Notes under the pieces: model-generated
Told to the model about the DNA's origin: nothing
Databases searched by the model: none
Seen by the model: only the letters and a program-made list of their open reading frames with translations
Shown here: positions 1 through 64,000 of the stretch, one piece after another
Layout of the letters: every line of letters begins with the position of its first letter
Position numbering within the stretch: position 1 is the first letter of the stretch
Made by a program: the position numbers and the translations under genes
Assembly: GCF_965232925.1 (NCBI RefSeq)
Contig: NZ_CBDDRA010000001.1
Span: 1 to 64,000 of the forward strand
Length of the DNA stretch: 64,000 nucleotides
DNA from: Tumidithrix helvetica PCC 7403
Lineage (GTDB): Bacteria; Cyanobacteriota; Cyanobacteriia; Pseudanabaenales; Pseudanabaenaceae
Reading direction: 5' to 3'

Positions 1-62
1 TGCCCTTCTTCATGTGCTTTGATGATGCATTTTCTCAGGTCTTCTGAATATGCGACTCCCAT
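1..62 (-). mobile_element. IS630/Tc1-family transposase, N-terminal fragment; the gene runs off the window edge
   Basis: The minus-strand ATG at 62 sits behind an AGAGGAAAAG RBS and translates MGVAYSEDLRKCIIKAHEEG, the winged-helix N-terminus typical of IS630 transposases. Only about 20 aa are visible. Confidence 0.4.
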
Positions 63-84
63 TCTTTTCCTCTTTTCTCTAATT

Positions 85-492
85 CTACCTTGTGTCCGTA
101 CTTTCTTGAAAACCGCGATATGATTGGTTATGATGTTCTCTTACTGCTTCATAGAGGCGACGTGACATCTCAATAGGAATTCCAGCAGGAGGACATTGAA
201 CTTTTACCCATTCAATGCCACCTGCAAGAATCACTTTGATCAGGTCAGGTGTGGATTCAAGCAGTTCTAAGAATTTGTGAACGAAACTCTCCTTTTGAGT
301 CTCAGTAGTAGGAGGATAGGTTTGAGCAAGCTGATTTAATATGTCTTGAATCTTTTGGGCAGCTACAGCAAGGTCTTGTTCGGTTATATTTACATTTTGC
401 TGAAATTTGATATTACTATTTTCAGCAGCATAGTTGACACCGATAGTTGCATTGTTTTGATTGAAGTTGATGATTGGTTGTTTGTCAGTCAT
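85..492 (-). CDS. hypothetical protein of 135 aa; its N-terminal motif is duplicated in the upstream ORF
   Basis: An ATG-initiated ORF lying downstream of, and co-oriented with, the NACHT gene. I recognise no family for it. Its N-terminus PIINFNQNNATIGVNYAAENSNIKFQQ is paralogous to the C-terminus of the ORF at 498-884. Confidence 0.45.
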   Translation of the reverse strand: MTDKQPIINFNQNNATIGVNYAAENSNIKFQQNVNITEQDLAVAAQKIQDILNQLAQTYPPTTETQKESFVHKFLELLESTPDLIKVILAGGIEWVKVQCPPAGIPIEMSRRLYEAVREHHNQSYRGFQESTDTR

Positions 493-497
493 GATGG

Positions 498-884
498 TTA
501 GTCCTTTCTAGTTATATCTTTGATAATTTGGTTAAATTTGATATTGCTATTTTCAGCAGCATAGCCAACGCCTATAGTTGAGTGGCTTTGGTCAAAATAA
601 TTGACTATGGGTTTTCCTTGTGTTGACAAGTAAAGATTTTCTCCTTTTTGTGTTTCTAATTCAGAAAGATGGGCGACTTCATAGTTGTAATACTGGCAAT
701 TTAACTGAATGGAAGCGATCGAATATAGTGCCTGTACACCAAACTCAGTTTTGACGAGTTCAAATAACTGAGGTAAATACTCAGCAGCAGAATCTTTTTG
801 AAATTGACTGAAAGCCTGATATACAGAATCTTGAACTAGCTCATCAGGATCTTTTGTAGATTGATTAGGTCTGGAATTGATTCT
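498..884 (-). pseudogene. ATG-less ORF of about 128 codons, paralogous to 85-492 at its C-terminus; a possible frameshift product or decayed gene
   Basis: My own translation of the minus strand runs ...QDSVYQAFSQFQKD...TQGKPIVNYFDQSHSTIGVGYAAENSNIKFNQIIKDITRKD*. There is no in-frame ATG, GTG or TTG between the upstream stop at 885-887 and this point. The frame differs from that of the NACHT gene, which ends at 836. Confidence 0.3.
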
Positions 885-3800
885 CTATCTTGAATTGACC
901 CTAATTCAATAATTGCAGAAGACCTTACTAAGAAGTCAGGATCTTTTAATGCCTTGAGAAGTTCTATTTTCACCTCTGGACAACCTAATTTAATAAGAGC
1001 TTCTAATACATTTCTACGAGTAGTAGAGTCTTCGCATCTTATGGCTTTTAATAGAGATGGACATGCTTTTTTATCTCCGAGTTGTCCTAAAGCTGATGCT
1101 GCACACGCCTTATTCGAGGGATTTTCATTCTCAATGATTTTAATTAATTGTGGTATGGCTTTACTTAGAATTTCAATTTCTTCTGGAAATTGTCGAATTA
1201 ATTTAGCATCTAAAATATTGCAAGCACTAAGTTGAACCCAACTATCTGAATCACTCAATGCTTCTATTACTTTTGACAGCGCATCTCTTCCCAAGAAGGT
1301 ATACAATTTCTGGATTGCATTACCTCTTTGAATGGGAATATTAGATTTTAAAGCAGAAATACACTGTTCTGCTTCTCTTTTTTGTATTGCCTCATGATTA
1401 AGACGTGAAGACTTTATATTTTTCTGGATTTGCAAAGATATTTGATCTCTCACAAATTCCAATGAATGTTCAGATTCCAAATGAACATAATGATCTAAAT
1501 CTAAACGTGCTTCGTTTAAGAGAGGAATAACTTCGCTACCACCTAATTCCCTCAACATTTTTACTACAGTTATTTTAAGTGATACATCTTTACTAGATAA
1601 AACTTTAGACAAGGTATTTAGAACCTTTTGGCGATCAAGTTCTTTTAATGTTTCAACTGCTAGTCTCTTTATTTGACGTTCAGGATTTTCTGTCGCTTTG
1701 AGTAAGCTAAGAATTGCTTCTTCATTCACAAATTTTTGCAATGCGAATACCGCTCTTAGGCGAACATCTACTGATGAGTCATTTTGTAACACTCTATCCA
1801 AAATTGGGATTGCAATGTTATTCTTAGAGTCACCTAAAGCCCAAACTATATTTTCTCGAATTTTAGGGGCTGAGTCTTTCAAAGCAATCTCCGATAGAGT
1901 AATAATTACATCGCAAGGCATTTTTCTTAATGCCCAAGCCGCTCTTCTACGAACATTTTCATTTTGATGGCTGAGTAAAGTTTTGAACCCATCGACAGAT
2001 TGAATTGACTCAGTTTTTTCTAAAAGCGTAATTTTAACAAGGTCAGTCGTATTAATATTTTCAACTAGCTTAACTGTTGTCTCCTGAATTTCTGCTTTTG
2101 CCTCACCTGATAGTCTTGCGCCCAAAAATAAATCAACATCTAAAGCTTGTTGTACGACTTGTTCTACTAAATCATTGATGTCTGGGAACCCAAGCATGAT
2201 AGCGATCGCCTCAGTCCATTTTAGATAATTGAGATAATCCATCTGAAATGGCGTATATTTCTGATCTTCTTTTTTTTCTATAAGTTCAGGTAGCTTAGCA
2301 AGTATATACTCTGCCGCATAGTACTCTTGAAGCGATGGATGGCAAAACTGAACTTTACGACTACCAGCAGTTCCATTACATTGTAATAAATGATTGCTCA
2401 ATAAATTTTTCCGTATTTTTTCTCTGCCAATCAAGGTCAGAACATCTCCTTCATTAAAAGGCTTTTCAGAACGAGTCATTTCAAATGCAAGTAAGCTTAA
2501 CTGGGATCGCATCTCGGTCAAAACAACCCAATCAACTTCATCTTTCGCTTCTCTGGAATAGATATCTGTAAATTCCTGGTAAGCTTCTCCACGAGTATTA
2601 GGAGTCTCTTTAAGAGGATTTTGCTTAAAAATAATGTATAACATCCAAACCATCAGAGGAGTTTGCCCAAAATCACGCACGCGATCGCATAACTCCTGAA
2701 CCCGACTATTACCATGATGATCGGGTAATTTTTCACTAAAAAAGTCTTTAACCTTTTCAGAGCTTAATGGTTGAATTTCTAGCTTTGTCTGGATGCCTAA
2801 ATTACCTACATTAATATCGCGTGTAGTTGCAATCATCGGGAGATGATCACCACAGAAATACTTAAAAGCTCTATATCCATCACTTGATAACTCATTAACA
2901 CCATCTGCAAGCAGCACTAACCGCTTATACTTAATAAGTCTCTTTATATAAGTTATCTGTTCACTTTCCTGCATCTCTTCCAAAAATTCAAATCCTTCAA
3001 ATGCATCTCTAATCAATAGTAAAAAATCTGACTGATTCTGATAATCTTTTAACTTAATTAATAGTGGAATAGGAGAATTTGGATTTTGTAGTGCTTCTTT
3101 TGCCGCTTCAAGCAAAACTTTAGCTAAAATAGTTGATTTACCCGCTCCTGCTTTACCAACAATTAAAACTCGTTCGCTTGAAACTTGGCTAAGTGCATCT
3201 AAAATTGGCAATATAGCTGTCTTATCATCATCACTCGCTGAAAGTGAATTAGTCTCATTATTGAGTTTAGACTTAGGCACCTTTACAGTTAGTTCAAGCT
3301 CCTGCCAAGGTGCATTATTAATTTCATTCATGAAAGAATAAGAATCTTCCCACCAATCTTGATATTTCTGCTTAACAGCCTCTAGATAATTCCCTTCCTC
3401 CAAACTCATCACACCATTTGCTTTTGCACAATCCATTGCTAGTTGCTTTTCTTTTCTTATTTCATCTATTTCATTAATAGTGGCTTGATGGATCTCTTCA
3501 CCACGACGGATAAAAACAGTGCTTTTCGGATATCGCGTTCCATTAGGGAGCATCAGATCGCGGGTTGTTTCATGCAAATAAGGTGTGGGCGGAATAGATA
3601 CTATGAATAGTTGTTTACTATCCATCTCTATGAATTTGCATTGGATATCAGGAATAGGTGGATTACAGCAAGCATTAACTTTTTGAAGGATTTCTTTAGG
3701 AGTCAATGTAATGTGACTACAATCATACAAGTCTCTTGTTCCATCAGATTTCAGTTTGTCTTCAACTCCAACAATCAAAAATGCCGTTTCCCCAGCAGTA

Positions 3801-3964
3801 CCAATATTCCCATTTACTAAAGCCAAAACATCTCTAACAAACTCATCTTGAAATTTAGCTTTCATTGACTTGTCAGATGAATCAACCATGTTCAACTGTC
3901 GCTTGAAGTCAAACTTTAACCCCTCTTTCCTTCCTAGCAATTCCTTAAGTTTTTCAATATTCAT
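836..3964 (-). CDS. STAND NTPase of 1042 aa with N-terminal AlbA_2/Schlafen-like domain, NACHT P-loop NTPase and C-terminal HEAT/PBS-lyase-like repeats
   Basis: The N-terminus LKFDFKRQL...ETAFLIVGVEDK matches the AlbA_2 pattern. Walker A is LIVGKAGAGKST and Walker B is LVLLADGVNEL. C-terminal repeats of the form DVRLRAVFALQKF, ENVRRRAAWALRKM and PKIRENIVWALGDS look like HEAT units. The gene is AT-rich and HIP1-poor compared with its flanks. Confidence 0.8.
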   Translation of the reverse strand: MNIEKLKELLGRKEGLKFDFKRQLNMVDSSDKSMKAKFQDEFVRDVLALVNGNIGTAGETAFLIVGVEDKLKSDGTRDLYDCSHITLTPKEILQKVNACCNPPIPDIQCKFIEMDSKQLFIVSIPPTPYLHETTRDLMLPNGTRYPKSTVFIRRGEEIHQATINEIDEIRKEKQLAMDCAKANGVMSLEEGNYLEAVKQKYQDWWEDSYSFMNEINNAPWQELELTVKVPKSKLNNETNSLSASDDDKTAILPILDALSQVSSERVLIVGKAGAGKSTILAKVLLEAAKEALQNPNSPIPLLIKLKDYQNQSDFLLLIRDAFEGFEFLEEMQESEQITYIKRLIKYKRLVLLADGVNELSSDGYRAFKYFCGDHLPMIATTRDINVGNLGIQTKLEIQPLSSEKVKDFFSEKLPDHHGNSRVQELCDRVRDFGQTPLMVWMLYIIFKQNPLKETPNTRGEAYQEFTDIYSREAKDEVDWVVLTEMRSQLSLLAFEMTRSEKPFNEGDVLTLIGREKIRKNLLSNHLLQCNGTAGSRKVQFCHPSLQEYYAAEYILAKLPELIEKKEDQKYTPFQMDYLNYLKWTEAIAIMLGFPDINDLVEQVVQQALDVDLFLGARLSGEAKAEIQETTVKLVENINTTDLVKITLLEKTESIQSVDGFKTLLSHQNENVRRRAAWALRKMPCDVIITLSEIALKDSAPKIRENIVWALGDSKNNIAIPILDRVLQNDSSVDVRLRAVFALQKFVNEEAILSLLKATENPERQIKRLAVETLKELDRQKVLNTLSKVLSSKDVSLKITVVKMLRELGGSEVIPLLNEARLDLDHYVHLESEHSLEFVRDQISLQIQKNIKSSRLNHEAIQKREAEQCISALKSNIPIQRGNAIQKLYTFLGRDALSKVIEALSDSDSWVQLSACNILDAKLIRQFPEEIEILSKAIPQLIKIIENENPSNKACAASALGQLGDKKACPSLLKAIRCEDSTTRRNVLEALIKLGCPEVKIELLKALKDPDFLVRSSAIIELGSIQDRESIPDLINLQKILMS

Positions 3965-4030
3965 GGCAGAGGCATTAAGAAGGTTACAATTGAGGCAGAG
4001 TGATTGAGTAGCAACTATGCTTGTAATATC

Positions 4031-4291
4031 TCACCTATACACATCCTTCCGATGGGCGATCAAGAAGATTGTAATATTCTTGCTTTTCTCATCAACGAGA
4101 TAAACCACTCTGTAATCACCAATGCGATATCGCCAATAGCCCAAAAAATTTCCTTTTAGTTTCTTAATATCAGAACCTTGATAAGGGTTTTGACTCAAAT
4201 TATCAAAGCATTCATTCAATTGAAGGACTAACTCATTCTCAGCTTTATCGTAGAACTTTTGAGCCTTACGAGTCATCAATATCTCATACAT
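4031..4291 (-). CDS. RelE/ParE-family type II toxin
   Basis: The 86-aa product ends ...RYRIGDYRVVYLVDEKSKNITIFLIAHRKDVY, the RelE/ParE signature. It overlaps the upstream antitoxin ORF by 8 nt. Confidence 0.8.
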   Translation of the reverse strand: MYEILMTRKAQKFYDKAENELVLQLNECFDNLSQNPYQGSDIKKLKGNFLGYWRYRIGDYRVVYLVDEKSKNITIFLIAHRKDVYR

Positions 4292-4535
4292 GGCGGCGAA
4301 TACTTTTGAAAGAAACTACATCCCCTCTTTCAACCTCTCGTAAAGCCTCTTGAAAGTCATTTTCAAAGTTAGGAATACTCAATAACTCATCTGTTGCCTC
4401 ATTGCTTTCTCTTTCGTCCAGATAAGCTAAAAAATCAGCAGCCACGCGCAACCGTTCAGGTGAGAGCCTTTTCAAAATTGCCTCGATCTTTTGGACAGTA
4501 TAGAGATTTTCAGCAATAACTTCCATATAAATCAC
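4284..4535 (-). CDS. type II antitoxin, partner of RelE/ParE; family unassigned
   Basis: A small acidic ORF sits immediately upstream of the toxin and overlaps it translationally, which is the classic TA operon layout. Confidence 0.55.
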   Translation of the reverse strand: MIYMEVIAENLYTVQKIEAILKRLSPERLRVAADFLAYLDERESNEATDELLSIPNFENDFQEALREVERGDVVSFKSIRRHV

Positions 4536-4708
4536 CCGAAATACATACTGCTAACATTTTACAAGAAAATTAAGTTAGGTCGATTTAGCAATCACCTTTA
4601 GCTAGTCTGATGTAGATCGCGACTCTGCCCAAAACAAATGCGATAGCTCGTGCTTTATTTGCTGCAATCGTAAAAAATAATCACATTGTTTACAATATAG
4701 TGTAGCCA

Positions 4709-5017
4709 GTGAACTCAAAACCTTGTATGCGATCGCTAAACACAGAGATCCTTAACGGAGAACCCTATAGCTATTATCCACTTGGACAATACGTCGTTCG
4801 AGCCGTTGGAGTTTGTGGCGATCGCCCAACCTTCAAATATACGCGCATCGAAATTACAGGCGCGATCGAACGGCTAGCTACAGGTGAAAGTATGGATAAC
4901 ATTGTGCAGGGATTTCGCGGACGCGTATCCCGTGAGGCAATTTCAGAAGCTCTCCAAGTTGTAACCACCCATTTTCTTGAAAGTCTTCCAAGTAGCATGA
5001 TTGTCCTTAACGAATAA
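4709..5017 (+). CDS. DUF433-like small protein
   Basis: RPTFKYTRIEITGAIERLATGESMDNIVQGFRGRVSREAISEALQVV follows the DUF433 pattern of GxRpxxxGTRI plus an 'eeIledyp...aL' helix. There is no obvious partner gene. Confidence 0.45.
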   Translation: MNSKPCMRSLNTEILNGEPYSYYPLGQYVVRAVGVCGDRPTFKYTRIEITGAIERLATGESMDNIVQGFRGRVSREAISEALQVVTTHFLESLPSSMIVLNE

Positions 5018-5125
5018 CTTATTGCGATCTCTTATACATTCTTTACGACGAGGTACACAGAAGCTAAGATGGCGCGATGTAGAATCGCTATGCTCCTTAT
5101 TTGTTAATAATTTCAGTCTAAGCCT

Positions 5126-6025
5126 ATGTTTGAAGTCTCAGTTCCTGCCACCACTGGTAATCTTGGTCCCGGGTTTGACTGTTTAGGTGCAGCCCTATCG
5201 CTTTATAACAAGTTTCAGTTTGCGGTGTCAGACGAGCTGAAGATTACAGCCTCTGGGGCAGGGGCAGATAAAGTTGCGAAAAATAAATCCAACCTTGTTT
5301 ACGAGAGCTTAGAAAAGTTTTATGCCCATATCGGTCAGCCAAAACCAATTATCTCTCTACATATTGATGCTCAGGTTCCGCTAGCAAGGGGGTTAGGTAG
5401 CTCGGCAACGGCAATTGTGGGTGGATTGGTAGGGGCAAATCTCTTGGCTGGCTCCCCTCTAGATCAAAAAGATTTGCTGCAATTGGCGATCGACATGGAG
5501 GGACATCCCGATAATGTCGTACCTGCCATGTTAGGCGGCTGCTATTTGATGGCTTCCAATAAAAGTGGCGGATGGGAATTTTGTCCAATTAACTGGCATA
5601 AACAGGTGGCGATCGCGATCGCCATTCCCAACTTTGAGCTTTCGACTGCCAAAGCCCGTCAAGTTTTGCCCCGCGACGTTCCGATGAAAGATGCCATCTT
5701 TAATGCCTCGCACTTAGCCCTGTTAACCCACGCCCTTACCACGGGCAATCAAGATTGGCTGCAATCGGGCTTGCAAGATCGCCTCCATCAACCCTACCGT
5801 CAAAGCCTAATTCCGGGGATGGAAGCCGTCCAGAAAGCGACGATCGAGGCAGGAGCCTATGGCATGGTGATCAGTGGGGCTGGCCCAACCCTATTAGCGC
5901 TTGGTAGCCCTGCTAAAATAGAAGCAGTAGCAGAAGCAATGCGTGCGGCTTGGCAAGAAACGGGTATGATTTCGACAGCGAAATGCCTCGCGATCGCCAA
6001 GAATGGCACAACTATTACAGGTTAA
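5126..6025 (+). CDS. thrB: homoserine kinase (GHMP kinase family)
   Basis: PATTGNLGPGFDCLGAAL is the GHMP motif, and the 299-aa length and overall layout match ThrB. Confidence 0.9.
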   Translation: MFEVSVPATTGNLGPGFDCLGAALSLYNKFQFAVSDELKITASGAGADKVAKNKSNLVYESLEKFYAHIGQPKPIISLHIDAQVPLARGLGSSATAIVGGLVGANLLAGSPLDQKDLLQLAIDMEGHPDNVVPAMLGGCYLMASNKSGGWEFCPINWHKQVAIAIAIPNFELSTAKARQVLPRDVPMKDAIFNASHLALLTHALTTGNQDWLQSGLQDRLHQPYRQSLIPGMEAVQKATIEAGAYGMVISGAGPTLLALGSPAKIEAVAEAMRAAWQETGMISTAKCLAIAKNGTTITG

Positions 6026-6199
6026 TTGCCTGAAGCACTTCAGCTACCTTAGCTTGCTACGGTTGACTACAGCGCTGAGACTGCGATCGCTTTGACGATC
6101 TGCGATCGGCGGTAGTGTATATTGTGGCTAATCTTTGTAGGCTAAAATCTCTATAGGTCTCTCGGTTAATATTCATTTTGTCAGTCGTTTGGAATCTCT

Positions 6200-6460
6200 A
6201 TGACTAAATTCCAGTTTCTTCTGGTCTCAGCCCTAGTAACCTCGGTCGTTTTCCTATTTATCGGCAGCCGTGATAGTAACTCACTGGCAGCCATGTTTCC
6301 CGTGGTCGCAATTATGACCCTCTCAGCACTGGCAAATCGCTTTGTTTCTGAGCCTGTCTGGGAAAAAGTGGCAATTTGGGCAAATACGACTGCTGGTCGC
6401 CGGATCTTTCGGACAAAGCAAAAACGCTTGCCCCCTTCTAGATCTCGCCGCATCCGCTAG
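6200..6460 (+). CDS. small membrane protein, hypothetical
   Basis: Two hydrophobic segments are followed by a basic tail. It ends 3 nt before the next co-oriented gene. I preferred it over the overlapping antisense ORF 6181-6453. Confidence 0.35.
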   Translation: MTKFQFLLVSALVTSVVFLFIGSRDSNSLAAMFPVVAIMTLSALANRFVSEPVWEKVAIWANTTAGRRIFRTKQKRLPPSRSRRIR

Positions 6461-6463
6461 CCA

Positions 6464-7465
6464 TTGATTGGGATTTCTAATTCTTTGAGTAAACTAACTT
6501 CACCCTTACGCGTTGGTATTGTTGGTACTGGCTTTGTTGCCAAGTTACGCGCTGAAATTTTAAGCCAAGATCCGAGGGTACAACTCAAAGCGATCGCAGG
6601 TAGCGCCGACAAAGCCAATGCCCTTGCCCAAGCCTTTAATATCGAAGCCCATTCCTATTGGTCTGAGCTAGTGGTCAGACCCGATCTCGATCTCGTGGTT
6701 GTTGCCAATGTCAATCGCGATCACGGTGCAGTTGTGGCTCAAGCACTTAGAGCGGGTAAGCATGTCATTGTCGAATATCCTCTAGCCTTTAGCTATTTCG
6801 AAGCGGAAGCTCTCGTGCAATTGGCTCAAGCCAACCATTTACTCCTCCATGTCGAACATCTCGAACTGCTCGGTGCGGTTCATCAAACTGTCACAAAGGT
6901 TTTGCCAGACCTAGGGGAGCCATTTTATGCGCGTTATGTGACTCAAAATCCCCAGCGTCCAGCCCCAGATAAATGGACCTATATGCCAGAGCTGTTTGGG
7001 TTTCCCTTGGTCGCCGCAGTTTCGCGCGTGCATCGATTGACGGCTCTATTTGGTAAAGTCAAGTCGGTTGCTTGTCAGTTGCGCTATCAAGGCGATGCCT
7101 TGCCTCGACGATATACTTCTTGTATTTGCAACGCCCAGCTTCAGTTTGTCAGTGGGCTAGTTGCCGATATTAGCTACAGCAAAGGCGAACATCTGTGGAA
7201 ATCAGAGCGCAGTATGGAGATTCAAGGTAGCAGTGGTGCTGTTTTATTTGAGGGTGAGTCGGGCAAATTAATTACGGCAGATGGTGAAACCGTACTTACC
7301 GTCGATAGTCCTAAGGGTCTGTTTAAACGCGATACAGAAAATGTTTTAGACTATTTGTTTGATGGCGTTCCACTCTATACCAATTCGGACAGTTCGCTCC
7401 ACGCGATCGCAGTCGCCTGCGCTGCCGAAAAAGCGGCAAAAACAAATACTGTGATTGAAGTTTAA
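6464..7465 (+). CDS. Gfo/Idh/MocA-family NAD(P)-dependent oxidoreductase
   Basis: The N-terminal Rossmann fold VGIVGTGFVA is followed by the EYPLA motif characteristic of this family. Confidence 0.85.
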   Translation: MIGISNSLSKLTSPLRVGIVGTGFVAKLRAEILSQDPRVQLKAIAGSADKANALAQAFNIEAHSYWSELVVRPDLDLVVVANVNRDHGAVVAQALRAGKHVIVEYPLAFSYFEAEALVQLAQANHLLLHVEHLELLGAVHQTVTKVLPDLGEPFYARYVTQNPQRPAPDKWTYMPELFGFPLVAAVSRVHRLTALFGKVKSVACQLRYQGDALPRRYTSCICNAQLQFVSGLVADISYSKGEHLWKSERSMEIQGSSGAVLFEGESGKLITADGETVLTVDSPKGLFKRDTENVLDYLFDGVPLYTNSDSSLHAIAVACAAEKAAKTNTVIEV

Positions 7466-7657
7466 AGCGATCGCTGAGAAATCGATTTGCGTATGAGAAG
7501 ATACATAAGAAAACTGTAAGAGAGTGTTTGAGAAGTTAAGCAAGTCGCTTTAGGAGAATTTGAATCATCGCCTCAGGTGGCGCTAGTTCCAACCTCAAAA
7601 TTACGGTTAAGTGTGCATTTCCCAAGAAACCTGCCTAATTTTTAAACATTCCCCGCT

Positions 7658-8692
7658 ATGGCAATCAACAAAGTACTGCTGCTATCAGCCAATCCAACCA
7701 ATACCGATCGCTTGCGGGTAGAGGCAGAATTTCGCGAAATCGAGACCTGTTGTCAAAAATCGACGTTACGCGATCGCTTTGCGATTGTGGCAAAAGGAGC
7801 CTTACGGATTGAGGATCTGCAACCCGTTTTGATTCAAGAAGCACCCAAAGTGGTGCATTTTTCGGGACATGGGGCAGCAGAGAATGGATTGGTTTTAGAA
7901 ACGGATGCAGGCACATGGGAACTGGTTGCCACAGAACCCCTCGCGGAACTGTTTCGCATTCTCCAAAATGGTATTGATTGCGTCGTGTTAAATGCTTGTT
8001 TCTCTCAGGTGCAGGCAGAGGCGATCGCCCATCATGTGCCCTACGTCTTGGGCATAAATCAGGCAATTGGCGATACGGCAGCGATCGCATTTGCCAAGGG
8101 ATTTTATGGCGCACTGTTTGAAGGCAAATCGGCGAAGGATGCCTTTGAGTTGGGCAAAAATCGCATCGCCTTAAAAAATATTCCCGAAGTTCAAACACCA
8201 GTTCTGATAGAACGCCACGGCGGAACACATCCCCAAAATGGGAATCGCATCCCCAACCAAGTTTTACCACTCCAGATCGCGCTAGAAGAACCCGAAGGAA
8301 CGGTACGAATTGGTTTGCAATTCTACATTCCCCGATCGCCTCAAGAAGAAGGCGCCTACGAAGCGATCGCCCGCCTCCATGCTCTCTTTCGTTTCAAGTC
8401 TCCCGATCGCATGGGCAAATCTTCGCTCTTAGTGCGAACCTTAGAAGAAGCCCGTCGATTGGGCAACCGCACGACATGGAGCGACCTGCAAAAATGCGAT
8501 CGCAAATTCCTAGAAAACATGGATCGGTTTTTGCAATGGTTCTGTGTTGTGATTGGACGCAATTTGGGCGTGAAAGCCAAACCAACCGATAGATGGGATG
8601 ATGTTTTTGGCGCCAATGGTATCTGTACGGAATTTTTTGAAGAACATCTGATCGGCGAGGATTATGAAAAAACTTTTGCAACTGGGGCTTAG
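7658..8692 (+). CDS. CHAT-domain (caspase-like) protease fused to a truncated AAA-like (AAA_35) domain
   Basis: The catalytic dyad context is VVHFSGHG ... CVVLNACFS. The N-terminus KVLLLSANPTNTDRLRVEAEFREIE is typical of cyanobacterial CHAT proteins. The C-terminus FRFKSPDRMGKSSLL...FLQWFCVVIGRNL matches the start of the cyanobacterial AAA-like domain, but the ORF stops before the expected Walker B. Confidence 0.75.
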   Translation: MAINKVLLLSANPTNTDRLRVEAEFREIETCCQKSTLRDRFAIVAKGALRIEDLQPVLIQEAPKVVHFSGHGAAENGLVLETDAGTWELVATEPLAELFRILQNGIDCVVLNACFSQVQAEAIAHHVPYVLGINQAIGDTAAIAFAKGFYGALFEGKSAKDAFELGKNRIALKNIPEVQTPVLIERHGGTHPQNGNRIPNQVLPLQIALEEPEGTVRIGLQFYIPRSPQEEGAYEAIARLHALFRFKSPDRMGKSSLLVRTLEEARRLGNRTTWSDLQKCDRKFLENMDRFLQWFCVVIGRNLGVKAKPTDRWDDVFGANGICTEFFEEHLIGEDYEKTFATGA

Positions 8693-18690: not shown

Positions 18691-19134
18691 ATGAAGTTTG
18701 CAACCATCGCCCAAAAAGTTTGTTACGAAAAAATTAAGCCTTGGCTCCATGAAATGTATGAAAATCTAGCGATTCCACCCTACGATCTGCCGATCTTTAT
18801 TTTGCCGATGGGGTCGGCAACGGCAATGGTGGAGGTGCTGCCTTGGGGCAACTCAGAAGCAATTATTGCTACTTGGTCTTATGTGGTCACAGGAGCAGAG
18901 CTAACTGCCGATCTGATGCGCTTTTTGTTAAAGCAAAACTCTGAGTTACAGTTTGGCGTGTTTAGCGTAGATGACGATGGCGATATTCGATTTCACTCGA
19001 CCTTGGTGGGTTCTACCTGCGATCGCAAGGAACTTCATACTTCTGTCTCATCGGTTTTGGAAACTGCGGATAGATACGATGATGAAATCGTGGAATCTTG
19101 GGGCGGCGAACGCGCTTTAGATCGAATGTATTAG
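18691..19134 (+). CDS. YbjN-domain protein (putative sensory transduction regulator/chaperone-like)
   Basis: The 147-aa size and the pattern ...ATWSYVVTGAEL...FGVFSVDDDGDIRFHS resemble the YbjN family. Confidence 0.5.
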   Translation: MKFATIAQKVCYEKIKPWLHEMYENLAIPPYDLPIFILPMGSATAMVEVLPWGNSEAIIATWSYVVTGAELTADLMRFLLKQNSELQFGVFSVDDDGDIRFHSTLVGSTCDRKELHTSVSSVLETADRYDDEIVESWGGERALDRMY

Positions 19135-19141
19135 CGTGATT

Positions 19142-19918
19142 TTAAATGCAGGATTTCTGAGCTAGACGCACTTCAAACCGTTCCCAAGGGGTTGGTTCGA
19201 TCACTTCTGTAGTCATGCCATTTTGAGCCAACAGCGATCGCATTTCCTTCGCACCACCTTCGGCTTTGAGGAACTTTAGGAGCAATCCTTCAAAGGTAAT
19301 ATCTCCACCTGCGGCTGTGGGCAAAATCACTTGTGGCTTCAGCCACTGGGCTACCTGTAAGGTTCCTTTTTGCCCTTTAATTACGGCTCCCAGTAATGGA
19401 ACCTTTAGATCGATAATTGGCGTAATCACCACATCCACAGGCGCGGAATCCTTGAGTGTAGGGGAATGATAACCGTGGGGTTCGTAATATAAAGAAGTTC
19501 CATTGACCAAATCGCGCAGAATATAGCCATTCTCTACGGCGGTGGGGCCTACAGGCGATCCTGGGACGGCTTTGATTTCCAGTTGCTGGGGCAGGGTAAA
19601 GGTTTCGCCATGTGCCAAAGTTGTGACTTGGGTATAGCCCAATTCCTTCACGACCTTTGCCGCATTAGGAGAAGCCACCACAGGAATCTGGCGATCGAGT
19701 CGCTTTAGCGTGGGGATATGGGCGTGATCTTCCAAACCCTGCGACAACAAGATCAGGTCAATATTTTCGGGAATGGAACGGGGGGTCTTGCGATCGCTTT
19801 TAAATAGCCAAGCCGCATTGCCAAACATCAAACTACCCACCAACCAAGGGTCAAGCAAAATGTGTTGTCCGCCCAATTCGATCGACCAAGAGTTGCTGTC
19901 TAGCCAAGTTAGGTGCAT
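19142..19918 (-). CDS. MBL-fold metallo-hydrolase
   Basis: ILLDPW ... LLSQGLEDHAH carries the HxHxDH-type metal-binding motif, and the 258-aa length fits. Confidence 0.8.
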   Translation of the reverse strand: MHLTWLDSNSWSIELGGQHILLDPWLVGSLMFGNAAWLFKSDRKTPRSIPENIDLILLSQGLEDHAHIPTLKRLDRQIPVVASPNAAKVVKELGYTQVTTLAHGETFTLPQQLEIKAVPGSPVGPTAVENGYILRDLVNGTSLYYEPHGYHSPTLKDSAPVDVVITPIIDLKVPLLGAVIKGQKGTLQVAQWLKPQVILPTAAGGDITFEGLLLKFLKAEGGAKEMRSLLAQNGMTTEVIEPTPWERFEVRLAQKSCI

Positions 19919-20224
19919 AGGAGTTTTTTATAAGCTGCTAAGACTATTGTAACGAATTGTTAATGACTTAATGCTCGCAAATCTCTGAAATCCCCAAATC
20001 CCCTCAAAAAGCCTACAGGAAGCAATTCTTAATACGGACGAGATCGATCGATTATAGGTGTTTGGGGCTTGCAAGTAATCCTCATCCCCTTCTGCACGCA
20101 AGATTTTAATAGTTTTTTATCCCAAATTGAGAATCATTGAGTTGTATGTTCATATTTATCTCATGTCTCTATATTCCATGTATTATCTGTAGCGTGTGTG
20201 TAAGAGTGTGTCAGGAGTCGTCAA

Positions 20225-22060
20225 ATGTCTTTTAGATTTCAGGAAATTAACAATCGTCAAGATTGGCGCAAGGCGAATTTATTGTGGTTTTGGGCTGCGA
20301 TCGCATCTTCCACGCTCGTAGGTGGCATTGCCCAAGCCCAAACCAAAACCGTTCCAACCAATGCAGCAAAGGCAAGTGATTCGAGTTTGATTCAGGCGAT
20401 CGGCAGCGATCCGATGTTAAAGCGTCCGCAAGAAAAAACTGCTCCCACCCGCGAACTATCAACAGAATCGGTTCTGATCCAAAAGATCGGTCAGCAGAAA
20501 GTCATCCCTGCCACCAATAAAACCGCCCAGAATGTTACCTCCGTTTCACAGCTAAGTGACGTTCGTCCGACGGACTGGGCATTTACAGCATTGCAATCTC
20601 TGGTTGAGCGCTATGGCTGCATTGCAGGCTATCCCGATCGCACCTATCGCGGTCAAAGAGCCTTAAGTCGTTATGAATTTGCTGCGGGTCTAAATGCCTG
20701 CCTCGATAAGATTAATGAAATTATTTCCGCAGGCTTGGCTGACAAAGTCAGTAAAGAAGACCTAGCGGCTCTACAGAAACTGCAAGAAGAGTTTGCTGCC
20801 GAACTTGCCACCCTGCGCGGGCGGGTTGATGCCCTAGAAGCTAAAACTGCAAAACTGGAAGCCCAGCAATTTTCCACGACCACCAAACTTTTTGGACAAG
20901 CTATCTTTGGTTTACAAGGACGGACAAATAATACTTCCAGAATTGTTGGGTTAAGTACCCCTGATACTGGAACCAACCTCACCCTCGGCAGCAATGTCGA
21001 ACTCACATTCTTAACGCAGTTCGATCGCCGCAACGTTCTGCTTACAGGTCTTAGCATTGGCAATATCTCCACAGCAGCAACTGGAAACAGCGGCTTTAAC
21101 AACTTATTTACGCGGTTAGGCTACGAGTCTCTCACAGGAGATACGGGCAACGCCGTTGTCCTCAGCGATTTAACCTATCGCACGCTTGTTACCGATAACC
21201 TCGCCGTTATTGTTGGGCCTGCGGGCGTTAACCCAATCACGGTTTTTCGTGGACCCAATCGTTATCAGAGTGCTGGACAAGGCTCCATCTCATTATTTGC
21301 TCAGCGCAATCCGATTTTAGGGCTTGGTAACACAACGGGTGGGGTGGGATTTGACTGGCAAATCAGCAAAACCATGAGTTTACAAGGTGTTTATGCAGCG
21401 TCTGCGCCAGCAACGGCGAATGGTAATGGCGGCTTGTTTGGTGGAAACTATACCGCAGGCGCACAATTTGTATTTGCACCTGTCGATCCTGTAGATATCG
21501 CCTTGTATTATCTCCACTCGTATACAAACAATGCAGGATTGGGTAGATTAAATACAGGTGTGGGTGATGACATTGTGGCAATTAACACGCTGGGGGGGAC
21601 GTTACCAACGCATACAGATGCCTTTGGCAGTACAGTGAACTGGCGAATTTTGCCAAAGCTTAACTTTGGTGGATGGGTTGGCTTTACCAGCTCAACAGTC
21701 AATGGTTTGTCAGGCAGCGTTCAGACCTTTAACTGGATGTCTTATCTAACTTTCCCCGATCTGTTTAAGGATGGTAATTTGGGGGGCATCTATGTGGGGC
21801 AACTGCCTAAAATTACAGGCAGTGACTTGAGTGGCAATAGCAACGTTCCTGACTATCTGAGCAATCCCCTATCAGCCACATCTGGAGCCGCAGCGGGTGG
21901 GCAGAGCACTGCCACAACCCATCTAGAAGTGTTTTATCGCTATCGAATTTCTAACAATATCAGTATTACGCCAGGTTTGATTTTCCTATTCAATCCAGGC
22001 AATCGTACAGGTAGCGATACGATTACTATCGGTGCGATCAGAACGACTTTTACATTCTAA
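20225..22060 (+). CDS. SLH-domain / OprB-family outer-membrane porin
   Basis: A signal peptide is followed by an SLH domain (TDWAFTALQSLVERYGCIAGYPDRTYRGQRALSRYEFAAGLNACL), a coiled coil and a Gly/aromatic-rich beta-barrel ending ...TTFTF. Confidence 0.85.
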   Translation: MSFRFQEINNRQDWRKANLLWFWAAIASSTLVGGIAQAQTKTVPTNAAKASDSSLIQAIGSDPMLKRPQEKTAPTRELSTESVLIQKIGQQKVIPATNKTAQNVTSVSQLSDVRPTDWAFTALQSLVERYGCIAGYPDRTYRGQRALSRYEFAAGLNACLDKINEIISAGLADKVSKEDLAALQKLQEEFAAELATLRGRVDALEAKTAKLEAQQFSTTTKLFGQAIFGLQGRTNNTSRIVGLSTPDTGTNLTLGSNVELTFLTQFDRRNVLLTGLSIGNISTAATGNSGFNNLFTRLGYESLTGDTGNAVVLSDLTYRTLVTDNLAVIVGPAGVNPITVFRGPNRYQSAGQGSISLFAQRNPILGLGNTTGGVGFDWQISKTMSLQGVYAASAPATANGNGGLFGGNYTAGAQFVFAPVDPVDIALYYLHSYTNNAGLGRLNTGVGDDIVAINTLGGTLPTHTDAFGSTVNWRILPKLNFGGWVGFTSSTVNGLSGSVQTFNWMSYLTFPDLFKDGNLGGIYVGQLPKITGSDLSGNSNVPDYLSNPLSATSGAAAGGQSTATTHLEVFYRYRISNNISITPGLIFLFNPGNRTGSDTITIGAIRTTFTF

Positions 22061-22085
22061 ACATTGCCATGGAGGCAGTCTAGTT

Positions 22086-22397
22086 ATGTCTAAAAAATTA
22101 TGGATAGCTATTGCCCTTGCTGGTTTTAGTTTTGTCCCTTTGCTTTCCACATTAACTCCTACTGCTTTTGCGGAAGGAACGAATGTTTTCAATGACAACT
22201 ACAATGATGACGGGAATAGACTTCGCAGCAACATCATTGATATGTCTCCTGAAGGAGATGTATCAATAGTACGAGTGAACATTCCTCCTGGTGGAACTCT
22301 TCCCCCATTACCTATATTTGTCGCACCGCCACCACCGCCACCTCCACCTCCACCTCCTCCTGTAGCGCCACCACCACCTCCTCCTGAACCTACGTAG
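22086..22397 (+). CDS. small secreted protein with C-terminal poly-proline tail
   Basis: GGAGG lies upstream of the ATG at 22086. The signal peptide is MSKKLWIAIALAGFSFVPLL. The tail is PPPPPPPPPPPPVAPPPPPPEP. I rejected the longer 22032 start because it has no RBS and overlaps the porin gene. Confidence 0.5.
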   Translation: MSKKLWIAIALAGFSFVPLLSTLTPTAFAEGTNVFNDNYNDDGNRLRSNIIDMSPEGDVSIVRVNIPPGGTLPPLPIFVAPPPPPPPPPPPPVAPPPPPPEPT

Positions 22398-22448
22398 TTG
22401 GACTAAATTAATGCCAATGAATAATTGCTGATTTGGTGGAAACACCTG

Positions 22449-22482
22449 AATGATTTGGTACTTTCATCAGTGCCAAATCATT
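22449..22482 (+). terminator. hairpin followed by a T-run, downstream of 22086-22397
   Basis: aatgatttggtac paired with gtgccaaatcatt is a 13-bp stem with one mismatch, followed by ttcatt. Confidence 0.45.
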
Positions 22483-22523
22483 TTCATTATGGGGTTCCTT
22501 ACGGAGCCAAAATATCACCGCAT

Positions 22524-24512
22524 CTATTGCAAGTGCTGCTGAAAAAAACGTAGGGTATGTCCAATCTCTAAGACCTGATTGCTACGCTTACCTGCACCAT
22601 GTCCCTCATCAGGAAATAGGATCAACTGGGATGGAATCTGGCGTTTCTCTAGCGCCGCTTGCATTTGTACTGCTTCCCCCACAGGTACGCGCGGATCGTT
22701 TGCCCCTTGAACGATCAGCAAAGGGGACTTCACTCGATCTACATAGGTAATTGGAGAGAGGGCAATCAGGGCAGCCCGATCGCGATCGGGGTCGCCATAT
22801 TCAGAAGTTCGCAAGATCCGCCTTGCTGCTGCGGTATTTTGCAAAAACGTCAGCAGATTGCTCATGCCTACGATGGACACCCCTGCATCATAGCTGCCTG
22901 CAAATTTTGTCATTGCCATCAGCGCCGAATATCCGCCATAACTACCTCCCATTACGCCAATCTTGGGCGGTTTGCCATTCACTTGCCAATTCGCACGGAT
23001 ATAGAGGGCGGCATCTTCAATATCGCTAATCACTTCTAACCTTTTAACGCCATTGTCTGCATTTAACCAAGTTTTGCCATAGCCCTCGCTGCCGCGCACG
23101 TTAGGCTCTACATAGATAAACCCTGCTTTGACATAGATTTGTGCCAGTCGATTAAAGCTCGCCTTACTCTGGGCTTCAGGCCCACCATGAAAATGTACGA
23201 TCGCAGGGCAAGTTTGTAGGCACTGCTTTGGGCGATAGACAAACATAGGAATCTGCGTACCGTCACGGGCAGGATAGGATTCCAACGTACCTGCGACAAA
23301 TTCGTTGGGATCGATTTCTGGGGTGCTAGGGAGTACCCATTGGGTCAAGGTTTGGGTTGACCAGTCATAGACATAACTGGTACGCGGGGCTTTGGCAGTC
23401 TCTACGCCAATTGTGGTAAAGCGACCGTTACGTGTAGTCGTGCCTGCATAGACTTGATTGGCTTGAGGAAATTGGGGTAAAGGAATGGGTTGAAATGTCC
23501 GCGCATCGATCGCTTCGAGACGGCTATAACCGCGATCGTTGACCGTATAGAGAATGCGTTGCTTGGTGGTATCGATATCAAAACTAGAGATATCCATAGG
23601 CATCGCTGGCGTAATCGGTGAGAACTTGCCACGCACGGGATCTTTTACTGGGTCTTTCGTTGAATCTTTTGCCGAATCTTTTACTGGGTCTTTTATATAG
23701 CGATAGAGGCGGCGAAACTCGTCAAATTTTGAAGTCAGTACCAACAATTCCCCAGGATGAGCGCCAAATTCTGCCCGATAATCTTCCTTTTCGCCCTGTC
23801 CTAAAACTGGGGTGAGTTGCTTGGTGGTCTCGTCAAATTCGTAATATTCCCGCGACTGGCTCCCCGTAGCTTTGCCAAACAGGAATTTCCCATTGGGTAA
23901 TGCATCCGCAATCCACCACACGCCCGATTCCGCCAAAATCAAGGTTTTCTGTTTTGTTTGCAAATCGTAGCGATAGATTGCAAAGGAGTCGGGACGCAGA
24001 TTGTTTGCAGAGAAATAGATCGTGCGAGAATCATCGGCGATGTATTGCAGCGAAGTTTTGACCTTGGGCTGATGTTGGATCTCTTGCACTGCCCCACCTT
24101 GGGTGGACTGGAGATAAAGCCCTGCATTTTCTTCGCCTTGGCGATCGCGAGATAAGAGCAAGTACTGCCCATCGGGGGTGATACCCACCATCGAGGTGGA
24201 ATCCTGTCCACCCGTGACTTGCACGGGAAAGCGTTGCGCCCCATCAATTCGCCATACTTGGGATGAACCGGTTGCTGCCCACCCAAAAAACAATTTCTTG
24301 CCATCGGGAGTGAGGAATCCTAGCCCAGGCGATCGCACGTCTAAGATTGCCTCAATTTGTCTGGCGATCGCAGGGTCTAGGGCAGGCGGTGCATAGCGTT
24401 TGAGCGTCGCTGCATCCACGCTGGTTTTCCCCAGACCTGTGTAGGCATAGGTAGGCGAAATCAAGCCGAGTGAAAGGCTAAAGGTCAGAACCAAAGATGT
24501 TGTGAATTTCAT
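22524..24512 (-). CDS. S9-family serine peptidase (beta-propeller plus alpha/beta-hydrolase), secreted
   Basis: It has a signal peptide and TolB-like N-terminal repeats. The catalytic serine sits in GGSYGGY, and a C-terminal Asp/His is present. Confidence 0.85.
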   Translation of the reverse strand: MKFTTSLVLTFSLSLGLISPTYAYTGLGKTSVDAATLKRYAPPALDPAIARQIEAILDVRSPGLGFLTPDGKKLFFGWAATGSSQVWRIDGAQRFPVQVTGGQDSTSMVGITPDGQYLLLSRDRQGEENAGLYLQSTQGGAVQEIQHQPKVKTSLQYIADDSRTIYFSANNLRPDSFAIYRYDLQTKQKTLILAESGVWWIADALPNGKFLFGKATGSQSREYYEFDETTKQLTPVLGQGEKEDYRAEFGAHPGELLVLTSKFDEFRRLYRYIKDPVKDSAKDSTKDPVKDPVRGKFSPITPAMPMDISSFDIDTTKQRILYTVNDRGYSRLEAIDARTFQPIPLPQFPQANQVYAGTTTRNGRFTTIGVETAKAPRTSYVYDWSTQTLTQWVLPSTPEIDPNEFVAGTLESYPARDGTQIPMFVYRPKQCLQTCPAIVHFHGGPEAQSKASFNRLAQIYVKAGFIYVEPNVRGSEGYGKTWLNADNGVKRLEVISDIEDAALYIRANWQVNGKPPKIGVMGGSYGGYSALMAMTKFAGSYDAGVSIVGMSNLLTFLQNTAAARRILRTSEYGDPDRDRAALIALSPITYVDRVKSPLLIVQGANDPRVPVGEAVQMQAALEKRQIPSQLILFPDEGHGAGKRSNQVLEIGHTLRFFQQHLQ

Positions 24513-24540
24513 GCTTTCTATTCAGCTTTTTTTAGCTTCG

Positions 24541-25215
24541 TTAATTGCGAACGCCTTCTAACAAACGCGAAAAGTAAAACTGCGTGCAGGTTAGTTCTTT
24601 ACGCTTTACCTGAAATCCATTATCCGCCAATAAGCGTTTGATATCAGACTCAGCATGGAGATAAGCGCGGGTGGTTTTGCTGGGGCCGGGGAATAGTTCG
24701 CCCACTTTTTTGAGTAGGGAGTAATAGGCATTTTTTGGCGCAAAACTGAGAATTAAGCGGGATTTTGCCATGGATGCCAAGTGTTTAATCATCGACTCGG
24801 CTTGCTCGATCGGATAGTGAATCAGCACATCCAGACAAATCACCGTATCGTATTCACCCGATAGACTCTCTAAATCGCTGACCGTAAATACTGGGTTTTC
24901 AGGATCGGTAGCGCGTGTTTTTGCCTCGGCAATCATTTGCTTGGAAATATCGCTGGCATATACCTTTGCCCCTGCGGCGGCGAGGGGCAGGCTTAAACTG
25001 CCAACCCCACAACCCGCATCGCAAACGCTGATTTGGCTGTAGTTGCCGTCTTTTTTAAACCATTGCAGCACGTAGTCTACGGTCTGCTGGTGTCCTGTGC
25101 GAATATCTAGTTGTACTTTATTGACTTTGACGGATTCATCGGCATAGATGCGTCGCCAGCGGTCAAAGCCAACGGTATTGAAATAATTGCGGACAACTTC
25201 TTTGTCAGTGGTCAT
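24541..25215 (-). CDS. chlM: magnesium-protoporphyrin IX O-methyltransferase
   Basis: VCDAGCGVGSLSLPLAAAGAKVYASDIS is the SAM-binding motif in the ChlM context, and the protein is 224 aa. Confidence 0.85.
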   Translation of the reverse strand: MTTDKEVVRNYFNTVGFDRWRRIYADESVKVNKVQLDIRTGHQQTVDYVLQWFKKDGNYSQISVCDAGCGVGSLSLPLAAAGAKVYASDISKQMIAEAKTRATDPENPVFTVSDLESLSGEYDTVICLDVLIHYPIEQAESMIKHLASMAKSRLILSFAPKNAYYSLLKKVGELFPGPSKTTRAYLHAESDIKRLLADNGFQVKRKELTCTQFYFSRLLEGVRN

Positions 25216-25245
25216 ATCTTAAGGGGTTAGGATTAAATTTGAGCC

Positions 25246-25341
25246 TATAGCAATCCTAGATGAGTAGGGGCAATTCATGAATTGCCCCTACTCATTTACG
25301 CTGAGAAAAGAATCTCTCGCAGATCGAATAGGATTGCTATA
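25246..25341. repeat. MITE-like palindromic element, family A, copy 1
   Basis: The terminal inverted repeats are tatagcaatccta and taggattgctata, flanking the perfect 28-bp core palindrome gtaggggcaattcatgaattgcccctac. The second copy is at 38188-38297. Confidence 0.55.
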
Positions 25342-25407
25342 TGAAAACGCACAAGCATTCATAATTCTACTGAACAAGCCACCTACTCGAATGATTTTTC
25401 CGATCGC

Positions 25408-26565
25408 ATGACATTGACAATTGCCGATCGCTTGTTACATTGGTACGACCAACATCGCCGCCAGCTACCTTGGCGCGATCATCCCGACCCCTATGCGGTC
25501 TGGGTATCAGAGATTATGCTGCAACAAACCCGCGTTGACACAGTAATTCCCTACTACGATCGCTGGTTGGCACAATTCCCCACGATCGCCGATCTGGCTG
25601 CGGCTTCTTTACAGGATGTTTTGAAACTCTGGGAGGGTTTGGGCTATTACAGTCGTGCCAGAAATTTACATCAAGCTGCCAAACAAGTCGTTCGGGATTA
25701 TGGCGGTCAACTTCCCAATAACCTGCAAGACCTGCGGAAATTGTCGGGGATTGGCAGATACACCGCTGGCGCGATCGCTTCCATTTGCTTTGCTTGTGAC
25801 GAACCAACGCTGGATGGCAATATTCGGCGGGTGCTCTCTAGGCTGTTTAATGTGGTGGAACCTTTAGGCTCTTCCCAAGGCGATCGCATCCTTTGGGAAC
25901 TGGCAAGAACGCATCTTCCCTCTGGACGCGCAGGGGACTACAACCAAGCTTGGATGGATTTGGGTGCGACGATCTGCACGCCGCGCCATCCTCAATGCGA
26001 ACTCTGTCCGCTGCGATCGGATTGTCAAGCCTATGGGTTGGGCATTCAAAGCGATCGCCCCGTACCGAAACCCCACAAACAGATTCCTCAGCGATCGGCT
26101 GTGGCAGCGATTATTCTGCAAGAAACTGAATCTGGATCGAAGGTCTTGCTGACTAAGCGACAGGAGAAAGGCTTGCTGGGTGGATTGTGGGAGTTTCCCT
26201 GTTGCTATGTGGATGAGAATTTGACTGGCGATTCCTTACAGGACGCGTCCCGCCGCGAAGGCGCAAACCTGCCAAAGTTCCTACACCAATTTCTCTTGAC
26301 TGAATTTAGTACTGAATTTGGCTCTGAATTCGTGACTGCATTTGCGAAGGAATTTCCTGTGGGAACCTATGTTCCCAATTTGTTTGGAACCTACAAACAT
26401 GCCTACACCCATTTTCGAGTGACGCTTCATGCCTATCTTTTTCCGTTTAGAGAATCATCAGAGAAATTGTGCAAACACCCCTGCTTAGATTGGGTTGCGA
26501 TCGCGGAGTTATCCAACTATCCTATGGGAAAACTCGCTCGCCAGATCTCCAAAAATCTATGCTAA
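25408..26565 (+). CDS. mutY: A/G-specific adenine DNA glycosylase
   Basis: There is an HhH-GPD domain, an Fe-S cluster motif (CTPRHPQCELCPLRSDC) and a C-terminal NUDIX-like domain. Confidence 0.9.
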   Translation: MTLTIADRLLHWYDQHRRQLPWRDHPDPYAVWVSEIMLQQTRVDTVIPYYDRWLAQFPTIADLAAASLQDVLKLWEGLGYYSRARNLHQAAKQVVRDYGGQLPNNLQDLRKLSGIGRYTAGAIASICFACDEPTLDGNIRRVLSRLFNVVEPLGSSQGDRILWELARTHLPSGRAGDYNQAWMDLGATICTPRHPQCELCPLRSDCQAYGLGIQSDRPVPKPHKQIPQRSAVAAIILQETESGSKVLLTKRQEKGLLGGLWEFPCCYVDENLTGDSLQDASRREGANLPKFLHQFLLTEFSTEFGSEFVTAFAKEFPVGTYVPNLFGTYKHAYTHFRVTLHAYLFPFRESSEKLCKHPCLDWVAIAELSNYPMGKLARQISKNLC

Positions 26566-26616
26566 CGTGAATTCAGGATAAGGTATTGAGAACGAAACAT
26601 AGGGTGTACAAGCGTT

Positions 26617-26682
26617 CAGGGCGAGCACGGGGGCATCGCCCCTACCACAATTCGTAGGGGCAGCGCCCCCGTGCCTGCCCTG
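26617..26682. repeat. long imperfect palindrome: 29-nt arms with 5 mismatches and an 8-nt loop
   Basis: The left arm cagggcgagcacgggggcatcgcccctac pairs with the right arm gtaggggcagcgcccccgtgcctgccctg. It shares the gtagggg/cccctac motif with MITE family A. Confidence 0.4.
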
Positions 26683-26748
26683 ATTTTCTGGATAAATAGG
26701 ATTTTTTTGGGAGAATTTGGCATTTACGGCATCAATAGCTCAGATAAA

Positions 26749-26790
26749 GGATTTCAGCTTTTCTTATCTCGAACTGAGGTTATGCTAGTT
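26749..26790. repeat. solo end fragment of MITE family B
   Basis: ttttcttatctcgaactgagg matches the right end at 16131-16160. Confidence 0.3.
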
Positions 26791-26959
26791 CAATTCTCAT
26801 GGGATAGAGGTGAGCGACAAATGCCGCGTCGGCACAGATCCCCGACTTTTTGTGGGAATGAAAAAAGTTATCTATGCCTACAAAGAAAAAGTCGGGGATC
26901 TCAATTCGCATTGATTATATCGTAGCAAATAGAAGTGTAAAAGCCTTATGGATTATACT

Positions 26960-29329
26960 TCACAAGTCTCGATGCGAGAAAAGAAGTCCAACCTCATAAC
27001 TCTTAAAAAAATACAGCTTAAAAATAAAGGGGAGATGTCCCTTATTATTTATGAAATTATTATCTAAAAATGGCTGAGGATAGTTCACCCATTTACCCTC
27101 GCTTTTCCACGCTATGCGATCGCAAAACTGATCCCAAGCCTTTTCACTTGGATAACTAAAATCTAGCTTACCACCACATTCTACATAAATTTGCTTTTGG
27201 ACGCTAAAGCCATAAAGCCCGTTGCTGTACTGCACCCAAAGGCGATCGATTGCCAATAGCTCATCACAGGGAAACTCCTGCAAGTCCACTGGCTCAAACC
27301 ACTGTCCCTCGTCCTTACCCGCCGCCGTAATCATCAAGCGATAGATTTCTTGGTCTGCTTCGAACCATTGCTTCGTCTTGAGATGTTCTTCTAACTTTTG
27401 ATATCGCGAAGTTTTTACAGGTTCTTTGAGACCCTGTAGTGCTTTCCTTTCCGCAGGTAACAGATTTAATCGTTTATCTGTTTGGCGATAGATTTGATAT
27501 GCTAAATCTGTCTGATTGCGATTAATCGCCTCTTGAATAATTCTAGTTGGATTGACTAGGCTAGCATAAAACAAAATTAGATCTTTCCATGTACTGACGC
27601 CTAAGCATTTAAAAATCAACCTTTCACCCTCTTCCTTTAAGCGTACAATTTCCGCAGCCGCCAAAAACTCTTGAAAACTGAGGTGCGAAAACTGATAGAT
27701 ACTTCCATCTCTTTTTACTAACAGTTCGCTTACCTGTTCCATTTGTGTCAAAAACTCTTCCGAATCCACATCGGGATCGATTTTGGATAAAGACATTTCG
27801 ATCAGTTGTAATAAGCTATTCCGTTGGATTTGTTTAAATCCTTCTTTATCGTTAATATTTTTTGCTACCCGAACCATCATCCTCAAAGCCAAATTTTGCA
27901 ATACTCCCTGACGTTGGCTGATGGAATTTAGCAGTAAAGTAACTCCCTTTGCTTTTGGTCGCCGTCCCAATTGCATCTCGCAAATATCCTGATATAACTC
28001 CACTCTGCGCTGGGGCAACTCTGCTCCCTGCTTATCCCGATGAAAACGCGCCATCATGTTTAGCAACAGCACATTACCCGCAATATCATTGAGTTCTGGA
28101 CGTGCTTCAATTTGTGCTAACAAAGAAGCTGCTCTTTCTTTCGCTTTTTGTCCCACATCTGGCGTATTGCGTTCCGCTCTTGCATGACGTTCTTGGCATA
28201 GATACCACTGTTCCACAAATTCTTTGCGCTGTTCTCGATTAAAATCCTGAATCCAAAAACTAGCTGAAGGTTTCCTCGCTACATCATCCTCTTTGTAGGC
28301 GGTTGGGCGCGAAGTCAATATAAAAACAGACTTGCGATATTGCTGCATTTCCCAACTCAGCCACTCACTTACCTTTGTTCTCTCAGAGGGTGGTACTTCA
28401 TCAAATCCATCAAACAGCACCAACGCATCACCTTGATTGAGCAAATTTAGCGCCCAGTTGGGTGGAGCCTCCAACCCCTTAGCCTGTGACAATTTTGGTA
28501 ATCTTTTGAAATGATAGGAAGTTAATAATTCTGGCAAATTTGGCGGATTTTCTTTGATGATTTCTTTTCGACAATCTGCTAAATACAACAAAAATGGAAT
28601 GAATTTTGGCGCTCGATATTTGCCATATCCTCGAACGCTGTAAGTATAGGCTAGATGCTTTAACAGTGTTGATTTGCCATAGCCACCCCAAGCCCGAATC
28701 ACAATTTGACGATAGTTATCTTTTTGTTTGACAAGCCGCAGCAAATCCCAGATCTGCATCACTGGGTACTCTTCACCACGTTGCCGAAATTCGTAACCTG
28801 CTTCCATCGAATCTGTCGAAAGTTGTAACGGTACAAACACTTCTTGCAATAATGGATTGCTCTGAGGCAGATCTTCTTCTTCCTTTAGCCCAACGGCATA
28901 ATCTTCGTGACAGTCCCAACGCTGACATTGCAGATACTTTGCCTCAAAACCTGAAAACTGCCATTTACTCCACTCGCTCCAAGCTTGAGTAAAAGACTGA
29001 TTCCAGCGATCCATATTCGCTACAAAGCCTTCAGCATCCTTCTTGCCACGCTCAGCATAAATTTCACTCAATCGCTCGATAAAATTTTTGCTGTACGTTG
29101 CCCAAACCCCTGAGATTGCCGTTACAGGAAATAGCGCCAAAGCCGTAGCCCATTCTTGCTTGAGCAAAAACGAGCCAAAAGCAAAACTTGTTCCCCCTAA
29201 AGGTGACCATCGCGCAATTGCCTGAAGCGATCGCTGCACAAATTTCTTCTCGGTACTAGGCGCACTACTGGTAGTACTTTGCTTGTCGGACTTAGATTTT
29301 GCTTCTTTCGATTCTGGCTCTTGAGTCAT
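26960..29329 (-). CDS. NACHT-family STAND NTPase with N-terminal membrane/helical region and C-terminal GUN4-like domain
   Basis: Walker A is IVIRAWGGYGKSTLL and Walker B is LVLFDGFDEV. The C-terminus ...EADQEIYRLMI...LQEFPCDELLAIDRLWVQYSNGLYGFSVQKQIY fits the GUN4 pattern. The gene is AT-rich. Confidence 0.7.
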   Translation of the reverse strand: MTQEPESKEAKSKSDKQSTTSSAPSTEKKFVQRSLQAIARWSPLGGTSFAFGSFLLKQEWATALALFPVTAISGVWATYSKNFIERLSEIYAERGKKDAEGFVANMDRWNQSFTQAWSEWSKWQFSGFEAKYLQCQRWDCHEDYAVGLKEEEDLPQSNPLLQEVFVPLQLSTDSMEAGYEFRQRGEEYPVMQIWDLLRLVKQKDNYRQIVIRAWGGYGKSTLLKHLAYTYSVRGYGKYRAPKFIPFLLYLADCRKEIIKENPPNLPELLTSYHFKRLPKLSQAKGLEAPPNWALNLLNQGDALVLFDGFDEVPPSERTKVSEWLSWEMQQYRKSVFILTSRPTAYKEDDVARKPSASFWIQDFNREQRKEFVEQWYLCQERHARAERNTPDVGQKAKERAASLLAQIEARPELNDIAGNVLLLNMMARFHRDKQGAELPQRRVELYQDICEMQLGRRPKAKGVTLLLNSISQRQGVLQNLALRMMVRVAKNINDKEGFKQIQRNSLLQLIEMSLSKIDPDVDSEEFLTQMEQVSELLVKRDGSIYQFSHLSFQEFLAAAEIVRLKEEGERLIFKCLGVSTWKDLILFYASLVNPTRIIQEAINRNQTDLAYQIYRQTDKRLNLLPAERKALQGLKEPVKTSRYQKLEEHLKTKQWFEADQEIYRLMITAAGKDEGQWFEPVDLQEFPCDELLAIDRLWVQYSNGLYGFSVQKQIYVECGGKLDFSYPSEKAWDQFCDRIAWKSEGKWVNYPQPFLDNNFINNKGHLPFIFKLYFFKSYEVGLLFSHRDL

Positions 29330-29447
29330 GGCGAGTTATAGCGCATTTCAGGCATTATAAGCCCATAAACGAAATTGTTGTGAGAGAAATTGCTAGTGCT
29401 CTCTAAAAAGTTATACTTTCAGAAAGAGGATTTGAGGAAAGATTGGC

Positions 29448-29543
29448 ATGACTCTTAAAGAACTAATCTATGCAGAAATTAGCAAGATAAAAGAAGACGA
29501 TCTAAGCGAGCTATATGAATTTGTGAAACGGTTGAGAAAATAG
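29448..29543 (+). other. 31-codon ORF resembling the N-terminus of the adjacent VapB-like antitoxin; possible remnant or duplicate
   Basis: MTLKELIYAEISKIKEDDLSELYEFVKRLRK compares with MTLQDLLSEAKNLDLQEQIQLATQLLQWVERK of 29573-29797. Confidence 0.25.
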
Positions 29544-29572
29544 CCTAGTATCTCGTCAGAGAGGGAAATTAT

Positions 29573-29797
29573 ATGACTTTACAAGATCTCTTATCCGAAG
29601 CTAAAAATCTGGATCTTCAGGAGCAAATTCAACTAGCTACACAGCTATTGCAATGGGTAGAAAGAAAGGTTAAAAAAGAACCTCAAGTTACACCACTCAA
29701 AAAGCTGCGATCGCCCGGACTCGGTCTAGGCTCTTGCCTATTCACCGATGACTTTGACGATCCGCTACCCGATGAATTTTGGCTTGGCGAAGCATGA
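29573..29797 (+). CDS. VapB-like antitoxin
   Basis: A 74-aa product with the C-terminal DDFDDPLPDEFW motif. Its stop overlaps the VapC start in an ATGA arrangement. Confidence 0.6.
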   Translation: MTLQDLLSEAKNLDLQEQIQLATQLLQWVERKVKKEPQVTPLKKLRSPGLGLGSCLFTDDFDDPLPDEFWLGEA

Positions 29798-30180
29798 AAT
29801 TACTATTGGATACCCACACCTTTATGTGGTGGCATAGCGAACCAGAAAAGATTCCTAGTGATACGCTGATATTACTCCAAGATCCCAGCTACGAACTGTT
29901 CGTCAGTGTAGTCAGCCTATGGGAAATGCAAATCAAAATTCAGTTAGGAAAACTAACCCTCAGAGATGACTTAGAACTTATGCTCAGGATTCAACAGGAG
30001 CAGAATAATATCGTTCTAGTATCTGTAACATTTCCCCATATTCTGGAATTAAGAAATTTACCGTTTCATCATAAAGATCCATTCGATCGACTTCTGATCG
30101 CTCAATCTAAAGTTGAAAATGCAGCATTAATTAGTCGAGACCCAGTTTTTCAAAACTATGATTGTCATGTAATTTGGTAA
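29794..30180 (+). CDS. vapC: PIN-domain ribonuclease toxin VapC
   Basis: MKLLLDTHTFMWW ... DPFDRLLIAQS ... ISRD are the classic PIN acidic residues. I placed the start at the ATG at 29794 rather than the ORF-track 29779. Confidence 0.85.
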   Translation: MKLLLDTHTFMWWHSEPEKIPSDTLILLQDPSYELFVSVVSLWEMQIKIQLGKLTLRDDLELMLRIQQEQNNIVLVSVTFPHILELRNLPFHHKDPFDRLLIAQSKVENAALISRDPVFQNYDCHVIW

Positions 30181-30332
30181 TTGCTTTGGAGAAGCGCGAT
30201 CGCTGGGCGATCCGCTTGCTCTTGAGCTTTTGGTAAACAGTTTTGTAGATCGCGCCTTAAATGGCATATGTTATGCTTTAGTTTCTACGCAATTCGCTTC
30301 TAAAACACCTAAAAGCTTGGGCAGGAATAGCT

Positions 30333-30650
30333 ATGGCGATCGCGAACTCTCTATCCCATTTGACCATTCTCGAAAATGGCGATCGCTTAGATCGAGATGA
30401 ATTTGAACGTCGGTATGCCGCATCAAACATCAAAAAAGCCGAACTCATTGAAGGAGCGGACATTAGATCAACAAATCGATTGGTTTGTTTTAGAAAATGG
30501 CGAATATCAGAACTTAGAACCCGATGTCAATGGAATGCTCTGTAGTCGAGAATTTACAGGGTTATGGCTCAATGTAAATGCACTGTTGAGTCATGATATG
30601 GCAGCAGTTCTTAAGACATTGCAAACTGGTCAGAAAATCATCCCATGAGG
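30333..30650 (+). pseudogene. Uma2-family (DUF820) endonuclease gene, frameshifted and degraded
   Basis: Two overlapping frames carry the N-terminus-like RLDRDEFERRYAASNIKKAELIEG and the C-terminus-like ENGEYQNLEPDVNGMLCSREFTGLWLNVNALL. The gene is not intact in either frame. Confidence 0.45.
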
Positions 30651-30839
30651 TTTTTACCCATCGATCGTGGTTTTGCTCAAGTGTGTTTTGGAAAGAGTTC
30701 TCTGAGATTTTTCGATCTAGAGTCACACTCATCAGCTCTACCTCGAAAAGCTTCTACAATTTATACCGTTTTAAAAAGTCGCAAATTCGGTTAATCTACG
30801 GAGATTGTCGCACGATCTTATCCTATTTTTTTACGAGAG

Positions 30840-33275
30840 ATGACCACCACCGATCGCATTACCAATCAATACGGCTACTACACCGAGGACTATCGCGAGT
30901 TTGTAATCACAAATCCTAGAACCCCTCGCCCTTGGTTTAACTATATGTGGAACGGGCACTATACGGGGTTGGTTTCGCATACAGGAGGTGGATTCAGCTT
31001 CTTAGATTCGCCGCGTGACAATCGCATTAATCGTATGCGCTATAACAGCCTGCCTTGGGATCGCCCCGGTCGCTATGCGATCGTTAAGGATGTTTCTACG
31101 GGAAATTACTGGTCGCTGAGTTGGGCTCCCACCATCGATCTCAACTATGACAAGTACGAATGCCATCACGGACAAGGCTATACGACGATTATTACCGAGA
31201 TCTATGGAATCAGGGGTGAAATCACCTACTTCGTACCGACAGATGCGAATGCCGAGATTTGGCGAATTACACTTACAGACTTGAGTGGAAGCGATCGCAA
31301 CTTAGAGATTTACACCTTCACAGAACTGTTGATGGGAAATGCGTTGAACGACCTGATCAATCAACCCAACGACAAGCATTTCACAGATATTCATTTCGAT
31401 GCCAACCTGCAAGCCTTGGTAGCAACGCGGCGTTACTGGGTGCTAAATAAAGGTGTATCTGTAAAACAGCCCAATATTGATTGGAAATATCAGATCTATT
31501 TTACGCAAACCCTCCCCATTACAGGGTTTGACAGCAGCTTGGATACCTTCATCGGACGTTGGCGATCGGAAGCAAATCCTGAAGCGATCGCCACAGGGGT
31601 CATGCAGAATACGGAGATTAACGCAGGCGATCCGATCGCCGCTTTGCAGTCAAAATTAGAACTTCCAGCCAATGGAACCAGTAACTTTGCTGTCATTTTG
31701 GCAATTTCGCCTAAAGGCGATCCTAGCCCTCTGCAAAAAGAAGGACAAAATCTGGCGGATTTGGAGCAGATCGATCGCCAATTTGCACAGCTCAAACAGA
31801 AGTGGGATCGGCATTTATCCGCAGTGCAGGTCAGTACGCCCGATCGCAACTTCGATCTGATGTTGAATGTATGGAATCAGTATCAAGCCGCCGTTACCTT
31901 TGATATGGCAAGGAATGCGGGTTACTATCACGGTGGTCTGCTATTTGGTACGGGTTTAAGGGATCAGTTCCAAGATATTCTCGGCGTGGTCATGGTCGAT
32001 CCCGAACGCGTGCGCAGTCGGTTGCTCAACGCCCTGCGCTTTCAATTTCAAAATGGTTCGACCCTGCATAATTTCTTTAAGCTCACGAATACAGGCGAAC
32101 GCACCAACCATTCCGACACCCCCCTATGGATTCCCTTTGGGATTGTGGAATATTTGAACGAGACGGCAGATTTCTCAATCTTAGATGAAGTGGTTGCCTA
32201 TCATGATGATTCTGAAGGTGATGCTGGCGGAACAGTCTACGAACATACCATTCGTGCTTTGGATTACGCGATTGCAAATTTAGGCGAACATGGGATGCCC
32301 AAGATCATGACGGGTGATTGGAATGACACGCTCGATTATGTGGGCCCGCAGGGAAAAGGAGAAACAACTTGGGGGGCTTTCTTTTTAGGCTATGCGCTCA
32401 AGAAAACTTTCCCACTTTTGGAACTGCGTGGCGATCGCGAGACCCGTTTGCGCTTCCAAACAGTGTACGAGCAGATCGGTCAGAGCGTAAATGATATCTG
32501 TTGGGATGGCGAATGGTACTTACGGGCATTTCGAGACAATGGCGAACCGATTGGAATCTCGGCGCATACCCAAGGCAAAATCTTTCTCAACGCGCAATCA
32601 TGGTCTGTGATCTCGGGTCTAGCTCCTAAGGAAAGAGGCGATCGCGCCCTTGCCTCCTGTCAAAAATATCTCGCCAAACCCTATGGAATGCAGATTGTCT
32701 TTCCTTCCTATACGGAAGTTGAGGATAATGTCGGCTTGATCAGTCGCTGTGTCCCCGGCAAAAAAGAGAATGGAGCCATATTTAATCACGCTTCCTCTTG
32801 GTTCGTACTCGCTTCTTTACTGAATGGGGATGTCGATTTTGGCTTTGAGATTTATCAGCGCATGATGCCGTTAAATTCCTCAAAAGATCTGGATCGCTAT
32901 GAAGTCGAACCCTACGTTTATGCCGAGTATGTCACCAGCCCAGATCATCCCACCCAAGGGCAAGCGAGCCACTCATGGCTGACTGGCACGGCGGTATGGA
33001 TGCTGCGCATCGGTATCGACTTCATCATCGGCTTCCAACCTACGTTGACTGGCATGGCGATCGATCCTCATATCCCCTCTGGTTGGCAAGAGTTTCGCGC
33101 CCAACGCAAGTTTCGCGGCAAGACCCTGCATCTACATGTCAAAAATCCCCTCGGCAAAAACTCAGGGGTTAGCTCGATGCAAGTCAATGGCGTGGAAGTC
33201 AAAGGCAATTTCCTCGATCTCAGTTTGTATCCAGAAACTGAGTTGAATATAGCGATCGCACAACTAGAAAAATGA
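30840..33275 (+). CDS. GH94-family glycoside phosphorylase (cellobiose/cellodextrin/chitobiose phosphorylase-like)
   Basis: The N-terminus NQYGYYTEDYREFVITNPRTPRPWFNYM matches the cellobiose phosphorylase start, and the 811-aa length fits. Confidence 0.75.
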   Translation: MTTTDRITNQYGYYTEDYREFVITNPRTPRPWFNYMWNGHYTGLVSHTGGGFSFLDSPRDNRINRMRYNSLPWDRPGRYAIVKDVSTGNYWSLSWAPTIDLNYDKYECHHGQGYTTIITEIYGIRGEITYFVPTDANAEIWRITLTDLSGSDRNLEIYTFTELLMGNALNDLINQPNDKHFTDIHFDANLQALVATRRYWVLNKGVSVKQPNIDWKYQIYFTQTLPITGFDSSLDTFIGRWRSEANPEAIATGVMQNTEINAGDPIAALQSKLELPANGTSNFAVILAISPKGDPSPLQKEGQNLADLEQIDRQFAQLKQKWDRHLSAVQVSTPDRNFDLMLNVWNQYQAAVTFDMARNAGYYHGGLLFGTGLRDQFQDILGVVMVDPERVRSRLLNALRFQFQNGSTLHNFFKLTNTGERTNHSDTPLWIPFGIVEYLNETADFSILDEVVAYHDDSEGDAGGTVYEHTIRALDYAIANLGEHGMPKIMTGDWNDTLDYVGPQGKGETTWGAFFLGYALKKTFPLLELRGDRETRLRFQTVYEQIGQSVNDICWDGEWYLRAFRDNGEPIGISAHTQGKIFLNAQSWSVISGLAPKERGDRALASCQKYLAKPYGMQIVFPSYTEVEDNVGLISRCVPGKKENGAIFNHASSWFVLASLLNGDVDFGFEIYQRMMPLNSSKDLDRYEVEPYVYAEYVTSPDHPTQGQASHSWLTGTAVWMLRIGIDFIIGFQPTLTGMAIDPHIPSGWQEFRAQRKFRGKTLHLHVKNPLGKNSGVSSMQVNGVEVKGNFLDLSLYPETELNIAIAQLEK

Positions 33276-33430
33276 TAAACGATCCTCTTGAAATAATTTA
33301 TGATTTTGTTCACGAAGGTGGACTCCTTACAAAAGTCGAGTATCTATTCGATGATTACTTCGACTTTGCGCCAGTACCTCTAATACTTCATACGGAGCAT
33401 AGACTTCTTGTCGTTTAGATCGAGAATTTC

Positions 33431-33458
33431 AGGTTTTCTTATCCCGAACTGATGATAC
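33431..33458. repeat. solo end fragment of MITE family B
   Basis: aggttttcttatcccgaactga. Confidence 0.3.
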
Positions 33459-33523
33459 AGGAGGTACCAAATCCCAAATCTGTCGCAGCGTTGATTGAGT
33501 TGTTTAGATATTGAGAAGTCGTT

Positions 33524-33805
33524 ATGCAGTATGTGTTGATTATTCATGAAGTCGAGAATTATGCAGCTTGGAAGAAAATCTTTGATGCGGCTTCAGGTAT
33601 CAGAAAGCAGGCTGGCGAACGTTCTTATCAAGTTTTGAAATATGAGAACGAACCCAATAAAATTGTCCATTTCTCGGAATGGACATCCATTGCGGCAGCA
33701 AAGGCATTTTTTGAGTCGCCCGAACTGATTAAAATCAGAGCAGAGGCAGGAGTGAAGGCTCCTGAGTTTATCTATCTAGAGCAGCTTGAGTCGGGTGTGT
33801 TGTGA
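33524..33805 (+). CDS. small alpha+beta barrel protein (ABM/Dabb-like), hypothetical
   Basis: A 93-aa product with the pattern YVLIIHEV...AWKKIF... VHFSEWTS..AAKAFFESPE, typical of stress-responsive ABM proteins. Confidence 0.4.
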   Translation: MQYVLIIHEVENYAAWKKIFDAASGIRKQAGERSYQVLKYENEPNKIVHFSEWTSIAAAKAFFESPELIKIRAEAGVKAPEFIYLEQLESGVL

Positions 33806-33961
33806 AATCTTGCATCTCAAATTTGAGTGGTGCTTTGTGCTTTGGGGCTACAGACCCACACCTGTCGCTATCTAAAACTTAGGCGAAAATAGCGTGCTAT
33901 TGAAAGTGCAGGCGTGGTAGATTTTGAGATGTGTGACACATTGCCCTAGGAGGCTTGTACG

Positions 33962-36838
33962 ATGCGCTCTCGTCTGAAATTAATTGGTGTTACTGCGATC
34001 GCGCTATCTCTCTCTTTCAGCCAAGTCTCTACCCTCTATCCCCTAGAACCTGCTTCTGCCCAAACAACACAAGAGCGCAAGCTAGTTTTAGCATTGAATG
34101 AATCGCTTAGGGAATTACTAGGGCCTGCTTCTGCCCAAACGACACTACTAAATCGTCAGGCAGAGGCAGATCGGCTGTTGCAGCAAGGGATTCAGCAAGC
34201 TTACATCAGTCAGTTTGAGGCAGCATTTCAATCATGGCAGCAAGCATTACAGATTTACCGAGCGATCGGCAACCGTCAGGGAGAAAGCTATGCGCTGGGA
34301 AATCTGGGAAACGTATACCAAGCCCTCGGCAAGTACGACAAAGCCATCGAGTACGCAGAGCAAGCCTTAGCGATTGCGCAGGAACTAAAAGACAAAAAGA
34401 GTGAGGGTACAGCGCTAGGAAATCTGGGAAACGCTTACTATTCCCTCGGCAGGTACGACAAAGCGATCGAGTACCAACTGCAAAGCTTAGCGATCGCGCG
34501 GGAAATCAAAGACAGACTGGGTGAGGGACAGTCGCTGGGAAATCTGGGAATTGCTTACAATGCCCTCGGCAAGTACGACAAAGCGATCGAGTACCAACTG
34601 CAAAGATTAGCGATCGCGCGGGAAATCAAAGACAGACTGGGTGAGGGACAGTCGCTGGGAAATCTGGGAAACGCTTACGATGACCTCGGCAAGTACGACA
34701 AAGCGATCGAGTACCAACTGCAAAGCTTAGCGATCGCGCGGGAAATCAAAGACAGACTGGGTGAGGGACAGTCGCTGGGAAATCTGGGAATTGCTTACCG
34801 AAACCTCGGCAAGTATGACAAAGCCATCGAGTACCAACTGCAAAGATTAGCGATCGCGCGGGAAATCAAAGACAGACTGGGTGAGGGCGCAGCGCTGGGA
34901 GGTCTGGGACTCACTTACTTTTATCTGGGTAAGTACGACAAAGCGATCGAGTACCAACTGCAAAGCTTAGCGATCGCGCGGGAAATCAAAAACAGACTGG
35001 GTGAGGGTACAACGCTGGGAAATCTCGGAATTGCTTACGATGCTCTCGGCAAGTACGACAAAGCGATCGAGTACCAACTGCAAAGATTAGCGATCGCGCA
35101 GGAAATCAAAGATAGGAAGGGTGAGGAACAGTCACTGGCAAATCTGGGAATTGCTTACCGAAACCTCGGCAAGTACGACAAAGCGATCGAGTACCAACTG
35201 CAAAGCTTAGCGATCACGCGGGAAATCAAAGACAGACTGGTTGAAGGCGCAGTGCTTGGAAATCTGGGAAACGCTTACATATACCTCGGCAAGTACGACA
35301 AAGCGATCGAGTACCAACTGCAAAGCTTAGCGATCACGCGGGAAATCAAGGATAGAGAAGGCGAAGGCAAAGCGCTCAACAATATCGGCTCTGTCTTGGC
35401 AACCCAAAAACAACCAGATCTTGCCATTCTCTTTTACAAACAATCCGTCAAAGTATGGGAGTCCATTCGCAAAGATATTCGCAAACTCGATAAATCGGAG
35501 CAAAAATCTTATTTAGAAACCGTCTCTGTTAGCTATCGTAGTCTCGTCGATCTCCTACTCCAACAAGGGCGAGTCACTGAAGCATTACAAGTTCTCGACT
35601 TGCTCAAAATCCAAGAACTCGAAGACTATCTCAAAAATGTCAAAGGAAACGATCGCACGGCAAAGGGAGTCGAACTTTTAGCGCCAGAGAAAGCGATGAG
35701 CGAACAGCTATCAGCTCTCAGCTATGAAAAGATTCCAGAACTCAACCGCCAACTTGCCAGCCAGATTCAGCAACTGCCAAAATCAGAAATCAACAAAGTT
35801 CCTGACTACTTACAAAAGCTACCAAAAGGAGCTGTCCTACTCTATCCCCTGATTCTCGAAGATCGTTTGGAACTGATCGTCTTCTCCGCCAATACCTTCC
35901 CCATCAACCGCACCGTTCCCATCAAAAAAGCCGATCTAGAGAAACTCGTTACAGATGTTCGCGCTGACTTGCGAGACTACACTTCCCTAGACATCAAAAA
36001 CTCTAGCCCCAAACTCTACGACATTCTGATCAAACCCATCGAAGCCGATCTCAAACAAGCCAACGCTACCACCATTCTCTATGCCCCTGACGGAATCCTG
36101 CGCTACATTCCCCTTGCTGCACTTTATGATGGCAAACAGTGGTTAGTAGAGAAATATCGCATCGATAACCTGATTGCCTATAGCCTCTTCGATCCAGATA
36201 GCAAACCTCAATCCAACATTCGTATCTTTGCAGGTGCATTTGGTGGTAAAAAAGGAGAAAACCGATTTGGAGTTGACGGATTGCCTGCCACCATTCCCGA
36301 AGTCGAAAACATTCAAACTTCATTCCCAAATACGACCAAGCTCATCGAGCAGGACTTCACAGCCCAAGCCAGCAAAGTAAAAGTTTCTGGTAATGCGATC
36401 GTCCACATCGCCACCCATGCTAAGTTTATATCGGGCAGCCCCTTAGATTCCTACGTGTTGTTTGGCGATGGCAGCAAAGTCACCCTAGCCGAGATTAATG
36501 ACTGGCAGCTCAAGGATGCCGATTTAGTCGTTCTCAGTGCCTGCGAGACAGGTGTAGGCAGCTTAGGCAATGGTGCGGAAATTCTCGGTTTTGGCTATCA
36601 GGTACAGCGTGCGGGGGCAAAGGCTTCGATCGCTTCTCTCTGGACGGTATCCGATGGCGGCACGCAGTTGTTAATGGAAGCGCTGTATAGCAATTTGCAA
36701 AAGGGAAATACCAGCATGTCAACTTCGCTCAGAGAGGCACAGCTCAGCATGATTCGCAGATCGGTAAAGCAGGGAGAGATTAACTTCAACCATCCCTATT
36801 ACTGGTCTGCTTTCGTCCTGATTGGGAATGGGCTGTAG
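33962..36838 (+). CDS. TPR-repeat / CHAT-domain protease, 958 aa
   Basis: There are more than 10 TPR units (LGNLGNAY...GKYDKAIEY). The C-terminal CHAT dyad context is IVHIATHAKF ... LVVLSACETG. Confidence 0.85.
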   Translation: MRSRLKLIGVTAIALSLSFSQVSTLYPLEPASAQTTQERKLVLALNESLRELLGPASAQTTLLNRQAEADRLLQQGIQQAYISQFEAAFQSWQQALQIYRAIGNRQGESYALGNLGNVYQALGKYDKAIEYAEQALAIAQELKDKKSEGTALGNLGNAYYSLGRYDKAIEYQLQSLAIAREIKDRLGEGQSLGNLGIAYNALGKYDKAIEYQLQRLAIAREIKDRLGEGQSLGNLGNAYDDLGKYDKAIEYQLQSLAIAREIKDRLGEGQSLGNLGIAYRNLGKYDKAIEYQLQRLAIAREIKDRLGEGAALGGLGLTYFYLGKYDKAIEYQLQSLAIAREIKNRLGEGTTLGNLGIAYDALGKYDKAIEYQLQRLAIAQEIKDRKGEEQSLANLGIAYRNLGKYDKAIEYQLQSLAITREIKDRLVEGAVLGNLGNAYIYLGKYDKAIEYQLQSLAITREIKDREGEGKALNNIGSVLATQKQPDLAILFYKQSVKVWESIRKDIRKLDKSEQKSYLETVSVSYRSLVDLLLQQGRVTEALQVLDLLKIQELEDYLKNVKGNDRTAKGVELLAPEKAMSEQLSALSYEKIPELNRQLASQIQQLPKSEINKVPDYLQKLPKGAVLLYPLILEDRLELIVFSANTFPINRTVPIKKADLEKLVTDVRADLRDYTSLDIKNSSPKLYDILIKPIEADLKQANATTILYAPDGILRYIPLAALYDGKQWLVEKYRIDNLIAYSLFDPDSKPQSNIRIFAGAFGGKKGENRFGVDGLPATIPEVENIQTSFPNTTKLIEQDFTAQASKVKVSGNAIVHIATHAKFISGSPLDSYVLFGDGSKVTLAEINDWQLKDADLVVLSACETGVGSLGNGAEILGFGYQVQRAGAKASIASLWTVSDGGTQLLMEALYSNLQKGNTSMSTSLREAQLSMIRRSVKQGEINFNHPYYWSAFVLIGNGL
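34290..35390 (+). repeat. about 9 tandem copies of a 120-nt unit (40 aa; TPR units) with very high nucleotide identity
   Basis: The unit ...ctcggcaagtacgacaaagcgatcgagtaccaactgcaaag(c/a)ttagcgatcgcgcgggaaatcaaagacagactgggtgagggacagtcgctgggaaatctgggaa... recurs head-to-tail. Confidence 0.7.
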
Positions 36839-36840
36839 CT

Positions 36841-36864
36841 AACCTCAGTTCGGGTTAATTACCC
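36841..36864. repeat. solo end fragment of MITE family B, opposite orientation
   Basis: aacctcagttcgggttaatta. Confidence 0.3.
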
Positions 36865-38172
36865 TTTACCCAAAACCAAATCTAAATTTCGCTGAGCCTT
36901 TGCCAAGGCTTCCTCTGGGGTACTCTTTTGTAACAGCGTTGCCTCGATCGCTCTGCCCACGCTCTCAGAAATACGCGGATAGTCGGGTGAGAGAGGACGG
37001 GTGCGCCCCGCCGACATTTGTTGCAAAAAGATACTTACCTCTGGTTGTTGCTCGATATATTTGGCATATTCCGCACTCTTCTGCGATTTGAGGTTGGTCG
37101 GTAAATAGCCTGTCTGGCTTGCCCATTCTGTCTGAAATGCTTCGCTCATGACAAACTCGGCAAATTTCCATGCGGCTGCTTCGCGTTCGGGAGAGCTTTT
37201 AAACAAAAACAGATTCTCTCCACCAATGGTAGTTGCCACGATGCGATCGCGTGGAATCGGCATCACGCCAAAATCAATTTTCTTTTTGGTCATAAACCGC
37301 AGCGCCCAAGAGCCGCTGATCTGCATGGCAACTTTCCCCGCGATAAAGTTGTCTTCTTCATAACCGCGCTCGGGCTGAGACAAAATTGCTGCATTTGATT
37401 TCACCAAGTCATCCCAAAGTTTCAGCGCTGTAGTTGCTTCGGGGGTATTTAACTGCGGCAGATCGCCCTTAACCAAATTGCCACCCGCACTCCATAAAAA
37501 GGGCGTCCAGATAAACACCGTAAACTCACCCTTGCCGAGGGGTAAAAAGATGCCGTGGCGATCGATGCGACCATCCCCATCAGTGTCGCGGGTTAGCTGT
37601 TGGGCAACTTGGCGCAACTCATCCCAAGTTTCGGGTAATTTTTTGATGCCCGCCGCCTCAAACAAACTGGGACGATAGTAAATGCCGATATTATTCACTC
37701 CAAACGGCACAGACCACAACCGATCTCTATACTGCATCGTCGGTAGCAGTCCTGGGTCGAGTTCGCTTGCCATAGGCGATCGCTTCAACAGGTCATCCAC
37801 AGGGCGAATGGCATCGAGTTCTACCAGTCGCCCTGTAATCATAGGGGAATACCACAGCAAATCTGGGGTGGCATTGCCGACCACAGCCGATAAAATCTTG
37901 GGAATTTGCTGATCGGGCTGTCCTGCATACACCGACTCCACAAAAATTTGGTTTTGGCTCTGGTTAAAGCGATCGACCAGTTTATTCACCACCTCGCGAT
38001 TGGTGGGCGGATTTACCCCCTGCCAAAACGTGAGATGAATTTTGCCATCTTGGACGGGTGCGCTACAACTTGCGAGTACCAAGCTAAATAGTAAAGCGAT
38101 CGCCCCCAAAGCAAAGCTAAGCAAGCGAAATCTCTCTTTAAAAACCATCAATATTGTGGGAATTCTATCCAT
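36859..38172 (-). CDS. ABC transporter substrate-binding lipoprotein, carbohydrate type
   Basis: A signal peptide with lipobox LASC precedes the family-1 extracellular solute-binding pattern. No permease or ATPase genes are adjacent. Confidence 0.8.
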   Translation of the reverse strand: MDRIPTILMVFKERFRLLSFALGAIALLFSLVLASCSAPVQDGKIHLTFWQGVNPPTNREVVNKLVDRFNQSQNQIFVESVYAGQPDQQIPKILSAVVGNATPDLLWYSPMITGRLVELDAIRPVDDLLKRSPMASELDPGLLPTMQYRDRLWSVPFGVNNIGIYYRPSLFEAAGIKKLPETWDELRQVAQQLTRDTDGDGRIDRHGIFLPLGKGEFTVFIWTPFLWSAGGNLVKGDLPQLNTPEATTALKLWDDLVKSNAAILSQPERGYEEDNFIAGKVAMQISGSWALRFMTKKKIDFGVMPIPRDRIVATTIGGENLFLFKSSPEREAAAWKFAEFVMSEAFQTEWASQTGYLPTNLKSQKSAEYAKYIEQQPEVSIFLQQMSAGRTRPLSPDYPRISESVGRAIEATLLQKSTPEEALAKAQRNLDLVLGKG

Positions 38173-38187
38173 GGGAATTTATAGGCA

Positions 38188-38297
38188 ACTGCCATGCTAT
38201 AGCAATCCTAAATGAGTGCGTAGGGGCAATTCATGAATTGCCCCTACAAGTCTAGGCAGAACAAAGAATCTCTTATGTATCACATAGGATTGTTATA
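38188..38297. repeat. MITE-like palindromic element, family A, copy 2
   Basis: tatagcaatccta ... gtaggggcaattcatgaattgcccctac ... ataggattgttata. Confidence 0.55.
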
Positions 38298-38333
38298 CAA
38301 AAAAGCTGACAGCTAACTGCTAATGGCTCTATC

Positions 38334-38981
38334 CTAACAGCGTGTGGAGATCAGCGCGTAAAACGGATCGCTATTGCCTGCATTTAGCCATGATAGAAAG
38401 CCTGGCATCTGGGTTGTTTGGACGATCGCCTCTGGCTTGGTAAATCCTTGGGGCACGGAGGCAAAATAACTTTTTACCAACTGTAAATGACTGGCATCGG
38501 AACCATCGCGCCAAGCTTGAATTGCCTTTTGGTAAAACATGCGATTGGAGAAGCTGACGATCGCGATCCCACCAGGTTTGAGAATGCGATGGATTTCCGC
38601 AAAGATTGCCTCGGGATATTGGAGATACTGCACCGAGACGGTATTGAGCACCGCATCAAAGCTCCCATCCGCCAAGGGAAGTTGAGGATTTTGGTTGAGA
38701 TCTTGGACAAAGTAGCGATCGAGGCGAGGATTTCGTGCCAATTCCTCTTGGTTTAAACCATGCCCTTCCACATGGGCAAATTCCAAATCATCGGGCAAGT
38801 GCGACACCCAACTGCTCATCAGATCGAGAATCCGCGTCTGAGGGGTTAAGCGATCGCGATACAAATTGGTTAGTTGTTGAATAAAGCCATTGTCAACATG
38901 GGTAACAAAGCGGGGATATTCATAAAATAGCGCATCATCCGAAGTGTCTAATTTTGTGCGTTGATTAGGTTCTAGCTGCAT
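38334..38981 (-). CDS. class I SAM-dependent methyltransferase
   Basis: ILDLMSSW ... DAVLNTVSVQYL...LKPGGIAIV is the Methyltransf_11-type pattern. Confidence 0.8.
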   Translation of the reverse strand: MQLEPNQRTKLDTSDDALFYEYPRFVTHVDNGFIQQLTNLYRDRLTPQTRILDLMSSWVSHLPDDLEFAHVEGHGLNQEELARNPRLDRYFVQDLNQNPQLPLADGSFDAVLNTVSVQYLQYPEAIFAEIHRILKPGGIAIVSFSNRMFYQKAIQAWRDGSDASHLQLVKSYFASVPQGFTKPEAIVQTTQMPGFLSWLNAGNSDPFYALISTRC

Positions 38982-39036
38982 AAAAAGGGCGATTGAAGCA
39001 AGATTACCTTCATCATACTTAGAAATTCCCTAGCTC

Positions 39037-39315
39037 TTATTCATCTCCCACACCTAACAGATTCTCTTTTGAAGTTTTGAGTTGCTGCCATAAAGCCTCG
39101 AGCTGCTGAAATGCTTCATGGGGTGAAATTTTACCACCTGTTTCTAAGGCGGTAATGTAACCAACTCGTTGTGAAAATTCTTGCAAGTTTGCATCAAACA
39201 CCAAATTTTCAGGTGTGCAATAACCAAGGTAGCGACGAGATGGGAACAGAAAATCCAATTTATCTCGCTGAGATTCTTGGGGTTTAGGTGCTTCAAATTC
39301 AAATTCTTCGTCCAT
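39037..39315 (-). CDS. hypothetical protein
   Basis: A 92-aa acidic ORF co-oriented with, and downstream of, the 39343-39561 gene. Confidence 0.45.
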   Translation of the reverse strand: MDEEFEFEAPKPQESQRDKLDFLFPSRRYLGYCTPENLVFDANLQEFSQRVGYITALETGGKISPHEAFQQLEALWQQLKTSKENLLGVGDE

Positions 39316-39342
39316 TGTCGTCCCTCTTGCTCGTGCTTGCGA

Positions 39343-39561
39343 TTAATCTATTGGTTCTATTGAAGCCTCAACCCGTTCAAATTCATGTTCCTCTAAGGAG
39401 ATCAAAATTGTTTCGACAGCGCTATTTGTTCTATCTTCCATCAACTTAACCAACCAACGCCCTGACTCTTCCCTTGCATGGATATACCCATACACACCCT
39501 TGTAGTAAGGGTACTTTACCCTTACGCAATCTCCAACTCTACATATTTGGGATTTAATCAT
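39343..39561 (-). CDS. hypothetical small protein with KOW/SH3-like pattern
   Basis: GDCVRVKYPYYKGVYGYI. Confidence 0.4.
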   Translation of the reverse strand: MIKSQICRVGDCVRVKYPYYKGVYGYIHAREESGRWLVKLMEDRTNSAVETILISLEEHEFERVEASIEPID

Positions 39562-39751
39562 AGCTAAATTAGCTCTTAACTAATCCTTAACCAAAAAACT
39601 AACCGATCTTCAATCTTGCTGTCAATCTGGATCAAACAAAATTGCGGTAGTCTGGGCGAAACGCCCAGACTACCGCACACTTTTCGCAGCTTTCTGAAAC
39701 AGATTCGCTCAACTGGTTTATCGCGTTAACGAACGCCCAAACCAATCGCGC

Positions 39752-40807
39752 TTATACTCCAACTGTTGCCAAAACTGGGCTGGGGACAGTCTTGTTAAAC
39801 AACTGTGCGAGTTGACGAGGGGCGCGATCGCACCAATTACGCTTGCCATAGGCATAGCCAGCGATCAAGGGCACAGCAAGGGTTGCTTCGGCAAATACCA
39901 TCTGTTCGGTGGCGATATCGACCTTGCCCCAAGAATGGGCTTCCCGTAGGGTTGAGCCAGACAATGCGCCATCGCGTTCGTCTGCCACGGTAACTTGAAC
40001 TGCATATTTATGCATGGCAGCCTCAAAACCAAGTAGCTCAGCAGCAACGACTGTGTCTTGGGCAAAGTTTTTAGGAACGCCACCACCGATCATCATCAAA
40101 CCCGTATGGGGTGAAGCGAGCTTGCATTGGGTAAGTTCGCGGAAATCGCGCACAGAGTCAATCGTGACATGGGACTCAGGAGAGTACCACTGATGGTGCA
40201 CCAAGCCAAAGCCAGCCGAGCAATCGCTAAAGGCAGGCACAAAGATTGGGACTTGATGTTCGTAAGCAGCCAACACGACAGAATGACGGTTCTTGGCGTT
40301 TTTATCTAGATAGGCACCCATTTCATAGATAAACTCGCGAGAAGAGTGCGGACGATGGGGAAGAGTTTCAGCAATTTCAGCGATCGTCATGTCGCAAATC
40401 CGCAGCTGATCTTCATCAATGTAGGTGTCGTAGATGCGATCGATGCGTTCTTCGCGCAAAACCTCATCATTGGCAAGAATATCGCCAACGTAATGATGAA
40501 ATCCTAAGGCTTCAAAGAAATCTTGATCGACGATGTTTGCGCCCGTAGACACGATCATGTCTACCATATTGTTTTCGATCAAATCGACAACAACCCCTTT
40601 CAGACCAGCACTAAATAGAGAACCAGCCAAACAAAGAATGATCGCGCAATCTTTGTCTTGAATCATCTGGTCGTAGATTTGAGCTGCACGACCCAAATTT
40701 CTGCCTTGAAAAGCTGTTTGTGCCATGGCATCGACTAAACCGACTACGTCATGAGCCTTGATGTCGATGTGTTTGACGGTTTGGTGCAATAGTTGTGCGC
40801 GCTTCAT
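39752..40807 (-). CDS. deoxyhypusine synthase-like protein
   Basis: A DHS-family NAD-binding pattern is present (GGGVPKNF, ERIDRIYDTYIDEDQL). I preferred the ATG at 40807 (MKRAQLLHQ..., with GAGGG upstream) over the ORF-track start at 40879. Confidence 0.7.
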   Translation of the reverse strand: MKRAQLLHQTVKHIDIKAHDVVGLVDAMAQTAFQGRNLGRAAQIYDQMIQDKDCAIILCLAGSLFSAGLKGVVVDLIENNMVDMIVSTGANIVDQDFFEALGFHHYVGDILANDEVLREERIDRIYDTYIDEDQLRICDMTIAEIAETLPHRPHSSREFIYEMGAYLDKNAKNRHSVVLAAYEHQVPIFVPAFSDCSAGFGLVHHQWYSPESHVTIDSVRDFRELTQCKLASPHTGLMMIGGGVPKNFAQDTVVAAELLGFEAAMHKYAVQVTVADERDGALSGSTLREAHSWGKVDIATEQMVFAEATLAVPLIAGYAYGKRNWCDRAPRQLAQLFNKTVPSPVLATVGV

Positions 40808-41588
40808 GGTTGGTGACCCTCTAAAAAAATAGCTCAAGTAAAATTTTGGACATTGGCATAGAGGCAAACCCTTTGACACAACTCAATTTCAGCATCCGCT
40901 CATCCAGCGATATTTGCTGAGTGAGGTTAGAGCATTTCGCAGCAGTTTGACAGGCAAAGTTTATTGACTCAGGGTTTTACCTAGAGCTAAAAAGTTTGCA
41001 TGGTATTGACATCACAGGTTAAAAGGCACAACTACATCACAAGGTGAGGTATGCAATGTAATTGCGAACTGAGGATGACAAAAACTACAAGACGCTAAAA
41101 TTTTGACGCTGAGAAAAGAGCGTTTAAGAGCAGTTGCTGTCTATTAAAATTTAAAAATTCTTGCCTTCTCACTAGAGAGAAGCGATCGACCTAGGCTGTT
41201 GACTGTAGAATAGCTAGATGGGCTTACAGAGTAGAAACCCAAAAGTATAGTCACAACCCTGATAGTTATCAGGTCGATCAGATTATACTGGGCCCCTCGC
41301 AGGCATCATCCCAAGAAAGTGCAGGATCGGATTGCCTTCTTTCATCTAACTTGATGTTTAGCTGCCAATCGCAGCCAATTATTAAGATTAATTTGTTCAA
41401 TTTTTATACAATAAAAACAACAAGTTAGCTACGATCATAGCACTAGTTTACAAATACAGCAAAATGGCGCTAGAGGATTTATCCCGTTTAGGTTTTACTA
41501 TATGTAGGAAGGCAGTGAGACATAACCCTACTTCTTAAGATTGACGCATCCATAAAAGCACTAAATCGTTAGTTATGAGGGGGTTGTC

Positions 41589-44500
41589 ATGATGACGACA
41601 CAGTTTCGGGAGGCTTTACAAGCATATGCAGAAGAACGGTATGAGGAAGCCATGCGCCAGTTTTCACAGTTACTGTATGAGGATCCGCGCAATCCCAAAC
41701 TACATATTTGGTTAGGTGCTACTTTTCGTAAAGCAGGCAAAATTGAGTATGCCAAGGTTCAGTATCAGCAAGTACTTACCTTAACCGATGACCCTAGCCT
41801 GCTCGAACTCGCGCAGACTTCTCTAACACAAATTCAAAAACAATCTTCAGACGATCAAACTACGATCGCAAAGGCAACCACAGCAAAAGTAGAGCAAACA
41901 TCCGATCGAACAACCGTAATAAAAGCTACTCTGGGAAATCTTCCGAGTAATAACCAAGTAAAGGTGCTTGCTGATATGGGTGCTGCCATCAACCCTAAGA
42001 CAAACGGACAGAAAATAAATACCATGACGACTTCCTCAGAAAGTGTTACTAAAAATGCAAACTCTGTTCCTGTGGATGTGGGATTAAATACGCAAGTGCT
42101 CTCGGTTCCTCCACCTATGCCGCCTCTAATGAAACAACCTCTTAAACCCAATACGCCTACCCCAAAACTGTTTAAAGATCAGCAAACAAAACAAGATCGG
42201 CAGAGCGAGCAGAGCAAAAGTAACCTGTCTAGCCAGCCCCCTCAAAGTCAGCTCGATCAAAACAAGAAAAATAAGAGTAATACCCAGTCATCTGCGGCGG
42301 ATTCGTCCAATCTTTCAGTCAAAATCCAAGAGATTGCCCATCAACCCGATCGCAACGGCGTTAACAAAGGCGTTGACAAAGGTGTTAACAAAGGCGTTAA
42401 CAAAGCAATAGCCTTGGATGATATGGCTGAACCTGCTGAGGAACCATCTCCTCCAATTAAATTTTCCTCGATTAAGCTAAAAATTACGGCTTGGGCGATC
42501 GCTCTGGCAACGATCCCAGCGATCGCGATCGGCATCTCAACCTATCAGTCTGGTAGTGCAAATTTTATCGCGCAGGTTAAGCAAACTAAAGCAGTTGAGG
42601 CAGCCAGTCTTGCTGATACGCTCAGTCGCTTTATGTTGAAACAATATGAAAACGTCAGCCTGCTCAGCACCCTATTTGTCTCAGGAGAAGTCAATAAAAC
42701 CCCACCTGCCAAGCCCCTAACGCCTGCCCAACAAAAACAAGCGATTAAAGATGCGTTAACCAATCGACTCAGCCTCTACAAACAGGCTAATGTAAACTTT
42801 GACAGTATTGCGGTTTTCGATCTTACAGGTAATTTACTGGCTCAGTCGGCAGGTACACCCACGCCCCACACGATCGATAAAGACTTTCTCAAACAAGTCC
42901 TAGCGGCAAATAGCCTCTTAATTAGTAAGCCTATTTTGACCGAGCAGGAATATGCGCTCGCTTTTGCTGTTCCCATTAAAGATCCGACCACACAAAAAGT
43001 GAGCACAATTTTGCAAGCTCGGATGCCGATCAAGAATTTACTAGAAAACCTGAAAGGCTCTGGAGTTAGTAATTTTTCGGTGGTCGATACTACGGGTAAG
43101 TATGTGGTGAGTACGGAGTCAGCTCGAACGGGGACAGATGCCACCGCAGATTTTACAAATTTGGCAGATCTGAGGGCAGATCGTCAGTCGAAAGAAACGA
43201 TTACCAACGAACGTAATTCTAGGTTGCTTGCCTATGCACCCGTACCAAAACTCGCAGCTACAGCCTTAGACTGGGACGTGTTAACCAGCACGGATAAAAA
43301 CAATGTCTTGGCTGCCAATCAAATGCTGCTGCTGGTAGCAGCGATTGGCATTGGTTTGACGCCTTTACTTGTAGGTACGATCGCCTACGCACTCTCAAAC
43401 CAACTCAGCACTCGCCTTAAAAACATCAATGGTGCGATCGATCAAATTTCGAAGGGTAAACTGAGAACGCGCTTGATTGTGACTGGGGATGATGAATTAG
43501 CTGAGCTATCCCTTAGCATCAACAAAATGACTGAGGAGTTTCAGACCATTCTCAAAAATCAGCATAAAGATAACGAGCGACTTCAACATCAGGTTTTACG
43601 ACTCTTCAAGACCCTAGTACAGCTAGCCAAAATTGATGAGACCCATCTAGATGTCTCCGATGAGTCGATCGGTGCCATGGTGAATAAGGTGCAATCTCAT
43701 ATGGCGCGAAAAGAAGCTGAAATCGTTCAGCATCGCCAAGAGAAAGAACTTTTCCACAAGCAATTAATGCAAATGGTTGCTGAGGTAAAGGATCTTTCAA
43801 AAGGAGATTTAACTGTTTCTGCGGGCATGGTTGAAGGAGATATGGCAGAGATCTCTACTTTCTTTAATGGTGTCATTGCAAATCTCAGGCAAATTGTCAG
43901 TCAAGTCAAAACCGCTGCTGCCCAAGTAAACCAATCGTTGGGGCACAATCAACATGCGATAACCCAGCTATCGGGTGAGGCGATCAAACAAGCTGAGCAA
44001 ATTTCACGCACCTTGAACTCCGTCCAACTGATGAATATGTCCGTTCAAACGGTTGTTCGGAACAGCAATCAAGCTACGGAAGTTGCCAATTATGCTTCTA
44101 ACAGCATCCAAGCAGGAAACCAAGCGATCGATTTGACCATGCAAGGGATTTTAAACCTGCGATCGACGGTAACAGCAACAGCCAAAAAAGTGAAGCGTTT
44201 GGGTGAATCATCTCAGCAAATTGCCAAAGTGGTATCGCTGATTAATGAAATTGCCGTACAGACCAACTTTCTGTCGATCAATGCCAGTCTTGAAGCTGCG
44301 CGAGCGGGTGAGCATGGTCAAGGCTTTGCTCTCGTCGCTGAGGAAGTGGGGACACTTGCGGCTAGATCTGCGGCAGCGATCAGAGAGGTCGAGCAGTTGA
44401 TTGGTAGCATTCAAGTTGAAACGAGCGAGGTGATGAATGCAATGGAATTGGGCACAAGCCAAGTTACTGAGGGAACTCAACTAGTTGAAGATGCTCAAAA

Positions 44501-44738
44501 AAGTTTGCAGCAAATTACGGCTGTTTCGCAACAGATTGACGAGCTGGTTAGCTCTATTTCTGATGCCACAGGTTCGCAAGCTCTTACTTCAGAGTGCATC
44601 GCTAACTTGATGAAAGATATTTCCCAGGTGTCTGGACGAACGGTAACCTCATCAACCAAGGTATCTAAGTCTCTGCAAACATCTGTGAAGTTGGCAGAGC
44701 AATTACAAAAATCTGTAGACAGGTTTAAGGTTAGCTAA
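41589..44738 (+). CDS. methyl-accepting chemotaxis protein, PilJ-like, with N-terminal TPR, periplasmic region, HAMP and MCP signalling domain
   Basis: The C-terminal MCP domain reads EIAVQTNFLSINASLEAARAGEHGQGFALVAEEV, and two TM segments are present. Confidence 0.85.
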   Translation: MMTTQFREALQAYAEERYEEAMRQFSQLLYEDPRNPKLHIWLGATFRKAGKIEYAKVQYQQVLTLTDDPSLLELAQTSLTQIQKQSSDDQTTIAKATTAKVEQTSDRTTVIKATLGNLPSNNQVKVLADMGAAINPKTNGQKINTMTTSSESVTKNANSVPVDVGLNTQVLSVPPPMPPLMKQPLKPNTPTPKLFKDQQTKQDRQSEQSKSNLSSQPPQSQLDQNKKNKSNTQSSAADSSNLSVKIQEIAHQPDRNGVNKGVDKGVNKGVNKAIALDDMAEPAEEPSPPIKFSSIKLKITAWAIALATIPAIAIGISTYQSGSANFIAQVKQTKAVEAASLADTLSRFMLKQYENVSLLSTLFVSGEVNKTPPAKPLTPAQQKQAIKDALTNRLSLYKQANVNFDSIAVFDLTGNLLAQSAGTPTPHTIDKDFLKQVLAANSLLISKPILTEQEYALAFAVPIKDPTTQKVSTILQARMPIKNLLENLKGSGVSNFSVVDTTGKYVVSTESARTGTDATADFTNLADLRADRQSKETITNERNSRLLAYAPVPKLAATALDWDVLTSTDKNNVLAANQMLLLVAAIGIGLTPLLVGTIAYALSNQLSTRLKNINGAIDQISKGKLRTRLIVTGDDELAELSLSINKMTEEFQTILKNQHKDNERLQHQVLRLFKTLVQLAKIDETHLDVSDESIGAMVNKVQSHMARKEAEIVQHRQEKELFHKQLMQMVAEVKDLSKGDLTVSAGMVEGDMAEISTFFNGVIANLRQIVSQVKTAAAQVNQSLGHNQHAITQLSGEAIKQAEQISRTLNSVQLMNMSVQTVVRNSNQATEVANYASNSIQAGNQAIDLTMQGILNLRSTVTATAKKVKRLGESSQQIAKVVSLINEIAVQTNFLSINASLEAARAGEHGQGFALVAEEVGTLAARSAAAIREVEQLIGSIQVETSEVMNAMELGTSQVTEGTQLVEDAQKSLQQITAVSQQIDELVSSISDATGSQALTSECIANLMKDISQVSGRTVTSSTKVSKSLQTSVKLAEQLQKSVDRFKVS

Positions 44739-44807
44739 GCACAAAAAATGTTAGGCGTGGGGCAGTCTCCGATTGAAAACACGCCTAAAGGCAAATGGTG
44801 ATTCCCT

Positions 44808-47800
44808 ATGAATAATGCTGAATTTGAGGTAAGACAGATTTTGCTTAAGGAAGCACAAGAACATCTGTTTGCGATTGAAGATAATCTGGCAGGACTAGAG
44901 ACCCAAGCCCTAGATTTTAGAGAAACAATTGATAGTATGCTGCGATCGGCGCACTCTCTAAAAGGAGGAGCATCCTTGATGCAGCTTGATAGTTTGAGTA
45001 GTGCAGCTCACCGCCTTGAAGATGCTCTAAAGTTACTGGACTTTGCCCGACCTAAGTTAACGCAAGAGATTCACACGCTATTTTTACAAGGTATCGAGCA
45101 ATTGCATCAAATTGTGGCGCTCAATCGTCAAGGGGAGTCAGTAGATCGGGCTTGGCTAGCAGAACATATCGATCTTGTCTTCGATCGGCTCCAGCAAAAA
45201 CTGCAAGAGTTTGCGGAGGCTCAGCCTGAAAATGTTGTTGAAGAATTCGTTGACATTTCTGCATTAATCTTTGAAACCGAAGTCGAGAGCCATTTAGAAA
45301 ATCTGGAGGCTTTGCTTGCGTCCCCAGCAACCCTATATCGTTTGGATGATGAGCTTTTAAGCATAGCCACCGATCTAGCCGCTATAGGCAAAATGCTAGC
45401 ATTAGAGAATTTCGTCCAACTGTGTGAATCTGTTTCACAGCATATCAATGCAGGTAAGCATTCTATTCCTATGCTTTCTCAAGTGGCTTTGTCTGCATGG
45501 CGGCGATCGCAAGCTTTAGTCCTGATCGGTAAATCAGAATCAATTCCTAGCAGCATAGAACCAGAATTCACTGATTTAGATAACATCGATCGACCCTACA
45601 TCCATGAAAAGAGCGAAGAGCTTTTTGAGACCGATCTAATTACATGGCTCGATCCCACTGAGGTTAAAGTTCCAGTAGCAAAAACAATTGACAGAGAAAT
45701 CGCACAACCAGCAACTATGGATCCAACTATTATGGAACCAGAAGAATTTTATGATGAGGAAGAAACAGTAATTTTAATTGCTTCATCAGAGGAGTTTATA
45801 TCAGAAGAGGATATGAGCCAAGTGGAATTGTGGGTGGAGGAGGAACGGAGCCCATTCGATCTAGAACAATTGAGGAATTCGGTCGATTTGTTTGATGCAA
45901 TGCATTCCACGGTTGAAACTAACGAGGATTCGAGCTTGTTGTACGCCAATGTTTCCGATCCCTTTTCTGAAGATCGAATCACGATCGCCGATCATAGAAA
46001 TGAATCTCCTCAAGAAGTTGAATCTGTAGCAGATGAGGCGATAGAAACTAAATCAGCAGAAGCAGGAATTATTGAATGCAGACCAGAAAGAATTGAAGTT
46101 GTTGTTGCTGACTCCGATCGAGAGCCAAAAATATGTTATGAAGAGAATGAAATATTCTCATCGGATCCATCTTTAGAAGAAAATCTCGTTGAGGAATTTC
46201 CTCCTGAATATTCAGATGAAGAGCAGATTGCATCACCTGTAACTGCTTTAGCAGATGTGGAGGCTGAGAATTATCGCGAAGAAGCTTTGCTGGAAAAAGA
46301 TGCGATCGATCGCGATTTGATTGACGTGGGACAAATTACTCACTATCAAGAGATGTTTCTCGACAATGAAGTAGAAATATCAGAGATTTTTACCCATGAA
46401 ACCTCTGAGGAAGATTTCCAGCAGGATAAGGGCACGACCTCTAATTCTGGATTCTTGAGGAGCCTTGATACTTTTCCTGGAAGTAAGTCAGCAATTCCTA
46501 ACACAGGATCGCAAACATTTGATGACAGTTTAGGACAGACACCGATATCTAGCCTGATAGATCCTGACTTGATTGAGCCCGACTTGATTGAAATGGATGA
46601 AGCGTTCTGGGATGGGCTAGATCGAATGCTCGACCGTGCTGATATTCCTCAGAATGGTGGGAATTTCTTGGTGGATTGGAATTCCGAGTCATCTTCACTG
46701 CCTTCTGAGCCTATTACTGTATCCACGCTTGCTCAGACCAGCTACCAATCCCTTGAGGACAATCTTTCTAGTTCCGAGATTTATCAACCGAAACTTACTG
46801 AGAATGAGGTTCAAGTTCCTTTAGACCAAACACATCCTGAATCAGATCGAGTAGAAGAATTAGCGATCGCTAAACCTGAAGTGGCTTTAACCTTCCATAC
46901 GGATATAGCTCCCGAAGCTATTGATGCAGTCATTGATGCGAACTATGATGCCTTTGAAGATATAAATTTAGCCAAAGATATCGATCTGTCTGGGAATATA
47001 ACCGAACCAACTTCTTATGGAGTATCAATTTATCCCAAAAGCACGAATGTCAGATTGCCAGTAAGTCAGCTAGAAAATCTCTCTCGACTTGCTGATGGAC
47101 TTGTAATCAGTAAAAGCAATCTAGATATGCAGTTGTCCCGTTTAAAAGAACTGTCTCGGGCTCTACAGCGTAATATTCGCAATTTAGATGACTCGCAAGA
47201 TGAGCTTCATGCAATCTATAGCCAAGCTATTAATCAACTAGATGCCAAAAACAAAGAGAACCTACTGAATGAATCAACATATCGAGAGTCGAATGGAGGT
47301 GGTGTTTCTACTTCTGTAATACGCCTTAATTACACAAAAACACCACTCCGCGATCGCTCGAGTCAGTTACTTGCCTTGGCACAGTCCGTTACGGAAGCAA
47401 TTAGCCAACTTGAGGAAACTTCAGAAGGAATTCATCTAACCCTATTGGAAGCCGAACAAGAATCAGCTAGTGTTGGGCATGAATTTAGTCAATTGGTGAC
47501 TAGCATTAACTATGCCAAGATACAACCCTTCTCAGATTTAGTGAGTCGGTTTCCGAAAATTCTACACAATTTGTCTTTACAGTATGGCAAACAGGTAGAA
47601 CTTAGTATCAAAGGCGGGGAAACACTCATCGAACGTGCGATCGCTGATGCTTTAGTCGATCCACTCCAGCATTTAATTCGTAACGCTTTCGATCATGGCA
47701 TTGAAGATATGGCGACACGTAGAGCCCGAGGTAAGCAAGAGCGTGGCAATATTGAGATTACTGCGAGTCAATCCGCAGGAAGAATCTTGATTACAGTTCG

Positions 47801-56338: not shown

Positions 56339-57661
56339 CTATTGTCGATTGTACCAACGCATTAGTACTCCAGCTAATTTATCGGAATCATGCCGCACGA
56401 TCCCATTGGCAGTTTCTTGCATGACATTGGCAAGTAAAATTGGACAATTGAGTATTACCAAGTTATCGCGATCGAAGTTGGTGAAATGACAGCCGCTACT
56501 TTCATAGTGCTGAAGCGATCGCTCGGATGGTGGATATTTCTGGACGAGAACCACATCAAACAATCGTACCCCAGCCACGTTATCTAGCGCCCTCACATAG
56601 TCAGCAACACTATAGCCTTCAGTTTCTCCTGATTGGCTCATGATATTGCATACGTAAATGCAAGGAGCTTGACGATTGACGATCGCTTCTAAAATATCAG
56701 GCACTAATAGGTTTGGAATAATACTGGTATAAAGACTGCCAGGCCCGATGATAATGCAGTCTGCCTCAGCAATATCTATGACGGCTTGGGGAAGTGCAGT
56801 AGGGCTTTCAGGGATACAGCCAATCCGTTTGATCTTGCCATGGGCTTCGGAAATTTTAGATTCGCCTTCGATGTAGCGACCATCCTCTAAGTCAGCCCAA
56901 AGTACCATGTCATCTAAGGTAGCAGGCAAAACGCGACCTCTTACGGCCAAAACTTGCGAACTGGCGGTGACAGCTTTTTCTAAATCTCCAGTAATCTCAC
57001 TCATCGCCGTGAGGAATAAATTCCCAAAGCTATGCCCAGATAAACCTTCGCCTGACTGAAACCGATATTGAAATAATTCTGTGACCAGTTTTTCTTCGTC
57101 AGCGAGGGCAGCGAGGCAATTGCGAATATCCCCAGGGGGCAAGACCCCATGCTCGCGTCGCAAGCGCCCCGAAGAGCCACCATCATCGGAAACAGCAACG
57201 ATCGCAGTGATATTGGCACTATACCGTTTAAGTCCTCTAAGTAGCGTAGATAGCCCCGTGCCACCTCCAAGCGCTACTAACTTTGGTCCTCGATTGAGTT
57301 TGCGATGGGTGAGTAAGAGATCCACCAATTCTTTATCGTTGTCAGGTACTAAGGCTTGAGTAATCGATCGCAGGATGCGCTTTTGCCCCAACCACAAAAG
57401 CCCGATGCCAAGGACGACAGCGATCGGTCCGCTAATATGGCGTGGTAGCAATTGCGCTAAGTTTTCGAGCACTGAGCCAACCAGACGGGTAATAAATAGA
57501 ACAGGCGTGAGTTTGGCAGAAATTGCCAGCCCTAGACTAATTAAAATAATGCCAAAGATACTTAAAAACAGCCAACGTTTCACAAACAGACCGGGTATTA
57601 GCCATTTCAGCCAGCCGATCGCTTTGTTTCGTTTCCGTGTTGTTTTTTTAGGGAATTTCAT
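56339..57661 (-). CDS. yvcK: YvcK/CofD-family gluconeogenesis factor with N-terminal TM extension
   Basis: [18 protein letters not shown] and the UPF0052 pattern. Confidence 0.8.
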
Positions 57662-58087
57662 TCAGTTACCTGAAATATGCACCAATACTTCACGCGTGCG
57701 TCCGAGGCTGCGATGTTCCCAGATGTATATTCCTTGCCAAGTTCCTAGGGCTAGGCGTCCATTGGAGATCGGAATGTTTTCTGAGGTTTTTGTGAGGGCA
57801 GTACGAATATGAGCAGGCATATCATCAGCGCCTTCATTGCTGTGGCGATAATCCCGTCCATTCTCAGGAACGAGTTTTGCGAAAAAAGTTTCTAAATCCG
57901 CCAAGACATCTGGATCGGCATTTTCTTGAATAATCAAACTGGCTGAGGAATGACGCAAAAACAGCGTACATAGCCCAACTTTGGTGTTCGATTGCGCGAC
58001 GATCGCTTCGACTTGGCGCGTGATGTCATATAGAGACTTGCCACGAGTCCCAATTTTCAACAGATTTTGAGTGTGAGTAACGATCAT
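57662..58087 (-). CDS. yjbQ: YjbQ-family (UPF0047) protein
   Basis: MIVTHTQNL...GLCTLFLRHSSASLIIQENADPDV...HSNEGADDMPAHI. I preferred the start at 58087, which makes a 4-nt ATGA overlap with rsmE, over the ORF-track start at 58189. Confidence 0.75.
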   Translation of the reverse strand: MIVTHTQNLLKIGTRGKSLYDITRQVEAIVAQSNTKVGLCTLFLRHSSASLIIQENADPDVLADLETFFAKLVPENGRDYRHSNEGADDMPAHIRTALTKTSENIPISNGRLALGTWQGIYIWEHRSLGRTREVLVHISGN

Positions 58088-58959
58088 GATTTCGAACGAG
58101 CTTCTAGTGCAGCACGAATTATTGCTAATGCTACCACTGGTGCAGTAATTGCCGACAAGATGCGATCGCCAAGGGAGACAGGTTGCCAATGATTTGCGAT
58201 GGCTAAGGCTTCTTCTTGAGCCGTCCAGCCACCCTCCGCACCCGTAGCGATCAGAATAGAGTCTGACGCGAATCTTGGTATTTTGGCATCGTCTTGAAGG
58301 TCGATTCGATCGGAATTTAGGTCGTTATTTAGGTCGTCGTGGTTTAAATAAGTTAGGTTCAAATAAGTGAGTAAGTGAGGCACGCCATGCTGGTGAGTAA
58401 CGCAGATCAATTTGGTTTGGCTCGTTTGAGCAGGTGCGGCAATTAAATCCTTAAACGCACATGGGGAAGCGATCTGAGGTACATAAGCCTGCCAAGATAA
58501 TTCCGTTGCTTCTTGGGCAATACGCTGCCATCGTTCTAATTTCTGACTCCCCAAGGGGGTATTGGGTTTGATCGCGGTGCGATCGCTCCACATGGGCAAA
58601 ATCTGTCGCACCCCCAATTCCGCTGCTTGACGAATGACAGATTCGATCGTGTTCCCTTTAGGCATGGCGATCGCCAACATCACTTCAATCTCAGTTTCGG
58701 CATAATTTGGAATTTCTGCCAAAATCTGTGCTTGTACCAAGTTTGTGGGATCGTTGGGCTGAATGTTGGTGTGAATCTGAGTCAGCCAACCATGTCCCAT
58801 GCCATCCAGCGCAATGAACTCTGCACCAGTACTCAGACGCAAGACATGGCAGAGATAGTGTTTTTGTTTGGGCGTAAGGGTAAGCAGTGCAGAAACCTGA
58901 AGTTGTTCGTCTAACTGAGTGCGATCGAGGGTAATACGTTGAAGTTTACTGCGTTGCAT
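58084..58959 (-). CDS. rsmE: 16S rRNA (uracil1498-N3)-methyltransferase
   Basis: A PUA-like N-terminus is followed by a SPOUT C-terminus carrying ATGAEGGWT. Confidence 0.8.
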   Translation of the reverse strand: MQRSKLQRITLDRTQLDEQLQVSALLTLTPKQKHYLCHVLRLSTGAEFIALDGMGHGWLTQIHTNIQPNDPTNLVQAQILAEIPNYAETEIEVMLAIAMPKGNTIESVIRQAAELGVRQILPMWSDRTAIKPNTPLGSQKLERWQRIAQEATELSWQAYVPQIASPCAFKDLIAAPAQTSQTKLICVTHQHGVPHLLTYLNLTYLNHDDLNNDLNSDRIDLQDDAKIPRFASDSILIATGAEGGWTAQEEALAIANHWQPVSLGDRILSAITAPVVALAIIRAALEARSKS

Positions 58960-59029
58960 AGAGCGATCCTATTTCAAGGATTTTGGATTGTGAATGTACC
59001 GTACAAACTTAAAAATTTCTATTAAATCT

Positions 59030-62000
59030 TCACGTCGCACGACAACGATGTAAGGCTTGCACTAACTCTTCTATCTTAATCGGTTTGGTAATGTAATCAT
59101 TCATCCCTGCTTCTAAGCAAGACTCGCGCACGCCCTGCATAGCATTAGCAGTCATTGCGATAATGTGAACAGGCTTGGTAGAGAATTTGGCAGATAGTGT
59201 GGAAGAATAGGTTGGCAAATCGACTTCATCCATATTTTCGTATTTTATTGTTTTTGTGGTTCCATTCTCATCACTAATTTTTTCGCGTACTTCTCTCATC
59301 CGAATTTGTCTGGCTGCCTCCAATCCATCCATTTCGGGCATTTGCACATCCATAAGAATCACATCATAGGTTTGACGATATAGCGCCTCTATGGTTTCTA
59401 GTCCATTGCTGGCAATATCAACGCGGTAGCCCATCCGTCCCAATAGTCGCGAAGCCACTTTCTGATTGACCACATTATCTTCAGCTAAGAGAATCCGAAG
59501 TGGCAGGGTTTCAGACAAGTTCGAAGTAAGTGGCGATCTTGTGGTAACTGGTGTAATGAGAGCATTGGCTTTGTCATTCGAGCCTTTACCCATTGAGACC
59601 CTCACGTCTACTAGAGGAGCATCAAGGGGGCGATCGCGCGTTTCGCTCAAGACCGACTGCAAAGCGATCGTAAAGTAGAAAGTTGAGCCAATAGAATGAT
59701 GAGTAGGTGGTTCCCAGCCAGCAGGAGGGTTGCCACCGATGCTACCCCTACTTTCGACCCACATTGTACCCCCCATCAGTTCGCTCAGTCGATTGCTGAT
59801 TGCCAATCCTAGCCCTGTCCCTCCATACTGACGCGTTGTCGAAGCGTCTACTTGGCTAAAAGGTTTGAACAGCCTATACATTTTTTCAGTGGTAATGCCG
59901 ATACCTGTATCTTGGATCGCAAATTGCAACAAGTATTCCGCGCGATCGCTTTCTCGTGGGTGATTTATGTCTACTTCTCGAATGTCTTTGCGAACGATCG
60001 CTGAAACTAATATATTGCCTTGCTGTGTAAATTTAATTGCATTCCCAATTAGATTCACCAAGATCTGCCGCAGTCTTGTGGCATCCCCTTTCAGCACAGC
60101 AGGTATTTGCGGATCGAGCGCATAGGACAGCGCAATTCCTTTTTTCTTGGCAGAACTGGCGAGCAGGTCGATCGCACCTTCAAGACAGTTATGCAAATTA
60201 AAGGGATGTTGTTCTAGATCGAGATAGCCTGATTCAATTTTAGAGAAGTCCAGAATATCATTGATAATCGTCAACAAGGCATCACCGCTGTCTCTCACGA
60301 TTTCCACATACTCTCTTTGCTCTGGGGACAAATCCATATCAAGGAGAAGGCCCGTCATACCAATGACAGCATTCATCGGCGTGCGAATCTCGTGACTCAT
60401 CATTGCGAGAAATTCACTCTTAGACCGATTGGCAGTTTCTGCCATTTCCCTCGCTTTCTCTAAATCTAAGTTTTTGGCAATCATTGCTTCCCGTTGCGAC
60501 TTTTCTTGATCGAGCAACTGAGCGTGGGCGATCGCAATGCCTACCTGTGCAGCCACTGCTTCTAGCAATTCGATCTCGTCAGATGTCCATTCTCGAAAGC
60601 GATCGCATTGATGCAAAGCAATCACCCCATTGGGCTTACCCTTGTAAGAAGTGCGGATTGCCAGCATAGACTGCAGATTGATTTTTTTGCAGAAAGAAAC
60701 AGAAGGGGCTAAAAGTGGGTCGTCATAAACATTAAAAGAACTCACAACTTCATCAGCCGCAAGAATTTTTTGAGCGTGAGGATTATTTCCCACCAAAATG
60801 TCCATACCTAGCATGGATACATTGTCTGCTTCAAGATATTCCCCCACTACGGGTATGGAGGAAGCGCCAAACTCGTAGGTATGAATGTGGCAACGACTTA
60901 CACCAAACGTCATACCAATCTGGGCAGTAGCTGTAGCAAAAATCTTTTTGCTGTCTAAGCTTTGACGGATTTCGTCTGTAATCTGTTTCAGCAAGAGGGC
61001 GCGCTGAAATTGACGACTAAAGAGTTCTTGAGCAGATCGGCGATCGCTAATATCCGTATGCGTTCCTACCATGCGCAGGGGGTTGCCCGTCTCATCTCTT
61101 GCCGTGACCTTCCCTCTAGTTAAAACCCAAATCCATTCCCCAGACTTTTGCAATATCCGTGCTTCAGTTTCATAGATCGAACTCAATCCTTCTAGATGAT
61201 CTTCTAAATAGGCAAGTGCTAACTCTCGATCTTGCGGGTGAATTAGTGCTTCCCATGCCGAAATATGGGACCGGATCTCCCTATCTTCGTAGCCCAAATG
61301 CTCTTCTAACCAACGGGGACTAAAGTAGCATTCCCCTGTAACAATATTCCAATCCCACAAGCCATCATCGGTGCTTTCGATCGCCAAACGTAAGCGATCG
61401 GCACTCAGTTGCAATTCTTCTTCTGCCCTACGCCGTTGTGTAATATCTCTAGAAGTTGCAATAATTTCTTGTGCAGTCTGGTGCGGATCGCGGATCGCCC
61501 GAAAGGTCGTTTCTAGCCAGATATAAGATCCATTTTTAGCTCGAATTTGATAGCTGATGCAGTTGGTAATGGGTTGCTCTAACAGAACTCGGATCCCAAG
61601 TTCGACCCGCAGCAGGTCTTCAGGAGCGATTGAGTCATAAATTGTAGATCCAATTAGCTCTTCTGGCTCATATCCAAGTAAGGTACGACAGGCAGGTGAC
61701 ACGTAAGTATATCTACCATCGGTTGTATGCCGCGAAATAATGTCGTTAGAATGTTCGGCTAACAAACGATAGAGAGATTCGCTCTCGCGTAGTGCTACCT
61801 CCGCCTGTTTGCGATCGGTAATGTCTCGCGTTGAGATCGCCACACCATCGATTAAGGGAACGATTTGATGTTTTAGCCAAAACCTATTTTCACCTTCAAC
61901 AGCAAGCGCCGACTCTTCTTCAAGCAGTTCTCCTGATTCTACTACACGAACAAACTTATCAAAAAATCCTTCAGAAAAATGATGGGGTAGAAGTTGACAG

Positions 62001-63058
62001 AACCCTTTTCCCACAACCTGACTTCTAGACATTGAGATTAACTGCTCGGCTTGCAAGTTAATATCCACAAACGTAAAGTCAATAATTTTACCCTGCTCAT
62101 TTCTGATGCTATCTAAAATAAAGAAGGCATCCAAGTGCCCCCTCGTGGCAGCACGGTATCTGGCTTCGCTCAATTGCAACTCAGCCAAGGTTCTTAACTG
62201 TTCTGTAATATCGCGACAGATAAAGATGATATTACCGTCTTCGCTCAGGGTCAAGGAAAGTTCTTCCAAAAATGCTTTCCCATTTGCTTTCTTAGCAAAA
62301 GCTTCGCCTCGCCAACTACCTTGGACTTTTAATAAAGGAAATATCTCTGTTTCAAGGTGATTCGCTTCTTTGGGGGAGTATAGGTTGCGCCAATCGCTCC
62401 CTAATAGTTCCTTGCGATCTCTATAGCCAAAAAGCTCAACCTGAGAGGGATTGAGATAGACAATTTCTCCTCGATTGGATAAAACCATCATGCCATCCAT
62501 GGCAGCTTCAAAGGCTTTAAATCGCTTCTGTAAATCCTGCTCTTCCTTTGGAGGATCGAGACCTTCTGAGTCAATTGCAGTTTCTCTAGATTGAATCTCT
62601 CGATCGGATGGAAGGAGGGATAAAGCTTGGAGAATACTGCGCTCGGAAATCATTCCGACAAAATATTCTCTACGATCTACCACTGGTAGATAATGAACTT
62701 GGTGTTGCTGCATGATTTGCCACAAGGCTTTTGGATCGGGCTCGATTGGTTCTATGAGGGTAACAACAGGGGGCAGCATCACCTCACCAATCAGGATTTC
62801 TGAAATATTCATTTTTGTAGCAATCAACTTAAGTAGCGATCGCTCAGAGAAACTCCCCAGAACTCGAACGGGCTGAGGATCTGCTTGACTCTCAATTAAG
62901 TTTTTATTGGAGGTTTCAATGGGCTCTACGATCCAAACAATCTCTGCTTGCTGCTGGTGCATCAGGGCGATCGCATCTGTCAGTACTCGATTGGGCAGTA
63001 CAGTTAAAAGCGATCGCTCAATTATGAGATCTTGAGATAGCACAGTAAAGGAAACCAT
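59030..63058 (-). CDS. multi-sensor hybrid histidine kinase (CBS pair, multiple PAS, GAF, HisKA, HATPase, receiver)
   Basis: The phosphoacceptor box is HEIRTPMNAVIGM. The HATPase motifs are GTGLGLAIS and DTGIGI. The C-terminal receiver reads ILLAEDN...DVILMDVQMPEMDG. Confidence 0.9.
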   Translation of the reverse strand: MVSFTVLSQDLIIERSLLTVLPNRVLTDAIALMHQQQAEIVWIVEPIETSNKNLIESQADPQPVRVLGSFSERSLLKLIATKMNISEILIGEVMLPPVVTLIEPIEPDPKALWQIMQQHQVHYLPVVDRREYFVGMISERSILQALSLLPSDREIQSRETAIDSEGLDPPKEEQDLQKRFKAFEAAMDGMMVLSNRGEIVYLNPSQVELFGYRDRKELLGSDWRNLYSPKEANHLETEIFPLLKVQGSWRGEAFAKKANGKAFLEELSLTLSEDGNIIFICRDITEQLRTLAELQLSEARYRAATRGHLDAFFILDSIRNEQGKIIDFTFVDINLQAEQLISMSRSQVVGKGFCQLLPHHFSEGFFDKFVRVVESGELLEEESALAVEGENRFWLKHQIVPLIDGVAISTRDITDRKQAEVALRESESLYRLLAEHSNDIISRHTTDGRYTYVSPACRTLLGYEPEELIGSTIYDSIAPEDLLRVELGIRVLLEQPITNCISYQIRAKNGSYIWLETTFRAIRDPHQTAQEIIATSRDITQRRRAEEELQLSADRLRLAIESTDDGLWDWNIVTGECYFSPRWLEEHLGYEDREIRSHISAWEALIHPQDRELALAYLEDHLEGLSSIYETEARILQKSGEWIWVLTRGKVTARDETGNPLRMVGTHTDISDRRSAQELFSRQFQRALLLKQITDEIRQSLDSKKIFATATAQIGMTFGVSRCHIHTYEFGASSIPVVGEYLEADNVSMLGMDILVGNNPHAQKILAADEVVSSFNVYDDPLLAPSVSFCKKINLQSMLAIRTSYKGKPNGVIALHQCDRFREWTSDEIELLEAVAAQVGIAIAHAQLLDQEKSQREAMIAKNLDLEKAREMAETANRSKSEFLAMMSHEIRTPMNAVIGMTGLLLDMDLSPEQREYVEIVRDSGDALLTIINDILDFSKIESGYLDLEQHPFNLHNCLEGAIDLLASSAKKKGIALSYALDPQIPAVLKGDATRLRQILVNLIGNAIKFTQQGNILVSAIVRKDIREVDINHPRESDRAEYLLQFAIQDTGIGITTEKMYRLFKPFSQVDASTTRQYGGTGLGLAISNRLSELMGGTMWVESRGSIGGNPPAGWEPPTHHSIGSTFYFTIALQSVLSETRDRPLDAPLVDVRVSMGKGSNDKANALITPVTTRSPLTSNLSETLPLRILLAEDNVVNQKVASRLLGRMGYRVDIASNGLETIEALYRQTYDVILMDVQMPEMDGLEAARQIRMREVREKISDENGTTKTIKYENMDEVDLPTYSSTLSAKFSTKPVHIIAMTANAMQGVRESCLEAGMNDYITKPIKIEELVQALHRCRAT

Positions 63059-63259
63059 TGACGCATGGGTAACTGACTTAACCTAGTAGCTTTATGCAAG
63101 CAGACATCTATTCATATATTTTTTATATAAATAAAATTTTTAAGTTCTCTTGATTCAGTTTATATCTGTTTCTGCTGTGTAAGTCTAGAGAATCCTTTCA
63201 GACAATTTCTAGCAGTAATCTCAGCCTAAAAAATCGGGACTAAGAAATATTTTAACTCT

Positions 63260-64000
63260 TCAGCTTTTTGTCGGAAATATCCAGCCTTTACGCCAAAAGT
63301 AAAATAACAAACTGCCTGCAATCGTCAGCATCATCCCCCAACACATGACATAAGCATAGGGAAATCTTAATTCAGGCATATTCCCTGGTACAGAAGAGTC
63401 AAAATTCATCCCATAAACCCCTGCAATAAAGGTTAGAGGAATAAATACTGTTGAAATTACAGTTAAAAACCGCATCGCTTCATTAATGCCATTATTAATC
63501 GAAGACAAATAGACTTCCAATAAGCTAGAGGCAAGTTCGCGATAGGTTTCTACCATGTCGATTAGTTGCACGGTATGATCGTAGCAGTCACGTAAATAGA
63601 CCCGCACAGATTTGCTGATTAAAGGGCTTTCATCTCGAACGAGAGTCCCGATCGCATCTCGTTGTGGCCAAATCGCTCGGCGCAGTTGCAAAAGTTCTCG
63701 CTTAATTTTATGGATCTTATCTAAAGTATTCTGCGTGGGCTTATCGACAACTTCGTCCTGTAGTTCCTCTAATCGCTCGCCATAGTCTTCTAGTACGGGG
63801 AAAAACCCATCAATGACTGCGTCAATTAGGGCATAGGCAAGATAATCACTCCCCTGCTCTCGAATTGCGCCGCGATCGCGATGAATGCGTTGGCGCACAG
63901 GCTCAAAAGCATCTGTTTCTGGTTCTTCTTGAACAGTGAGCAGGTAATGTTTGCCGACGATCAAACTGACTTGTTCGCTTGTAAATCCTTTATGATCTGG
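63260..64000 (-). CDS. corA: CorA-family Mg2+/Co2+ transporter; the N-terminus lies beyond the window
   Basis: The GMNF signature sits before two C-terminal TM helices. The ORF is still open at the window end. Confidence 0.85.
   Translation of the reverse strand, partial: PDHKGFTSEQVSLIVGKHYLLTVQEEPETDAFEPVRQRIHRDRGAIREQGSDYLAYALIDAVIDGFFPVLEDYGERLEELQDEVVDKPTQNTLDKIHKIKRELLQLRRAIWPQRDAIGTLVRDESPLISKSVRVYLRDCYDHTVQLIDMVETYRELASSLLEVYLSSINNGINEAMRFLTVISTVFIPLTFIAGVYGMNFDSSVPGNMPELRFPYAYVMCWGMMLTIAGSLLFYFWRKGWIFPTKS

Follow-up and report, generated by a model that had tools for sequence, protein, structure and literature searches.

A frameshifted Schlafen-NACHT-HEAT NLR-like gene in a low-GC cassette of the cyanobacterium Tumidithrix helvetica PCC 7403

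Results

We found that the filamentous cyanobacterium Tumidithrix helvetica PCC 7403 carries a gene that probably (at about 0.7) encodes a bacterial NLR-like STAND protein, in which a Schlafen RNase effector, a NACHT switch and a HEAT sensor are combined, and that this gene belongs to a mobile cassette of which the strain holds a damaged copy. The features of the locus are shown in Table 1; the window is the whole stretch of DNA that was analyzed (64,000 nucleotides).

Table 1. Features of the locus, with positions in the window
Feature	Position	Strand	Residues or remarks
End of inserted element	1..118	-	Unrelated DNA straight after the TA of the former TAA stop of module X
Module X ORF, TUMEXPCC7403_00005	85..492	-	135 aa; motif copy B, then a predicted four-helix domain
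Motif copy B, module X N-terminus	about 394..483	-	
Out-of-frame remainder of the NLR gene	498..851	-	~115 codons; last HEAT-like helices, YNYE landmark, motif copy A
Motif copy A, NLR C-terminus	501..629	-	Within the out-of-frame remainder
NLR-like ORF, TUMEXPCC7403_00010	836..3964	-	1042 aa; Schlafen head, NACHT, HEAT repeats; frameshift-truncated
A-run CAAAAG, one base missing	852..855	-	Frame comparison with P0002 and P0009
HEAT-repeat sensor region	860..2044	-	aa 641-1035; HEAT_2, HEAT_PBS
NACHT NTPase module and winged-helix/helical region	2045..3178	-	aa 263-640; Pfam NACHT and NB-ARC
Walker A, GKAGAGKS	3134..3157	-	aa 270-277
Schlafen/AlbA_2 head	3410..3964	-	aa 1-185
Catalytic motif E14-G-L-K-F-D19-F-K21-R22	3899..3925	-	Aligned to CbCash E17/D22/K24/R25
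RelE/ParE-family toxin gene	4031..4291	-	86 aa; profile matches
Putative antitoxin	4284..4535	-	83 aa as listed; relatives begin at an internal Met (80 aa)
Conserved upstream leader of the cassette	4536..4603	-	Homology block reaches 4603
Whole low-GC cassette (antitoxin, toxin, NLR-like gene, module X gene)	119..4603	-	blastn homology block

A sequence-only reading of this DNA had described a 1042-aa protein with an AlbA_2 head, an intact NACHT P-loop and C-terminal HEAT-like repeats, and we recovered its ORF, on the minus strand, exactly as claimed. In the profile search with PF04326 and PF05729, which that reading had proposed as a check, both families scored above their curated cut-offs: SLFN_AlbA_2 matched residues 14-161 of the full protein with 38.8 bits and the isolated head with 42.2 bits (cut-off, 25.3), and NACHT matched residues 265-413 with 32.6 bits (cut-off, 26.7). 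NACHT hits were also precomputed for most homologs. NB-ARC was above its cut-off too (29.9 vs. 23.5 bits); because its score almost equals that of NACHT, these two subclasses of STAND NTPase are poorly separated here and the assignment is not sharp. The repeats gave 152.6 bits for HEAT_2, in five stretches at roughly residues 650-1040, and 66.4 bits for HEAT_PBS. In comparisons with close relatives, the HEAT region had 26-51% identity and the NACHT module 65-85%; the HEAT array is the most divergent portion of the protein, and we read the sensor as fast-evolving.

The hallmarks of NACHT STAND proteins are a Walker A motif, a Walker B motif in which a small residue follows the Asp (D-G) and an acidic residue lies further downstream, a sensor-1 Arg, and winged-helix motifs, a list reportedly drawn up by Koonin and Aravind in 2000. 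Motif comparison showed that the set is complete in the NLR-like ORF: both Walker motifs (GKAGAGKS, 270-277; LVLLADGVNE, 349-358) are intact, and IATTR (378-382), TPLM (435-438) and HPSLQEY (542-548) follow them.

The head was 28% identical to CbCash over 139 alignment columns. Among PDB sequences, the head family profile matched CbCash only (E = 6e-6), while a phmmer search of the PDB with the single head sequence gave no match, and a word-indexed search using the isolated head yielded only five more proteins. The E-x4-D-x-K-R motif was retained in 147 of the 150 representatives of the head subfamily, whose tails were very diverse; the motifs NGN and IPPTPYLHETTR were conserved specifically in this subfamily. 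Structure prediction of the head returned a confident model (pLDDT 89.6) that matches AlbA_2, SAMD9 and SLFN folds and has the AlbA_2/Schlafen C-lobe fold. In CbCash, E17/D22/K24/R25 form a Mg-dependent tRNase centre that is needed for tRNA cleavage (PMC13462974; PDB 9ylu; Nat Commun 2026). In RorSlfn5 the Ex4(E/D)xK motif is essential, and it defines the pSlfn active site (PMC13056530; Nat Microbiol 2026). Alignment and model together point to the N-terminal head as a prokaryotic Schlafen metal-dependent RNase, the predicted effector of the protein.

The tripartite layout of effector, NTPase and repeat sensor proposed earlier is borne out by the Pfam matches and also by the relatives, among which the effectors are swapped. 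The same NACHT-HEAT chassis occurs with Mrr, HNH-like or HTH heads and with CHAT or TIR tails; for a 'GGGGGYEYQ' head, Pfam and NCBIfam gave no family match. The Schlafen head is found as well on NB-ARC-TPR proteins and on proteins with transmembrane tails. P0044 has a head 73% identical to that of PCC 7403 and a NACHT region only 28% identical, and P0002 has a NACHT module 84% identical and a head 61% identical; the domain phylogenies are discordant. The head subtype was present in only 8 of 185,579 reference genomes, all Chloroflexota. A relative with another head, P0008, sits between a Qat system (QatABC), an integrase, transposases and Tn3. Because chassis and heads are swapped and so few genomes carry the head, the NLR-like gene belongs to the modular conflict systems that move horizontally, and it has no housekeeping character. 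It occurs sporadically and out of synteny, unlike a conserved housekeeping regulator with syntenic orthologs; this agrees with the horizontal acquisition suggested before.

The cassette is 4.5 kb long, with a GC content of 0.33-0.40. By blastn it was 72-75% identical to L004 and L001/L003, with 86-88% over module X, and the outer flanks were unrelated. The low-GC islet of the sequence-only reading was evident: GC was 0.33-0.38 over positions 1..4500 and 0.45-0.53 beyond 5000. Its description as poor in HIP1 stood only in part, since 1..4600 holds two sites (0.43 per kb vs. 1.46 elsewhere) but other 4-kb bins are as poor; two sites are also far above the 0.016 expected from composition. The RelE/ParE neighbor scored 49.1 bits for ParE_toxin (cut-off, 23) and 44.1 bits for RelE_StbE (cut-off, 27.9), and the gene is in the same position in L001-L004 with 73-75% amino-acid identity. 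Upstream, the putative antitoxin gene overlaps it by 8 nt and is 78-82% identical to the correspondingly placed ORF of L001 and L004; it had no family match among Pfam and NCBIfam profiles. A toxin above cut-off with a small overlapping upstream ORF has the features of a type II RelE/ParE module, and the pair is conserved along with the NLR gene within its close clade.

Downstream of the NLR gene, on the same strand and after a spacer of 5 nt, lies module X, which is conserved as a partner, as a separate gene in some relatives and fused to the NLR in others. It had no Pfam or NCBIfam family match, and its predicted structure was of low confidence (pLDDT 56). An N/Q/G-rich motif is shared by the NLR C-terminus and the module X N-terminus: the two copies share 59% identity in the window (41 aa) and 65% in L005 (31 aa), and none of 2000 shuffles reached their similarity score. 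A second lesion was considered as the source of the duplicated motif and rejected, as the split arrangement is identical in L005 and L022. Recent recombination was also tested as the cause of the high conservation of module X. Four-fold-site identity, over few sites, was 0.72 and 0.66 for module X and 0.65 and 0.54 for the main ORF; because it is only slightly higher, purifying selection explains the conservation better than recombination.

The NLR-like ORF of PCC 7403 is truncated, which the sequence-only reading had missed. Frame comparison showed that a 1-nt deletion in an A-run creates a stop at 836..838 and shortens the protein by ~115 aa, while all close homologs are untruncated. The remainder, in frame -2, was 52% identical to P0002 (tblastn); it ends in KDITRKD and a stop, an ending that P0008/L005 and L022 share. 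Programmed -1 frameshifting at CAA-AAG is unlikely, as the relatives encode this stretch in one frame, and for that reason we take the break to be a deletion specific to the PCC 7403 copy.

A second lesion lies at the end of module X, where an insertion has replaced the stop codon and added 11 codons. Homology to the relatives breaks exactly after TA, and a TA target site is a trait of IS630/Tc1 elements. A transposase-like ORF start (MGVAYSEDLRKCIIKAHEEG, at 62..3 of the minus strand, 20 codons visible) runs off the contig, which ends here in two assemblies. The best Pfam match of these codons was HTH_SB, a weak one (E = 0.15); NCBIfam gave no hit, and neither tblastn against plasmids nor two pattern scans of metagenomes gave a match. 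An IS630-like end is therefore plausible from the TA break and the transposase-like start, while the family named in the earlier 'IS630 fragment' is unproven, with HTH_SB as its sole match. Because the deletion drops the last ~115 NLR residues and a mobile element sits at the module X stop, the PCC 7403 allele is probably inactive or impaired.

Discussion

Schlafen-headed STAND proteins are already published, as bNACHT34, Avs9, pSlfn and the Schlafen-NACHT "Cluster 5". New here are the one-base deletion, the split or fused partner module X, the cassette containing a RelE/ParE pair, and the putative IS630-like end at the module X stop. bNACHT34 is an anti-phage bNACHT protein with an N-terminal Schlafen RNase; the same survey lists Schlafen as an effector and HEAT as a sensor repeat, and reports Cyanobacteria to be rich in effector-swapped paralogs (Kibby et al. 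2022/2023). Compared by architecture, our protein resembles bNACHT34 in having an effector at the N-terminus, then NACHT, then a repeat sensor at the C-terminus, but its chassis ends in the YNYE landmark, the N/Q/G-rich motif and a fused or separate module X. With pSlfn/RorSlfn5 and CbCash it shares the Ex4(E/D)xK site and an N-terminal effector head controlled by a fused sensor. Regulation here falls to a NACHT-HEAT STAND module, whereas RorSlfn5 has an Ig-like domain and Cash a cA4-binding Csx15. Avs9 and human SAMD9/SAMD9L combine AlbA_2, SIR2, a STAND P-loop, TPR and OB; Pfam found no SIR2, TPR, OB or SAM domain in the NLR-like ORF, which has a NACHT-type NTPase and whose repeats are HEAT and not TPR. 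The relation to Avs9/SAMD9 is an independent assembly of similar parts and not orthology. PADLOC (2023 models) detected no known system, with matches at the repeat or P-loop level only; of its HMMs for Avs1-4 (Gao 2022), Avs2 alone gave a match, in the P-loop region (E = 7.8e-4, 15 bits).

For the mode of action, we infer that the HEAT array would bind a trigger, for which a phage protein is the likeliest candidate, after which the NACHT module would exchange or bind nucleotide and oligomerize. Oligomerization would gather the Schlafen heads into an active assembly, and these may cut tRNA or other RNA loops and so arrest translation in the infected cell, an anti-phage role. The gene travels in the 4.5-kb cassette with the RelE/ParE pair upstream and module X downstream.

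This case adds a cyanobacterial Schlafen-NACHT-HEAT protein to the newly established picture of Schlafen tRNases as ancient immune effectors under many sensors. Its relatives form a natural series in which one NACHT-HEAT switch carries varied effectors (RNase, Mrr, HNH-like, CHAT, TIR), which helps to study how NLR-like switches are coupled to their output. The split or fused C-terminal module X and its common motif are an uncharacterized feature open to direct testing. In annotation, the gene should be entered as an NLR-like defence gene with a frameshift, in place of 'hypothetical protein' or 'HEAT repeat protein'.

Other readings of the protein itself have little probability. It is improbable that the AlbA_2 head is no nuclease but serves in regulation or as a sensor that binds nucleic acid, with the output left to another part such as the C-terminal motif and module X: the full catalytic set is conserved, the head slot of the chassis is otherwise held by nucleases (Mrr, HNH-like), and experiments show that SAMD9, SLFN, CbCash, RorSlfn5 and Avs9 act through the same active site. 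Schlafen-NACHT 'Cluster 5' proteins, which are accessory effectors of type III CRISPR (Weickert et al. 2026), combine the same two domains, and among solved relatives CbCash is closest to the head. We consider membership of this type very unlikely, since there are no cas genes among the large ORFs of the 64-kb window and no CRISPR-like array anywhere in it, none of either in the flanks of the relatives, and no Csx15, CARF or SAVED domain by Pfam; the gene, unlike CbCash, has no CRISPR linkage. The HEAT_PBS repeats also match NCBIfam models of NblB (71 bits) and CpcE/F, as a HEAT-repeat protein with a housekeeping role in phycobilisome metabolism would. These scores fall far below the cut-offs (71 vs. 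300; 51 vs. 330) and denote similarity at the repeat level only, in a protein with a NACHT NTPase and a nuclease head and a sporadic, non-syntenic distribution; the NCBIfam scores and the spread over 8/185,579 genomes effectively refute a phycobilisome role.

The partners and the present state of the gene leave more room. The RelE/ParE pair might work as part of a system of three or four genes, for example by supplying a second effector, by regulating the NLR or by retaining it as an addiction module. The window, L001-L003 and L004 all keep its order and strand relative to the NLR gene, with a gap of ~35-66 bp and amid unrelated outer flanks; its synonymous divergence resembles that of the NLR gene, and no terminator-like site separates toxin and NLR. 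We nevertheless hold this to be unlikely: the pair is absent in the distant Schlafen-NACHT-HEAT relative P0049 and in P0008, and other relatives of the chassis have different toxin-antitoxin families (UPF0175/DUF3368, RelE, VapBC-like, HicAB) on the opposite side of the gene, a variety that points to island co-localization or hitch-hiking rather than specific partnership. Slightly more doubtful still is a chassis with two outputs, the Schlafen RNase and the C-terminal N/Q/G-rich motif, in which a templated (amyloid- or prion-like) or other homotypic contact between motifs would pass the activation signal to module X, and deletion between two AAGGA microhomologies would interconvert split and fused forms. 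Such signaling would be analogous to that of fungal HET-s and bacterial BASS/Bell, but with the topology inverted. As in BASS/Bell and the fungal HET-s, PP and sigma pairs (Dyrka et al. 2020), a motif is common to an NLR and an adjacent small helical protein, and as in BASS-type pairs the genes are collinear and at most 10 bp apart, all-in-one and two-gene versions exist, and the host is a filamentous cyanobacterium. BASS, however, places the motif at the N-terminus of the NLR and the C-terminus of the effector, whereas here it is at the NLR C-terminus and the partner N-terminus, and no Bell domain was detected. The pairing of motifs also fails in two other subclades, where P0041 and P0048 end in motifs and are followed by toxin-antitoxin genes without one, and the stand-alone module X gene of L011 has no partner motif nearby. 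A decaying relic, a pseudogene that does nothing in PCC 7403 now and tells only of the history of a defence gene, comes close to an even chance while falling short of it. The ORF has 1042 codons where split relatives have ~1157 aa and fused ones 1202-1314 aa, the insertion cuts off conserved downstream genes, and an independent assembly (L010) is identical at the frameshift. Yet 1042 codons are still open in DNA of 64% A+T and neither downstream piece has further stops, so the damage is recent; every catalytic and NTPase motif is intact, and the truncated protein could still act, together with a module X that is translated on its own (AAGGA lies 9 nt ahead of the ATG).

Promoter and terminator scans of the region gave sites no more often than expected by chance, and a promoter-like site in the upstream leader of the cassette (TCGACC, 16-nt spacer, TAAAAT, at 4583..4556 of the minus strand) is a consensus match only. 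As a point against the defence reading, the genes immediately next to this one in the window, besides the toxin-antitoxin pair, are housekeeping genes (thrB-like, oxidoreductase).

Domain composition and setting of the NLR gene

Position 1 of the window is one end of a Tumidithrix helvetica PCC 7403 contig of 429 kb, and the features discussed here are listed in the table. Domain calls for the 1042-aa product of the NLR gene were judged on Pfam curated thresholds. The sequence-only reading had described an AlbA_2/Schlafen N-terminal domain, a NACHT domain with both Walker motifs intact, and C-terminal HEAT-like repeats. The search recovered all of these: SLFN_AlbA_2 at aa 14-161 (38.8 bits, cut-off 25.3; 42.2 with the head alone), NACHT at aa 265-413 (32.6 bits, cut-off 26.7), and HEAT_2 (152.6 bits). 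NB-ARC was also above threshold (29.9 vs. 23.5 bits). Walker A (GKAGAGKS, 270-277) and Walker B (LVLLADGVNE, 349-358) are intact, and sensor-1 (IATTR, 378-382) and winged-helix motifs (TPLM, 435-438; HPSLQEY, 542-548) are present. Matches to NblB and CpcE/F were rejected as repeat-level likeness only (71 bits, cut-off 300).

The gene had also been placed in a low-GC, HIP1-poor islet. GC is indeed 0.33-0.38 over 1..4500 and 0.45-0.53 past 5000. HIP1 is sparser in the cassette region than elsewhere (0.43 vs. 1.46 per kb), and other 4-kb bins are just as sparse. The two HIP1 copies there far exceed the 0.016 expected from composition, which indicates that the cassette has resided in HIP1-bearing genomes.

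Table. Location of features in the window and in related loci (L004, L005, L022)
Feature	Location	Strand	Description
TUMEXPCC7403_00005	85..492	-	ORF, module X
A-run	852..855		site of the missing base
TUMEXPCC7403_00010	836..3964	-	NLR ORF, 1042 aa
Toxin gene	4031..4291		RelE/ParE
Small ORF	4284..4535		upstream of toxin gene, overlapping it
DUF433 ORF	4709..5017	+	borders cassette
CHAT ORF	7658..8692	+	344 aa
SPFH/Band_7 gene	10483..12585		700 aa
Vault homolog	12689..15289	-	866 aa
TPR-CHAT gene	33962..36838	+	958 aa
120-bp tandem repeat	34292..35356		TPR region
HIP1 series	34490..35090		TPR region
eCIS_core gene 1	49150..52698	+	DUF4157
eCIS_core gene 2	53088..54980	+	DUF4157
57/63-bp coding tandem repeat	53721..53927		within eCIS_core gene 2
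100-aa ORF	L004 13780..14082		directly after module X
100-aa ORF and HNH gene	L005 10295..11078		directly after module X
100-aa ORF and HNH gene	L022 1776..2523		directly after module X
Alternative head	L005 6001..6930		~300 aa

The Schlafen-type head

A head profile (A1) was built from 16 heads, and its single PDB match was CbCash (9ylu, E = 6e-6), a tRNA endonuclease switched on by cA4, with a catalytic centre of E17-D22-K24 and Mg2+ and a pocket lined by R25 (PMC13462974). In a family-guided alignment (139 columns, 28% identity) E14, D19, K21, and R22 of the NLR head pair exactly with CbCash E17, D22, K24, and R25; D69 falls opposite D59, and H131 opposite H128. E14, D19, and K21 form the Ex4(E/D)xK motif by which prokaryotic Schlafens are defined; in one of them, RorSlfn5, the E15A/D20A substitutions abolish defence (PMC13056530). 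When 1.84 billion representatives were searched exhaustively, the head subfamily came to 265 members at E <= 1e-30, and E-x4-[DE]-x-K is kept in 147 of the best 150. AlphaFold models the head with confidence (pLDDT 89.6, pTM 0.84). Together these results mark the head as a putative nuclease domain of the Schlafen type.

Two lesions in the PCC 7403 allele

The closest NLR homologs are longer (1202-1314 aa), and their C-termini match the window DNA in three different frames; DNA homology to relatives spans 4603 to 119, far beyond the annotated stop. The ORF ends AAT CTA CAA AAG ATC CTG ATG AGC TAG. Translation in the next frame gives KDPDELVQDSVYQAFSQF, in agreement with the relatives P0002 (LLEEDDEFVESSIYKALRQF) and P0009 (LLKDPDVVVYSSISEVLGKF), so one base is missing in the A-run. 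An independent Logan assembly (L010, spanning window 92..7650) is identical. Lost with the truncated end are the final HEAT-like helices, the YNYE landmark, and the NLR's motif copy.

At the left edge, relatives read ...CATAACCAGTCATAA and then have, directly after module X, a conserved 100-aa ORF (MTTSLISPITTLPKNLPLDGAIAI). An HNH endonuclease gene overlaps and follows this ORF in L005 and L022. The window reads ...CATAACCAATCATA and then TCGCGG..., and homology is lost past the TA that belonged to the former stop codon. Beyond this junction the DNA is unrelated: after 56 nt an ATG opens MGVAYSEDLRKCIIKAHEEG, a reading frame cut off by the contig end; both assemblies stop at this edge. The edge fits a TA-targeting insertion of IS630/Tc1 type; searches to confirm the IS630 family of the candidate element gave no confirmation. 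The 100-aa ORF and the HNH gene may also belong to the cassette, in which case the insertion has cost the window both. With a truncated NLR and a cassette cut by insertion, the PCC 7403 allele is probably impaired.

Module X and a shared motif

A second apparent break was rejected as a lesion; the same split arrangement occurs in L005 (which carries P0008) and L022. There the NLR terminates ...NSNIKF.QIIKDIT(K/R)KD plus stop, and a separate ORF opens MTDKQPIINFNQNNATIGVNYAAENSNIKFQQN 5 nt later, with junction DNA nearly that of the window. In the fused relatives P0002, P0005, P0006, P0007, and P0010 the same junction is translated Q-G-L-T-I-M-T-D, and a deletion from one AAGGA microhomology to the other, taking out the motif copy that belonged to the NLR, thus explains the fusion. 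These junctions indicate that the unit is a ~1157-aa NLR plus a small partner, module X.

The NLR and module X share a ~30-aa N/Q/G-rich motif whose copies are 59-65% identical, with a score reached in 0 of 2000 shuffles. Proteins with 46-66% identity elsewhere reach 81-86% in module X; its synonymous-site similarity is barely above that of the rest of the gene, so this conservation is explained by purifying selection. The predicted fold is weak (four helices, pLDDT 56). The sharing of this C-terminal motif with module X, whether split or fused, is the only feature for which we found no precedent. The pair resembles NLR-associated amyloid signalling, although the topology in the window is inverted. 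Module X genes also stand alone elsewhere, and the test for generality of motif pairing failed in other chassis subclades and with stand-alone module X. Amyloid-like signalling between the two proteins, argued from this likeness, seems to us improbable.

Modularity and descent

Among 62 homologs, the NACHT-HEAT chassis is common and the terminal modules vary. The N-terminal heads on the chassis are Schlafen, a ~300-aa "GGGGGYEYQ" type, HNH-like CxxC, Mrr_cat, HTH, or a bare ~80-aa leader; some relatives carry C-terminal CHAT or TIR. The ~300-aa head of P0007-P0019 begins MSGSGGGGGYEYQARA, had no match in a Pfam search, and takes the effector position. P0037 and P0042 have modules after YNYE with a PD-(D/E)xK-like signature (GHVDLAVEKDDFIWLGEAKIY), which suggests a putative nuclease in the C-terminal slot. 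The Schlafen head is also carried by NB-ARC-like/TPR, nSTAND3, short-tail, and hydrophobic membrane-like-tail proteins.

The closest head to that of the window (P0044, 73% identity) is joined to an NTPase region only 28% identical, whereas P0002 has 84% identity in NACHT and 61% in the head. By these comparisons, the histories of head and NTPase domains are discordant. The HEAT region evolves fastest (26-51% identity). In 185,579 species-representative genomes the head subtype occurs at only eight loci, all in Chloroflexota MAGs. The metagenome contigs that hold the close relatives look cyanobacterial, and their flanks are unrelated; one relative with another head is flanked by a Qat system, an integrase, transposases, a group II intron, and Tn3. 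The refuting case named in the sequence-only reading, a conserved housekeeping gene with syntenic orthologs, therefore does not apply to the NLR, given its sporadic distribution and unrelated flanks.

The RelE/ParE module that had been noted beside the NLR was confirmed. A ~80-aa ORF and a ParE/RelE toxin gene lie upstream of the NLR in the same orientation in L001-L003 and L004 (NLR 46-66% identical), whose outer flanks differ, and the pair and the NLR have diverged to a similar degree at synonymous sites. The kept arrangement and similar divergence make the pair part of the mobile cassette. In more distant relatives the pair is absent, or other toxin-antitoxin families lie on the opposite side of the NLR; an adjacent pair was found in six of eight distinct chassis contexts examined. 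In our view the pair travels along with the NLR or shares genomic islands with it; a specific functional partnership between the two is a minor rival. The DUF433 ORF lacks the PIN_10/DUF5615 partner seen with DUF433 in L024 and may be an orphan antitoxin-like gene.

Relation to known systems

A Schlafen head on a NACHT protein is known from bNACHT34, and HEAT is among the listed sensor repeats of such proteins; the bNACHT survey found cyanobacteria rich in paralogs. Also published are Avs9 (an AlbA_2-STAND protein, analogue of SAMD9), 55 pSlfn architectures, and a Schlafen-NACHT cluster tied to type III CRISPR. The NLR falls outside Avs1-4, Avs9, and the CRISPR-linked cluster: PADLOC gave only a 15-bit, P-loop-level Avs2 match for Avs1-4, the NLR has no SIR2 or OB domains as would place it in Avs9, and no cas genes turned up among the large ORFs of the 64-kb window, nor a CRISPR-like array anywhere in it. 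We regard the NLR as a new, damaged example of the already published Schlafen-on-NACHT type.

By analogy with bNACHT, Avs proteins, and characterised Schlafens, the HEAT array would recognise a trigger, the NACHT module would oligomerise, and the Schlafen heads would be brought together; both CbCash and SLFN11 need multimeric active assemblies. Loops of tRNA or other RNA would then be cut and translation would stop.

Other genes in the window

In the CHAT ORF, a CHAT protease domain precedes an incomplete AAA_35 domain (positions 1-122 of 331); the gene lies 3.7 kb from the NLR and looks like a second STAND-like gene of conflict type that has been truncated. The SPFH/Band_7 gene adjoins a homolog of the eukaryotic Major Vault Protein, unusual in bacteria (Vault repeats 212.7 bits, MVP_shoulder 180.2, plus Vault_2, Vault_3, and Vault_4). 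The TPR region of the TPR-CHAT protein is a tandem DNA repeat of 8.9 copies (86% matches), with HIP1 octamers at exact 120-bp spacing, about one per TPR unit. Of the two large eCIS_core proteins, one also has GGDEF.

Follow-up and report, generated by a model that had tools for sequence, protein, structure and literature searches.

The gene at positions 7658 to 8692 of the window (by which we mean the whole stretch analysed, the first 64,000 nt of contig NZ_CBDDRA010000001.1 of Tumidithrix helvetica PCC 7403) raises the question of how a CHAT caspase-like protease came to be joined to the mere beginning of an AAA_35 NTPase domain, and whether the product still serves any function. An earlier note on this DNA had suggested that an insertion or a deletion cut short a CHAT-AAA gene here, which may have left either a deregulated protease or a dead gene. 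The evidence set out below indicates that positions 7520 to 8692 are very probably what decay has left of a defence module of the Trypco1-CHAT-AAA_35 type, in which the open reading frame is a dead relic or young pseudogene. The gene is thus an ordinary decaying gene of a known kind of system and not a new kind of protein. An identical sequence has been deposited under the name 'AAA-like domain-containing protein [Tumidithrix helvetica PCC 7403]', and the NCBI annotation treats it as an ordinary CDS. The reading frame and its parts are as follows.

7658-8692, plus strand: truncated CHAT-AAA_35 open reading frame of 344 aa, consisting of 335 homologous codons and a 9-codon out-of-frame tail.
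7706-8146, plus strand: CHAT caspase-like protease domain (Pfam CHAT and PADLOC 'chat' models, conserved columns).
8219-8242, plus strand: in-frame insertion of 24 nt that adds aa 188-195 to the linker between CHAT and AAA_35 (alignment with 7 relatives).
8291-8653, plus strand: N-terminal third of the AAA_35 NTPase domain, with strand 1, Walker A, strand 2 and the following helices (Pfam; secondary-structure map of ortholog P0003).
8663-8692, plus strand: tail YEKTFATGA and stop, with no homology, which crosses the beginning of the DUF1176 gene in another frame (alignment, junction comparison).

The two domains were examined by profile searches and alignment. The CHAT family (PF12770) was matched at aa 17-163 with 34.9 bits against a cut-off of 24 (E = 1.5e-8), and the PADLOC 'chat' model was matched at E = 2.9e-13; PADLOC recognised the CHAT part alone and has no AAA_35 or Trypco1 model, while no NCBIfam family was found to match the protein. 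The catalytic dyad that had been described as intact (HFSGHG/LNAC) was located at His71 (nt 7868-7870) and Cys114 (nt 7997-7999), with Cys114 invariant and His71 at least 90% conserved in an alignment of 72 sequences; the dyad columns were also invariant or nearly so in an alignment of eight. The AAA_35 family (PF14516) was matched at aa 212-332 with 107 bits against a cut-off of 27 (E = 1e-30); this match covered profile positions 2-122 of 331. All of the motifs quoted for this half were found, including the Walker A segment SPDRMGKSSLL, whose G253-K254-S255 lies at nt 8414-8422. The 335 homologous codons contained no stop or frameshift, and the 24-nt linker insertion was missing from all seven relatives aligned with the window protein.

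Alignment with full-length CHAT-AAA_35 homologs, the check that the earlier note had proposed, was used to locate the point at which homology ceases. The last homologous residues of the window protein were EEHLIGED (codon 335, nt 8662), after which the relatives read DDRPLVIAIDN. The Walker B strand (LVIAIDN) begins 5 residues past the break in the orthologs and is missing from the window protein; its Asp is the 10th residue beyond the break, in agreement with the distance of about 10 residues estimated beforehand. Intact orthologs from Pseudanabaena and metagenomes are ~535 aa in length (mostly 531-538 aa) and 73-80% identical to the window protein. The full AAA_35 region was covered in all seven of the compared relatives at this level of identity, as in P0003 (80% identical), which matched profile positions 2-330 of 331; thus, a complete AAA_35 domain (~331 profile positions) was found in the orthologs and not in the window protein. 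Among the 120 best relatives listed, ~110 were of 505-600 aa and carried both domains. Short members of 285, 300, 309, and 360 aa were also present among the relatives listed, and would fit a reading in which the family naturally includes a short variant made of CHAT and part of the NTPase. None of the relatives listed terminates at codon 335, however, and the two short forms studied stop elsewhere with visible lesions: (i) the form from metagenome contig L032 has an internal out-of-frame deletion of codons ~285-495; and (ii) the form from the sister species Tumidithrix elongata is broken by insertion of an insertion sequence (IS) after codon 357. The deletion in L032 represents a third independent decay event in the family.

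An AlphaFold model was generated for ortholog P0003 with the 72-sequence alignment (mean pLDDT 90) and used to map what the window protein would retain. The predicted elements, in P0003 residue numbers, are:

N-terminal half, to ~185: CHAT domain.
~186-221: linker.
236-240: strand 1.
247-260: Walker A helix.
264-269: strand 2.
Up to 324: helices.
333-338: strand 3 (LVIAID, Walker B).
373-379: strand 4.
398-401: strand 5.
C-terminal: helical lid, followed by a winged helix.

On this model, homology to the window protein stops at residue 328, ahead of strand 3 and Walker B, such that the window ATPase keeps two of five core strands (strands 1 and 2) and is without Walker B, lid, and winged helix. 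The architecture of nucleotide-binding domain (NBD), helical lid, and winged helix predicted for P0003 is accordingly incomplete in the window protein, and misfolding of its ATPase stub is likely to be expected. Foldseek searches related the CHAT half of the P0003 model to SAVED-CHAT (8tl0; E = 6.5e-11, rmsd 2.5 over ~190 columns), i.e., a caspase-like fold, and phmmer against the PDB also retrieved 8tl0 (E = 3.4e-11). The AAA_35 half was matched to the NLR protein RPP1, Avs4, archaeal and eukaryotic ORC/Cdc6 proteins, and the Dark apoptosome at E-values of 1e-7 to 1e-5. The AAA_35 NTPase of the intact form is thus modeled as a P-loop core with helical lid and winged helix that resembles STAND and ORC/Cdc6 proteins.

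The fate of the missing ~200 C-terminal residues was examined next to the gene and in the sister species. When P0003, P0006, P0053, and the T. elongata protein P0002 were used as tblastn queries, no trace of these residues beyond chance was detected in any frame of the 64-kb window; the possibility raised earlier, that downstream sequence might encode the missing C-terminus, is therefore not borne out. To look for relocation elsewhere in the T. helvetica genome, the databases were queried with the C-terminal fragment of T. elongata; the hits were short fragments only (at most 69% identity), known full-length relatives were missed, and the genome collection scanned yielded no T. helvetica record, such that the evidence against relocation applies to the 64-kb window. 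The T. elongata counterpart is a protein of 360 aa, 92% identical, that ends 37 nt short of the end of its contig. This contig (L001) was found to carry, in order, a full Trypco1 gene, CHAT-AAA_35 codons 1-357, the triplet TTA, and the end of an IS. No continuation of the gene was found among the 21 contig ends carrying this IS end, because all of them flank the same end. The second half of the gene was instead found through the ortholog of the neighboring DUF1176 gene, on contig L029, which begins with the other IS end and carries TTA, the C-terminal part of AAA_35 (profile positions 151-330), a ParD-like gene, a ParE-like remnant, DUF1176, RRM, and Band_7. After the IS end and TTA, L029 reads CTGCGCGGCTGG, translated as LRGWHEDGKH and so forth, the remainder of AAA_35. 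Since TTA flanks the IS on both sides and the two halves of the gene are present, T. elongata had a full-length gene that was split by a simple IS insertion.

Comparison of this locus with the window defined the right-hand edge of the loss.

8657-8662, no strand: 3′ deletion junction with GAGGA(T) microhomology (comparison with T. elongata).
8664-9713, plus strand: neighboring DUF1176 gene with a signal-peptide-like N-terminus (Pfam DUF1176, E = 1.5e-21), marking the right edge of the deletion.

The order DUF1176, RRM, and Band_7 is the same downstream in both species, and positions 1111-5067 of L029 matched 8657-12612 of the window at 92.9%, from which the loci are concluded to be orthologous. 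The DUF1176 ortholog of T. elongata (P0121) is 93% identical with downstream synteny kept, and the gene itself lies outside the defence system. Relative to T. elongata with the IS removed, the window was found to be without 1,153 nt (~1.15 kb). The motif GAGGA is common to the AAA_35 coding sequence (GGT GAG GAT GTG) and to the stretch directly before the DUF1176 start (GAGGAGTTATG); the junction joins AAA_35 codon 335 to a point 1-2 nt before the DUF1176 ATG, which is preceded by GAGGAT-T in the window versus GAGGAG-TT in T. elongata. The tail of the truncated protein corresponds to DUF1176 signal-peptide codons in another frame, and the overlap of 29 nt between the two reading frames, as reported before, was confirmed. 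Because the C-terminal part lacking here is still present in T. elongata, immediately ahead of the corresponding DUF1176 gene, the window is judged from these alignments to have lost its C-terminal codons by a ~1.15-kb microhomology deletion; of the insertion or deletion suspected earlier, it is the deletion that applies. The same observations bear on the short-variant reading, as the last nine residues are a neighbor's codons read out of frame and the syntenic T. elongata locus retains the rest of the gene, and we consider it extremely improbable that the window protein is a natural short form of the family.

We also investigated the 5′ side of the gene. The earlier reading had covered the 3′ truncation only; the loss at both ends and the upstream IS stub are newly recognized. 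The features identified on this side are:

7517-7519, no strand: TAA target triplet adjoining the IS end (all 24 copies of the IS end abut a TNA triplet).
7520-7569, minus strand: 50-nt stub of an IS5-family terminus, comprising the inverted repeat GAGAGTGTTTGAGAAGT and the last ~10 transposase codons (ending ILLKRLA and stop), with 94% identity to the 50 nt at the end of the T. elongata contig.
7565-7569, no strand: 5′ deletion junction at a TCATC microhomology that occurs both inside the IS and in Trypco1 (the window was compared with an intact IS copy in L006 and with T. elongata Trypco1).
7567-7638, plus strand: Trypco1/Pepco remnant, codons 97-119 (IASGGASSNLKITVKCAFPKKPA) and stop (tblastn with T. 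elongata Trypco1).

In T. elongata the Trypco1 gene is complete (L001 5622-5981; 119 aa; PF19493, E = 6.4e-21) and stops 19 nt upstream of the CHAT-AAA_35 start. When this protein was compared with the window by tblastn, only aa 96-119 were matched, at 96% identity: the last 23 codons (7567-7635) and the stop (7636-7638) are retained, the first 96 codons are gone, and no trace of the N-terminal part was found in the 64-kb window. From codon 97 onward the remnant is fused at TCATC to the IS stub, which begins 51 nt past the stop of an unrelated GFO_IDH_MocA oxidoreductase gene.

The origin of the stub was traced through the T. elongata contig, where the 50 nt after the break correspond to window positions 7519-7568, upstream of the window gene. 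A tandem duplication or circular permutation of a gene fragment was considered for this shared segment and rejected, as the segment is the terminus of a multi-copy IS. When the genome collection was scanned with a 25-mer of the IS end, 21 T. elongata contigs were found to carry it at ~25 nt from a contig end, and it was also present inside a Pseudanabaenaceae metagenome-assembled genome contig (L027). In L027 the 25-mer delimits an element of ~905 bp that has the inverted repeats GAGAGTGTTTGAGAAGT and ACTTCTCAAACACGCTC and encodes a transposase of 268 aa, in which DUF4096 and DDE_Tnp_1 were recognized. The abutting triplet in the 24 copies was tta, taa, or tga. The L027 copy and the T. elongata insertion showed a transposase of the DDE_Tnp_1 type, inverted repeats at the termini, and duplication of a 3-bp TNA target; the multi-copy element is an IS5-family insertion sequence, presumably of an IS1031-like group within that family (ISfinder grouping). 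Within the 64-kb window neither an IS transposase nor an intact copy of the IS was detected, the stub of 50 nt being all that is present. A scan of 7300-9900 for promoters and terminators gave fewer promoter-like matches than shuffled sequence, too few to be informative, and none upstream of the reading frame.

Taken together, positions 7520-8692 of the window are interpreted from sequence as a ~1.1-kb fragment of a Trypco1-CHAT-AAA_35 operon that lost sequence at either end to microhomology deletions, one of them with its starting point inside the IS. The first deletion ran from the interior of the IS5-family element into Trypco1 codon 96/97 with TCATC at the junction; the second began at AAA_35 codon 335, ended 1-2 nt ahead of the DUF1176 ATG, and has GAGGA at the junction. 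Its ~1.15 kb included the strand of Walker B, the two later core strands (4 and 5), lid and winged helix of the NTPase, and a ParD/ParE remnant. The outcome would be an intact-looking CHAT domain attached to an ATPase stub that should not fold.

Both junctions are known from a single assembly, with no independent assembly of the truncated reading frame on record; a sequence found in one assembly, one member, and one contig, together with the fact that copies of this IS family break T. elongata assemblies, could suggest that the join is an assembly artefact and that the true genome carries a full-length gene, possibly interrupted by the IS as in T. elongata. Several properties of the contig argue against this: (i) the junctions link unique sequence via 5 shared nt, far below assembler k-mers; (ii) the contig of 429 kb runs unbroken across both junctions; (iii) its right flank is syntenic with T. 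elongata; and (iv) a collapsed IS would be expected to leave either its two ends or a broken contig, and what is seen is a stub of 50 nt joined to codon 97 of Trypco1. An artefact is thus very improbable.

Whether the truncated gene remains under constraint was examined by comparison of the two Tumidithrix copies. The dN/dS ratio was 0.143 overall and 0.095 for the CHAT part, with the neighbors at 0.095 (DUF1176) and 0.042 (Band_7) and two intact orthologs at 0.05. When amino acid changes were polarized with an outgroup, seven derived changes were assigned to the window lineage and three to T. elongata, a difference that is not significant (p = 0.34). The 24-nt linker insertion is a further change specific to the window lineage. 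The dN/dS pattern fits a recently inactivated gene; an overall ratio of 0.14 is far from neutral, and may be compatible either with a very recent pseudogene or with continued constraint, including on the CHAT part.

The latter option is the basis for the proposal that the 344-aa product still works as a free-standing CHAT protease, either deregulated, as the earlier note had allowed, or domesticated (e.g., as a dominant-negative or decoy for a paralog). In its favor are the reading frame that is open over all of the homologous codons with the His71/Cys114 dyad intact, the low ratio for the CHAT part, the listing by NCBI as an ordinary CDS, and the presence in T. helvetica of an intact paralog (P0053; 530 aa, 45% identical). 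The low ratio, however, stems for the most part from the period in which the gene was still intact, as the two inactivations are recent and independent of each other, and the cognate Trypco1 has been deleted along with any promoter upstream of it. The ATPase stub with its two of five core strands is likely misfolded, selection would probably act against a caspase-like protease that is constitutively active, and T. elongata tolerates IS disruption of the same gene. Furthermore, in STAND effector-NTPase proteins, NTPase-driven assembly is thought to be necessary for switching on, and therefore loss of the NTPase should silence and not unleash the protease. We consider a working free-standing protease unlikely, and of the two outcomes first suggested the dead gene is much better supported, with Trypco1 deleted and the ATPase reduced to two strands, than the deregulated protease. 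Retention of the truncated reading frame for a new role of any kind, i.e., as a stand-alone CHAT protease, as a decoy or dominant-negative subunit for the intact paralogous CHAT-AAA_35 protein, or as a transcribed and translated leader of DUF1176, is rated as quite unlikely. With respect to the last of these, the relic may supply the DUF1176 promoter and translational coupling because the deletion removed the native upstream region of that gene, the reading frames overlap, and GAGGA is kept before the ATG.

We therefore favor the dead relic: with the Trypco1 toxin gene and the ATPase sensor/switch both gone, the module is most likely non-functional as defence. Judging from the two loci, the same gene was inactivated independently in the sister species, by IS insertion in T. 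elongata and by microhomology deletions with an IS scar in the window. As T. elongata inactivated the gene on its own by this route, the system seems to be dispensable in the genus. For annotation, this means that a CDS deposited as an ordinary protein is a doubly truncated relic that merits a pseudogene flag. The locus also provides a small, clean example of the decay of a defence module, which occurred independently in two sister species and, with an internal deletion, in a third lineage; such repeated decay fits the view that suicide-type systems are costly and often lost.

The neighborhoods of relatives were compared to define the intact locus. Trypco1 was found upstream of CHAT-AAA_35 in T. 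elongata and in L032; it was not present at L002-L004, the nearest Pseudanabaena loci with a full-length gene, nor at L033, the locus of the paralog. Trypco1 thus need not accompany CHAT-AAA_35, and deletion of Trypco1 by itself is no proof that function was lost. A second AAA_35 gene lies downstream in L002-L004, L033, and L032 and is lacking at the Tumidithrix locus. The encoded protein has 1,226 aa in L002 and L003 and exceeds 990 aa in L032, with WD40 repeats in all three, and AAA_35 is the sole domain detected in L004 and L033; in L002-L004 it is preceded by a XisH/XisI pair. A role of the downstream AAA_35(-WD40) gene as a separate sensor subunit is plausible. As read from the T. elongata and ortholog sequences, the intact locus would consist of a ~119-aa Trypco1/Pepco gene 19 nt upstream of the gene for a ~535-aa CHAT-AAA_35 protein.

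No experimentally characterized CHAT-AAA_35 protein was found, and a literature search on AAA_35/PF14516 gave noise only; the function of the intact module was considered by analogy. The names Trypco1 and Trypco2 were introduced for domains that are associated with peptidases in conflict systems (Kaur et al., eLife 2020, PMC7159879). Under the name Pepco, they were described as a beta-barrel that is assembled beforehand and turns into a pore-forming toxin once an adjacent sensor-fused protease removes its C-terminal tail, as paired also with cysteine proteases, and as common in cyanobacteria; cleavage of Pepco is known for SsPepco-SsAvs4 of Streptomyces subrutilus only (Evans et al., bioRxiv 10.1101/2025.11.14.688446). 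By analogy with Pepco-Avs4, the intact module can be inferred to be a three-part system of the abortive-infection type, made of toxin precursor, protease, and ATPase switch. A trigger would lead to NTP-dependent assembly of AAA_35, the assembled NTPase would switch on the CHAT protease, and the protease would clip the C-terminal tail of the pre-assembled Trypco1/Pepco barrel; the clipped Pepco would then form a membrane pore such that the membrane is permeabilized and the infection aborts. The T. elongata locus with the IS removed in silico offers a ready cyanobacterial pair of Trypco1 and CHAT-AAA_35 that could bear on a possible licensing of Pepco-type toxins by caspase-like proteases as well.

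Comparison with known systems places each part of the locus. The mobile element shares with the IS5 family a length of ~905 bp, a single transposase with DUF4096 and DDE_Tnp_1, terminal repeats starting with GAG, and a 3-bp TNA duplication, of which the window has the 50-nt stub. For the protease half, SAVED-CHAT of type III CRISPR/CBASS-like signaling is the nearest match in both solved structure and sequence (~25% identity), and is likewise a caspase-like protease activated by assembly, a likeness proposed for CHAT-AAA_35; its regulator is a SAVED cyclic-nucleotide sensor located N-terminal to CHAT, whereas that of CHAT-AAA_35 is a C-terminal P-loop NTPase. The layout of NBD, lid, and winged helix of the P0003 model is also that of the STAND/NLR-like NTPases (Avs, RPP1, Dark) and ORC/Cdc6, and many STAND/NLR-like proteins place an N-terminal effector before the NTPase as in CHAT-AAA_35; however, identity to these proteins is 9-16% with a large rmsd, and CHAT-AAA_35 is without a C-terminal TPR, WD40, or LRR sensor in the same polypeptide. 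The Pepco-protease modules, as represented by SsPepco-SsAvs4, resemble the intact T. elongata locus in gene order and logic, with Trypco1 directly upstream of a protease-NTPase. They differ in that the SsPepco-SsAvs4 protease is a trypsin-like Ser protease and that of T. elongata and the window a CHAT caspase-like Cys protease, and in that the AAA_35 NTPase is without the long C-terminal sensor repeats of the Pepco-Avs4 modules. Compared with complete modules of this type, the window holds a Pepco of 23 codons and an NTPase stub, while the complete Pepco gene is found in T. elongata and the linked switch in the orthologs.

The segment lost from the window was examined through the corresponding DNA of the sister species T. 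elongata. On the T. elongata contig carrying the DUF1176 ortholog (L029), positions 744-1118 between the AAA_35 and DUF1176 genes were found to hold a ParD-like antitoxin gene of 87 aa and an apparent C-terminal remnant of a ParE-like toxin, both of which fall within the stretch lost from the window. At the deletion junction (window 8657-8666), GAGGAT-T precedes the DUF1176 ATG, the T. elongata counterpart being GAGGAG-TT; by its sequence, a Shine-Dalgarno-like motif is thus retained before the window DUF1176 gene despite the loss of its native upstream region. As a consequence of this loss, transcription of DUF1176 must now start within or upstream of the CHAT-AAA_35 relic.

Synonymous divergence between T. 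helvetica and T. elongata was 0.19 (dS) for the CHAT-AAA_35 fragment (window 7658-8662), while the adjacent DUF1176 and Band_7 genes (window 8664-12585) gave higher values of 0.35-0.36. The lower dS of the fragment could be due to chance, codon bias or more recent exchange. Upstream of Trypco1, T. elongata encodes DUF433/DUF5615, ParD and PIN genes; no DNA similarity between this region and the window upstream region was detected by blastn. A small ORF upstream of thrB in the window (4709-5017) was assigned by eye as a putative DUF433 (antitoxin-like) gene.

T. elongata carries the IS5-family element at least 21 times, with the assembly broken at every copy, as seen at the contig ends (L005-L026). 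A further copy was located at positions 1326-2233 of a Pseudanabaenaceae MAG contig (L027), where it directly adjoins another Trypco1 (141 aa), accompanied by a putative subtilase-like peptidase gene (judged by eye).

The window was also found to carry 90 HIP1 octamers against about 1 expected, an excess typical of cyanobacteria. Six of the octamers (GCGATCGC) are spaced at exactly 120 nt within window 34490-35097, which indicates a tandem repeat with a period of 120 nt.

On a metagenome contig (L032, 2956-6121), an internal out-of-frame deletion fuses codon ~284 of CHAT-AAA_35 to codon ~496, and represents a third, independent decay within this gene family. Uma2-family endonuclease genes flank it on either side, and one of these is located between Trypco1 and CHAT. 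A second AAA_35 gene recurs 3′ of CHAT-AAA_35 genes, here as well as in the closest full-length Pseudanabaena loci (L002-L004) and the paralog locus (L033).

Second AAA_35 genes located 3′ of CHAT-AAA_35
L002 8370-12050, 1,226 aa, WD40 repeats
L003 2463-6143, 1,226 aa, WD40 repeats
L004 3694-4653, AAA_35 the only domain detected
L032 5651-8858, >990 aa, WD40 repeats
L033 3800-6115, AAA_35 the only domain detected

The Tumidithrix locus is without this second gene. In L002-L004, an XisH/XisI pair is positioned between CHAT-AAA_35 and the second AAA_35 gene, whose product may serve as a separate sensor subunit that co-assembles via AAA_35.

Follow-up and report, generated by a model that had tools for sequence, protein, structure and literature searches.

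The locus examined here raises the question of whether two short, hairpin-bearing repeats in a cyanobacterial intergenic setting are single mobile elements, mobile elements nested within each other, duplicated pieces of intergenic DNA or regulatory devices of the host. The repeats lie about 13 kb apart and are the only two of their kind in the 64-kb stretch of DNA that was analysed (the window). The first is located between the divergent genes chlM (24541-25215, minus strand) and mutY (25408-26565, plus strand), the second between the stop of a methyltransferase gene (38334-38981, minus strand) and the start of an SBP gene, i.e., an ABC-transporter solute-binding-protein gene (36859-38172, minus strand), which confirms the placement in 5' intergenic regions given in a preliminary description of this DNA. 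HIP1 is a palindrome that is highly over-represented in cyanobacterial genomes, and as the window contains 89 HIP1 octamers (GCGATCGC) at 45% G+C, it is cyanobacterial DNA; its ChlM protein is 98% identical to the ChlM protein of Tumidithrix elongata RA019. The observations presented in the following make it very probable that each repeat is a nested pair, consisting of an IS630 MITE as outer shell and a double-foot REP as core, both of which are non-autonomous mobile DNA.

Both copies of the repeat that had been announced are present in the sequence. Including the TA flanks, copy 1 comprises 96 bp (25246-25341) and copy 2 comprises 100 bp (38198-38297), the latter starting 10 nt away from position 38188, where its start had been placed. 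TATAGCAATCCTA begins both copies, at 25246 and 38198, and its reverse complement is found at 25329-25341 as an exact match and at 38285-38297 with one mismatch; the shared ends TATAGCAATCCTA and TAGGATTG(C/T)TATA, previously taken as TIRs, are thus inverted repeats in both copies. A TIR-to-TIR pattern search of the window returned these two elements only, with 0 matches expected by chance, and the similarity between the two copies stops exactly at the TA-flanked TIR ends. The bodies are 92-96 bp in length and neither element contains an ORF. Inside, the perfect 28-bp palindrome GTAGGGGCAATTCATGAATTGCCCCTAC is present at 25264-25291 and 38220-38247, as had been described; it is 100% identical between the copies and matches twice in the window compared to 0 matches in 100 shuffles. 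The distance from the left TIR to this palindrome is 5 nt in one window copy and 9 nt in the other, and in copy 1 the flanks ATGA/TCAT lengthen the palindrome to 25260-25295. The internal AAAGAATCTCT box, also reported earlier as common to both, was found at 25307-25317 and 38263-38273; the 121 other family members sampled among the metagenome matches listed lack it, and it is a subfamily marker of the two window copies. The features of both elements are:

25246-25247, unstranded: left TA target-site duplication of copy 1; a single TA is present at the empty site of RA019
25248-25339, unstranded: body of copy 1, a 92-bp IS630-family MITE with TIRs TAGCAATCCTA (25248-25258) and TAGGATTGCTA (25329-25339)
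25264-25291, unstranded: double-foot REP in copy 1, a perfect palindrome GTAG...CTAC of 28 bp
25307-25317, plus strand: AAAGAATCTCT box of copy 1, common to the two window copies
25340-25341, unstranded: right TA target-site duplication of copy 1, from the sequence and the comparison with RA019
38198-38297, unstranded: copy 2 with its TA flanks (38198-38199 and 38296-38297), from the TIR pattern
38200-38295, unstranded: body of copy 2 with TIRs at 38200-38210 and 38285-38295 (TAGGATTGTTA, one mismatch)
38220-38247, unstranded: double-foot REP in copy 2, the 28-bp palindrome
38263-38273, plus strand: AAAGAATCTCT box of copy 2, common to the two window copies

The outer shell, with its TIR TAGCAATCCTA and its duplication of the TA target site, is a MITE of the IS630 (Tc1/mariner-type) family. 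Metagenomes scanned with the pattern TAGCAATCCTA-N44-74-TAGGATTGYTA, for which exact matches were required so that all counts are lower bounds, contained at least 120 further elements of 67-96 bp between such TIRs, here referred to together with the window copies as Family-A, and TA is present on both sides in 99 of the 120 elements listed. Among these listed matches the arms are conserved up to approximately 25 bp (TAGCAATCCTAAATGATTTGTGA...) while the interiors are widely variable and consist of many unrelated hairpins. The contigs that host the metagenome copies show 0.72 HIP1 sites per kb, and as this is about 47 times the chance level, these contigs are cyanobacterial. One metagenome locus (L139, positions 2521-3667) carries an IS of 1147 bp with the same ends and TA flanks that encodes HTH_23/HTH_29 together with DDE_3 (Pfam DDE_3, 6e-19); the plasmid homologues of its transposase are all cyanobacterial and bear the RefSeq name 'IS630 family transposase'. 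A further IS, on plasmid pNPUN02 of Nostoc punctiforme (around NPUN_RS36005), has the ends TATAGCAATCCTATCTGGG... and ...TTTAGGATTGCTATA. The terminal 11-13 bp of these two cyanobacterial IS630-family IS are identical to those of the window elements (TA|TAGCAATCCTA), with TA duplication in both cases, but in contrast to the IS, which carry an HTH and DDE_3 transposase, the window elements are 92-96 bp long, non-coding and contain a REP instead. Within the 64-kb window no IS630 transposase gene was found.

Cyanobacterial MITEs with TIRs matching those of an IS have been described before, as for Nezha (Zhou et al., 2008), which resembles Family-A in this respect. Nezha of Anabaena/Nostoc is 130-170 bp in length and has a direct repeat of about 10 bp such as CATTATCTAC, as for ISNpu3 (PMC3184786, PMC6042816). 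It was rejected as the identity of the elements described here, as both its size and the 10-bp direct repeat differ from the 67-100 bp and the TA duplication of Family-A.

The strongest evidence for the MITE shell comes from the mutY-chlM spacer of T. elongata RA019, which comprises 98 bp compared to 192 bp in the window. In the alignment, RA019 reads ...GCGTTTTCA-TA-GACTCAAATTT, while the window reads ...TTTTCA-TA-[92 bp]-TA-GGCTCAAATTT, and to the right of the insertion point TA-GACTC... in RA019 corresponds to TA-GGCTC... in the window. Copy 1 is therefore a precise insertion of 94 bp (92 bp and TA) relative to RA019, and the two loci constitute a classical filled and empty pair with TA duplication. 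A more distant relative, with a ChlM protein of 85% identity, is also empty at the copy 1 site. Copy 2 is absent from RA019 as well, here along with approximately 55 bp of adjoining DNA and with blurred boundaries, so that the empty site is not a clean one; in the loci L244 and L245, in which a clean site was looked for, both the element and adjoining DNA are missing. RA019 is the closest relative that was compared, and since this organism, with its 98% identical ChlM, lacks both copies, the copies are recent and dispensable. For annotation, both should be treated as recent selfish-DNA insertions in a Tumidithrix-like cyanobacterium and not as conserved regulatory sites.

These data also bear on the possibility that the repeats arose by local segmental duplication of an intergenic hairpin that is itself not mobile. 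The presence of only two copies in the 64-kb window, about 13 kb apart, would agree with a duplication, but the end of the similarity exactly at the TA-flanked TIRs, the precise empty site in a relative and the at least 120 copies elsewhere with TA duplications leave it a negligible probability. The preliminary description had named beforehand what would speak against a mobile family, namely that only two copies exist and that target-site duplications are lacking; what was found are the further copies and TA on both sides of either window copy. Its reading of the repeats as MITE-like is thereby borne out by the TIRs, the TA duplication, the metagenome copies, the IS630 partners and the precise empty site.

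The same description regarded the 28-bp palindrome as the core of the MITE family, and this part did not hold. A scan of 185,579 species-representative genomes, in which the loop was left free and an exact match was otherwise required, detected the palindrome at no fewer than 119 genome loci, i.e., at least 119; among the matches listed 64 are cyanobacterial and 55 originate from at least 15 other phyla, the identity of the palindrome across phyla being partly a result of the exact-match query. The non-cyanobacterial loci include Chloroflexota, Planctomycetota, Nitrospirota, Omnitrophota, Patescibacteria, Zixibacteria and Desulfobacterota, and the isolate Gracilimonas tropica DSM 19535 is among the palindrome loci. 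The flanks of the palindrome are unrelated between loci and in non-cyanobacterial genomes show the composition of the host's own DNA; in several other genomes of the scan the palindrome was seen in multiple copies. The Family-A TIR lies next to the palindrome in none of the 119 genome loci listed and, conversely, the palindrome lies inside none of the 121 other Family-A members among the metagenome matches listed. In Nostoc and Chamaesiphon the same 28-mer is enclosed in at least three further repeats that are bounded by TIRs.

A single-unit MITE, with the 28-bp palindrome as its own ancestral core and no separate REP, would explain why the palindrome is 100% identical and near the same place in both window copies and why copy 1 was inserted as one 92-bp unit. 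However, the absence of the palindrome from all 121 other TIR-family members listed, the interiors of which are unrelated hairpins, its occurrence without this TIR at the genome loci listed, in further repeats bounded by TIRs and in no fewer than 15 phyla outside the cyanobacteria, and its position beside RAYT-like genes as described below render this explanation very improbable. The 28-bp palindrome is a REP in its own right, with a link to Y1 transposases of the RAYT type. Among the matches listed, the REP-bearing copies of this MITE subfamily are the two in the window and one truncated junction of TIR and REP on a plasmid of Pseudanabaena sp. ABRG5-3. REP-free relatives of the window subfamily, as defined by the AAAGAATCTCT box, were not present among the 121 sampled MITEs, and viral contigs contained no composite TIR and REP junction.

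Viral contigs were scanned with GTAGGGGC-N12-GCCCCTAC, a query that is unbiased toward the sequence between the feet, and yielded 146 matches with 71 distinct 28-mers, most of which are perfect palindromes. As the window 28-mer is the second commonest of these 71, it is one frequent member of a large superfamily. It also shows a tendency to occupy the exact centre of larger palindromes, because the two bases directly flanking it are complementary in 64 of the 120 palindrome copies listed compared to 25% expected, and because the palindrome extends perfectly by at least 5 bp in 23 of 121 copies listed (19%). A Logan contig carrying this chlM ends inside the palindrome, as would be expected if a repeat had interrupted the assembly. 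The palindrome is also found by chlM in a Pseudanabaena MAG (L002); conserved synteny was rejected, as it sits after the chlM stop and not before the start.

With respect to its identity, the core matches the published double-foot REP of TnpA_REP subclass 2.4 (RAYT group 4). Its layout is GTAG-GGGCAATT-CATG-AATTGCCC-CTAC, the part between the feet being a G+C-rich stem-loop with a 4-nt loop and three G-C pairs at the base of the stem. Subclass 2.4 proteins were reported to contain the motifs NH[IFV]H / WQ / YIxNNP at a length of about 194 aa and to be abundant in Cyanobacteria and Bacteroidetes and scattered elsewhere, and their 'double foot' REPs have GT[AG]G at the 5' and C[TC]AC at the 3' end, with in-frame REPs occurring inside tnpA_REP (Quentin et al., 2018, PMC6006769). 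The 28-mer resembles these REPs in the GTAG/CTAC feet, the three G-C pairs of the stem base, the gene-linked and in-gene copies and the phyletic spread (PMC6006769). In contrast to them, the window REP is neither free-standing nor beside a transposase, being cargo in a DDE-type MITE; no RAYT gene is present within the 64-kb window.

The link to RAYT-type genes emerged when all ORFs within 3 kb of the palindromes were clustered for recurrent neighbours. The recurrent neighbour is a protein of 181-200 aa, encoded at most about 200 bp from the palindrome or by a gene containing it, at 5 of the 119 loci listed: Chamaesiphon (L009), a Zixibacteria MAG (L015), Anaerolineaceae (L060), Gracilimonas (L082) and Dehalococcoidia (L088). 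All five proteins match Pfam Y1_Tnp above threshold, and their best NCBIfam match is the REP-associated tyrosine transposase (REP_Tyr_transpos), with 60-70 bits remaining below the curated cut-off of 80. A profile of the five sequences gave E. coli TnpA_REP (4ER8) as top match in the PDB, where a single RAYT-like sequence gave no match. The proteins share 39-57% identity and the motifs MPNH[FIVL]H, WQRNYYE and YI(I/V/E/A)xNP, and these motifs (NH[FIVL]H, WQ and YIxxNP) agree with those published for subclass 2.4, as does the protein length. The palindrome or compensated variants such as GTAGGGGTAATTCATGAATTACCCCTAC flank the gene in L009 (REPs at 1838 and 2444 around the gene at 1897-2439), in L060 (REPs at 5457 and 6091 around the gene at 5510-6058) and in L082 (REPs at 7149 and 7771); in L015 the palindrome is on one side of the gene only and in L088 it is inside the gene only. 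The REPtron arrangement, in which REPs flank the tnpA_REP gene, is thus found in other genomes and not in the window. In L060, L082 and L088 a REP lies in frame just after the HuH motif and encodes GAIHELPL, and in L015 a different double-foot 28-mer at the same alignment position encodes GVLQYAPT. One 28-bp REP is hence found unchanged in at least 15 phyla, as seen by an exact-match scan, beside deeply diverged RAYT-like genes. Plasmid carriage as the main route of RAYT spread was considered and not supported, as only four distant homologues were detected on plasmids.

REPINs consist of hairpin-forming REP units that depend on a RAYT (Bertels and Rainey, 2011, PMC3116915); the 28-mer is a single symmetric unit without a spacer and does not show the REPIN doublet layout. 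The classical REPIN-RAYT systems were described as mostly vertically inherited, whereas the 28-mer REP is found across phyla. A direct-repeat duplication around the REP was looked for across the palindrome loci listed and is absent. Small dispersed repeats (SDR) of cyanobacteria, including SDR5 and SDR6, were reportedly described by Elhai and colleagues in 2008, and the palindrome might be such a repeat that spreads independently of a RAYT; its size, hairpin form, nesting and lack of target duplication resemble what is reported of SDR5/SDR6. The distribution of the palindrome extends far beyond cyanobacteria, though, and the Y1 transposase linkage in five loci together with the double-foot REP definition suffices without a new mechanism, so that an SDR origin appears unlikely. 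For neither the palindrome nor the TIR did a literature search by sequence yield anything other than matches to unrelated primers.

With the shell taken as an IS630 MITE and the core as a RAYT-type REP, a route can be proposed by which the nested element arose and moved. An IS630-family DDE transposase, supplied in trans, would bind the TAGCAATCCTA TIRs, excise the MITE and paste it into a TA, which thereby would become duplicated; in this way the two window copies were presumably moved by cut-and-paste. The core REP would be a substrate of the type used by the HUH/Y1 TnpA_REP of subclass 2.4, enzymes that act on the hairpin in single-stranded DNA. At an earlier stage the REP may have entered the MITE by such TnpA_REP action on single-stranded DNA, and once inside, it would be carried along at each move of the MITE. 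Its most likely point of entry is the apex of the hairpin that the MITE forms, in agreement with the strong preference of the 28-mer for palindrome centres.

The nested arrangement has a precedent. In Anabaena variabilis many GTAG-15 REP dimers were found within long palindromes TATAGGAnTnnnATTTGATTnnTGAAA--TTTCAnnAATCAAATnnnAnTCCTATA (Di Nocera et al., 2013, PMC3733652), and in Thermomicrobium REPs were reported to be inserted in small palindromes (PMC3733652). The A. variabilis shell is similar to that in the window, with a GTAG-type REP in the middle of an inverted-repeat shell with TATAG... ends, and it and the Family-A shell can be regarded as sisters; many Family-A members also contain the inner arm ATTTGATT..TGA of the A. 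variabilis palindromes. They differ in the TIR variant, which is TATAGCAATCCTA in Family-A and TATAGGAnT... in A. variabilis, and in the cargo, which is a REP dimer in A. variabilis and a single double-foot REP in the window elements. Furthermore, the A. variabilis shell was not identified by its authors as an IS630 MITE, nor did they find shells without a REP, whereas REP-free shells form the majority in Family-A here. Subclass 2.4, the double-foot REPs and the in-gene REPs have been published already; new are the recognition that the shell is a TA-duplicating MITE of the IS630 family that has autonomous partners, the finding that REP-free shells are the majority, the insertion of the composite as one unit, and the truncated junction on the Pseudanabaena plasmid.

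As a clean and dated example, supported by the precise pair of filled and empty sites, the locus shows a RAYT-type REP that is nested in an IS630 MITE and, by the route proposed above, moved by it. It is conceivable, if rather doubtful at present, that the REP has in this manner gained a second, RAYT-independent way to spread inside MITEs of DDE transposons. If this were general, MITE hairpin apexes would be preferred landing sites of subclass 2.4 REPs and MITEs would be their vehicles, which could help to explain both the persistence of REPs in genomes without a cognate RAYT and the identity of the REP across at least 15 phyla despite the divergence of the RAYT proteins.

As both elements lie just upstream of start codons (copy 1 at 30 nt from chlM and 66 nt from mutY, copy 2 at 25 nt from the SBP gene), they could alternatively be a device adopted by the host and kept by selection, acting as attenuator or terminator, as mRNA stabiliser or as protein-binding site. 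The folds are very stable: as RNA both elements reach -34.5 to -50.1 kcal/mol with z of about -5 to -10, copy 1 being at the upper end with about -49 to -50 kcal/mol and z of about -9 to -10, and as DNA the values are -28.8 kcal/mol for copy 1 and -21.8 kcal/mol for copy 2. Moreover, there are reports of REPs and MITEs that influence termination and the stability of mRNA (PMC3733652, PMC3184786). On the other hand, no T-run that would indicate a Rho-independent terminator follows the hairpin at either locus on either strand, no promoter-like site was found inside the elements, the lack of both copies in T. elongata RA019 marks them as recent and dispensable, and the perfect symmetry of the two strands without G-U variation argues for recognition as DNA, so that selection for such a function is rather improbable. 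A scan of the whole window with Rfam gathering scores gave no matches. At 25420-25391 on the minus strand there is a weak match to a promoter-like consensus, which, if used, might place copy 1 in the 5' untranslated region of chlM. For the nested mobile elements, the most likely effect on chlM, mutY or the SBP gene would be that of a strong hairpin added to 5' untranslated or intercistronic RNA; a role in regulation is conceivable but finds no support here.

Two further structures in the window were compared with the elements. A weak TIR pair at 49020-49081 was rejected as a third member of the family, as its left 'TIR' is an arm of a local 14-bp hairpin (CAATTAAGGATCGC/GCGATCCTTAATTG) and its ends are degenerate. 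The long palindrome at 26617-26682, which begins 52 nt past the mutY stop, had been put forward as a related inverted motif; the palindrome is present, but it is not a relative of the MITE and has no more than the GTAGGGGC foot in common with it. Two REPs of another, single-foot type form an inverted doublet here, with the following units:

26617-26645, minus strand: left REP unit with GTAG, stem GGGCGA/TCGCCC and loop TGCCCCCGTGC
26654-26682, plus strand: right REP unit with GTAG, stem GGGCAG/CTGCCC and loop CGCCCCCGTGC

The loop in both units is GCCCCCGTGC and the GTAG feet face an 8-nt spacer, and the doublet thereby has the layout of a REPIN, in which a short spacer lies between two REPs in inverted orientation. 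The filamentous cyanobacterium Phorm 6 (L090) contains a third variant of this REP type, again a compensated one.

Apart from the two MITE copies, double-foot REPs (the perfect 28-bp palindrome in L060, L082 and L088, a different 28-mer in L015) were found inside genes for RAYT-like Y1 (HUH) transposases of the TnpA_REP subclass 2.4 type, where they are read in frame, at the following positions:

L015, 6099-6126
L060, 5789-5816
L082, 7429-7456
L088, 7708-7735

In all four genes the REP occupies the same position, directly after the HuH motif, and contributes the peptide GAIHELPL or GVLQYAPT to the protein. Of its three reading frames, the 28-mer has just one that is open. In-frame REPs within RAYT-like genes are already known for subclass 2.4 (PMC6006769). 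Among the loci listed, the 28-mer was further found nested in another TIR-bounded repeat with the ends AGGACTTACGCAAA...TTTGCGTAAGTCCT, present in Nostoc and one Pseudanabaena (L001, L012, L013, L023, L037, L073, L077, L078, L085, L095, L118 and L119), and in two more carrier repeats, ATACCAATTCTATGTGAGG... and GGCGTTGCTGAAT....

The only public contig encoding an identical ChlM protein, L120 (Logan contig ERR14790590_441), ends at window position 25289, within the palindrome of the chlM/mutY copy, which would fit an assembly broken off at a repeat of high copy number. The insertion site of this copy is adjoined by a short block:

25351-25381, about 31 nt, GTGGCTTGTTCAGTAGAATTATGAATGCTTG (chlM orientation)

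Even in the alignment with a relative at just 85% ChlM protein identity this block is kept, and the rest of the spacer has diverged; the block is a possible promoter or operator for chlM or mutY. At the second copy, upstream of the SBP gene, the close relative T. elongata RA019 also lacks the flanks (38298-38333 and 38180-38197, about 55 bp in total), its SBP start being nearly abutted by the methyltransferase stop, and the MITE may have landed inside an earlier small insertion.

Two further palindromic elements lie in the window:

26617-26682, two single-foot GTAG REPs paired as an inverted doublet, 52 nt 3' of mutY
39647-39673, 27-bp GTAG...CTAC palindrome GTAGTCTGGGCGAAACGCCCAGACTAC, lengthened by GCG/CGC

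The stem differences within the doublet are compensated (GGGCAG/CTGCCC versus GGGCGA/TCGCCC), both units have the loop GCCCCCGTGC, and a third compensated variant of the single-foot REP is found at position 4997 of genome locus L090. The 27-bp palindrome, with AATTTTGTTT directly after it on the minus strand, is probably not a REP but the terminator of the minus-strand gene 39752-40879.

Other repeats in the window are:

16133-16163, 26752-26782 and 33427-33457, dispersed 31-nt motif ATTTCAGGTTTTCTTAKCCCGAACTGAnGTTA, three copies
34152-35411, nine tandem repeats of 120 bp inside a 958-aa ORF (33962-36838)

The tandem units show 64-84% identity to the reference unit, and the ORF product is a repetitive protein that bears no relation to the MITE/REP finding. 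The flanks of the three motif copies are unrelated to one another.

What the first reader, a model, noticed from the sequence alone, without database searches (positions are those of the whole stretch)
26960..29329. NACHT NTPase fused to a GUN4-like porphyrin-binding domain, two genes away from chlM
The C-terminal 150 aa carry the GUN4 pattern (...LWVQYSNGLYGFSVQKQIY...). GUN4 binds Mg-protoporphyrin IX and protoporphyrin IX. The nearby chlM methylates exactly that intermediate. A STAND NTPase with a tetrapyrrole-sensing module could couple chlorophyll-precursor stress (photo-oxidative danger) to an NLR-like response. The gene is AT-rich and flanked by VapBC and a decayed Uma2 gene, i.e. it sits in an accessory context. 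The N-terminal 250 aa are an unassigned, partly hydrophobic region that may be the effector.
Basis: partly seen in the sequence, partly recalled or inferred. Interest (0 to 1): 0.55.

Follow-up and report, generated by a model that had tools for sequence, protein, structure and literature searches.

The report
NLR-like protein with hypervariable GUN4 tail
This cyanobacterial gene really is an immune-receptor-like NACHT ATPase fused to a GUN4-like domain, but that domain has lost the residues needed to bind chlorophyll precursors; in their place is a short DNA segment rewritten at extraordinary speed between two fixed DNA motifs, and across cyanobacteria this module is tightly linked to a domesticated-looking transposase gene.

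Summary
ORF 26960..29329(-) encodes 789 aa with NACHT (E=3e-12) and GUN4 (E=2e-32) domains, and chlM is the second gene downstream. NACHT-GUN4 as a chlorophyll-precursor sensor is already a published prediction (Kibby et al.; Kaur et al.). chlM linkage is coincidental (1 of 85 related loci, and on the opposite side).

The GUN4 domain is of the paralog type. The helix carrying the LxNxLR motif (Arg214 essential for porphyrin binding, Asn211 for bilin) is absent in 0/82 relatives.

In its place is a G/T-rich insert of about 15-115 nt. Its length takes any value mod 3, and it sits between two nucleotide-conserved motifs (GGACACCTCC and TCTYYTCTCGCAYCNAGACTTGT). Two alleles with 0 differences in 2,262 coding nt carry unrelated inserts. 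The 3' motif is translated in all three frames, each with its own stop.

A RAYT-like Y1 (HUH) transposase gene lies convergently downstream in 32% of family loci. Conversely, 90% of independently retrieved Y1 orthologue loci abut a GUN4 module, whatever its N-terminal partner (NACHT, AAA_35, caspase).

The most likely reading is an NLR-like receptor whose GUN4 scaffold displays a rapidly diversifying loop. The mechanism of diversification is not demonstrated.

The parts
26960..29329 (-). Complete NACHT-GUN4 ORF (789 aa)
   Evidence: ORF list; Pfam NACHT + GUN4; 100% identical to a Tumidithrix helvetica PCC 7403 protein; AF2 mean pLDDT 76.
28760..29329 (-). N-terminal module (aa 1-~190): a disordered head, two weakly hydrophobic helices (aa ~43-79), then a long helix (81-141). 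It is unassigned and is a putative membrane-active effector or anchor.
   Evidence: No Pfam hit at E<=1. Hydropathy maximum 1.35. AF2 pLDDT<50 for residues 1-91. At least four unrelated N-terminal module types are exchanged among close homologues. L001 and L005 have 399 nt of 100% identical upstream sequence, then unalignable N-termini.
28205..28705 (-). NACHT NTPase core (aa 209-375), with Walker A GGYGKST (215-221) and Walker B LVLFDGFDE (303-311)
   Evidence: PF05729 E=3e-12; invariant Walker residues in 43 homologues; Foldseek hits to NLRC4/NOD2/NLRP3 at E 1e-12 to 1e-9.
27440..28204 (-). Helical and winged-helix domains following the NACHT (aa 376-630), an NLR-type HD1-WHD-HD2 region
   Evidence: Weak Pfam hits HTH_TANC1 and NLRC4_HD2; AF2 pLDDT 70-95; structural alignment of >500 columns to NLRC4.
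27029..27412 (-). GUN4-paralog core (aa 640-767, helices 1-6 up to the conserved GHLP)
   Evidence: PF05419 E=2e-32; PDB GUN4 matches; alignment with verified SynGUN4, TeGUN4 and CrGUN4 sequences; pLDDT 80-93.
27030..27040 (-). Left boundary motif GGACATCTCCC (family consensus GGACACCTCC), which encodes G-H-L-P
   Evidence: Synonymous positions are constrained: GGA 76% vs 22% background, CAC 88% vs 38%, CTC 74% vs 12%. The third base of the Pro codon is free.
26987..27028 (-). Variable insert (42 nt, aa 768-781, FIFKLYFFKSYEVG), occupying the position of GUN4 helix 7 (LxNxLR / Arg214)
   Evidence: Family-wide, this segment is hypervariable in length and sequence (7-98 aa; 15-115 nt). It is replaced wholesale between otherwise identical alleles. 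AF2 pLDDT<50 for 769-780. The window's copy is atypically A/T-rich.
26931..26986 (-). Conserved 3' DNA element CTTCTTTTCTCGCATCGAGACTTGTGAAGTATAA..., which here encodes LLFSHRDL* (frame A) and continues past the stop codon
   Evidence: nhmmer gives a single hit in the window, E=8e-15. The element occurs once per locus in 74 loci. It is read in all three frames, 17:16:16, with no wobble periodicity.
29330..29369 (-). Short conserved 5' leader with a TATAAT box (..GGGCTTATAATGCCTGAAATGCGC..) directly upstream of the ATG
   Evidence: The same leader precedes homologues that have unrelated upstream genes.
26625..26675 (.). Inverted doublet of REP-type palindromes (GTAGGGGCG..GCCCC), about 290-330 nt past the stop, where other loci carry the Y1 gene and similar palindromes
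   Evidence: 2 matches against 0.06 expected by chance; coordinates; similar GTAGGGGC palindromes flank Y1 in L001 and L036.

Best explanation
The gene encodes a bacterial NLR-like STAND receptor. It has a swap-prone N-terminal helical, weakly hydrophobic module (inferred effector or membrane anchor), a catalytically intact NACHT NTPase with NLR-type helical domains, and a C-terminal GUN4-paralog domain in the sensor position.

It is not functionally tied to chlM. The GUN4-like domain keeps the fold's core but has lost helix 7, which carries the Arg and Asn needed for tetrapyrrole and bilin binding. At exactly that place the DNA holds a short cassette bounded by two nucleotide-conserved motifs (left GGACACCTCC, right TCTYYTCTCGCAYCNAGACTTGT...).

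The cassette is G/T-rich and C-poor, can be any length, and is replaced wholesale between alleles that are otherwise identical. Because its length is not constrained to multiples of three, the conserved right-hand motif is translated in all three frames, each ending at its own nearby stop codon.

Shown here: the hypervariability, its sharp boundaries, the frame-independent conservation, and a tight two-way genomic association between GUN4 modules carrying this 3' end and a conserved RAYT-like Y1 (HUH) endonuclease gene.

Inferred, not shown:
- The GUN4 scaffold displays this loop as a fast-evolving recognition (or bait) surface that controls NACHT oligomerisation, as in other NLR-like defence or allorecognition receptors.
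- The cassette is rewritten by a site-specific DNA process that uses the two motifs as cis sites, possibly catalysed by the Y1 enzyme.

The window's own copy lacks an adjacent Y1 gene and has an atypical A/T-rich insert, so it may be a quiescent member.
For: - Architecture.
- Loss of the porphyrin/bilin motif: window residues Phe770 and Tyr773 align with Asn211 and Arg214; 0/82 relatives have LxNxLR; importance of these residues from PMC1084334 and PMC10156173.
- Hypervariability: the tail is 7-98 aa and 20% Gly. A cluster that is 99.6% identical over the preceding 124 aa has 5 different tails in all 3 frames. Alleles L086 and L087 have 0 differences in 2,262 coding nt and 1 in 3,032 downstream nt, but unrelated 47- and 62-nt inserts; L088 has 16 nt. 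The rest of the gene is under purifying selection (pN/pS 0.30).
- Insert composition: G 41%, T 31%, C 9.5%, against 25/26/19% in adjacent coding DNA; length mod 3 is 15:14:11.
- Direct copies of the flanks inside inserts are enriched (P=0.004 and 0.03).
- The right motif occurs once per locus and only at this position. Frames are used 17:16:16 (chi-square p=0.98), with no third-position relaxation (0.50-0.78 bits at every codon position), whereas a control stretch gives 0.43/0.38/1.25.
- The left motif is constrained at synonymous sites.
- Y1: 16 intact copies plus 4 remnants in 62 loci, always convergent, 46-185 nt from the stop for the intact copies. Catalytic HuH and Tyr motifs are invariant. 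Of 51 independently retrieved Y1 loci, 46 have a convergent GUN4 module, with NACHT, AAA_35 or caspase partners. Confirmed in annotated plasmids NZ_CP024793.1, NZ_CP060823.1 and NZ_CP054694.1.
Against: - No experiment or read-level data show ongoing diversification or any role for the loop in recognition.
- Loci with and without the adjacent Y1 gene do not differ significantly in insert G content (p=0.065) or in conservation of the right motif (p=0.13). A cis requirement for Y1 is therefore not supported, and action in trans is pure inference.
- The inserts are low-complexity (Gly/Val/Trp-rich) and predicted to be disordered, which also fits an unconstrained linker.
- No conserved hairpin of the kind HUH enzymes normally recognise could be demonstrated. 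RNAalifold finds no structure, and my candidate stem pairs in only 58% of cells, no better than a slid register.
- In the Y1-anchored set the three frames are used unequally (A 5: C 17: B 10). Frame C resembles the protein-level terminus of other GUN4 paralogs, so some protein-level preference exists.
- The conserved hydrophobic 'palm' residues of the GUN4 core are retained, so a non-canonical mode of tetrapyrrole binding is not excluded.
Confidence: 0.5

Rival explanations
1. Published view, shared by the first reader. The GUN4 domain binds chlorophyll precursors (protoporphyrin IX, Mg-protoporphyrin) or bilins. It lets the NACHT protein monitor photosynthetic status, photo-oxidative danger, or phage-induced changes in tetrapyrrole metabolism.
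For: - Strong profile match to GUN4 and to solved tetrapyrrole-binding GUN4 structures.
- Many hydrophobic core ('greasy palm') positions are conserved.
- The family is restricted to cyanobacteria.
- The prediction is stated by Kibby et al. and Kaur et al..
- chlM lies 1.7 kb away in this window.
Against: - Arg214, whose mutation abolishes porphyrin binding, and Asn211, needed for bilin binding, are absent from all 82 relatives examined; the window protein has Tyr and Phe at these positions.
- The entire helix-7 region is hypervariable and frame-agnostic.
- The known Synechocystis paralog gives no gun4 phenotype, and a paralog with Tyr at position 214 was already predicted not to bind porphyrins.
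- The chlM neighbourhood is not conserved (1 of 85 loci, opposite side).
Confidence: 0.15
2. The variable tail is a functionally neutral scar. An unstable G-rich (G-quadruplex-prone, slippage-prone) tract, or a repeatedly damaged junction next to a mobile element, accumulates indels. The terminus has merely become tolerant of frameshifts (stops in all frames). The real sensing is done by the conserved GUN4 core, which binds some unknown conserved ligand or protein (for example the Mg-chelatase H subunit).
For: - The inserts are low-complexity and predicted to be disordered.
- G-runs and small stepwise indels are seen between related alleles.
- Short direct copies of the flanks suggest replication or repair errors.
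- All frames terminate within about 20 nt.
- The GUN4 core is highly conserved.
Against: - Wholesale replacement of 16-62 nt between alleles with zero substitutions in 2.2 kb is far faster and more localised than ordinary instability.
- The feature has persisted with sharp boundaries across cyanobacterial orders and across different N-terminal partners.
- Both boundary motifs are conserved at synonymous or frame-independent positions, which suggests selection to keep the arrangement rather than to remove an unstable tract.
Confidence: 0.2
3. The Y1 gene is a selfish, site-specific IS200/RAYT-type element. It targets, or is preferentially retained at, the conserved 3' end of GUN4 modules and has nothing to do with generating the variable insert. 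The association reflects target-site preference or co-mobility only.
For: - Y1-family elements are known to recognise specific single-stranded DNA sites and REP hairpins (PMC6006769).
- GTAGGGGC-type palindromes flank the Y1 gene.
- Other transposases also sit downstream of these genes.
- Loci without Y1 show the same insert properties and motif conservation.
- One plasmid has several Y1 places and several GUN4 modules with near-identical 3' flanks.
Against: - Y1 orthologues are 63-96% identical across orders, with invariant catalytic residues, and are usually seen once per locus in a fixed convergent arrangement 43-330 nt from the element. This looks more like a domesticated partner than an actively spreading IS.
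- 90% of Y1 loci abut a GUN4 module.
- This rival does not explain why the insert is hypervariable.
Confidence: 0.3
4. Three-state phase variation. Indels in the G-rich tract switch the C-terminal peptide among three alternatives (..LFSHRDL, ..FFSRIETCEV, ..LASRLVKCxx), each with a distinct functional state of the receptor (for example autoinhibited, primed or off). The right-hand motif is conserved because it must encode three useful peptides.
For: - All three frames are used at comparable frequency, and conservation ends where the last frame's stop lies.
- In all frames the polypyrimidine tract yields a hydrophobic-hydrophobic-Ser-basic peptide.
- Frame C matches the protein-level terminus of other GUN4 paralogs, L..RL..C, and frame A resembles the canonical GUN4 terminus LLNHPAW.
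Against: - Variation is mostly wholesale replacement rather than reversible repeat-unit slippage.
- A further non-coding motif (AACTTTTGTAAA) downstream of all stops is also conserved across architectures.
- The left motif is conserved at synonymous sites. This points to DNA-level constraint beyond coding.
Confidence: 0.15

Closest known systems
Bacterial NACHT / NLR-related anti-phage proteins (bNACHT; Kibby et al. 2022/2023), class 'other C-terminal sensor domains: GUN4'
   Same: A central NACHT module with intact Walker motifs and NLR-type helical domains, an N-terminal variable module, and a C-terminal sensor position occupied by GUN4. It is cyanobacterial and sits in an accessory genomic context.
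   Different: No NACHT-GUN4 protein has been tested for phage defence. The literature assumes tetrapyrrole sensing. It does not report the missing LxNxLR helix, the hypervariable cassette, the frame-independent terminus or the Y1 partner.
Canonical GUN4 (Mg-chelatase cofactor; Synechocystis Sll0558, PDB 1Y6I/4XKB)
   Same: The same Pfam family and core helices 1-6, including the FGFSVQ and GHLP motifs.
   Different: Canonical GUN4 is a stand-alone protein of about 230 aa with a conserved helix 7 (LxNxLR; Arg214, Arg217) and helix 8. Here helix 7 is replaced by a hypervariable segment, the alpha2/alpha3 loop is 2 residues shorter, and there is an insertion between helices 5 and 6. The domain belongs with the 'paralog' clade that lacks Asn211.
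Diversity-generating retroelement (DGR) targets in cyanobacteria (C-type-lectin/FGS variable regions fused to kinase, caspase or STAND domains)
   Same: Localised hypervariation at the extreme 3' end of multidomain signalling or conflict proteins. The variable region is followed by a conserved cis element (IMH in DGRs). The N-terminal partner repertoire is the same: kinase, caspase, NTPase.
   Different: DGRs substitute only adenine-templated positions, keep length and frame, and need a reverse transcriptase and a template repeat. Here the inserts are unrelated in sequence, vary from about 15 to 115 nt, ignore the reading frame and are G/T-rich. The linked gene is an HUH Y1 endonuclease rather than a reverse transcriptase.
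REP-associated tyrosine transposases (RAYTs) / IS200-IS605 TnpA (HUH Y1 enzymes)
   Same: The linked gene matches PF01797 (E=9e-19) and, best of all, the NCBIfam RAYT model. It has HuH (NHVH) and YIHANP motifs, and GTAG-type palindromes lie nearby.
   Different: It scores just under the NCBIfam RAYT cut-off (74.9 vs 80 bits) and carries a C-terminal extension of about 120 aa. RAYTs are known for dispersing REP/REPIN elements, not for a fixed convergent pairing with one protein-domain module.
Programmed receptor diversification by domesticated transposases or recombination (V(D)J junctional diversity with RAG; Neisseria pilE antigenic variation; fungal NLR repeat hypervariability)
   Same: An immune-type receptor with a short hypervariable segment bounded by conserved cis motifs; length and frame heterogeneity at a junction; short templated copies of the flanks; a transposase-derived gene linked to the locus. 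This analogy rests on my general knowledge of those systems.
   Different: There is no evidence here for somatic or within-clone rearrangement, for donor cassettes, or for any enzymatic activity. The resemblance is formal only.

Membership tests
GUN4 domain family (Pfam PF05419) | Significant match to the family profile above the curated threshold | tested here: met
   E=2e-32, 112.7 bits against a cut-off of 29.2, aa 640-770 covering profile positions 5-126 of 141; phmmer hits to 1z3x, 1y6i, 7e2r and 4ykb.
Functional GUN4 orthologue (tetrapyrrole-binding Mg-chelatase cofactor) | LxNxLR motif on helix 7: Arg214 essential for porphyrin binding, Asn211 essential for bilin binding | tested here: not met
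   The window protein has GHLPFIFKLY, so Asn211->Phe770 and Arg214->Tyr773. 0 of 82 family members contain LxNxLR or N.[LIVM]R. Residue roles come from PMC1084334 and PMC10156173.
Functional GUN4 orthologue (tetrapyrrole-binding Mg-chelatase cofactor) | Conserved helices 7 and 8 that complete the 'cupped hand' (Val218, Ala219, Tyr223, Trp228) | tested here: not met
   The segment is hypervariable in length (7-98 aa) and sequence. AF2 predicts no helix and pLDDT<50 at 769-780. The terminal peptide is read in three different frames across the family.
Functional GUN4 orthologue (tetrapyrrole-binding Mg-chelatase cofactor) | Binds protoporphyrin IX / Mg-protoporphyrin IX and stimulates Mg-chelatase through ChlH | not testable with these tools
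   This requires biochemical assays. No conserved genomic linkage to chlorophyll genes was found (chlM in 1 of 85 loci).
NACHT-clade STAND NTPase / bacterial NLR-related protein | NACHT profile match with intact Walker A (GxxGxGK[ST]) and Walker B (hhhhDGhDE) | tested here: met
   PF05729 E=3e-12. G215 G216 G218 K219 T221 and D307 G308 F309 D310 E311 are invariant in 43 homologues.
NACHT-clade STAND NTPase / bacterial NLR-related protein | NBD-HD1-WHD-HD2 structural module resembling animal NLRs | tested here: met
   Foldseek of the AF2 model: NLRC4 4kxf E=1.2e-12, NOD2 5irm 3.7e-10, NLRP3 about 1e-9, with >500 aligned columns.
NACHT-clade STAND NTPase / bacterial NLR-related protein | Protects against phage; has an N-terminal effector that acts on oligomerisation | not testable with these tools
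   No PADLOC NACHT-system model matched. The only PADLOC hit was PD-T4-6, through the GUN4 region. The N-terminal module has no family assignment.
DGR target (diversity-generating retroelement variable region) | Variable region of fixed length, differing from a template repeat only at adenine-templated positions, in frame | tested here: not met
   Inserts of 16, 47 and 62 nt between identical flanks, unrelated in sequence. Length mod 3 is 15:14:11. No reverse transcriptase appeared among the called genes of the 8 loci with gene tables; a template repeat elsewhere in the genomes was not searched for.
RAYT (REP-associated tyrosine transposase), for the linked Y1 gene of related loci | Y1 HUH catalytic core (HuH motif and catalytic Tyr in a Yxxx[NQ]P-type motif) | tested here: met
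   PF01797 E=9e-19. N59 H60. H62 and R121 Y122 I123 H124. N126 P127 are invariant in 17 orthologues.
RAYT (REP-associated tyrosine transposase), for the linked Y1 gene of related loci | Reaches the curated NCBIfam RAYT threshold and is flanked by canonical GT[AG]G REP hairpins | tested here: inconclusive
   NF047646 scores 74.9 bits against a cut-off of 80. GTAGGGGC palindromes occur beyond the 5' end of Y1 in L001 and L036 but not in all loci examined. A doublet occurs in the window without Y1.
Simple-sequence contingency locus (phase variation) | Reversible frameshifts caused by changes in unit number within a homopolymer or short tandem repeat | tested here: inconclusive
   G-runs and small indels exist between some related alleles, but most differences are wholesale replacements. 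Reversibility cannot be tested here.

The most novel reading that the evidence does not exclude
GUN4-paralog modules of cyanobacterial conflict proteins (NACHT, AAA_35, caspase, kinase and protease fusions) carry a dedicated, non-retroelement diversification cassette. A short segment between two fixed DNA motifs is repeatedly cut out and refilled with G/T-rich, partly flank-templated sequence by a domesticated RAYT-like HUH endonuclease. This generates junction-type diversity in the sensor loop of prokaryotic NLR-like receptors. The gene terminus has evolved to be readable in all three frames so as to tolerate it. This would be a prokaryotic counterpart of transposase-derived receptor diversification.
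Probability: 0.2. Interest if true: 0.95.

Novelty: new variant of a known kind. Interest (0 to 1): 0.72.

Why it matters
Taken at face value, the finding restates a published prediction and would add little. Three results go beyond it.

1. They undercut the accepted reading that GUN4 fusions in cyanobacterial conflict systems sense chlorophyll precursors. The residues that make GUN4 a tetrapyrrole binder are missing.
2. They reveal a sharply delimited hypervariable cassette in the sensor domain of an NLR-like receptor family (at least 480 members among species-representative genomes). It changes faster than any other nucleotide in about 5 kb of flanking sequence, and the gene terminus is conserved as DNA and read in three frames, which is very unusual gene anatomy.
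3. They tie this module to a conserved HUH transposase-like gene, in both directions and regardless of the N-terminal partner.

If the link is causal, this would be a new, DGR-independent way for bacteria to diversify immune or recognition receptors, and a new cellular role for RAYT-type enzymes, whose function has long been unclear. Either way, it gives concrete experiments that are cheap to do: amplicon sequencing across a segment of about 100 bp, and Y1 cleavage assays on two defined motifs.

Tried and rejected
- **Conserved synteny with chlM or mutY.** Rejected: tblastn of the window's neighbours against 85 loci (about 1 Mb) found chlM once, on the other side of the gene.
- **A conserved small partner ORF upstream.** Rejected: the ~76-aa ORFs are members of assorted toxin-antitoxin pairs and are absent from the window.
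- **A known RNA family at the 3' element.** None in Rfam, even at E<=10.
- **A conserved RNA or DNA hairpin across the stop codons.** RNAalifold predicts essentially nothing (-0.27 kcal/mol). My hand-drawn 9-bp stem pairs in 58.5% of cells and is matched by a register slid by 2 (60.6%). It exists in the Pseudanabaena subgroup only.
- **Inverted ('snap-back') copies of the flanks inside inserts.** Not enriched (P=0.92 and 0.57). Only direct copies are enriched.
- **Y1 presence predicting insert composition or motif conservation.** Not significant (p=0.065 and 0.13).
- **The dispersed-repeat hypothesis for the element.** Rejected: it occurs once per locus and only at this position.
- **Sequencing or assembly artefact for the frame differences.** Considered and rejected. 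All three frames occur with inserts that lack long homopolymers. Identical tails were assembled independently from different sources. Isolate genomes show the same pattern.
- **PD-T4-6 lead.** The PADLOC model matches the GUN4 region (E=1e-31), but the paper with the most mentions of PD-T4-6 concerns PASTA-type kinases picked up by the kinase part of the model and says nothing about GUN4. A tblastn of the GUN4 core against 72,556 plasmids found only cyanobacterial records. I could therefore not document a GUN4-like domain outside cyanobacteria beyond the HMM match.
- **Uma2 remnant.** Could not be verified.
- **Pairs with identical flanks but different inserts in the Y1-anchored metagenome set.** None were close enough to compare.

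Full report
**1. The observation**

The window contains a 789-aa ORF on the minus strand at 26960..29329.
- Pfam assigns GUN4 (PF05419, aa 640-770, E=2e-32) and NACHT (PF05729, aa 209-375, E=3e-12).
- The C-terminus matches solved GUN4 structures (1z3x at 4e-12, 1y6i at 5e-11).
- chlM (24541..25215, TIGR02021 E=8e-77) is the second gene beyond the 3' end. mutY lies between them on the other strand.
- A PIN/VapC gene with an overlapping small ORF lies upstream.
- The gene is modestly AT-richer than its neighbours (42.7% GC against 47-50%).
- The 'decayed Uma2' could not be verified.

The protein is identical to an annotated protein of Tumidithrix helvetica PCC 7403. The description is therefore correct.

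**2. What was already known**

More than 700 full-length homologues with the same two domains exist in the protein collection. There are 480 relatives among species-representative genomes, essentially all cyanobacteria.

[quoted passage not shown] Kaur et al. make the same argument for GUN4 fusions in general. None of these proteins has been tested.

**3. The chlM link is coincidental**

In five loci of close homologues no chlM is present. A tblastn of the window's ChlM against 85 related loci (about 1 Mb) finds it once (L036), and there on the 5' side rather than the 3' side. What recurs instead are toxin-antitoxin pairs, Uma2 genes, transposases and plasmid locations. The 'accessory context' part of the reading therefore holds.

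**4. The NACHT part is a bona fide NLR-type module**
- Walker A and B residues are invariant in 43 homologues.
- The AF2 model (mean pLDDT 76) is confident for aa ~190-768.
- Foldseek's best PDB matches are NLRC4, NOD2 and NLRP3.

The N-terminal ~190 aa have no family assignment. They are only weakly hydrophobic and are modelled with low confidence.

Close homologues carry at least four unrelated N-terminal modules behind a conserved leader and 'MTQEPE' start. L001 and L005 share 399 nt of 100% identical upstream sequence, then have unalignable N-termini, 69% identity in the NACHT region and 86% in the 3' part. This mosaic pattern fits an exchangeable effector or anchor, but that role is inferred.

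**5. The GUN4 part lacks the ligand-binding signature**

I verified my SynGUN4 sequence against 1y6i (100% over 233 aa), and the same search supplied the T. elongatus and Chlamydomonas cores. I aligned these with 115 family members. The family keeps helices 1-6 up to the conserved GHLP. Helix 7, which in canonical GUN4 carries LxNxLR, is replaced.

[quoted passage not shown] Asn211 is essential for bilin binding and is missing from all GUN4 paralogs. The window protein has Phe and Tyr at these positions. None of 82 relatives has the motif. AF2 predicts no helix there (pLDDT<50 at 769-780). Membership of the Pfam family is met; membership of the functional tetrapyrrole-binding GUN4 group fails on a defining feature.

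**6. The replaced segment is hypervariable, and the terminus is conserved as DNA**

After GHLP the relatives have 7-98 aa (median 15) of unrelated, Gly/Val/Trp-rich sequence. This is followed by one of three 'terminal motifs': LFSHRDL, FFSRIETCEV or LASRLVKC...

At the DNA level these three motifs are the three reading frames of one conserved element, CTCTTCTCTCGCAYCNAGACTTGTRAASTGTAR, each frame ending at its own stop.
- The element occurs exactly once per locus, and only there (51/51 by pattern, 74 loci by nhmmer; once in the window at 26931-26985).
- The three frames are used 17:16:16 (chi-square p=0.98).
- The same columns are conserved whichever frame is used, and there is no third-position relaxation (0.50-0.78 bits at every codon position). 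A control coding stretch of the same genes gives 0.43/0.38/1.25.
- The left boundary is also constrained at synonymous sites: GGA 76% vs 22% background, CAC 88% vs 38%, CTC 74% vs 12%. The third base of the Pro codon is free.

Rfam has no matching family. I could not demonstrate a conserved hairpin.

**7. Speed and nature of the variation**

Within one 90%-identity protein cluster, ten members are 99.6% identical over the 124 aa before GHLP yet have five different tails in all three frames.

Three of these are true alleles of one chromosomal locus (DegT | gene | Y1 | RecJ) from different samples. L086 and L087 have no difference in 2,262 coding nt and one in 3,032 downstream nt, yet carry unrelated inserts of 47 and 62 nt. 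L088 has 16 nt. The boundaries lie exactly at ..GGACACCTCCC and TCTTTTCTCGC... The rest of the gene is under purifying selection (pN/pS 0.30).

Across about 40 loci the inserts are 41% G, 31% T and 9.5% C, against 25/26/19% in adjacent coding DNA. Their lengths fall evenly over the residues mod 3 (15:14:11). Direct copies of >=7 nt of either flank are enriched (P=0.004 and 0.03), inverted copies are not, and one locus has a tandem duplicate of the element.

Artefacts are unlikely. All frames occur with inserts that lack long homopolymers, identical tails were assembled independently, and isolate genomes show the same pattern.

**8. A linked Y1 (HUH) gene**

In 16 of 62 non-redundant family loci with enough downstream sequence (plus 4 with remnants), an orthologous 246-275-aa Y1 transposase-like gene lies convergently, 46-185 nt past the stop for the intact copies. 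In that first set it is 64-74% identical to the reference copy across genera, more conserved than the NACHT-GUN4 proteins themselves. Its HuH and Tyr motifs are invariant. It matches PF01797 and, best of all, the NCBIfam RAYT model, just below the cut-off.

As a reverse test I used the Y1 alignment to scan metagenome contigs, with no GUN4 information. Of 51 loci with >=600 nt downstream of Y1, 46 (90%) have a convergent GUN4-core ORF, and 43 have the element. The gap is 43-330 nt.

The partners are NACHT, AAA_35 ATPase, caspase or unassigned N-termini. The association is therefore with the GUN4 module's 3' end and not with NACHT.

Annotated complete plasmids show the same pairs:
- NZ_CP024793.1: WP_100904210.1 | WP_100904211.1
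- NZ_CP060823.1: WP_187707581.1 | WP_235678425.1
- NZ_CP054694.1: WP_181927087.1 | WP_181927088.1

The same tail-plus-element arrangement occurs in GUN4 fusions with CHAT-like, trypsin, kinase and RNase III-like N-termini. More distant GUN4 paralogs keep only a protein-level L..RL..C terminus encoded by different DNA.

**9. Limits**

Loci with and without the adjacent Y1 gene do not differ significantly in insert composition or element conservation. In the Y1-anchored set the frames are used 5:17:10, favouring the frame that matches other paralogs. No hairpin typical of HUH substrates was established.

The window itself has no Y1 homologue. It has only a REP-type GTAGGGGC doublet at 26625-26675, and its insert is atypically A/T-rich. 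A causal role for Y1, and any role of the loop in recognition, are inferences.

I found no report of the variable tail, the three-frame terminus or the Y1 link in the held literature. The library is incomplete.

**10. Verdict**

What is actually there is an NLR-like receptor whose GUN4 scaffold carries a sharply bounded, extremely fast-changing cassette with a frame-independent, DNA-conserved terminus. It belongs to a module that across cyanobacteria is paired with a conserved RAYT-like endonuclease. I rate it a new variant of a known kind, with substantial interest because of the possible new diversification mechanism.

Noticed in passing
window 29330-29369 (-) and L001/L002/L003/L005 positions ~7960-8000: A short conserved 5' leader containing a TATAAT box (..TTATAATGC.TGAAATGCG..) and a conserved MTQEPE start travel with the gene. 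This holds even where the upstream genes and the N-terminal protein modules are unrelated.
   Followed up: partly
homologues P0014/P0031/P0061 vs the window protein; L001 vs L005: At least four unrelated N-terminal modules are exchanged among close homologues: two kinds of hydrophobic hairpin, a Gly-zipper-like hairpin, and a ~170-aa beta-rich domain. None has a Pfam match.
   Followed up: partly
window 26625-26675: An inverted doublet of GTAGGGGCG..GCCCC palindromes (REPIN-like), with 2 matches against 0.06 expected. It is the only such pair in the 64 kb and resembles the palindromes beside the Y1 gene in L001 and L036.
   Followed up: partly
window 26837-26900: A perfect 15-nt inverted repeat, GATCCCCGACTTTTT ... 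AAAAAGTCGGGGATC, with a 34-nt loop, lies about 60 nt past the stop codon. Rfam reports it only as spurious miRNA-like hits.
   Followed up: no
window 33962-36838 (+): A 958-aa protein with many TPR repeats and a CHAT-like C-terminal region by eye (it was not profile-searched) lies 4.6 kb upstream of the NACHT-GUN4 gene. It would be another conflict-system-type protein in the same neighbourhood.
   Followed up: no
window 26960-29329 (-), aa 605-770: The PADLOC model for the E. coli anti-phage protein PD-T4-6 matches the GUN4 region (E=1e-31, profile positions 274-426 of 450). This implies that the model's C-terminal part is GUN4-like. I could not confirm a GUN4-like domain outside cyanobacteria by tblastn on plasmids.
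   Followed up: partly
L068:1965-2091; L003 and L053 variable segments: L068 carries a tandem duplicate of the conserved 3' element within the ORF. L003 and L053 contain an extra direct copy of the GHLP-coding left flank inside the insert. These are footprints of duplication or templated insertion at the cassette.
   Followed up: partly
L090 and L175 (Cylindrospermopsis curvispora plasmid NZ_CP060823.1): One 146-kb plasmid has 6 GUN4-domain places and 3 Y1 places. Two GUN4 genes with different N-termini share almost identical sequence from the 3' element onwards but have unrelated inserts. This suggests concerted evolution or duplication of the 3' unit.
   Followed up: partly
L036:2968-3633: This is the only other locus with chlM nearby (Limnothrix redekei). 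There it lies about 2.4 kb upstream and divergent, a different arrangement from the window.
   Followed up: yes
window 22032-22397 (+): A small ORF ends in a run of about 25 prolines (PPPPPPPPPPPPVAPPPPPPEPT), between the porin-like gene and the S9 peptidase gene.
   Followed up: no
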